This document shows, one piece after another, positions 1-32,000 of a stretch of 32,000 bases of DNA. Position 1 is the stretch's first letter. Each line of letters opens with the position of its first letter. The position numbers and the translations under genes were made by a program. The stretch spans positions 30,001 to 62,000 of the forward strand of contig CAVRAI010000004.1 of assembly GCA_963718915.1 (NCBI GenBank), read 5' to 3'. Source of the DNA: an uncultured Chloroflexia bacterium (GTDB taxonomy: Bacteria > Chloroflexota > Ktedonobacteria > Ktedonobacterales > JADMIN01). The notes below the pieces were generated by a model that worked only from the letters and a program-made list of their open reading frames with translations, ran no database searches and was not told the origin of the DNA.

Positions 1-1005
1 AGGTCGCGCAACTGGGTCTGCTGGGCATGCACCTGGAGGGCTACGGCTGCGCCGGGATGAGTGCTGTCAGCTATGGGCTGGCCTGCCAGGAGCTTGAGGC
101 AGGTGATAGCGGCCTGCGCTCATTTGTCTCGGTGCAGGGGTCGCTGGTAATGTACCCGATTCATGCGTTCGGCTCGGAGGAGCAGACGTCAGAAGTATCT
201 GCCGAAGATGGCGAAAGGCGAGCTGATTGGCTGTTTTGGCCTGACCGAGCCGGACTTTGGCAGCAATCCCTCAGGAATGCGCACCACCGCGCGCAAGGAC
301 GGCGACTCGTATATCCTCAACGGCGCCAAGATGTGGATCACCAACGGTGGCTTCGCTGATCTGGCCGTTGTCTGGGCCAAACTGGATGGCGAGATTCGCG
401 GTTTCATCGTCGAGAAAGGCACGCCTGGATTCACCACCAGCGATATTCATCACAAGCTGTCACTGCGTGCCAGCGTTACCTCTGAGCTGCACTTCGAGGA
501 GTGCCGCATTCCCGCGGAGAATATGCTGCCTGGCGTCAAGGGATTGCGCGGCCCGCTCTCCTGTCTGGATGAGGCGCGCTTCGGCATCGCCTGGGGAGTG
601 AATGGCGCGGCGCGCGCCTGCTTCGAGGCGGCGGTGGAGTACGCAAAAACACGCGAGGCGTTCGACCGCCCCATTGGCGGCTTCCAGCTTATCCAGGCGA
701 AGCTGGCCGCGATGGCGACGGAACTCATCAAGGCGCAGTTGTTGGCACTGCAGCTGGGGCGGCTCAAGGATCAGGGACAGGTCCATCCCGTGCAGGTCTC
801 CATCGCCAAGCGTAACAACTGCCGCGAAGCGCTCAAGACGGCGCGTGAGGCGCGCGGTGTGCTCGGCGCGAGCGGCATCACGCTGGAGTATCCGGTCAGC
901 CGCCACATGAACAACCTCGAATCGGTCTTCACCTATGAAGGCACCGACGAAATCCACACGCTCATCATCGGCCAGGCGATCACCGGGCTGAGCGCCTTCA
1001 ACTAA
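1..1005 (+). pseudogene. gcdH: Glutaryl-CoA dehydrogenase-type acyl-CoA dehydrogenase. The 5' end lies outside the window. The frame is broken by an apparent 1-nt insertion near 186.
   Basis: The frame of 3..185 reads [20 protein letters not shown]...[15 protein letters not shown]. The frame of 187..1005 continues [31 protein letters not shown]...KMWITNG...TYEGTDEIHTLIIGQAITGLSAFN with a TAA stop. Joined, this is a contiguous GCDH/ACAD sequence, and the shift is visible at base ~186. Confidence 0.8.
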
Positions 1006-1022
1006 GCGAATCGTCACACGAC

Positions 1023-1063
1023 GGCCCTCCTTCCCATAATGGAAGCGAGGGCTGTTTTGTGTG
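1023..1063 (+). terminator. Rho-independent terminator after the dehydrogenase gene (copy 1 of a duplicated hairpin)
   Basis: GCCCTCCTTCC (1024-1034) pairs with GGAAGCGAGGGC (1041-1052): 11 bp, one bulge, loop CATAAT, followed by TGTTTTGTGTG. Confidence 0.7.
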
Positions 1064-1116
1064 TCTGTATACGTGATGTTCGGCTAGCTCAACATCTTAC
1101 TTATGGCATGCAATGC

Positions 1117-1146
1117 TTGACGACGACAAGCGGGCCATGATATACT
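1117..1146 (+). promoter_or_regulatory. Sigma-70-like promoter upstream of the DUF4258 gene
   Basis: TTGACG (1117-1122), 18-nt spacer, TATACT (1141-1146). Confidence 0.4.
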
Positions 1147-1225
1147 GATAGCTCCGTCACTGCCAGGTGGTCGGGAGTTCCATTTACAACTGAATACCGT
1201 CTCGGCTGTGTCGGAATGAGCGCGG

Positions 1226-1573
1226 TTGTCTCATAGCAGAGAGGTGGTTATCACTATTCGCTCAAAACCCTCCCCTACGAAAGCCGCTCTTTATGACCTC
1301 TCGCAGCATGCGCAACAACGCATCGCGCGGCGCAACCTCAGTGTTGAGGATCTGGAGTATGTTCTCCAACATGGCCATAGACTGCGTGTGACAGGCGTCC
1401 GAATCTATCACCTCCGCAGGCGAGATGTCCCTTACGCTGATCAACGCATCAGCCGGGTATCTCAACTGGAGGGGACGACGATCCTGGTCAGCCACGACAA
1501 CACCGTCATCACCGCGTATCGTAATCGCGCATGCCTCCACAGAGAGCTGCAGAAAACGAAGTGGCGGCGGTAG
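1226..1573 (+). CDS. DUF4258-family small protein (toxin-like), orphan
   Basis: LSQHAQQRIARRNLSVEDLEYVLQHG...TILVSHDNTVITAYRN matches the DUF4258 pattern H-A-x2-R-x3-R-x-[IL], ending in ..viTayr. The start is uncertain: TTG at 1226 or GTG at 1245. Confidence 0.6.
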   Translation: MSHSREVVITIRSKPSPTKAALYDLSQHAQQRIARRNLSVEDLEYVLQHGHRLRVTGVRIYHLRRRDVPYADQRISRVSQLEGTTILVSHDNTVITAYRNRACLHRELQKTKWRR

Positions 1574-1599
1574 TCCAAACACTGAAATGGAGCACATGT

Positions 1600-1645
1600 G
1601 GCCCTCCTTCCCAAATGTGGAAGCGAGGGCTATTTTTCTTGTTTG
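1600..1645 (+). terminator. Rho-independent terminator (copy 2 of the duplicated hairpin)
   Basis: The same arms, GCCCTCCTTCC (1601-1611) and GGAAGCGAGGGC (1619-1630), with loop CAAATGT and T-tract TATTTTTCTTGTTT. Confidence 0.7.
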
Positions 1646-1650
1646 TCGCG

Positions 1651-2310
1651 CTAGCCCAGGCCAGCCTCGCGTCCACGGATGATGGCCTGGGCGCGGTCGG
1701 CCACCTGGAGCTTGCTAAAGATATTGGACACGTGGTTGCGCACGGTTTTGGGGCTGAGCACCAGGCGGCTGGCAATATCGCTGTTGTTGGCGCCTTGCGC
1801 GATAAGATCGAGTATCTCGCGCTCGCGGTCGCTCAACTCCGGAAATGTCTGTGCTGGGATGGCGGGCCTGGGTGTGGCGAAAAAGTTCATGAGCCGCATA
1901 GCGATTGCCGGGCTGAAGATCGCTTCGCCGCTGCCCACCGCGCGGATCGCCCGCAGCATATCGCTGGCGTTGGCTCCCTTGACAATGTAGCCTCGCGCAC
2001 CCGCGCGCATCGCTGTGAAGACCGAATAATCATCATCGAACATCGTGACGATAAGCACGCGGATGTGGGGGCTGGCGAAGAGTATCTGTCGGGTGGCTTC
2101 GATGCCACCGATTCCTGGCATCTGAAGGTCCATGAGCACCACGTCTGGTTGCAATGCGGCCGCCTCGGCGATAGCCTCTTCCCCCGTCGCGGCCTCGCCC
2201 GCAATCTCGAAGTCGGGGACCGAGGCCAGCAGCGCTCGTATGCCATCGCGGAAGATCGGATGATCGTCGGCGATGAGGACGCGCAGGGAGTCCTCGTGTT
2301 GTCTATCCAC
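1651..2310 (-). CDS. Two-component response regulator, NarL/LuxR family
   Basis: REC domain (RVLIADDHP...DVVLMDLQMPG) plus a LuxR HTH (LSDREREILDLIAQGANNSDIASRLVLSPKTVRNHVSNIFSKL). GTG start lies 6 nt after GAAGGAG and 3 nt after the kinase stop. Confidence 0.9.
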   Translation of the reverse strand: MDRQHEDSLRVLIADDHPIFRDGIRALLASVPDFEIAGEAATGEEAIAEAAALQPDVVLMDLQMPGIGGIEATRQILFASPHIRVLIVTMFDDDYSVFTAMRAGARGYIVKGANASDMLRAIRAVGSGEAIFSPAIAMRLMNFFATPRPAIPAQTFPELSDREREILDLIAQGANNSDIASRLVLSPKTVRNHVSNIFSKLQVADRAQAIIRGREAGLG

Positions 2311-2313
2311 CGG

Positions 2314-4593
2314 TTACTCCTTCGCAAGTGGTAGCACTGTTACAATGCGCGTGCCACGACCTGGGTCTGATATGATGGCGCACGTCCCGCCAAGCTCCTC
2401 CGCACGCTCGCGCATCGAGACCAGGCCAACGCCTACCTGCCGCTCGTTTGCCAGTCCAACGCCATCGTCGGATATCTCCATACGTAGCGCGTTATCCAGT
2501 GCAAGAGTGATATGACATGTGTGCGCCTCCGCGTGCCGGACGATGTTGGCCAATGCCTCACACGCGATACGATAGGCGGCCACCTCCACCGCAGCGGGCA
2601 AGGGCTGGAAGTTGGTCGGCGCATCAATCGTAACGATGAGGCGCGTCGCTGGCCTGTCGCCGTCCGCGCTGCTCACCGGCATCTGGTACTGCGCGGCCTG
2701 GGCGCGTAACGCCGCCACCAGACCAAGCTCATCCAGCGCGGGCGGGCGTAGCGCGTAGACTAATCGACGAATGTCGGCCATGGCCGACTCGATCTCCCGC
2801 CCGAGTTCGCCAAGTAGTTGCGCGGCAACGGGGGGATCGCTGGTCAACATATTGCGAATGGCGCCGACCTTCAGCGTCATCCCCGCAAGCGTAGGACCGA
2901 TGCCGTCGTGCAGGTCGCGTCGAAGGCGACGGCGTTCCTCCTCGCGCGCCGTGACCAGCCTGGCGCGTGACTGTTGCAGATCAGCGGTCAGGCGTGTGGC
3001 ATGCACCGCGATACCTGCCTGATGGGCGATATCTTCCAGCAGGTGCTTGTCAGCCTCGGTGAACAGCTCGTCGGGCGCGCGCGGCGAGACACGCAGTTGT
3101 CCAACGGTTTCGCTCTGATAGACCAGCGGGAAGACGACAGGAACACCGATGGGCATACCATACTCGACGCTCGACGTGAACTGATCGCCTTTTTTGATGG
3201 CTATAGCGGCTGAAGGAAGCTTGAGCGCTTGAGCCACCGTCTCGACAATCGTTGGCAACACCGCCTCTGGCGCAAGCGTCGTCTCCAGCCGCCGCCCCAG
3301 ACGCGAGAGAACGGCATAGGGATTGTCGCGCTCGCCAAACATTATGCGATCAACGAGACGCTGGAGCCAGAACCGCAGGGGCTGAAATAGCACGGCGACC
3401 ACACCAGCCGCCACGAGCGAGATGAGCAAGTTGCCCTGCGCATGAAAGAGCATACCAAGCAGGCCGACGATCAGGATGTAGATGCCAGCGATGAGACCGC
3501 TGAGGCCGCCATAGACCAGCGTGCGGTTGAGAAGTGTGTCGATGTCGAAGAGATGATCGTGGAGAATGGCGATAGCTATCGCCACTGGCAATGGCAGGAC
3601 GAGCAATCCCAATGCGTTGGTACTTATTAATGGATGACCCAGGACAACCCCTGGGAGTTCCCAGAAGAGCAGCCCGGCGAGGCCGCTGACCAGACCACCA
3701 AAGACTACCCAGCGGATTTTTCTGCGTGATTCCGCGTCTCGGTTGCTCCGGTAGCTCCAGATAATCGCGGTGGTGATGGCGGCTACCAGCACGATCACGA
3801 GAATGTTCTCGGCCGCATTCGCCTGCCCAATCCACAAGAGCACCTTCGATGTCGTGAGGTACGTGGCCGACAAGTAGAATGCGTCGAGGATAAAGGGTGT
3901 CAGGTAGAGCGCCCAAATCCACCAGTGGCGCTGCTTCAGGAACGCAAAACGTCTTGGGTATATCAGGATGAAGTGCAATGATGCGATGTAAAAGAGAAGA
4001 AAGTCGACAGATGTCGTTGCCTTATAGAGCCAGAATCCGATCCCGCCAACCAGGTCGCTGAGTTGCATGCCAAATGTCCACGTCGTCGCGCCGAGAATGC
4101 CCGCCGCCGCAATGAGCAGCGCTAGCGCGGCTGGCTCTCCGGGTCGGCGCAGCACGATGTACAGGGCGATCAATACGAATACTAGCGCGAAGATGATGGT
4201 GCTCCAACCCTCCCGCCAGACACCATCGAGCGGGTAGGAAGCAAGGGTAACGGGGACATCCATGGTGACGCCACTTCGCTCGACGGTATAAGTGACTACC
4301 TGCCCGAATCGCCAATCCGGTCGGCTGGCTGAAGGATTGACGAGCGCATATGCCCAGGATTCCAGACTTTTGCCATCAATCGCTGTGACGATGTCGCCAG
4401 AGCGCAGCCCTCCTGGCTGAGCGCGCAGAACGGTCACGGCGACCCCGTTCGAGTGCCAGGGGCGCTGATTTGGGTCGACACGAGCGCCATCGGAAGGCGA
4501 GGCGATATGCAGCCAGACAAAGGCCACTCCCAATGCTACCATGGCAGCGGCGGCAAGCAAGACGATAACGCGGGCGCGGTCTGGCTGGCGCAT
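2314..4593 (-). CDS. Sensor histidine kinase (HisKA_3/HATPase_c) with an N-terminal PDZ-like extracytoplasmic segment, a polytopic membrane region and a GAF-like domain
   Basis: H-box RRRLRRDLHDGIGPTL. ATPase boxes EALANIVRHA, DDGVGL and GVGLVSMRERAEELGG. PDZ-like LRSGDIVTAIDGKSL. About 10 hydrophobic helices. ATG at 4593 is preceded by GGGAGGAG, so the track start at 4674 is probably too far upstream. Confidence 0.85.
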   Translation of the reverse strand: MRQPDRARVIVLLAAAAMVALGVAFVWLHIASPSDGARVDPNQRPWHSNGVAVTVLRAQPGGLRSGDIVTAIDGKSLESWAYALVNPSASRPDWRFGQVVTYTVERSGVTMDVPVTLASYPLDGVWREGWSTIIFALVFVLIALYIVLRRPGEPAALALLIAAAGILGATTWTFGMQLSDLVGGIGFWLYKATTSVDFLLFYIASLHFILIYPRRFAFLKQRHWWIWALYLTPFILDAFYLSATYLTTSKVLLWIGQANAAENILVIVLVAAITTAIIWSYRSNRDAESRRKIRWVVFGGLVSGLAGLLFWELPGVVLGHPLISTNALGLLVLPLPVAIAIAILHDHLFDIDTLLNRTLVYGGLSGLIAGIYILIVGLLGMLFHAQGNLLISLVAAGVVAVLFQPLRFWLQRLVDRIMFGERDNPYAVLSRLGRRLETTLAPEAVLPTIVETVAQALKLPSAAIAIKKGDQFTSSVEYGMPIGVPVVFPLVYQSETVGQLRVSPRAPDELFTEADKHLLEDIAHQAGIAVHATRLTADLQQSRARLVTAREEERRRLRRDLHDGIGPTLAGMTLKVGAIRNMLTSDPPVAAQLLGELGREIESAMADIRRLVYALRPPALDELGLVAALRAQAAQYQMPVSSADGDRPATRLIVTIDAPTNFQPLPAAVEVAAYRIACEALANIVRHAEAHTCHITLALDNALRMEISDDGVGLANERQVGVGLVSMRERAEELGGTCAIISDPGRGTRIVTVLPLAKE

Positions 4594-4791
4594 GGTCTCC
4601 TCCCTTCCCACGATGCGACGGCGGAAAGTCGGGTGGGAAGACAGGCGTGATCTACGGCATGTCAAGTCTCCCAATTATAGCCCGTTCTGAAATGTGGCGT
4701 GTAGGCATCGCCCGCGCTGGGTAGGATTGCCGATGCACAGCTTATTGCGCGGACTAGCATGCCGGCGCGCCACCATCCGCTCGGACATGCG

Positions 4792-4827
4792 CCTATGACG
4801 CCTATGACGCCTATGACGCCTATGACG
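4792..4827. repeat. Perfect 9-bp tandem repeat (CCTATGACG) x4
   Basis: Read directly: four contiguous copies at 4792-4800, 4801-4809, 4810-4818 and 4819-4827. The repeat overlaps the TAG stop (4820-4822) of the membrane-protein gene. Confidence 0.95.
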
Positions 4828-5470
4828 GCAGCAGCAAGACGATGCCGAAGACAAGGGGTATCAGGTGATGCATTATCGGTAAAGCGTCGCGCGTGATCGC
4901 GAGGATGACCAGCCCCGCCACGCTGTAGATGATGGCTGCCCAGCCCAGCCAGTGCGGCAGCAGATTCGTCGCGAGGATCGCCCCGCCAAAAGCCAAAATC
5001 CCGCCAAAGGCGAGGATGGTGAAGATCACAAACATGGCCCAGGTCCATGTGCTGAGCGCAGTGTAGACATCTGGGACGGCGCCTTTCGCCCCCAGTTCTT
5101 TCCCAGCCCAGGGATGAACCGTAAGGCGCTCCGTCAGATGGATGACCCATAGTACTGCGCCGACCGCGAACGCCAGTAGTCCCACAACTGAGAATCCGGG
5201 GTCGCCAGCAGCTTGTAACAGTCCCGCGAGCAGGCCAAGCCCGAACAGCGTCACCAGTATCGCGCCGATGAATGAGATGGTCGCCCAGAACCACGGACGC
5301 GGATGCTCATGGACAAGCCGTAGCCACTCGTGCGGCGGCTGCCCAAAGATGATCGGCCCATGCTTATCTTTCACGACCATGTAGAGCGCAATGCCTGGGA
5401 TGAAGACGATAGGCAGCACCAGTACGATACCTGTCACATGAAGGGGCGTCCACATAGTGTAGTCGTTCAT
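4820..5470 (-). CDS. Polytopic membrane protein, function unknown
   Basis: Long ORF with at least 6 hydrophobic helices. The likely start is MNDYTMW at 5470. Its C-terminal LLPHWLGWAAIIYSVAGLV segment resembles the two downstream membrane paralogs. Confidence 0.6.
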   Translation of the reverse strand: MNDYTMWTPLHVTGIVLVLPIVFIPGIALYMVVKDKHGPIIFGQPPHEWLRLVHEHPRPWFWATISFIGAILVTLFGLGLLAGLLQAAGDPGFSVVGLLAFAVGAVLWVIHLTERLTVHPWAGKELGAKGAVPDVYTALSTWTWAMFVIFTILAFGGILAFGGAILATNLLPHWLGWAAIIYSVAGLVILAITRDALPIMHHLIPLVFGIVLLLPS

Positions 5471-5566
5471 AAAGGTGCCTTTCTGAAGCCGCCGAGGCAA
5501 TAGCGATGACGAAGCCTGGCTCAGTGTCCGCGATGAATAAGCGCGGAGACCAGAATGCCTGTCATC

Positions 5567-5962
5567 CTACCGCACGACCACCGTCAGATTCATCGCGGGA
5601 TGGATGCTGCACGTGAGCTTGTAGGTTCCGGGAGTAGCGAATGTCACCTCTTTGGCAGGATCGCCGGGGTTCATGGTAAAGCCATCGCCCGTAAGCGTCT
5701 GCGGGCCTTTTGCCGCCGTATCGCATGTGCCGTTTGCGCCCAGGCAGATGGTGTGCGGCCCGCCGATTCCCACTGGGTCGGTGAACTGCACGGCCTGTCC
5801 CGCTTTGATGGTTACGCTGGTGGTGCTAAAATCCCCCGCGGCCATACTTACCTCATTAGCGGCGGTCGAGCTTTGGCCACATGCGGCAAGCCCCAGCATC
5901 AGGACTAGCATGAGGAGCAAGGGCGCAAGCGAGATGAGCGAGGATGTGGTATGGAGTCTCAT
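5567..5962 (-). CDS. Cupredoxin (amicyanin/plastocyanin-like blue copper) lipoprotein
   Basis: Signal peptide with lipobox LGLAAC. Type-1 Cu ligand motif C-S-I-H-P-A-M near the C-terminus, plus an upstream His (GGPHT). RBS AAAGGAAA. Confidence 0.75.
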   Translation of the reverse strand: MRLHTTSSLISLAPLLLMLVLMLGLAACGQSSTAANEVSMAAGDFSTTSVTIKAGQAVQFTDPVGIGGPHTICLGANGTCDTAAKGPQTLTGDGFTMNPGDPAKEVTFATPGTYKLTCSIHPAMNLTVVVR

Positions 5963-6014
5963 AGCGTCGTTTCCTTTCAGATGCGCGTCTGTTCAGTGTG
6001 GGCGGCGCGGGAGG

Positions 6015-6653
6015 CTAGCGCTTGCGGACCAGCAGCCAGATGCCCAGCCAGAGCGCCCAGATGATAGAGAGAGCCTCGCCAAGATAGCCTCCAAGCATGC
6101 GGAGGTTTTCCAGCGTTGAAACAGCGCTTCCCAGACTGCTCGCGCTCAGTTCAACCCACATTACGACTGCGCTCAACAACATGCCCAGCCCGGCCAACAT
6201 GCCCAGCGCCGCGAGGACGCGATTGAAGAGCCGGAGACGGAGTGCGAGCGCGTTAGACATCAGCAGCCACAGACCAATCACTCCCAGAGCCGATGTCGTG
6301 AGAATCTGCGCCTGCACCGCTGGAAGCCAGCGTGGCAACAGGAGGAGCGCGACGACGGCGGCGACAAGCATGCCAACGATGCCAACAATTTGCGCGACAC
6401 GCGAGAGCGTTGCGCTAGACCCCGTATCGCGCGCAACGACACCGCTATGAATCCAGAGGGCAATAGGAATCATGCCAAGAAAGAGGACAAGGGAAGCGCC
6501 GAGAAGCAACAGACCCAGTGACGAGGGCAAGTACGGCGCCTCGCCAACGATAGCCAATGCCACTCCGCTCGCGATGGCAGACCAGCCGACGCCGCGTCTG
6601 CGCTGAGATTGCCCCACCGTCGTGGGTCGCGCTGTCTGTGCCAGGCTGTCCAT
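6015..6653 (-). CDS. Polytopic membrane protein, paralog of 6703..7437
   Basis: Six or more TM helices. GVIGLWLLMSNALALRLRLFNRVLAALGMLAG aligns with VLIGVWLVVANRLGRASGALSRRLTLLGMFTG of the neighbouring gene. RBS AAAGGAG. Confidence 0.65.
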   Translation of the reverse strand: MDSLAQTARPTTVGQSQRRRGVGWSAIASGVALAIVGEAPYLPSSLGLLLLGASLVLFLGMIPIALWIHSGVVARDTGSSATLSRVAQIVGIVGMLVAAVVALLLLPRWLPAVQAQILTTSALGVIGLWLLMSNALALRLRLFNRVLAALGMLAGLGMLLSAVVMWVELSASSLGSAVSTLENLRMLGGYLGEALSIIWALWLGIWLLVRKR

Positions 6654-6702
6654 AGGAAAGCTCCTTTCGCTGAAACCGTCGGGGGTAGCGCGAATGGATC
6701 CG

Positions 6703-7437
6703 CTATCCCCCGTAGCTCACTTGCTTGTCGCGCCGCGCCAAATTGACCTTGTCACTGGCGAGGAGGCGGCGACCGATGCCAATGAGCCAGATTGGTACAC
6801 CGATGAGGTAGGCGAGTAAGGCCGGAGTGAACACAACGATGATCGCCACGATGAGCACTGGATTGCGCAGGAGAGATGTTCCGAGATGCGCTATGGCCGT
6901 TGGATTGATCGCGTTGGCCAACGTAGTCAGGAGCGTCAGGCCACCCAGCGCCGCGAACATTGCCCCTGTGAACATACCCAGCAGCGTCAGTCGCCGCGAA
7001 AGCGCGCCGCTCGCCCGCCCCAGGCGGTTCGCAACGACCAACCATACGCCGATAAGTACCATGCCGACCAGGACAATAGGCAAGTTCACGGTGAAGTCAA
7101 TGATGTGCGTTACCAGAAGGAACTGTGCGAGCGCTGCTGTGAGAAGCCCAGTGATACCGAGAATCTCTGCTACCCGACTCAGCCGCTGGTTGCGGGCGGG
7201 CGCAAGCTGGTGGAGCGCAACAGCCAGGGGGAGCATGGTGAGAAACTGGAACAGGCCAGCATAGTCGCTGAGTGGGCCAAAGAACTGCTGAGAGTCACTG
7301 CCCGTCGCAATCGTTTGGGGAGCCTCCAGCCCATAGAACAGGAGCAGCGCTATGGCTCCGATGATCGAAAGGCCCGCGCAGATGTACGCTGACCACCCGG
7401 CGTACCGCAGGCCGTGTGTTGCGTTGATGGCGACCAT
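6703..7437 (-). CDS. Polytopic membrane protein, paralog of 6015..6653
   Basis: Hydrophobic multi-TM ORF. ATG at 7437 is preceded by GGAGAGGATGG. Confidence 0.65.
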   Translation of the reverse strand: MVAINATHGLRYAGWSAYICAGLSIIGAIALLLFYGLEAPQTIATGSDSQQFFGPLSDYAGLFQFLTMLPLAVALHQLAPARNQRLSRVAEILGITGLLTAALAQFLLVTHIIDFTVNLPIVLVGMVLIGVWLVVANRLGRASGALSRRLTLLGMFTGAMFAALGGLTLLTTLANAINPTAIAHLGTSLLRNPVLIVAIIVVFTPALLAYLIGVPIWLIGIGRRLLASDKVNLARRDKQVSYGG

Positions 7438-7494
7438 TGCTCTTCCATCCTCTCCGTTCACGCCCGCAACTGTGTGCTGGCGGCGCAATGCCGC

Positions 7495-8499
7495 CTACAG
7501 TTTCAGGAGCGCCATGCCATACACTGCTGGGAACTGGAATGCGAGTTGTCGCCACGTGTCGCCGTAATCTGGACTATGCCAGACCTCGCCATTCCGCAAT
7601 CCGGCATAGACGTGGCCAGATACCGCAGGATCGGTCAACAGCGCGTAGGGCATGGCATTCAATGGCTGCGGCAGTCCACCGGATAGTCGCTGCCAGTCCG
7701 CGCCTCCGGTTGAGCGGAAGATGGCGGCCTGGGCGTTGGCCGCGCTATGCGCCTTCATGGGGCCAGGTGATAGCGACGCATACCAGACCTCAGGATGGTC
7801 GCGATCCGCGGCCACGGCCCAGCCATAGTGCCGGTCGAGTCCCGCGCGTGGCTGTGTCCACGTTGCGCCTGCATCGCGGCTGACCGCCACTCCCGCGCCC
7901 GTTCCGCCGCCTTCATAGACCCAGTCTTTGTGGAATGGGTGGTATGCCAGCGAGTGGCAGTCGCGTAGCGCGCCACGCCGATGTCCGCTCCATGTCTTCC
8001 CGCCGTCCGCGCTCCGCACCACCGCGCCAAATTCGATTCCCGCGATGACGACGTGCGGGTCGTATGGCGAGAGGGCAAGCGCCTGCACATAGGCGGAGAA
8101 AGGCTTCTCTGCTGGTGAGAACCAGAGCCAGCGCGAGCGAATGCGGCGGAAGCTTGTGAGTTCTTCCCAGTGCGCGCCGCCATCACGCGAGACATAGATG
8201 CGTGCGGGTTTCGTCCCCGCGTAGACCGTCCCTGGCGCGGCGTGACTGACGGCAAGCGACTTGACGATGCTCCCATCCAGCCCCGACGGCAGCCACGTCT
8301 GACCTCCATCGTCCGAGCGCAGCACGCCAGCCCCCTGGACGCCAGCATAGACGATGTTGGGGTGCGCGGGGTCAGCCGTGAGGCAGCGAACATCCTGGTG
8401 GGCGAGACTCACCTCGACCGTCCATGCTCCGTCCATCTGTTGCGTCATGGCCCGGGCGACACCGTGGTCGGTCATCGCGAGCAAGACCATCTGGGGCAT
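7495..8499 (-). CDS. BNR/Asp-box repeat beta-propeller protein (sialidase/Ycf48-like fold), no signal peptide seen
   Basis: Five Asp-box motifs: SDDGGQTW, SRDGGAHW, SADGGKTW, SRDAGATW, SPDYGDTW. RBS AGGAG 8 nt upstream. Confidence 0.8.
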   Translation of the reverse strand: MPQMVLLAMTDHGVARAMTQQMDGAWTVEVSLAHQDVRCLTADPAHPNIVYAGVQGAGVLRSDDGGQTWLPSGLDGSIVKSLAVSHAAPGTVYAGTKPARIYVSRDGGAHWEELTSFRRIRSRWLWFSPAEKPFSAYVQALALSPYDPHVVIAGIEFGAVVRSADGGKTWSGHRRGALRDCHSLAYHPFHKDWVYEGGGTGAGVAVSRDAGATWTQPRAGLDRHYGWAVAADRDHPEVWYASLSPGPMKAHSAANAQAAIFRSTGGADWQRLSGGLPQPLNAMPYALLTDPAVSGHVYAGLRNGEVWHSPDYGDTWRQLAFQFPAVYGMALLKL

Positions 8500-8614
8500 A
8501 GGGTTAGCTCCTGTGGATTTGCGTCCAGAGCATAGGTGGACGCATGTAATCGCTGTCTGACGTCAAGCCTACCCGTCTCTATGTCCTGTTGTCATGGGGC
8601 AGCTGTCCCGAGGT

Positions 8615-8637
8615 TTGTCCCGACTATACCGGGACAA
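8615..8637. promoter_or_regulatory. Perfect 8-7-8 inverted repeat, candidate operator in the divergent BNR/recQ intergenic region
   Basis: TTGTCCCG (8615-8622), ACTATAC, CGGGACAA (8630-8637). An extra direct half-site TGTCCCG lies at 8604-8610. Confidence 0.35.
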
Positions 8638-8761
8638 GGCGTTACAAATTCACCGGTAGCCCGTTTCTTAAGACATCATCGCGTCATCTGGCTGGCGTGG
8701 TGGAGAGTGTGCTCTCAACATGCGTGTACTGGCTCTTGCGCGCTGCACGGGAGGATGGCAT

Positions 8762-10826
8762 GTGACGACAGCGTATTCCTTGCTCAAAACAATGCTTGGT
8801 GAAGATGTCTCATTTCGTCCGGGACAGGTCGAAGCGATTGATGCGCTCGTCACACGGCGAAGTCGCGCGCTGGTGGTGCAGCGGACTGGTTGGGGTAAGA
8901 GTTTAGTGTATTTCATCGCCACCAAACTCTTGCGCGAGGCAGGCGCCGGGCCAACGCTTCTCGTCAGCCCCTTACTCGCGCTCATGCGTAACCAGATTCA
9001 GGCGGCGGAACGCATTGGTATTCGGGCGTTGTCACTCGCGAGTGACAACGTTGATGATTGGCCGCGCATTGAGCGAGCGCTTGAGCGGGACGAAGTTGAC
9101 ATCCTGCTGGTTTCTCCTGAGCGCCTCGCGAATAGACGTTTCACGACTGGCGTTCTGCCCACACTCGCAGGGGGAATCGGGCTGGTCGTTGTCGATGAGG
9201 CGCACTGTATCTCTGACTGGGGACATGACTTCAGGCCCGATTATCGCCGCATCGTAAACATCGTGAAGCGTCTTCCGCGGAATGTGGCGCTTCTGGCCAC
9301 AACAGCGACAGCGAATGAGCGCGTGGTGGCGGACATTGAAACGCAACTCGGCCCGAACCTTGAGATCCAGCGTGGCCCGTTAGCCAGAACATCCTTGCGC
9401 CTCCAGCCAATAACTCTTGCGGATCAGGCCGAACGATTGGCGTGGCTCGCGCAGAATATACCCCGATTACCGGGTACAGGTATTATCTATTGTCTGACGA
9501 TATCTGATTGCAAACACGTGATCGCAATGGCTGGCAAGTCAAAACATCGATGCGCCAGCCTATCATAGCCAACTTGACGCAGCGCAACGACAGATACTCG
9601 AACAACGATTACTCGACAATGATGTTAAGGCGCTCACCGCAACGATAGCTCTCGGCATGGGTTTCGACAAGCCTGATTTGGGTTTTGTCGTCCATTTCCA
9701 GCGACCCGGCTCTGTTGTGGCGTACTATCAGCAGGTGGGTAGAGCGGGGCGCGCGGTGCAAGATGCGTATGGAATCCTCTTACAGGGCAGGGAAGACGAT
9801 GACATTCACGACTACTTCATTCACTCGGCGTTTCCTTCGGCAGAGAATACAAAGCTCATCCTATCCATCATCGAGCAGGCTGATACAATTCCGCTCCGTG
9901 AGATCCTGTCCCAGGCCAACTTAAGCTGGGGCGTCGTAGAACGCATCCTCAAGCTCCTGGAGATTGACGGCGCCATTGTCCGAGACAATCGCATCTATTA
10001 CCGCACAACGAACCCCTGGCGACCGAACACGCTGAAGCAGGAACAGGTAACTATGAAGCGCATGGTAGAGCTACAGCGTATGCGGGCGTTTATGGGCTAT
10101 GACGGGTGCCTCATGGAATACATAGCGCACGAATTAGATGATCCGTACGCGGCGCCGTGTGGCCGCTGTAGCAACTGTGTGGGCGATTTCGTCACGCCTT
10201 CGGTCACCGCGCAGGCTGTTCAGGAGGCTCTCGCCTTTTTGAAGCGCGAGCATCAGCCAATCGCGCCGCGCAAGCTATGGACAGGTGACGTGGTCGGATT
10301 TCGTGGAATGATCAAGTACAGTTTGCGGATCGAAGAGGGGCGCGCGTTGTGTCAGTATGGCGACCCGCTCTGGGGTCGACTGGTAGAGCAGGGCAAGTAC
10401 ACCGACGGCCAGTTTTCCGAGGAGCTTGTTGATGCGGTAGCCCGTTTGATTTCAGAATCGTGGCGACCTGATCCGATGCCCACCTGGGTGACGTCAGTGC
10501 CGTCATTACGGCGCCCAGAACTTGTTGCCGGGTTCGCGAGAAGATTGGCGTACAGGCTCAACCTTCCGTTTTATCCCATCATCATCAAGAACAGAGACAC
10601 GCCGCCGCAAAAGACGATGCAAAATAGCCAGCATCAGGCGCGAAACGCCCTGGAAGCATTTACTGTGCAACAGCCTGTTTCGCATGGCCCAGTGCTTTTG
10701 GTGGATGATATTGTGGACTCGCGCTGGACGTTGACGGTATGCGGTGCGAAACTACGTGAAGCAGGCAGCGGACCAGTATTCCCTGTAGCGCTTGCTGTGG
10801 CCAGCGCGGGAGGACTTCGAGATTGA
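8762..10826 (+). pseudogene. recQ: RecQ-family ATP-dependent DNA helicase fused to a C-terminal ComF/phosphoribosyltransferase-like domain. The frame is broken by an apparent 1-nt deletion near 9525.
   Basis: Helicase motifs TGWGKS, DEAHCISDWGHDFRPDY, LLATTATA, then YHSQL..VKALTATIALGMGFDKPD..QQVGRAGR. RecQ Zn finger CGRCSNC. C-terminal VTSVPS...VLLVDDIVDSRWTL. The frame of 8720..9568 reads ..CKHVIA and the frame of 9525.. continues QWLASQNIDAPAYHS. GTG start at 8762 follows GGGAGGATGG. Confidence 0.85.
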
Positions 10827-11273
10827 CACACGAAACGCTGACAGCCGACGCCGAGGTGATTCTTCTGTGTTGCTCGCAACTCGCAATACCCAGGAAGCCC
10901 TCTCAAACGACTGGCGCTCCCTACTCGGCGCGCGAGTGGACTGAACTCGCCAGAAAGATCCATGCGTTATCTCAGCGACCAGGAGCGTTGCTGAGTGGCA
11001 ATACGGCTGATTTTCAACGTACACTCGGACTCTCAGATGCGGAAGCGCTTCGCCTCACCTCGCTTTTAAGTCGCGGTGGGCAGCTCGCCATGGAACGGAC
11101 ACGCTGGCCAACAGAGTATCTGGGGCATACTCGCGCCGAAGGGGCAACGTTGCCGGAGTGCGGCTGTGTACGTTGTACGTCTCATGTGTCTCGCTGTGAT
11201 AGGCGTGGGCACGGAACTGGCACGACTGGCGGCGGCATCATGTGACGCCGAGAGAACAGAGGGGTGGTCTCGG
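10823..11273 (+). pseudogene. DprA-like (DNA-processing protein) remnant: the N-terminal domain is retained, and the Rossmann domain is frameshifted and truncated
   Basis: AEVILLCCSQL...REWTEL...PGALLSG...LGLSDAEALRLTSLLSRGGQLAME fits my recollection of N-terminal regions of RecQ-associated DprA proteins (not checked against any sequence). SIWGIL, TRAEGATLPE and LAVIGVGTE occur in different frames. The ORF ends after about 140 codons, whereas full DprA proteins are typically far longer. Confidence 0.4.
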
Positions 11274-11621
11274 ATGAGATTCGCATTGCGAACCGTGGCT
11301 CTGATTATCGGAGTCATCGGATTTGTCATCGGATTGATCGTAAACTTTGCCTATTCGACGTTCCATTTCATTGGTGACATGATGGGCGCCGATGTCCGCC
11401 AATCACATGGAGTCATTGGATTCCTGGTGCTGGTGCTGGGCGTGATTGGGGCGCTGCTGGCGCCGTTCACCGCGTTGGTCGCGGCTGTGATCATGCTGGT
11501 GGTTGCCATCGCGTTGTTCTTTATTCTCCACTGGGCGGCGCTCCTCGTAAGCCCGTTCTTCATTGTCGCGGCTATCCTGGCGTTTCTGGATCGCCCGTCT
11601 TCGCGCACTGCCAGCACGTAA
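11274..11621 (+). CDS. Small membrane protein (3-4 TM), function unknown
   Basis: ATG at 11274 follows GAGGGG. Hydrophobic sequence with repeated GVIGF/GVIGA motifs. The track N-terminal extension from 11076 is DprA-remnant sequence. Confidence 0.55.
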   Translation: MRFALRTVALIIGVIGFVIGLIVNFAYSTFHFIGDMMGADVRQSHGVIGFLVLVLGVIGALLAPFTALVAAVIMLVVAIALFFILHWAALLVSPFFIVAAILAFLDRPSSRTAST

Positions 11622-11669
11622 ACGGTACGCGAAAAGCAGCGCCCTCTCACTTCGGGCTGAACGCGGAAA

Positions 11670-11707
11670 CGTCCGGGCTTGCAATAGGTTAGCCCGGACG
11701 TGTTTTT
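11670..11707 (+). terminator. Rho-independent terminator between convergent genes (A-tract upstream, possibly bidirectional)
   Basis: CGTCCGGGCT (11670-11679) pairs with AGCCCGGACG (11691-11700): perfect 10-bp stem, 11-nt loop, then TGTTTTT. Confidence 0.8.
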
Positions 11708-11759
11708 CCCAAACTCCCCGTCCGTGGATTGAGTGACAGGACGTATCGCGGCATCACGA

Positions 11760-13847
11760 CTAATCAGGTGAGAATGATGGGTCGGACAACGGGATTTTGA
11801 ACCAGAAAGTAGATCCCTTGCCGGGCGCGCTCACGACACCAACCTCGCCGCCGTGGCGTTCGACGATGGTCTTGCTGATAAAAAGCCCCAGACCCAGCCC
11901 TGGCCCTGATCCAGTCTGGCGCATGATGCCGTTGACACGGTAATAGCGTTGCCAGATCCGTTCCTGGTCTCCCAGGCTCAGTCCGGGGCCAGCATCCCGC
12001 ACTTCATAGCGCGCACAGGTTCCCTCGACGCACACGCGCACTGCGACTGACGTTTCAGGCTCTGAATATTTGATGGCATTCGAGAGCAGATTGTCTGTCA
12101 CCTGCACAAGGCGATCCGCATCTGCCCACACTGGCAGCGGATGGTCGGACGCTGAAAAATGTATCGCACGCCCAGGATTCGTAGCCTGTTGTTCGTCTGT
12201 GCTGTCGCGCGCAACAGCGACAAAGTCGCACGTCTCGAAGCGGAAATCCAGCTCGCCGACATCTACGCGTGAGAGATCTAGCAGGTCGTTAATCAGACGT
12301 TCCTGGCGTTTGAACTGCCGGTTGGCTCGTCCCAGCAGGTCGCGCGCCCGCTTCAGACTCTGGGCAGACTCCGTGTATATTGCCGCTTCCTCCGCGTCTG
12401 GAGGCGCAGCGCCTTCTGCCCGCAAAAGGCGGTCGAGCAGTTGCATGACGAAATTCACATTGAGTTTTGCGCTCGTTATAGGAGTGCGCAATTCATGTCC
12501 AGCGATCGAGAGAAAGTCATCCATCTGGTGTTTGGCTCGCTCGGCGGAGAGCGCTTCGGCACGGGCCTCGGCTCGCTCGCGGGCGAACCGTTGACGTTCC
12601 ATGACCACCCCTATTAATTGGGCAGCGGCATGAGCGAGCGCGCGATTCTCCGGGGTGTAGTCATCCGCGCTATCGCCGAAGTTGGCGCCGAAGTAGCCGG
12701 TAAGTGCGCCTGAGGCAAGCATCGGTGACATCAGGAAGTAGCGCCGCGACAGGAGCGTGGCCGGATGATCGGGGCTAACGCTCTGCACGTCGAAAAGAGC
12801 CGACTCGCCTGCCGTAAGCGTTGCCTCGACCTCAGCGCCAAAGCGGTCTGCGAGGTTGAGTTGGCCGAAGCTGGCACGGAACTTACGCTCCCTCCGGGGC
12901 GTACTGTCAGACACCGCGATGGGCCTGAGCCAGCCAGTTTCCGGGTCTATGCCGACGATGGTAATACGCTCGCACCCGAGAATACGGCTGCAGAGCGCGG
13001 CTAACTGATGGATAGGCTCATCTTCCTGTTGCTGCAAAGCCGTGAGGGCATCCTCAGCATCCTCAGAATCACCTGAGTCCTCGGAATCATCCGCATCTTC
13101 CGCGAGATCGACGGACACAACCGGGGTACTTACCATTGCACCCGCAAGTTCGAGCATGGTATCGAGCGCTTCGCGCGTGCGCTCTGTCTGGTGTTCGCGT
13201 TGCGACCAGATCTCGCGCTCCCTACGGTAGAGCAAGGCCCGGTCAACGGCGAGCGCGACATACTCCGCCACGTGTTGGAGCAGCGCAATTTCCTGGTTTG
13301 TGAAGAGATGTCGTTCAGCGGTACCGATATGCAATACACCAAGAAGGCGCTCGCCAGCCAGCAGTGGCACGCCGACCGCCGAGAGTATGCGCTCGCCCAG
13401 GAGCGGATTGACGGCATCGAATTCGGCGAGATTGGGGACAGAGAGTAGATGGCGAGAGGCCGCGATCCGACCGGCGAAACCCTGTCCGATGGGAACACTG
13501 ACCTTTCCTACAACCTCTTCTTCGAGTCCATGCGCCGCGTGCAGGAGCAGGTGCTGTCCGTCGGGGGAGACAAGGAGAATCGCCACGTTATCCACGCCCA
13601 TGAGATCCTTGATTGGGTCAAGCAGAGCAGGAAGAAGTGTGGCGAGATCCAGATGCGCAATGGCGGCCTTGAAAAGCGCCTGGCTCAGGTGCAGCTCGCG
13701 AACCAGGAACTGATCGTCAGTGGGAGGAGTCGGCGCTCCATCGGGTACGTGAACACTGGTGACGTCCGCATGCGCGTCATCTGACCGAACTTGCCCGGGC
13801 TTCTCGGTCGGACGACGGTGCGCGCGACGACTGTTCGATTGAGACAT
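11760..13847 (-). CDS. Sensor histidine kinase with tandem GAF-like domains (HisKA + HATPase_c), soluble
   Basis: H-box SIAGHELRTPITS. N/G boxes LLSNAIKYS, DAGPGL and GPGLGLGLFISKTIVERHGGEVGV. Acidic linker DADDSEDSGDSEDAED. Confidence 0.85.
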   Translation of the reverse strand: MSQSNSRRAHRRPTEKPGQVRSDDAHADVTSVHVPDGAPTPPTDDQFLVRELHLSQALFKAAIAHLDLATLLPALLDPIKDLMGVDNVAILLVSPDGQHLLLHAAHGLEEEVVGKVSVPIGQGFAGRIAASRHLLSVPNLAEFDAVNPLLGERILSAVGVPLLAGERLLGVLHIGTAERHLFTNQEIALLQHVAEYVALAVDRALLYRREREIWSQREHQTERTREALDTMLELAGAMVSTPVVSVDLAEDADDSEDSGDSEDAEDALTALQQQEDEPIHQLAALCSRILGCERITIVGIDPETGWLRPIAVSDSTPRRERKFRASFGQLNLADRFGAEVEATLTAGESALFDVQSVSPDHPATLLSRRYFLMSPMLASGALTGYFGANFGDSADDYTPENRALAHAAAQLIGVVMERQRFARERAEARAEALSAERAKHQMDDFLSIAGHELRTPITSAKLNVNFVMQLLDRLLRAEGAAPPDAEEAAIYTESAQSLKRARDLLGRANRQFKRQERLINDLLDLSRVDVGELDFRFETCDFVAVARDSTDEQQATNPGRAIHFSASDHPLPVWADADRLVQVTDNLLSNAIKYSEPETSVAVRVCVEGTCARYEVRDAGPGLSLGDQERIWQRYYRVNGIMRQTGSGPGLGLGLFISKTIVERHGGEVGVVSAPGKGSTFWFKIPLSDPSFSPD

Positions 13848-13944
13848 GGATGGATGCTTCCCGCGATAGGCTCATCCAGAGAATTCAGCATTGTATCGTC
13901 GTAGTATAGCACACCACGCGCGCAATACATGAGATTGGGCGTGG

Positions 13945-14610
13945 TCATGCCGTGGGTGAAGCGCCGCTGGCGACGCCAGCCGTAGCTTGTTGCTTGTTTT
14001 GCCGATGACGCCCATGATCGGCGAGCGCTTGTAGGCGCCGAACGCCGCGCTGGAGGTAACGGCCGACCGGCATTTCAGTCATCACGACGAGCAGACGCGC
14101 ATTGACGAGGAAGAGCAGCACGGCGACTGGCGGCATCAATGTGTCGAGGGTGATGCCCTCGTCAAAGGCATTGGCGGGATTGAACCAGGGGAAGACGCCA
14201 TCGCCCATAAAGAAATGGAAGTTGACGCAGAGGAATGCGCAGAGTAGCGCGGCAACCATCGCCGCCGCCACCTCGCCAACCGCGAGACGATACTGTGGCA
14301 TGCCATGGCGGCGCACGGGACCGACGAGCACAATGACGCCGATGAATAAGGCTATGCCAATAAAGAGTTCCGTCGCTTCGATCAAATAGCCGAACGCGAC
14401 ACTATGCGGCAGGACAACATGTTGGAGTATCGAGACATACCAGCCGTTGGGGTTATCATGCATGCCTTCATCCAGGGTATCGGCCAGCCCCTGCGGGAAA
14501 TTACCCGCCAGCACCTTGTTGGCGCCCGAGACGAGCCACTCCCATGCGATGACAGCCTGGAGGGCGGCCGCCACCCATCGTGCGTCACGACTGAATATCA
14601 TTCCTCTCAT
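13945..14610 (-). CDS. Polytopic membrane protein, possibly DoxX/DoxD-like, function unknown
   Basis: Hydrophobic ORF. The probable start is MRGMIFS at 14610, and the region upstream of it in the track ORF looks non-coding. Confidence 0.5.
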   Translation of the reverse strand: MRGMIFSRDARWVAAALQAVIAWEWLVSGANKVLAGNFPQGLADTLDEGMHDNPNGWYVSILQHVVLPHSVAFGYLIEATELFIGIALFIGVIVLVGPVRRHGMPQYRLAVGEVAAAMVAALLCAFLCVNFHFFMGDGVFPWFNPANAFDEGITLDTLMPPVAVLLFLVNARLLVVMTEMPVGRYLQRGVRRLQALADHGRHRQNKQQATAGVASGASPTA

Positions 14611-14987
14611 CCTCTCGACTATCGCCACGATTTCCGTCTGGCGTAGGTATAACGTAGGCAAACGGTCACAATGAGCATACCCATTGGTGTGCGAGTCCAA
14701 GACGTCAGTCCTGGGATAAACGCTGTCTCTCTACTTTGTGGTTTACTCGCTGACGTGGCAGCTTCGTCTTGGGACGCTCTCCGGTAGACCGGGAAATGAG
14801 ACCGTCCCACTGCCACGAACATGTCGCACGGGGCCGAGCAGGCCCATCGCGTAAAGTGGTTCCGGCAGGTGCGGGTTGCGACGCCCGATGCGCCTTCCCC
14901 GCCGGTCGCGAGAATCCCCTGGCTTCAGCCATGGGGAGTGTCAAGATTATGTGTCTCTTCCATCACGAATGCGTCACGGATGCGTCG

Positions 14988-15041
14988 CCCGATCTCACAT
15001 GTACGTCACCGACCATGTGGGATCGGGCGCCCTTCTTTTCC
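14988..15041 (+). terminator. Terminator-like hairpin plus T-tract inside a long non-coding gap, about 185 nt upstream of the multicopper oxidase start
   Basis: CCCGATCTCACATG (14988-15001) pairs with CATGTGGGATCGGG (15014-15027): 14 bp including one G-U pair, 12-nt loop, then CGCCCTTCTTTTCC. Confidence 0.4.
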
Positions 15042-15225
15042 GAGATCGAGCCGCCTTGTGCTCGGTCCGCGCTCAGCGCTATCCGCCTGCTGTGACCCAT
15101 CTGAGAGAAAGCGGCCACGCGCTGAGATTTCAGTGAGATGTTCCTCCTCTACGATGTGAATCAGTTCGGCTCATGCAATTGCGCCGGGATAATCGCGAAT
15201 GTTCGCGCGGGCTGTGGGAGGAATT

Positions 15226-16575
15226 ATGACCATCGACCAGAAATCGCTCGCTGAGGATACTGAGGATACTGAAGATGCTGAGGAAGTGGAGAAAGCGCAA
15301 GGTTCATCGCCAGAGACATCCCAATTCATTCGGACGTGGCCTCCTTCCGAAGAGGAGCTTGACCAGCTCGAAAGCGATCTGAGGGCCGGAAAACGCGCGG
15401 CGCCTACAAGCCAGACGTCGTCGCAGGTGGAGGAGTGGCCGGACTGGCTCCAAAAGCAGTGGATCACCTCCCAGCGACGTCGCGCCTGGCACATTGAACA
15501 CCCTTCCACGGCTCGTAGCCGACTGTTCTCGCCCGGTGGAATCCTGATGATTGGGATCGTTGTCGCGCTCATCCTGGTCAGCGTTGGCGTGGGGACGGCG
15601 CTGACGAATCGGACCGGTTCCTCACCCAGCGCAAGCAGCGGCACGACAGGTGATACAAGCGGTGGGATGTCTGGCATGGGCAACCAGCAGACGACGGCGA
15701 ATGTCCCCGACGCCATGCAGCAATATGGCAACCAACCGGCAAAGTACGTGGTGGATAAGGATGGCGCAAAGCATTTTACGCTGACCGCGCAGCAGGTGAT
15801 GTGGCAGCCGGTCAAGGGCCACAAGGTGCTTGCCTGGACCCTGGACGGCACAGTGCCGGGTCCGATGATTCAGGCCACGGCAGGCGATCATGTGCGTGTC
15901 ACGATAGTCAATCATCTGCCTGAGGCGACCGCGATCCACTGGCACGGGCTTGAGGTGCCAACCGACAACGATGGAGTGCCACCCATTGGCATGAAGCCGA
16001 TACAGCCAGGCCAGTCTTATACATACGATTTCACGCTGCAAGACCAGGACGCTGGGACGCACTGGTATCACAGCCACTATGACGATCTCAAGCAGGTCGG
16101 CGGTGGTATGTATGGCGCGTTTATCATCGCTCCACGGCCGGGAAGCCCGCAGTACCAGCCTATGATGCAGGCGGAGCGCGCCGATGTTGATCAGACGATG
16201 TTCATTGGCATGCTGGGCGGCTACTATGTCATCAACGGCAAGAGCTTCCCGGATACGCCGCCATTAATAGTGAAACATGGGCAGACCGTGCATCTGCGGA
16301 TGATTGGCGCCGATACCTCGATGATCCATCCAATGCACCTGCACGGACACAGCTTCCAGGTGGTGGCGTCCGACGGACATCTGCTGCCCGCGCTGTACAC
16401 GAAAGATACGCTGTCAGTAGCCCCTGGGGAGACCTATGATGTCACGTTCTATGCCTGGGCGGCTCCTGGCAGCATCTATCCATTGCACTGCCACATCCTC
16501 AGCCACCTGATGAATCCTGGCCAGACCGGCAGCGAGATGGGCGGCCTGATCGAGTTGCTCGAATACCAGAAGTAA
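15226..16575 (+). CDS. Two-domain multicopper oxidase (small-laccase-like) with an acidic N-terminal tail and a single TM anchor
   Basis: Cu ligand motifs HWHGLEVP, HWYHSHY, HPMHLHGH and HCHILSHLMNPG. TM segment ILMIGIVVALILVSVGVGTAL. ATG at 15226 lies 5 nt after GGGAGGA. Confidence 0.85.
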   Translation: MTIDQKSLAEDTEDTEDAEEVEKAQGSSPETSQFIRTWPPSEEELDQLESDLRAGKRAAPTSQTSSQVEEWPDWLQKQWITSQRRRAWHIEHPSTARSRLFSPGGILMIGIVVALILVSVGVGTALTNRTGSSPSASSGTTGDTSGGMSGMGNQQTTANVPDAMQQYGNQPAKYVVDKDGAKHFTLTAQQVMWQPVKGHKVLAWTLDGTVPGPMIQATAGDHVRVTIVNHLPEATAIHWHGLEVPTDNDGVPPIGMKPIQPGQSYTYDFTLQDQDAGTHWYHSHYDDLKQVGGGMYGAFIIAPRPGSPQYQPMMQAERADVDQTMFIGMLGGYYVINGKSFPDTPPLIVKHGQTVHLRMIGADTSMIHPMHLHGHSFQVVASDGHLLPALYTKDTLSVAPGETYDVTFYAWAAPGSIYPLHCHILSHLMNPGQTGSEMGGLIELLEYQK

Positions 16576-16736
16576 GCGGGATGTTGTAATAGTCCAAAAT
16601 AGCCAACCACCGATCGACCGGCCGACACGAAGAGAGGACGTCTGCAATGGCGCAGGCGCCCTCTCCCGTTGCTCCTGGATTACCATGGTTTAGTATTGGC
16701 GCTGTGTCGTGAACCAGGCCAGGACGCAAAGATAGG

Positions 16737-17045
16737 TCAGTCAACCACTTCCATATCACCCTGCTTGACCAGACCAGCGGCGATCATGACATCGATGGGC
16801 GGTATCTTGAAAACTCCGGCAAGCGACCGGCACCGCTCGGGGGTCGGAATAACCGGGTTCTCATCGCGCAGATAGCGTCCGAGCGACGCCTCATCTATTG
16901 GATGTCCAGCCTGCTCGCAATACTTATGGAACTCGCGTATGAGATAATGATCGCCACGTCGATTGTAGAATTCAAGCTCCTTGAGCTTGCCCCGTAGCCA
17001 GTCACGAAACGCGATCCGAGTCTCCTCTTCAACGGAGATGTTCAC
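16737..17045 (-). CDS. Small HTH-containing protein (XRE-like helix-turn-helix at the C-terminus), function unknown
   Basis: ASLGRYLRDENPVIPTPERCRSLAGVFKIPPIDVMIAAGLV resembles an HTH_3 core. GTG start follows GGGGAAGGGG. GC looks lower than the neighbouring genes. Confidence 0.5.
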   Translation of the reverse strand: MNISVEEETRIAFRDWLRGKLKELEFYNRRGDHYLIREFHKYCEQAGHPIDEASLGRYLRDENPVIPTPERCRSLAGVFKIPPIDVMIAAGLVKQGDMEVVD

Positions 17046-17064
17046 AGTCTGACCCCTTCCCCAC

Positions 17065-17111
17065 CCAAAAGCAGACAGGTATCAAGCTGCCTCCAGTAGC
17101 AGCGTACCTGT
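17065..17111 (-). terminator. Possible terminator downstream of the CocE/NonD gene
   Basis: ACAGGTA (17075-17081) pairs with TACCTGT (17105-17111), with an inner GCTGC/GCAGC stem. On the minus strand it is followed by CTGCTTTTGG. Confidence 0.3.
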
Positions 17112-17248
17112 TGCTAGATATCAATCTACCATATCATTACGAATGAGCGATGGAAAACATCACGAAAAACCCAAGGAGATTTGTACTAGCCTCATAGTAA
17201 GTGACGCGCTTGGCGCAGCGGTGTATCCCGGACAATTCACGGTTACCG

Positions 17249-18898
17249 TCAACCTTCAAGCACCGGGAGCAGAATCGCCGAGGGGTGATCTGGGTCATGG
17301 TAGACCGCCTGATCGGCGACGAGCAACTTGGTTGCGGTAGCGACTGGCTCGCCGCTGCCGGGATTGCGCACAAAGCGTGGATGCGCTCCACTGGATACCT
17401 GAATGCGCAGCCGCTGCCCCTGGCGGAAGTGGTACGCGGTTGGCCAGAGGTCAATCTGAATGTGGCGCACACCATCGCTCTCTGGCGGGCACACGTCCGG
17501 CGTCAGGCGCAGAATACCATCGCAGAGATTGACTGATTTACCCGATTGCTCGACGACGCAGAGCCGGGCAAAGAAGTCTGTATACTCCAGGCTGGAACGC
17601 ACGTAGAGATCTGCGGTCACTGGCCCGATGACCTCCATATCACGCTCCAGCGTATCGCTGGTGTAGACCAGCACATCGCTACGAGCCTCCAGGGCACGAT
17701 TGTCCTGTGGCCCCATGCGCTTTGGCGCGCCGAGCGAGTTGCCGCCCACAGCTGGCGTCGGGTTGGCAGGGTCGTAGCGGTAGCGGTCTGGCTCTGCGGC
17801 GGGTGGTGTGGTCGTCGCCAGCGCGCCGTTCGGCTGAAGATGCCAGCGTTGTTGTTGCGCCGGGGGCGGCCAGTCGGCGAAGTCGCGCCAGGTGTTCGAT
17901 CCCATGACGAACAAGCGAACAGGCTGAGCGCGCAATGCGCCTTGCTCTCCTTTGACGTGGGCGTTGAGCCAGGCGAGGGCGTCGCGTGTCGTGGGCGCCA
18001 CGCTGGCAAACTGGCCGTGAAACCACGGACCGATGAGCAGATACGGCTGGCGTCCGGCCGCGCGCAGCGCCTGATAATCTTTGAGCTGCCAGTCCAGGAA
18101 GAGGTCGTACCATCCCGCCTGCAGGCAGATTGGCACGGTAACATCGCCAACGCGGTTGCTGAAGTCAACCGGACGCCAGTAGTCGTCGTCGGGCGCGTGG
18201 CTGATGGCGTTCTGGTACGAGTGCGATGGCTGGCGCACGACGAGACGGTCAGCTTTGTTGAGTGGCAGGTGAAGATAGGCCTTCTCGAGATCGCGTTCGC
18301 GCCGTCGTGACGCGAGCATATCGCCGAGGCGCATGCCGGTGGCGGCCGTCTGCGTCATCATCGTGGACCAGCCGAGCATGTTTTCAAGCGTTACGGAACC
18401 GCCCTGATAGCGAAAGAGGTTGAAATCGGAACTGGTGATGGAGGGAACCATCGCCTGGATATCATCGTTCGCGTCGGCGGCAACCGCCCACTGCACTAAT
18501 CCGAGGTAGCTGCCGCCGATCATCGCGAGTTGGCCCGAAAACCAGTCCTGTCGCTTGATCCAGTCAATCGTGGCGAGGCCGTCCGCGCGCTCGTTGCGGG
18601 CATAGACGAAGTCGCCGCCGGAGCCTGCGGTGCCACGACAACTCTGGATGAAGACCTGATAGCCGCGCTCGACGAATGGTAACGCGAAAACGGCGGCAAA
18701 GAAGCCGCGTCGTCCATAAGGAGTGCGGATGAGCAGGGTGGGGTAGGAGGCGCGTATGGAGCGTGGCGTATAGTGATCCGCCAGCAGCGTGACGCCGTCG
18801 GGCATGGCGACGGCCACATCGCGCGTGACGGTGAATTTGTGCGTCTCCGCGGGTGGCAGCTTCATGACCTGACCAATGATGCGGCTGGTGAGGCTCAT
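17249..18898 (-). CDS. CocE/NonD family hydrolase (S15 X-Pro dipeptidyl-peptidase-like alpha/beta hydrolase)
   Basis: PDGVTLLADHYTP...PTLLIRTPYGR...GYQVFIQSCRGTAGSGGDF...DGLATIDWI..QDWFSGQLAMIGGSYLG, plus a C-terminal beta-sandwich region. ATG at 18898 lies 6 nt after AGGAGGA. Confidence 0.85.
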   Translation of the reverse strand: MSLTSRIIGQVMKLPPAETHKFTVTRDVAVAMPDGVTLLADHYTPRSIRASYPTLLIRTPYGRRGFFAAVFALPFVERGYQVFIQSCRGTAGSGGDFVYARNERADGLATIDWIKRQDWFSGQLAMIGGSYLGLVQWAVAADANDDIQAMVPSITSSDFNLFRYQGGSVTLENMLGWSTMMTQTAATGMRLGDMLASRRRERDLEKAYLHLPLNKADRLVVRQPSHSYQNAISHAPDDDYWRPVDFSNRVGDVTVPICLQAGWYDLFLDWQLKDYQALRAAGRQPYLLIGPWFHGQFASVAPTTRDALAWLNAHVKGEQGALRAQPVRLFVMGSNTWRDFADWPPPAQQQRWHLQPNGALATTTPPAAEPDRYRYDPANPTPAVGGNSLGAPKRMGPQDNRALEARSDVLVYTSDTLERDMEVIGPVTADLYVRSSLEYTDFFARLCVVEQSGKSVNLCDGILRLTPDVCPPESDGVRHIQIDLWPTAYHFRQGQRLRIQVSSGAHPRFVRNPGSGEPVATATKLLVADQAVYHDPDHPSAILLPVLEG

Positions 18899-18968
18899 CA
18901 CGCATCCTCCTATTCTTCTACCGATACTGATGCGATTTTCTCAGAAGGCGCTTCTGGTAACCATCGTA

Positions 18969-20321
18969 TCAGTCGTCATTGTGGGCAGTCCAGATGTTGC
19001 CAGGCCCCGCGTAGCTGCCTGACTCGCCCCAGACAATCTGGGTTGCGCCCTCATCATCCACCGCCATCTGGAAGTAATCGCCGTAGGGAAGACCAAACCC
19101 CTTCGCCGTCAGATAGCCGTAGCCGGGTACAAAACTGGAGATGCGCTTCTCAGTATGCCACGTATCCCCATGATCGTTACTCGAACGGTAGAAGAGATTC
19201 CACGATCCGGTACGCATATCCATCCAGCCAATGCGGACGTTGCCATTGGCCGAGCCAACCGTCAGCGCGGGGAAGCTGTGCTCGATTCCGGCGGACGCCT
19301 GCGACACCTCGGTTCGTGGTGTGTAGGTCTTCCCGTGATCGCTGGAACGCGCGAAGAAGATGCGTTCTGGAGCGAAGTTGGTCTGGTCGGTCGTGCCATT
19401 CCATAACAGATAGATCGTGTCGTCGCTGCCGATGCGCATGGCCATCTGCGCGCTCAGGAAAGCGAAGCCACAATCGGTGCAGGGGGGTGGCGCGCCGCTG
19501 GTGTCGATGACGGTACGTTTCCAGGTCAGGCCGCCATCGCTCGACTTCGTGACCCAGAGCGTGACGGGACCATCGCCATTCTGCTGATGCGCCTTATCGA
19601 AGCTATCCCAGCTAAAATAGATATTGCCCTTCGAGTCGATACCGCCACCCGCGGAGAGCGGTAGATAGAATTGGTTGGTACCCGGCAGGATTTCATGGGT
19701 TGCCCAGGTATCGCCTCCATCATATGAGACGGATACCCATGTATTGTGATTGTCGTCATAGGCCACGGCAACGGTATTCCCCCGCACCACCAGGGTGTCT
19801 TTGTCCAGACCCGGCGGCAAGTCTGAGACAATGCGCAAGGGTGACCAGGTCTTGCCAAAATCAGTCGACTTGACGACTGCGATTTCCGAGTTCGTCGCCT
19901 GCAGGAATGACGCCCAGACCGTGCGCCCATCGACCGGATCGACAACGATCTGCGAGTCATACTGGCCGCCGTGCGCCGCTACCGGTGCGATTGGCTGCGG
20001 CTGGGTCCATGTGCGCCCACCGTCATCCGATCGCTGGACTAATACGTGCAGGTCACACTTGTTGCAGGTCGTCTGCCCAGTGACGTCATAGTGCTTGTAC
20101 AGCGTGTAGAGATGTCCAAAGCGGTCGGCAGTCAGCGCTGGCTCCCAATCGTCCCCGGCGGGGAAGCCGAGGCGCAGTTGCGTGGTGAAGCTGTCGTTGG
20201 CGCTAGCGGCGCTGGCGGCAATGGCGCCAGCCGTGTGATAGGTCAACGCAAAGATAAGCCCGGAGAAAATCACCGCAACGCCCAGGACGAGTATCAAGAC
20301 ACGTTTGACAGAGGTGCGCAT
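18969..20321 (-). CDS. Secreted or anchored BNR/Asp-box repeat sialidase-like protein
   Basis: N-terminal TM/signal segment VLILVLGVAVIFSGLIFAL. Asp-boxes SDDGGRTW, STDFGKTW, SYDGGDTW, SSDGGLTW, SSDHGKTY, SNDHGDTW. ATG at 20321 follows GAGGGAGGG. Confidence 0.8.
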   Translation of the reverse strand: MRTSVKRVLILVLGVAVIFSGLIFALTYHTAGAIAASAASANDSFTTQLRLGFPAGDDWEPALTADRFGHLYTLYKHYDVTGQTTCNKCDLHVLVQRSDDGGRTWTQPQPIAPVAAHGGQYDSQIVVDPVDGRTVWASFLQATNSEIAVVKSTDFGKTWSPLRIVSDLPPGLDKDTLVVRGNTVAVAYDDNHNTWVSVSYDGGDTWATHEILPGTNQFYLPLSAGGGIDSKGNIYFSWDSFDKAHQQNGDGPVTLWVTKSSDGGLTWKRTVIDTSGAPPPCTDCGFAFLSAQMAMRIGSDDTIYLLWNGTTDQTNFAPERIFFARSSDHGKTYTPRTEVSQASAGIEHSFPALTVGSANGNVRIGWMDMRTGSWNLFYRSSNDHGDTWHTEKRISSFVPGYGYLTAKGFGLPYGDYFQMAVDDEGATQIVWGESGSYAGPGNIWTAHNDD

Positions 20322-20514
20322 GCTGTCCCTCCCTCGCTCGCTGCCCACACGTTTGCGCCGTCTCACACGTCACGTCCGGCCAAACTTTCCTGCTATTCTC
20401 GCATTCATGGGGATGAACAGTCAATCAGCGTGCGATTTTGGTGTCGCCGAAGATGGGGTTAGGATAGCTGACACATGCGCCGAAAGCAGCAAAATGCCGC
20501 CAGCGCCGATATTT

Positions 20515-21010
20515 TCAGCGATGACGGCTTTCTGGCGGAAGGGGTGGGATTCGAACCCACGGTCGGGGTAGACACGTCAACGCCTCACTCGACTCGACCT
20601 GGTACTCATAGTCCCGACTCAAGCGGCGCAGCCCGCTCCACCAGGCAAAGGTGCGCTCGACAATCGACCGATGCGCTTGCACGGCAAAGGTGCCTTTGGG
20701 CTGGGTGTCCGACCGCTTGACGATCTCCACCTCCCAGCCCAGTTGATCCCGCAGTTCGTCCGCGAGTGGCCCGCTGTAGCCAGCGTCCGCCCAGACTTTA
20801 CGCAGGCGTGGGAACGCCGGTCCATAGGCCTGGAGCGCGTGGGCTACCAGCGGCGCGCCGTCGCGGTCCTGGACATCGGCCGCCGAGACCACCACCTTGA
20901 GCGCAAAGCCCAGGGTGTCCACGAGCAGATGGCGTTTGCGTCCCATCACCTGTTTGTGGGCGTCGTAGCCGCGAAGGCCCCCCTTTGACTGGTCTTGACC
21001 GACTGACTGT
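20515..21010 (-). pseudogene. IS5-family transposase orfB (DDE domain). It is reached by a -1 frameshift at A-AAG-GGG, and its C-terminus is replaced by read-through into the tRNA fragment.
   Basis: KGGLRGYDAHKQVMGRKRHLLVDTLGF...VWADAGYSG...IVERTFAWWSGLRRLSRDYE. The last ~20 codons (TCLPRPWVRIPPLPPESRHR) are translated tRNA sequence. Confidence 0.75.
20533..20580 (-). pseudogene. tRNA 3' fragment (T-arm, acceptor 3' strand, G73, encoded CCA). The 5' half is absent and the isotype cannot be determined.
   Basis: The minus strand reads GTGGG-TTCGAAT-CCCAC-CCCTTCC-G-CCA, ending at 20533. No complementary GGAAGGG acceptor 5' strand lies within 90 nt upstream, where IS-derived sequence abuts instead. 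Confidence 0.6.
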
Positions 21011-21387
21011 CCAAGATTGCCGCACTCGGCGTCGCCTCCCGCCCCAGCCGCTTGCGCGCCTGGTCGCGAATCGCGTTGTGGATCTGTTCCCAGGTTCCGT
21101 CGTTGCGCCAGTGGCGAAAGTAGTAGTAGGCGGTCTGCCAGGGGGGCAAGTCGTGCGGCATCGCGCGCCATTGGTTGCCGCCCTGTACGACATAGAGAAT
21201 CGCGTTGACGATCTCACGTCGGCTATGGCGCGCCGGGCGTCCGCCCGACTTGATCGCGGGTACGAGCGGCTCCAAGATGGCCCATTCGCCCTCACGCAGA
21301 TCGCTGGGATAGGGCTTGCGGCTTGGTGGTCGTGGCTGTTTCATACCTCCAATCTACCATACCTGCGCATCTTTCAAAACGGTCTCT
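20578..21387 (-). mobile_element. IS5-family (IS427-like) insertion sequence, truncated at the transposase 3' end
   Basis: orfA and orfB have typical IS5 motifs. The candidate terminal sequence GAGACCGTTTTGAAAG is the reverse complement of 21372-21387. Transposase homology stops at ..RDYEYQVESSEAL, about 20-30 codons short, and no second inverted repeat is present. Confidence 0.7.
20946..21344 (-). CDS. IS5-family transposase orfA (HTH/DUF4096-like N-terminal part)
   Basis: YPSDLREGEWAILEPLVP...RREIVNAILYVVQGGNQWRAMPHDLPPWQTAYYYFRHWRNDGTW...AILDSQSVKTSQ. Confidence 0.85.
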   Translation of the reverse strand: MKQPRPPSRKPYPSDLREGEWAILEPLVPAIKSGGRPARHSRREIVNAILYVVQGGNQWRAMPHDLPPWQTAYYYFRHWRNDGTWEQIHNAIRDQARKRLGREATPSAAILDSQSVKTSQRGAFAATTPTNR

Positions 21388-22015
21388 TACATCCACGACA
21401 ATAAGGTATGCCGCAACATGCGCAAGTTTCAAGGCAGTGTTTGTGGAAATGTCTGACTTCGTAATGTGTTGTACACACATCAACATCACTCTCTTCGCTA
21501 AGGAAGCCAGAGACCCTTATGTATTCATGGCACTTCTGACATCTCTCCGAGAAGTTTGACGTCGTTGGCAGCCAGTTGCTAAGCTGAGACAACCGTTCTA
21601 GCCTGGTTTGCACTTGCGACGCAATTAATGCCCACCGTTTGTGTTCCCAGGTTACTTCCCAGAAAGGGTCACACTTAGAGCAGTACGACTTATTGCCCCA
21701 CACAATAGCATTTTCGACGGAAACATGAACTTTACACATCCCACAATGTCGTGATCCATCTGCGCAGGTTCGACAGATCTTTTTGCCGCAGGTCTTGCAC
21801 ACTCGCATGCAACTTGAGCATAATACGCCGTGACATGACGAACAGTTCTGAATACACCGTGAGCACATTACGTTGCCACATGACGAACAATACTCTGTTT
21901 GTTGGAGTGGGAGTTGACTACCGCTAAGAAGCAGTCTGTGGCATTCACAGCACTCAGGGCTGTTCCCCACGATACATGCTGGACATTCACAGTCGTCGGG
22001 GTGAAATTCTGGCAT
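21374..22015 (-). CDS. Cysteine-rich (31 Cys in 213 aa) zinc-ribbon-array protein, orphan, in a low-GC segment
   Basis: ATG at 22015 lies 6 nt after GGAGGG. Three consecutive 15-residue units CxxC-x4-CxxC-x3 (CSSCGNVMCSRC, CSSCHGVLCSSC, CKTCGKKICRTC) plus at least six more CxxC pairs. An uninterrupted 213-codon ORF in an AT-richer region. Confidence 0.6.
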   Translation of the reverse strand: MPEFHPDDCECPACIVGNSPECCECHRLLLSGSQLPLQQTEYCSSCGNVMCSRCIQNCSSCHGVLCSSCMRVCKTCGKKICRTCADGSRHCGMCKVHVSVENAIVWGNKSYCSKCDPFWEVTWEHKRWALIASQVQTRLERLSQLSNWLPTTSNFSERCQKCHEYIRVSGFLSEESDVDVCTTHYEVRHFHKHCLETCACCGIPYCRGCKRPF

Positions 22016-22161
22016 GCAATTCCCTCCATACGTCGCTGAGCGCACGGCTGCGGCGGATACTTAAGAAAATCCGTGCTCATTTATCCTGCCTGCCTGCTAG
22101 TACTTAGTCCACATTGATTTGGGAGAAGGTGGTAGAATGCAGCACCAGAAAGGAGCCTCGT

Positions 22162-22945
22162 ATGCCCACCTCTACCCACCCCCTGACGTTGTCCGCCGCT
22201 GAACGCGCCCAGGCCCAGACCGTCATCCAGCGCGGACATACCGCTGCGCGGATCCAGCGGCGCGCCCATGTGCTCTTGAAATTGGCCGACGGCTGGAGCG
22301 CCGCCGCGATTAGCCAGGCGCTCGATGTCAGCCAGAATACGGTCTGGCGCGTGCGCCAACGCTTTGCCGCAGAGGGTGTCGCGGCGGTGCTCGCCGACCG
22401 GCGGCAGACCGGCTCCGGGCCGCCTTGACCGGCGAGCAGCAAGCCCACCTCATTGCCGTCGCGTGCAGCGATGCGCCCGCTGGCCACGACCACTGGACGC
22501 TGCGCCTCTTGGCGGGCAAAGCGATCGAACTCGGCTTTGTGGAACGCATCTCGCCCGAAACCATCCGCGCCTTGCTCAAAAAAACGCGCTGAAGCCCTGG
22601 CAGCACAAAGCCTGGTGTATTCCCACCGTGAGCGCCGCCTTTGTCGCGGCGATGGAGGATGTGCTCGCGCTTTACGCCCACGTCTATGCCGCTCCGCCCG
22701 ATCCCCTGAGTTTGTTTGATGATATGATATGATGATATGATATGATATGATATGATGAGATGAGATGAGAGACGCCCGCTCCCGGCCGCGTGGAGCGCCG
22801 GGACTACGAATATATTCGGCAGGGAACGGCCAACCTCTTTGTGCTGGTCGCTCCGCATGCGGGCTGGCGTCACGTACGCGTCACCGCGCGGCGTACCGCG
22901 CTGGACTATGCCCGCTGCTTGCGGTGGCTGGTCGAGGAACGTTGA
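22162..22945 (+). mobile_element. Decayed IS630-family transposase gene: two frameshifts, an internal microsatellite, 3' truncation
   Basis: HTH part MPTSTHPLTLSAAERAQ...ISQALDVSQNTVWRVRQRF. Then, in other frames, LTGEQQAHLIAVACS..HWTLRLLAGKAIELGFVERISPETIRALLKK, then NALKPWQHKAWCIP..FVAAMEDVLALY, then RRDYEYIRQGTANLFVLVAPHAGWRHVRVTARRTALDYARCLRWLVEE. The DDE domain is mostly missing. Confidence 0.8.
22717..22770. repeat. Compound pentanucleotide microsatellite (GATAT)n/(GAGAT)n
   Basis: Read directly as GAT(GATAT)2 GAT(GATAT)4 GAT(GAGAT)2 GAGA, inside the IS630 remnant. Confidence 0.9.
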
Positions 22946-23019
22946 CCCCGACAGCGGTTTAGCAAACCGCCGCACTAGACCTACTATGCGACCCTTCCGT
23001 ATGGCGCCAAGGCAATAGG

Positions 23020-23103
23020 TGCCAAAGGGGGGACTCGAACCCCCACGCGCGTACGCGCACAACGCCCTGAACGTTGCGTGTCTACCAATTCCACCACTTT
23101 GGC
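23020..23103 (-). tRNA. tRNA-Leu (anticodon CAG), type II with long variable arm, CCA not fully encoded
   Basis: The minus strand reads GCCAAAG-TG-GTG-GAATTGGTAGA-CAC-G-CAACG-TTCAGGG-CGTTG-TGCGCGTACGCGCG-GGGGG-TTCGAGT-CCCCC-CTTTGGC-A. All stems pair, and U33 and G37 flank CAG. Confidence 0.9.
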
Positions 23104-23142
23104 GTGGATCACCGCAGTGCAATCTCCCCGGTGACATCGTTC

Positions 23143-23172
23143 ATAGTACTCTACCGCAGCCCACGGTGTCAA
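23143..23172 (-). promoter_or_regulatory. Sigma-70-like promoter for tRNA-Leu
   Basis: On the minus strand: TTGACA (23172-23167), 18-nt spacer, TACTAT (23148-23143), about 35-40 nt upstream of the tRNA 5' end. Confidence 0.5.
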
Positions 23173-23219
23173 GCGGTGTAGCCGCTCACTGCCGCCTGCT
23201 TTGTGGCGCTCGTTCGCGC

Positions 23220-24299
23220 TCACTCGAAGCGGACGATCAGCTCGTCGATGGGCCGATGCGGGCGGCGTTTCGGGGGATGTTCTTCGTAACCGACCGGGAT
23301 GAGCGCGTGCGGCTGTAGCGACTCATCCAGCCCCAACGCGGCGCGCACCGTCTCTGGCGTGAAGAGCGGCGCGCACATCCATCCGGTATCCAGCCCCTGC
23401 GCATAGGCCGCCAGCAGCATATTCTGGATCGCCGCGCCCAGACTCTGAATGGCCATGATTTCTTCGGCGCGCTGGCGGTCGGCGTCGGGATACTGGTCGA
23501 GGTCGGTGAGATAGAGGCATGCCAGAATCAGCGCGGGCGCGGTGCGAATACGCTCATGCGATTTCTCCAACCGCAGTTGAATCGTTGCGCGTTCCTGGCC
23601 GTCCATCTCCAGCGTGCGCTGCCAGTCCGCGCCCATCGCCGCCGCCAACGCCGCTTTCGGCTCGTCACGAGTGAGGACGACAAAGCGCCACGGCTGCCGT
23701 CCATGGGGCGAGGGCGCCCAGCGCGCCGCCTCGATCATCGCCTCCAGCGCCGCGCGAGGCACGGCCCGCCGCTGAAACGCTCGCACTGAACGTCGCCCGC
23801 GCGCCAGCGGCAGAAAGTCGATCCCGCGCCCTGAAGGCGGCATGGCGATGTGGGACTGCTCGAAGGCTGGCCCCCAGGTGGTGATCTGGTCGGGGGTGAG
23901 AGTGAGCAGTGGCCGCTGCTCTAGCGCCATTGCCTGATACTGCGGATAGCGCGCCCGCAGCAGCGCCAACAGGTCCGCGTGATCGGGCGCATCTGGTGGC
24001 AGCAGGTCGGCTCGACCTCGCGCCAGCAGGTAGCCCAGCCGCGACCAGTCGTCGTCATACCGGTCGATGACGAGCGCCGCCTCATGGCGCGCCTCGATGT
24101 TGCGCACACGGCGCAGAGCGCGGTCGCCGACGCGCTTGGGCTTCTCGTCCAGTGGTGTGACGAAGCGCGCGCCATCCCAGGCGTAGCAGACAGGCACGAC
24201 ATGCGGATGGCCCTCGGCGTCGCTCGTGGCTAGCCGCGCCACGCGCTGCTGCGTGACAAATGCCTCCTCGGCCTCGGTGAGATGCGCGCGCGCCGCCAT
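23220..24299 (-). CDS. Fusion protein: N-terminal PPOX-class F420-dependent enzyme domain (Rv0121-like) plus C-terminal nitroreductase domain of the FbiB C-terminal type
   Basis: N-terminal part: RVARLATSDAEGHPHVVPVCYAWDG...DEKPK...LRRVRNIEARHEAALVIDRYDDDWSRLGYLLARG. C-terminal part: RRSVRAFQRRAVPRAALEAMIEAARWAPSPHGRQPWRFVVLT...DWQRTLEMDG...APALILACL. RBS GGAGGCAAG. Confidence 0.75.
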   Translation of the reverse strand: MAARAHLTEAEEAFVTQQRVARLATSDAEGHPHVVPVCYAWDGARFVTPLDEKPKRVGDRALRRVRNIEARHEAALVIDRYDDDWSRLGYLLARGRADLLPPDAPDHADLLALLRARYPQYQAMALEQRPLLTLTPDQITTWGPAFEQSHIAMPPSGRGIDFLPLARGRRSVRAFQRRAVPRAALEAMIEAARWAPSPHGRQPWRFVVLTRDEPKAALAAAMGADWQRTLEMDGQERATIQLRLEKSHERIRTAPALILACLYLTDLDQYPDADRQRAEEIMAIQSLGAAIQNMLLAAYAQGLDTGWMCAPLFTPETVRAALGLDESLQPHALIPVGYEEHPPKRRPHRPIDELIVRFE

Positions 24300-24331
24300 G
24301 ATCGTACTTGCCTCCGCGAATTGTGTCCGAT

Positions 24332-25078
24332 TTATGCCCCTGCGCTTACATCAGGCATTGATATCTCCAGGCGCCCCGATGAGCGTTGCCTATCGAAGAC
24401 CTGCCACGTCGTCGCCGCGCCGCAGACCTCGGCCAGCAAATCCGCCAGCGCCGCCGTTGCCGCCTCTACCTGCGCTCCAGTCGTTGGCTCGATGGCTTCG
24501 ATGTTGAGCAACACCCGTGTCGTCTCGACGGTGATGGCGCTGCGGGCGTCCTGATACCAGTTCCAGCGGCGACACATCACGTGATGCGCGTCGGCGTAGA
24601 CCACCTCGCCTGGAAACGGCGGGTCATTGGCGCCTTCGGGATCGCCCAGCGGGATGAAGGTATCGTCAGGCCGGGCAAAGCGGTAGGCGACCGGCGCAAC
24701 GAGTCTATCCAGATCGTCGGCGCCGACGGGCATGCGGTAACGCAGCGAGATAAGGTTGTAGCTATCCACCAGGGTGTTGACGCGCGACAGCTCGTCCCCC
24801 TGTCGCACCTTCTTGACCAGCCGCTCGACCGAGCTGCGGAAGCTGGTCTTCTTGACACCGAACTGCCGATAGGTCTCGCGCCAGATTCCCAGCTCCGGCA
24901 CGTCGCCGAGCGGCGTTTCCGCGCCGATTGCCTGCCGGGTCGCCTGCTCCGCCTGGGCAATCAGCTGTTCGAGCGTTGGTGGACGCTCCGTCTCGATGCG
25001 CAGCCCGGTCGCGACCACCATCCCGACGCGAAAGCTGGGAAAGTGTTCGATCACCTCGCGAATGTCGAACTCGATCAT
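24332..25078 (-). CDS. Stand-alone B3/B4 (PheRS-beta-like tRNA-binding) domain protein
   Basis: FPSFRVGMVVATGL...WRETYRQFGVKKTSFRSSVERLVKKV...VNTLVDSYNLISLRYRMPVGADDLD fits my recollection of the solo B3/4 family pattern (not checked against a profile). Its ATG overlaps the upstream stop as ATGA at 25075-25078. Confidence 0.7.
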   Translation of the reverse strand: MIEFDIREVIEHFPSFRVGMVVATGLRIETERPPTLEQLIAQAEQATRQAIGAETPLGDVPELGIWRETYRQFGVKKTSFRSSVERLVKKVRQGDELSRVNTLVDSYNLISLRYRMPVGADDLDRLVAPVAYRFARPDDTFIPLGDPEGANDPPFPGEVVYADAHHVMCRRWNWYQDARSAITVETTRVLLNIEAIEPTTGAQVEAATAALADLLAEVCGAATTWQVFDRQRSSGRLEISMPDVSAGA

Positions 25079-26076
25079 GCGGCGCGCTCCGGCCAGCGCA
25101 GGCGCGGCAACACACTCCGCCCGAACGCCTCGATGAACGCCTGCTGGTTGAGTCCCACGTTGTGGATATAGACCTGGTCGAACCCCAGGTCTATGTAGTG
25201 TTGCAGGTGCGCCGTATGGGCATCCAGATCGGGCGACATGAAGACGCGCCCCTCGAAGTTCTCTGGCCGGACAATCTGCGCCATCGCGGCGAAGTCTTCG
25301 GGATTGCGGATATCGGCCTTGGGAAACGCCATGCCGCCGTTTGGCCACTCGCGCACTGCCTGCTCAACGGCGGCCTCGCGGCTCTCGGCCCACGAGAGGT
25401 GCAGCTGGATGATGCGGGGCATCGTCGCCGGGTCTTTGCCTGCCTCGCGGGCGCCTTTCTCGAACCGCGCCAGCAGCGTGCGAATCTTCTCGTCGGACGC
25501 GCCGACGGTGATATAGCCATCGGCGATGCGCCCCGTGCGCTCGCTGTTGATTGGGCCGGAGGAGGCAATGTAGATGGGCGGCGGTGTCGCCGGGAGAGTG
25601 TAGAGTTTCGCACTTTCCAGCCGGAAGTGCGTCCCCTGATACTTGGTGACTTTGCCTGTCATCAGCCTGCGGATGATCTCGACGCCTTCCTCCAGCCGCT
25701 GCAGCCGGATGGGCGCCTCGGGCCAGTAGTCGCCGGTGATATGCTCGTTGAGCGCCTCGCCCGCGCCCACGCCAAGATAGAAGCGCCCAGGATACATCGC
25801 TTCGAGTGTTGCGGCGGCCTGCGCTAGAATCGCCGGGTGGTACCGTGGCCCCGGCGCGGTGACTCCGGTGCCAAAGGCGACACGACTGGTCTGCGCGCCC
25901 AGCGCGCCCAGCCATGCCCAGACAAAGGCCGCCTGCCCCTGCTGCGGCGTCCAGGGATGGAAGTGATCCGAGGCCATGATGCCGCCGAAGCCAGCATCCT
26001 CGGCCTGGCGCGACCAGCGTAGCAGATCGGTCGGCGTAAACTGCTCGAACATCGCCGCATACCCAAGCACACCCAT
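25075..26076 (-). CDS. fgd: F420-dependent glucose-6-phosphate dehydrogenase family (LLM-class oxidoreductase)
   Basis: LGYAAMFEQF...ASDHFHPW...GTGVTAPGPRYHPAILAQAAATLEAMYPGRFYLGVGAGEALNE...IYIASSGP fits my recollection of mycobacterial FGD (from memory, not aligned). ATG at 26076 lies 8 nt after GGAGG. Confidence 0.8.
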   Translation of the reverse strand: MGVLGYAAMFEQFTPTDLLRWSRQAEDAGFGGIMASDHFHPWTPQQGQAAFVWAWLGALGAQTSRVAFGTGVTAPGPRYHPAILAQAAATLEAMYPGRFYLGVGAGEALNEHITGDYWPEAPIRLQRLEEGVEIIRRLMTGKVTKYQGTHFRLESAKLYTLPATPPPIYIASSGPINSERTGRIADGYITVGASDEKIRTLLARFEKGAREAGKDPATMPRIIQLHLSWAESREAAVEQAVREWPNGGMAFPKADIRNPEDFAAMAQIVRPENFEGRVFMSPDLDAHTAHLQHYIDLGFDQVYIHNVGLNQQAFIEAFGRSVLPRLRWPERAA

Positions 26077-26101
26077 GAGCGTAACCTCCAACGAGTAGAG
26101 T

Positions 26102-28549
26102 CTATTTCTTGTGTTGCTGGCGGGCCAGAATCGCCCGCAATTCTCTTACCTGCGGCAGGTCGGGCTGCAGGCGGTCGATCAGGTCCAGCTCGCGATTCGC
26201 GTCACGGGCGCGTCCCACCGCGACAAGGCCCGTGGCAAGCCCCAGACGGAACGTCACCGCCAGCGGCTCGATCCGCACGGCCGCCTCGAGGTGTGGCAGC
26301 GCCGCATCGTCGTCTTTGCGGCTCAGCAGCAGCGAGCCGAGCGCGTAATGGGCGGTCGCATCCTCGGCGCCGCGCTGAATGGACTCCTCATAGGAAAGAC
26401 GGGCGTCTTCTGGCTGCCCCAGCATCTCGTAGATGGCGCCCATGCGAGTGAAAATCCCTGGCAGCGCGCCGTCCAGCCTCGCCGCCTCGCGCAACTCTGC
26501 CAGTGACTCCCGGACGACCGGAGACGGATTCCCCGCGAAGGCTTTCTCAGGCTCGTCGGCGTGCTCATCCGAGACACGCGCCATCAGCACCGAGGCGAGG
26601 TCGGCATGCGTAGATGCGCGCGTGGCGTCGAGTGTCAGCGCCTCACGCAGGTATTTCTCGGCCTCGTCTGATCGTCCGCGCTGCGCCAGCAGCTCGGCCA
26701 GCCCCTGCAAATGCTCGGCGGTGCGCTCCTGTTCGGCCACAGTGGTCAGGGTGGCGATGGCGCGATCCAGCCAGTTGGCGGCGGCCTCTTGCTCGCCCTG
26801 GTTTGAGTACTGGTCGGCGGTCAGATACTGCTCGACGCCCAGCTCAAAGCGCGTGCGCACCTGATTGGGGAAGCGTCCGAGCATCCGTTCCAGCAGCGCG
26901 GCGGCGCGCTCGTGGTTGTTCATTGTGCGCGCGTCGTCAATCGCGCTCCGATACGCCGACTCGTCCAGCGGCAGCTTGACGATGAGCGCGTCATCATAGT
27001 GCATCACTGTCGCCAGCGCACCAGTGACGGCGCGTACTACCTCCATAGTGCGTGGGTCACGGGGATTTTCGGGCACAGTCTGCGCCGTCTGCTCGGCGTT
27101 CTCCCTGGTCTCCTTGATGCGTTTCTGCAGCTCATCCACCGTGAGCGCCTGGCTTGCCGCGCCCTCATCGCGCATTTTGCCGAGCACCCAGAGACCAGTC
27201 GCCGTATCGCGGCTGACGGAGTAAGCGGTCCAGTACCAGTGGCGGCCTGTCTCCTGACTTGTGAGCGTCGCCAGCGGCATCTCGTCGAGTTGGCCCGCCA
27301 GCGCTGTTTCGTGCAGCACGACCGACCAGAATGCCTCATACTCTTTGGCGGCGCTGCCCGCCAGACGACCGGCGGAGCCTGGCACCCAGAGGGCGCTGGC
27401 GCGTTGCGGCTGCTCGCGGATGAGGGTCAGGCGGAGCGCGCCGGGGTCAGCCTCGCCAGCCCACTGGCGTCGGAGTGCGACGTATTCCTCGCGCGTCGAA
27501 CCTCTGCGGAGCGGATTGTCGTTGCTCAGCAGGTCCCACGTCAGCCCATAGTCGCCGAAGCACCACGCGCCCAGCCAGTTGGCGAGCGTCTCCTCAGGCT
27601 CCATGTCTGTCCGAATAAAGGGGCGGTCGCCTTCACGCTCGAAACGCGCCTCCTCTTCTGCGATGGCGGCGCGTGTATCGTCGTCGTTATCATCTGGCTC
27701 GGCCAGCAGGCGCTCTTCGATCAGCGCGCGATGGGACTGGAATTCTTCATCTGGCTCGATGTCACGCCAGGCATTGGCTTCCAGCGCCTCCCGAAGCAAT
27801 CGCCGCGCCCCTGCCCAGGTGAGCCTGACCGTAGGCACATGCTGACCATCCATCTGGAGCGATTCGGCGATCTCGCGCTGAAAGCGTTTGCGGCTCATCG
27901 GCTCGGAGACACTGTAGCCGCTCACGCCGCTGCGCCAGAAGTCGAGCGCGAGCGAATAGCCGCGTACATTGTCGGGGTCGAGGCCTTCCTGCCAGCCCAG
28001 CACCAGCGCAACTTCGCCGCTCTCACGGGAGCGGGTCGCCAACGCTTCGACCAGTTGTTTGCGCCAGCGTGTCAGCCGCGAGATGGCTGTGATGGGAGTG
28101 GGTGTCAGGCCGAAGCCATCGGTGGCGATGATTGATGGTGGCCCGGAAGGAATCGTCAGCGAAGAAGGGAAGCCAGCAGAGCGCATTCGCAGGCGCGAGC
28201 GCCGTGCCTCACGCGCCACCTCGCGGCGAATATCAAGCTCGCCGAGCGCCTGAGCAACGTCGGCGGCGTCGCGCCCAACCGCGCCACGTAGCGCGCCCAA
28301 CTGCGCCGCGTACGCCAGCATCACTGGCTCATCCTGCTGATCGAGAGGCGCCAGCGTGGCGATCAGCGCATCACGTCCGCCACTCTGCGCGGCGCGTAGC
28401 TCTTCAGCCAGCGCTGTCGTGCGCGCGGTGAGGTCGCTCAGGGCTTCTAGCTGCTCGTCGGTGAGCGGCGGTAGTTCGACGCGCTCTTTTGCGCCTCCCG
28501 ACTGCTTTCGTGCTCGCTGCTGCGGAGTCCGCCGGTCTGACCGCCCCAT
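26102..28549 (-). CDS. Large (815 aa) protein with an unassigned N-terminal ~500 aa and C-terminal TPR repeats
   Basis: Intact 2.4-kb ORF. The C-terminal third shows repeated TPR-like A/L/G/Y periodicity (AEKYLREALTLD, GAIYEMLGQPEDARLSYEESI, AHYALGSLLLSRKDDDAALPHLEAAVRIEP). The stop lies 25 nt before fgd. Confidence 0.7.
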   Translation of the reverse strand: MGRSDRRTPQQRARKQSGGAKERVELPPLTDEQLEALSDLTARTTALAEELRAAQSGGRDALIATLAPLDQQDEPVMLAYAAQLGALRGAVGRDAADVAQALGELDIRREVAREARRSRLRMRSAGFPSSLTIPSGPPSIIATDGFGLTPTPITAISRLTRWRKQLVEALATRSRESGEVALVLGWQEGLDPDNVRGYSLALDFWRSGVSGYSVSEPMSRKRFQREIAESLQMDGQHVPTVRLTWAGARRLLREALEANAWRDIEPDEEFQSHRALIEERLLAEPDDNDDDTRAAIAEEEARFEREGDRPFIRTDMEPEETLANWLGAWCFGDYGLTWDLLSNDNPLRRGSTREEYVALRRQWAGEADPGALRLTLIREQPQRASALWVPGSAGRLAGSAAKEYEAFWSVVLHETALAGQLDEMPLATLTSQETGRHWYWTAYSVSRDTATGLWVLGKMRDEGAASQALTVDELQKRIKETRENAEQTAQTVPENPRDPRTMEVVRAVTGALATVMHYDDALIVKLPLDESAYRSAIDDARTMNNHERAAALLERMLGRFPNQVRTRFELGVEQYLTADQYSNQGEQEAAANWLDRAIATLTTVAEQERTAEHLQGLAELLAQRGRSDEAEKYLREALTLDATRASTHADLASVLMARVSDEHADEPEKAFAGNPSPVVRESLAELREAARLDGALPGIFTRMGAIYEMLGQPEDARLSYEESIQRGAEDATAHYALGSLLLSRKDDDAALPHLEAAVRIEPLAVTFRLGLATGLVAVGRARDANRELDLIDRLQPDLPQVRELRAILARQQHKK

Positions 28550-28626
28550 GACGCCTGCTCCTCTCTCCCACCATTCGAACTAACAAAATGGATTGTAGCA
28601 CGGCGGCAGGATGGAATGCGGGGCGC

Positions 28627-29238
28627 TCAGGGCAGCGTTACATCGTCCGCCATGCTGGCGGCCTGCGCTTTGGGCACTGCGGCTGTCGTCGTTCGGGCGA
28701 CAAACGTTGCATAGATTATCTGTGCGATCAGCGTCAGCATCGCGAGCGCGTTGACGACGATGGTATAGAGCGGACTGCTGAAAATTTCGAGCGTTCGCCT
28801 GCCATCTGTGATGAAGAGGCCAATCCCTCTAAAATCCAGTGCGAATTGAACCGCTATCGCGCTCACGACCGCCGTAAGCAGGATGATCGTGAACCAGGAC
28901 CATTGGCGCGCCCGCCCCGCAAGGACAAGGGCAAGGAAGGCGCTGACAATCCCGAACCTGACGCTGTAGACAGCCGTGAGCACCGAATATTGCAGCAAGT
29001 GGGTAATGGTCTCCGTTGTACTGGCGTCAGGCAGCCCCAAACGCACGTTGAACATCGTCACGTTCACGATGTAGAAGACGACAGCGCTGAAGAGATACAG
29101 CGCCAGAGCTATCAATGCGTAGGCGAGGAGTGTCCAACGCCAGCGGACAATCCCCAGGCCAGCGGCCAGACCTATCAGCAGCAGAGTTAATACGGCTGGC
29201 AGCAGAGTCAGTAGCAAATACTCCTGGTTTTGGTCCAT
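28627..29238 (-). CDS. Polytopic membrane protein, tandem paralog A
   Basis: MDQNQEYLLLTLLP... with LGIVRWRWT and LVLAGRARQWSWFTIILLTAVVSAIAVQFA aligns to paralog B. ATG at 29238 follows AAGGAGA. Confidence 0.65.
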   Translation of the reverse strand: MDQNQEYLLLTLLPAVLTLLLIGLAAGLGIVRWRWTLLAYALIALALYLFSAVVFYIVNVTMFNVRLGLPDASTTETITHLLQYSVLTAVYSVRFGIVSAFLALVLAGRARQWSWFTIILLTAVVSAIAVQFALDFRGIGLFITDGRRTLEIFSSPLYTIVVNALAMLTLIAQIIYATFVARTTTAAVPKAQAASMADDVTLP

Positions 29239-29351
29239 CTGGCCTGTCTCCTTGTCAGTTCCATCGCACTCCTCCTGGCGCGCCCCAATAGGTCGCCATT
29301 GTCGTGCGGTTGCCATTATGAGGATAACAGAGGCATGCAAGGAGCGGCGCG

Positions 29352-29903
29352 CTACCCGGCGTCAGGCACGACTGCCGTTGCTCGTGGGCCAACGAGCGCG
29401 TAGAGCAACTGTGCGACCATCGCGAGGCCAGCAAGTATGGTCGTGATGATGGCATAGAGCAGCGCGGTGAACAGCTCTTGCGCCCGTTCGATGTCGAGGA
29501 AGGCATAGAGAGGGAAGTAGCTAAACGCAAACTGGGCTGCCAGCATGCTGACGACAGCCGCGATCAGGAGCGCAGTGAACCACCCCCAATGACGCGAGCG
29601 CGCTGAGAGAACGAGCGTGAGGAATATTCCCACCTCACCGATGACGAAGGCGCAATCTATCACCGAACCCGCAATCGTTGGCAGGTATGTGAAAGCAAAT
29701 TGAGATTGGAAACCAGCCGAGTTCAAAAAGGGGATTCGCAAAGCGAGAACGCCGACGATCATGAGCAGCAAGGCAATAATCGCCAGCGCCAGGGCTGTGC
29801 GCCGCCAGCGAGCAATACCCAGGATGGCGACCAGGGCAATCAATAACGGGAGCAGAACGCTGGGGACGACAATGAGCAACACATAGGTCGGCAGTTGACT
29901 CAT
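29352..29903 (-). CDS. Polytopic membrane protein, tandem paralog B
   Basis: MSQLPTYVLLIVVP... with LGIARWRRT and LVLSARSRHWGWFTALLIAAVVSMLAAQFA. RBS GAGGAG. Confidence 0.65.
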   Translation of the reverse strand: MSQLPTYVLLIVVPSVLLPLLIALVAILGIARWRRTALALAIIALLLMIVGVLALRIPFLNSAGFQSQFAFTYLPTIAGSVIDCAFVIGEVGIFLTLVLSARSRHWGWFTALLIAAVVSMLAAQFAFSYFPLYAFLDIERAQELFTALLYAIITTILAGLAMVAQLLYALVGPRATAVVPDAG

Positions 29904-30110
29904 CGGACGCGACTCCTCGCTCTGAACTGTCTATTTCACGTTGGCGCGCCATGAGGGTCACATGAGAGCCTGGCTGCCACAGTGAGGATAACAGACGCGT
30001 GGAAGCACGTGTGTGCAGGCAGAGGCGAGGAAAAGTAAATGCCGCCGTCCGCCAGGATTTCACTGGACGGTAGGGGCGGCTCTATTTCTCGCTCGTGAAC
30101 CGTAATATGC

Positions 30111-31151
30111 TCAGGCGGCGGTTCGTAATCGTAGCGGCGCGCCGATAGCATGCAGATACGAGAGGATCTCGCGATAGGATCGCAGCATGCCCGTCTCGTG
30201 ATAGCTAATCGCGTGCTGCTGGCAATAGGTGCGAATGATGCGTTGCGCTTCGGCCAGACTTGAACGTGGCATCGTGGGGAAGAGATGGTGTTCGATCTGG
30301 TAATTCAGGCCGCCGTACCACGTATCGAGAATAGGATGCGCGTGGACGTTGCGTGAGGTGAGCACCTGGCGGCGGAGAAAGTCCATCTCGCTTCCGTGTT
30401 CGACGATCAACATCCCCTTGTGGTTGGGCGCGAAGACCGACCCCAGATAGAGACCCGTCGCCGCTTTGTGGATGACCAGAAACGCCAGCGCCTGCCACGG
30501 CGGCAACGCAATCAGCAGCAGTCCAAAGTAGCCAACATAATGCACCAGCAAGAGGGCGACCTCGGTTTTGGGATAGCGTGCCTTCCCCTGAAGCAGGAAG
30601 CGAATGCTGTTCGCCTGAAGATCGAACGCGACCAGCGCCAGCAACGGGAAGAAGAAGAGCGCCTGATGCGCGGCGATAAACCGGGGCAGCCCGCGTTTTT
30701 CGGCGGCCTCCTCAGCGGTGAAGGTCAACATGGGGATGTCGATGTCGGGGTCGCTGTCGATCTCGTTAGGCCGGGCATGGTGGCGATTGTGTTTATCCAT
30801 CCACCACGAGAAACTCATGCCAATGATCAGGTTGCCATGCAGGAAACCGATGAGATCATTCAGGCGTGTCGAGTTGGATGACTGGCGGTGGCCCGCGTCA
30901 TGGCCATTGAAGCCAATCTGGGAACTTACGAACGCCAGCAGCAGCGCGTTGAGACACTGCACCCAGAAGATATGCACCGTCAGCAGCAGCGCAACACTGA
31001 GCACGAGCAGCGCGTCAATGATGAGGAGCCGCACCAGCGCGCGCAGAGGACGTCGGTTGAGTAGCCCACGATCTTTTATCAGACGTTTGAGTTCGCCATA
31101 GGAACCGGTGAGCGGTGGTAATTGCGTTGCAAGGCGTTCGGTTTGGATCAA
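30111..31151 (-). CDS. Membrane fatty-acid desaturase family protein
   Basis: Three His boxes (HDAGHRQ, HNRHHARPN, QIEHHLFP) and TM segments. TTG start, so the start is uncertain. Confidence 0.8.
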   Translation of the reverse strand: MIQTERLATQLPPLTGSYGELKRLIKDRGLLNRRPLRALVRLLIIDALLVLSVALLLTVHIFWVQCLNALLLAFVSSQIGFNGHDAGHRQSSNSTRLNDLIGFLHGNLIIGMSFSWWMDKHNRHHARPNEIDSDPDIDIPMLTFTAEEAAEKRGLPRFIAAHQALFFFPLLALVAFDLQANSIRFLLQGKARYPKTEVALLLVHYVGYFGLLLIALPPWQALAFLVIHKAATGLYLGSVFAPNHKGMLIVEHGSEMDFLRRQVLTSRNVHAHPILDTWYGGLNYQIEHHLFPTMPRSSLAEAQRIIRTYCQQHAISYHETGMLRSYREILSYLHAIGAPLRLRTAA

Positions 31152-31296
31152 GCGAAGTGGCCATCTTTCCTGAGGGCGCTAAGCGAGCGGGAGACCTGGA
31201 GACAAAACATCTTGTTCCGTCGGGATTAGAGTCCATTGAGTATACGAATGTTTCATCGCCTAAGTTTGCGCCCCCCCCGACCGGGCAAGCGAGCGG

Positions 31297-32000
31297 TTAG
31301 ATGCCTTCGGCGGCGACGAAATCGAGGATGGCTCCCAGCGCCGCGCAGGCGTCGTCGGCGGCGGTGTTGGCGCAGGCGCTATCGAGGAGCGCGCGCGCCT
31401 GGTCGCATTGTTCCCGGAGCATCGTTCGCGTGCGTTCGCGCGCGCCGCTACGTTCGAGAATCGCCAGCAACGCGGCGATCTGGGCCTCGCTGACCGGGCC
31501 GCGCTGGCCGTAAATTCTGGCGAGCGCGCGCCGATCCGCTGGCGTCGCGTCTTCCAGGGCGGAGATGACCGGCAGGCTCATCTTCTTCTGGCGCAGGTCG
31601 CCCGCCTCGGTCTTGCCCAGCGCATGCGCCGACCAGATGCCCAGCATGTCGTCACGCAACTGGAAGCCGATACCGAGCGCTCGCCCAAAGGCGCCCAGTT
31701 GCGCGCTGAGTCGCTGGTTCTCTGGCGCGCCGATCAAGCTGCCCATCCTCGCGGCGCAGTCCATCAGCGCCGCCGTCTTGCGTCCAATCATATCGAGGTA
31801 CATCACTACCGTGACATCCTGCCTGCCCTCGAAGCGCATATCGAGGTGCTGTCCCTCGCACAGTTCGATACAGGTGGCGTCGAGTTGGGCGGACAGCTCG
31901 ATGATCGTCTCCGCCGGGACGCCACGCGCGCGCAGGTGGCTCAGTTGCAGGCGCGCCAGCGCGAAGATGCCATCGCCCGTGTTGATTGCCAGCGGAACGC
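31297..32000 (-). CDS. Polyprenyl diphosphate synthase (trans-isoprenyl, GGPP/FPP synthase family). The N-terminus lies outside the window.
   Basis: The frame stays open to the window edge: ..AINTGDGIFALA...CEGQHLDM...YLDMIGRKTAAL...GIGFQLRDDMLG (second DDxxD-type motif)...GKTEAGDLRQKKMSLPV. Confidence 0.8.
   Translation of the reverse strand, partial: VPLAINTGDGIFALARLQLSHLRARGVPAETIIELSAQLDATCIELCEGQHLDMRFEGRQDVTVVMYLDMIGRKTAALMDCAARMGSLIGAPENQRLSAQLGAFGRALGIGFQLRDDMLGIWSAHALGKTEAGDLRQKKMSLPVISALEDATPADRRALARIYGQRGPVSEAQIAALLAILERSGARERTRTMLREQCDQARALLDSACANTAADDACAALGAILDFVAAEGI

Follow-up and report, generated by a model that had tools for sequence, protein, structure and literature searches.

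PsyrTA has been described as a toxin-antitoxin pair (Sberro 2013, as represented in papers that cite it) and as an anti-phage defence system (Millman 2022 preprint). Its toxin, also named RqlH, has been characterized as a genotoxic PRTase-helicase that is held in check by its partner (PMC4670107). Members include psyrTA of Pseudomonas syringae, rqlHI of E. coli ExPEC, and the RqlH helicase of M. smegmatis. An intact PsyrT joins a RecQ-like 3'-5' helicase to a C-terminal PRTase domain, the PRPP-binding pocket of which confers genotoxicity (SOS induction and filamentation). The translationally coupled downstream gene encodes PsyrA, comprising an N-terminal helical region and a DprA/SLOG Rossmann domain, often with an HTH, and binding of PsyrA to PsyrT neutralizes the toxin. 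Phage infection is in turn proposed to release the toxin with an abortive-infection-like outcome, a step that has been deduced in the literature.

Two other systems invite comparison. A DprA plus PRTase defence pair has been described from P2/P4 hotspots (PMC9122126), and the sequence-only reading of the DNA studied here was right to draw a link to it. In ShosTA, a pair of this kind, toxicity of ShosT requires PRPP binding (PMC12961424), and ShosT is reported to couple PRTase with pyrophosphatase activity (PMC11961720). PsyrTA and ShosTA both consist of a PRTase-fold toxin and a DprA-like antitoxin, but ShosT has no helicase. The second system is the competence trio ComFA/ComFC/DprA, the comparison of which with RqlHI was already made in the discussion of the 2015 paper (PMC4670107).

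Here, we analyzed a locus in a 32,000-nucleotide stretch of DNA (the window) from an uncultured Ktedonobacteria-like member of the Chloroflexota. Our results suggest that the locus is very probably a decayed copy of a two-gene PsyrTA (RqlHI) toxin-antitoxin or anti-phage module that was acquired horizontally by this genome and that would be non-functional as sequenced.

Identity of the locus and architecture of psyrT

The features of the locus, all on the forward strand, are as follows (motifs were placed by their motif coordinates).

8638-11102, + strand: segment missing from three syntenic relatives, reaching from the region ahead of psyrT through psyrT itself to the psyrA stub (compared with L083, L084, and L085 by blastn and local alignment)
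8749-8755, + strand: Shine-Dalgarno-like GGGAGGA, 7-13 nt upstream of the psyrT GTG (direct sequence reading)
8762-9519, + strand: 5' part of psyrT, RecQ-type helicase lobe 1 (Pfam DEAD, E 5.7e-23)
8885-8902, + strand: Walker A motif TGWGKS of psyrT
9194-9205, + strand: DEAH motif of psyrT
9520-9520, + strand: +1 frameshift in psyrT, one extra base (exact base ambiguous within ~9517-9527)
9521-10826, + strand: 3' part of psyrT, comprising helicase lobe 2, wHTH-like segment, zinc module, and PRTase-fold domain (Pfam, PADLOC PsyrT, AlphaFold2, Foldseek)
9729-9752, + strand: motif VI QQVGRAGR of psyrT, in helicase lobe 2
~9843-10007, + strand: wHTH-like segment of psyrT (weak wHTH matches, residues 375-429)
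10107 and 10158-10178, + strand: four-Cys zinc module of psyrT (Cys at 10107, CGRCSNC at 10158-10178; from the sequence)
~10185-10823, + strand: PRTase-fold domain of psyrT (model, Foldseek, profile searches)
10692-10730, + strand: putative PRPP loop of psyrT, VLLVDDIVDSRWT
10823-11102, + strand: psyrA stub, antitoxin codons 1-93, N-terminal helical region (PADLOC PsyrA, our own PsyrA HMM, tblastn)
11103-11245, + strand: read-through tail of the stub ORF, not derived from psyrA (matches intergenic DNA in L083, L084, and L085)

Two ORFs, 8720-9568 and 9657-10826 (the latter open upstream to 9522), are the halves of one gene, psyrT, which starts at a GTG at 8762 and stops at a TGA at 10824-10826. 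The frameshift was located by three-frame translation and by alignment with homologues after removal of a single base. Dropping one base at ~9520 (CACGT[G]ATCG) yields a continuous frame of 687 codons encoding 687 aa. Across the junction the repaired protein reads DCKHVSQWLASQ where homologues read DCKRVSQWLERQ, co-linear and gap-free, and the GTG start agrees with homologues aligned from that position. Pfam and NCBIfam domain scores for psyrT refer to a first repair with the frame starting at 8720.

The repaired protein matched the PADLOC PsyrT model (PDLC03928) over profile positions 7-685 of 689 (E 2.3e-277, 919.9 bits). Intact pairs scored 950 bits (PsyrT) and 374 bits (PsyrA) in the comparator locus L001, and 1019 and 577 bits on an E. 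coli plasmid. More than 8000 homologues of ~690 aa share 46-74% identity with psyrT, and homologous genome loci number at least 599 across many phyla. Of 82 homologous loci, 75 have a PsyrA with a DprA domain directly downstream of PsyrT, where the 4-bp overlap often recurs, so that the adjacency predicted for such fusions and a DprA-like gene is indeed conserved; PsyrT occurs without PsyrA at 7 of ~80 loci. PsyrA homologues also match the ShosA profile (E 4.5e-21 to 2.7e-28). On these sequence grounds the locus is assigned to PsyrT/PsyrA, also called RqlH/RqlI, a system that is already known and published; the suggestion that a RecQ-based fusion of this kind is functionally uncharacterized is therefore incorrect.

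All four parts foreseen for the protein were recovered, namely the helicase core, the zinc module with its four Cys, the winged-helix-like segment, and the PRTase-fold domain. This is the full-length toxin architecture of PsyrTA/RqlHI, in which a RecQ-like helicase and four-Cys zinc module are followed at the C-terminus by a PRTase whose PRPP loop reads VDD..D (acidic loop DIVD663 in E. coli RqlH), and the gene order and the 4-bp overlap onto a PsyrA-type partner are likewise the same. The locus differs from described members in its host, in an antitoxin limited to the first 93 codons without the DprA domain, in a toxin reading frame interrupted by a +1 frameshift, and in its isolated position in conserved backbone, away from any defence island.

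The helicase core is that of a RecQ-family SF2 enzyme with intact Walker A, DEAH, and motif VI, a Helicase_C match at E 1.4e-13 (Pfam), and a score against TIGR00614 (recQ_fam) of 243 bits that exceeds the cutoff of 219.8. This score, together with the annotation of homologues as 'RecQ family ATP-dependent DNA helicase', would also be expected of a housekeeping RecQ recombination or repair helicase that was broken by a frameshift. However, the equivalog model TIGR01389 reached only 289.5 against a cutoff of 640.2 and covered the helicase core alone, NF008279 reached 206.8 against 1015, and Pfam detected no HRDC domain, the place of which is taken by the PRTase domain. The full-length PsyrT match, the absence of the gene from syntenic relatives, and a base composition atypical for the window also speak against this explanation, which the domain architecture and the vacant site in relatives already rule out in effect.

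Strong secondary PADLOC matches were obtained with DpdF, the helicase of the 7-deazaguanine Dpd DNA-modification/restriction system; several models matched the helicase core and two short models the C-terminal region. These reached at most 293 bits, compared to 920 for PsyrT, the NCBIfam DpdF equivalog scored 141 against a cutoff of 550, and no other dpd genes are nearby.

RecQ_Zn_bind (PF16124) fell short of its gathering score of 25, with 20.8 bits; none of the four Cys is missing, and their columns are nearly invariant among 62 family members. The catalytic motifs of psyrT are all intact. Among 200 columns with at least 95% conservation, psyrT departs at four, which is normal for the family.

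The C-terminal domain and the comparison with competence proteins

The Pribosyltran profile (PF00156) matched the C-terminal domain of psyrT weakly, with 16.6 bits in the Pfam scan of the repaired protein. In a comparison across the PsyrT family it matched 18 of 26 members, with a best E of 2.7e-8, and psyrT itself scored 19.2 bits, below the gathering score. A single-sequence search of the PDB with this domain returned nothing significant, and a profile was needed to recover PRPP synthetase (1.8e-4) and PurF. An AlphaFold2 model of the domain (pLDDT 90.6) retrieved PRTases with Foldseek at probability 1.00, including APRT. ShosT (8zvb/8zvd; TMq 0.49-0.55, identity 11-12%) was among the best structural matches, and H. 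pylori ComF (7p0h) was matched at TMq 0.50 and 14% identity. As modelled, the domain is a PRTase fold with a predicted PRPP-binding acidic loop, which bears out the ComF/PRTase-like fold proposed from the sequence.

The ComF match raises the question of whether the locus could be a competence-type module for DNA uptake or processing that works on incoming ssDNA as a RecQ-based equivalent of ComFA/ComFC/DprA. The resemblance extends to a Cys-rich zinc module before the PRTase-fold domain, an SF2 helicase, and a partner in the DprA superfamily, a weak GntX/ComF match was found in NCBIfam (E 4.9e-4), and the analogy has been discussed in print (PMC4670107). However, ordinary PRTases and ShosT score equal to or higher than ComF in the structural comparison, and the GntX model in question (NF008616) gave 19.6 bits, far under its cutoff of 304. 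The helicase of psyrT is RecQ-type whereas ComFA is DEAD-box-like, and the helicase, zinc, and PRTase parts are fused in one toxin in PsyrT. Published experiments with PsyrTA document toxin-antitoxin behaviour and phage defence rather than transformation or DNA uptake, the E. coli plasmid pair lies within a type I R-M operon, no competence genes were found near psyrTA, and the module is missing from close relatives. A competence role is thus very unlikely, and the portrayal of the locus as a RecQ-scaffold analogue of the competence trio holds as a domain analogy only and does not speak for a competence function.

The psyrA stub and the empty site in relatives

The end of psyrT overlaps by 4 bp (TTGA) with a 140-aa ORF that starts at a TTG at 10823. 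PADLOC PsyrA matched this ORF at profile positions 3-89 of 398 (E 1.5e-9) and our own PsyrA HMM at positions 3-94 of 420. In intact PsyrA the DprA domain (PF02481) begins at residue 97. Across all frames of 10700-12100 we detected neither PF02481 nor any PsyrA signal beyond ~11102-11113 (the latter with our HMM over this interval and with tblastn). The truncation of psyrA is real: three quarters of the gene, with the whole DprA domain, are gone. The overlap with a DprA-family partner that had been proposed for this position was therefore found, but what remains of that partner is the PsyrA-specific N-terminal helical region and not a DprA domain.

The deletion endpoint falls at the domain boundary and leaves the coupled start in place. 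The deletion would have taken all of psyrA past codon 93 and fused the stub directly to ancestral intergenic DNA, such that 93 psyrA-derived aa are followed by 47 codons of intergenic read-through. No Pfam family matched the 140-aa ORF with an E of 1 or below. A single-sequence model of the stub comprised four helices at pLDDT 67 and gave no significant match in a fold search, and the N-terminal PsyrA profile found nothing in the PDB below E 0.078. A downstream 'QQSIWGIL' was considered as a psyrA remnant (consensus 'GIWV') and rejected as a chance resemblance in ancestral intergenic DNA that is common to relatives without psyrTA.

Three syntenic Ktedonobacteria relatives (L083, L084, and L085; 80-84% nucleotide identity) do not encode psyrTA, and in the closest of these, L083, 78 bp stand in place of 8638-11102. 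The GC content of this segment (0.563) is the lowest among all 2465-bp windows within the 32,000 nucleotides, and its GC3 is the lowest in the window. A BNR-repeat gene and a small membrane-protein gene flank the site, which is a divergent intergenic region; the membrane-protein gene, at 11274-11621 directly after base 11273, where the sequence-only reading ended the locus, is the next gene and encodes an unrelated 115-aa protein. PADLOC identified no defence genes among ten neighbouring genes, the only matches being generic HTH/receiver ones for a response regulator. Because the segment is absent from three relatives and has the lowest GC content, and because the DprA domain is missing, we conclude that this copy of psyrTA is horizontally acquired and decaying; it lies outside any defence island.

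Around the two segment ends, 8638 and 11102, we searched for terminal repeats and target-site duplications and recovered only short two-copy repeats, including D1 (17 nt, 88% identity), one copy of which is inside the start of the BNR gene, and this junction search yielded no evidence of a transposon or integrase mechanism. Microhomology (GCTGGC) at the right junction is possible and unproven. Predicted promoter and terminator sites in 8450-11400 were no more numerous than in shuffled sequence. tRNA and Rfam scans of the window identified only a tRNA-Leu at 23018-23103, far from psyrTA.

Status of the frameshift and decay of the module

As sequenced, the module would be non-functional because psyrA carries the deletion and psyrT the +1 frameshift, which falls between the two helicase lobes. 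The sequence-only reading held that both genes are damaged. This is certain for psyrA; the psyrT frameshift is present in the sequence and could be an assembly indel. Specifically, a second +1 frameshift, an extra A at ~186, interrupts a housekeeping gene for acyl-CoA dehydrogenase that is 97% conserved and has an intact orthologue in L083, and related contigs bear names in the style of long-read assemblers (contig_NNNN). Hence the extra base in psyrT may stem from the assembly, and the toxin gene would then be intact.

If so, the locus would encode an intact, solo RqlH-type helicase-PRTase alongside the 93-aa PsyrA stub (140 aa with its tail); the stub may be enough to bind or tame PsyrT, or the cell may tolerate PsyrT without a partner and use it in DNA repair. 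Aside from the frameshift, psyrT is undegraded, and the solo PsyrT loci noted above suggest that a helicase without its partner is not necessarily lethal. psyrA is also split in the closest homologous contig, the N-terminus of RqlI is required for neutralization (PMC4670107), and the cut at a domain boundary with retention of the coupled start is consistent with a stub that has been kept. However, 15 other syntenic genes are free of frameshifts, which argues for a low indel error rate, and the stub terminates in read-through codons of intergenic origin. Moreover, E. coli RqlI 1-250 complements only partly, full activity needing the DprA-like region, and no activity was demonstrated for RqlI constructs that lack the DprA/MoCo-like region (PMC4670107). 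We regard this alternative as possible yet doubtful. Should the frameshift prove artefactual, the locus would be a natural experiment in which the host puts up with an intact PsyrT while retaining nothing of PsyrA but its 93-residue N-terminal helical domain. This reading is improbable; were it true, that domain would probably be the minimal PsyrT-binding and neutralizing module, and the DprA domain a dispensable sensor part.

The preferred reading remains that of a decayed PsyrTA copy, and the proposal that the module is being lost is corroborated by the deletion of the DprA domain of psyrA. Loss of the antitoxin would be tolerable only with a toxin that is inactive or harmless in the host, a state that a real frameshift would supply, and the decay of psyrTA is as expected if a cell can afford to lose the antitoxin only after the toxin has been disabled.

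The locus adds little new biology in itself, given that a RecQ-PRTase helicase with a DprA-like partner is an established system in PADLOC and DefenseFinder-type catalogues and that this copy is degraded. It does provide a clean example of the gain and decay of a defence or toxin-antitoxin module, with an empty site in relatives, atypical GC content, an antitoxin cut at a domain boundary, and a toxin that is apparently frameshifted. The documented host range of PsyrTA now includes Ktedonobacteria-like Chloroflexota.

Reading frame and family of the helicase gene

Two plus-strand ORFs, 8720..9568 and 9657..10826, are pieces of one gene, psyrT, which encodes an RqlH-type toxin combining a RecQ-like helicase with a C-terminal PRTase domain. 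The second ORF is open upstream to 9522, the frame switches at ~9520 inside CACGT[G]ATCG, and removal of one base yields an uninterrupted 687-codon frame. Across the junction the repaired protein reads ...IIYCLTISDCKHVSQWLASQNIDAPAYH... and is gap-free and co-linear with ten homologues (...DCKRVSQWLERQ...), which indicates that the lesion is a +1 insertion. The start at 8762, the length of ~688 codons, and the overlap of the stop with the start of the next ORF (TTGA, 10823-10826) had been correctly recognized in a sequence-only reading. The features of psyrT are:

8762, + strand: GTG start codon, preceded by GGGAGGA
10692-10730, + strand: PRPP loop VLLVDDIVDSRWT, intact
10824-10826, + strand: TGA stop codon

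In PADLOC, the repaired protein was recognized by the PsyrT model over its full length (positions 7-685 of 689, E 2.3e-277, 920 bits), and the downstream 140-aa ORF matched the model of the DprA-like antitoxin PsyrA (E 1.5e-9) only at profile positions 3-89 of 398. More than 8000 proteins of ~690 aa are 46-74% identical to the repaired protein, and relatives are encoded at no fewer than 599 genome loci in many phyla. Of the 82 PsyrT-family loci examined, 75 encode PsyrA immediately after the helicase gene, two of the 75 being cut by contig ends. PsyrA was not detected within the 1.1-3 kb covered downstream in the other seven (L019, L038, L044, L054, L069, L073, and L074), three of whose contigs end after ~1.1-1.4 kb; the RqlH-type helicases of these loci stand alone, and several come from Actinomycetota or Chloroflexota MAGs. 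An intact homologous locus, L001, encodes a 688-aa PsyrT and a 413-aa PsyrA that overlap by 4 bp, with PF02481 at PsyrA residues 97-295. Another intact pair, on a conjugative IncF plasmid of E. coli (NZ_OX030731.1, 33367-43469), is nested in a type I restriction-modification operon between hsdS and hsdR; its genes carry the annotations ‘RecQ family ATP-dependent DNA helicase’ and ‘DNA-processing protein DprA.’

A RecQ-PRTase helicase with a DprA-like partner is thus already known, and PsyrTA and RqlHI are one well-described system. PsyrTA was initially reported as a toxin-antitoxin pair, and its role in anti-phage defense was described afterwards; its antitoxin is DprA-like and its toxin carries a PRTase domain (preprint of Millman et al., 10.1101/2022.05.11.491447, citing Sberro, 2013; Russell & Mulvey, 2015). 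When present alone in E. coli, RqlH induces the SOS response and filamentation; this toxicity lies in the PRTase domain with its PRPP pocket (DIVD663), and RqlI binds and neutralizes RqlH; M. smegmatis RqlH does not need its PRTase domain for helicase/ATPase activity (PMC4670107). The same study drew the parallel to ComFA/ComFC/DprA, and Rousset et al. linked a P2-hotspot DprA-PRTase pair to shosTA, psyrTA, and rqlHI (PMC9122126). The architecture and decay described in the sequence-only reading stand, whereas its proposals of an uncharacterized RecQ-based version and of a competence function do not.

Domains of PsyrT

Pfam identified DEAD (E 5.7e-23) and Helicase_C (1.4e-13) domains, weak winged-helix matches at residues 375-429, and subthreshold RecQ_Zn_bind (20.8 bits, all four Cys present) and Pribosyltran (16.6 bits) matches. 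Among NCBIfam models, TIGR00614 assigns the core to the RecQ family (243 bits, cutoff 219.8); neither the RecQ equivalog (289 vs 640) nor the ComF/GntX model (19.6 vs 304) was reached. A profile of the C-terminal 213 residues, built from 26 family members, had no PDB matches other than PRPP-binding enzymes (PRPP synthetase, 1.8e-4; PurF, 2.7e-3), and PF00156 was matched by 18 of the 26 C-termini (best E 2.7e-8). The AlphaFold2 model of this region (pLDDT 90.6) was matched in Foldseek by PRTases at probability 1.00, among them APRT, H. pylori ComF 7p0h (TMq 0.50), and the ShosT toxin 8zvb/8zvd (TMq 0.49-0.55). The modeled C-terminus is therefore confirmed as ComF/PRTase-like at the level of fold, as had been proposed.

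Antitoxin truncation and the empty site

An HMM for PsyrA, constructed from 57 of 73 extracted downstream genes (those of 330-480 aa), matched the window only at positions 3-94 of 420 (nt 10829-11113), with no further signal in six frames of 10700-12100; tblastn agreed on this extent. The DprA domain is completely lost and an N-terminal helical region is left, which sequence profiles and a low-confidence model both failed to tie to a solved fold.

Synteny explains where this homology ends. Three related contigs with 80-84% nucleotide identity, L083 (1.65 Mb), L084, and L085, were found via a neighboring BNR-repeat protein and placed in Ktedonobacteria by matches named Ktedonobacteraceae and Thermogemmatispora. 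They share the gene order of the window from acyl-CoA dehydrogenase to X-Pro peptidase and lack psyrTA entirely; 8638-11102 (2465 bp) occupies the place of 78 bp in L083, the closest relative. PsyrA homology stops at the right junction, 11102/11103; beyond it the 140-aa ORF reads on for its last 47 codons through ancestral intergenic DNA. At 0.563, the GC content of the insert is the lowest of equal-sized windows (mean 0.610, minimum 0.575), and its GC3 is low as well. Given the empty site and this atypical composition, we conclude that psyrTA was horizontally acquired into a divergent intergenic region and that the 3' three quarters of psyrA were then lost. No mobile-element signature was found flanking the segment, nor were defense genes found near the locus.

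The insertion starts right after a conserved cluster of GTCCCG motifs (8603-8637) with a hairpin (TTGTCCCG...CGGGACAA, 8615-8637), which lies in this divergent intergenic region, is common to all three relatives, and may have a regulatory role, for instance as an operator. Elsewhere, 4649-5568, between HisKA_3 kinase and cupredoxin genes, spans ~920 bp (~205 bp in L083); within it are a perfect tandem repeat of 9 nt (CGCCTATGA x4.2, 4790-4827) and, on the minus strand, two ORFs (4662-5294, 4820-5500) that overlap each other and had no Pfam or PADLOC match. The window did not align with L083 past 18899. An upstream ORF (20798-21295) overlaps, in a different frame, a minus-strand DDE_Tnp_1 transposase ORF (20515-21171, E 1.9e-20), an arrangement reminiscent of IS elements with two ORFs, and tRNA-Leu(CAG) (23018-23103, minus strand) was the sole RNA gene detected.

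Origin of the frameshift and state of the locus

The truncation of psyrA cannot be a sequencing artifact; the psyrT frameshift might be one, introduced as an assembly indel. Frameshift aside, psyrT is off-consensus at only 4 of 200 columns with ≥95% conservation (72nd percentile of 116 intact homologs), and every catalytic motif is intact. The acyl-CoA dehydrogenase gene (3-1005, plus strand) likewise carries a disruptive +1 insertion at ~184-187 (CAG[A]CGT, ~186; CAG[A]CGTCAG in the window vs CAG-CGCCAG in L083), and its product shares 93-97% identity with the intact 407-aa L083 ortholog, a pattern that points to possible assembly indels. Judging by their names, the contigs may stem from long-read metagenome assemblies. 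In L002, a 5.4-kb ENA contig with the closest PsyrT homolog (74% identity), psyrA (4239-5217) is likewise split, into 36-aa and 305-aa ORFs by a frameshift near codon 20, reflecting either another decaying copy or an assembly indel. However, 15 other syntenic genes are unbroken, and a disabled toxin is expected where the antitoxin has been deleted. On balance, we lean slightly toward a genuine lesion in psyrT.

Whether or not the frameshift is genuine, the locus is a PsyrTA remnant. Its family assignment, domain folds, conserved gene pairing, antitoxin truncation, empty site in relatives, and atypical composition are supported directly by the present analysis. PRTase-dependent genotoxicity, neutralization by direct binding, and phage defense are known from the literature on other PsyrTA members. 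Toxin inactivation may have permitted, or come after, loss of the antitoxin, and the locus is probably non-functional at present.
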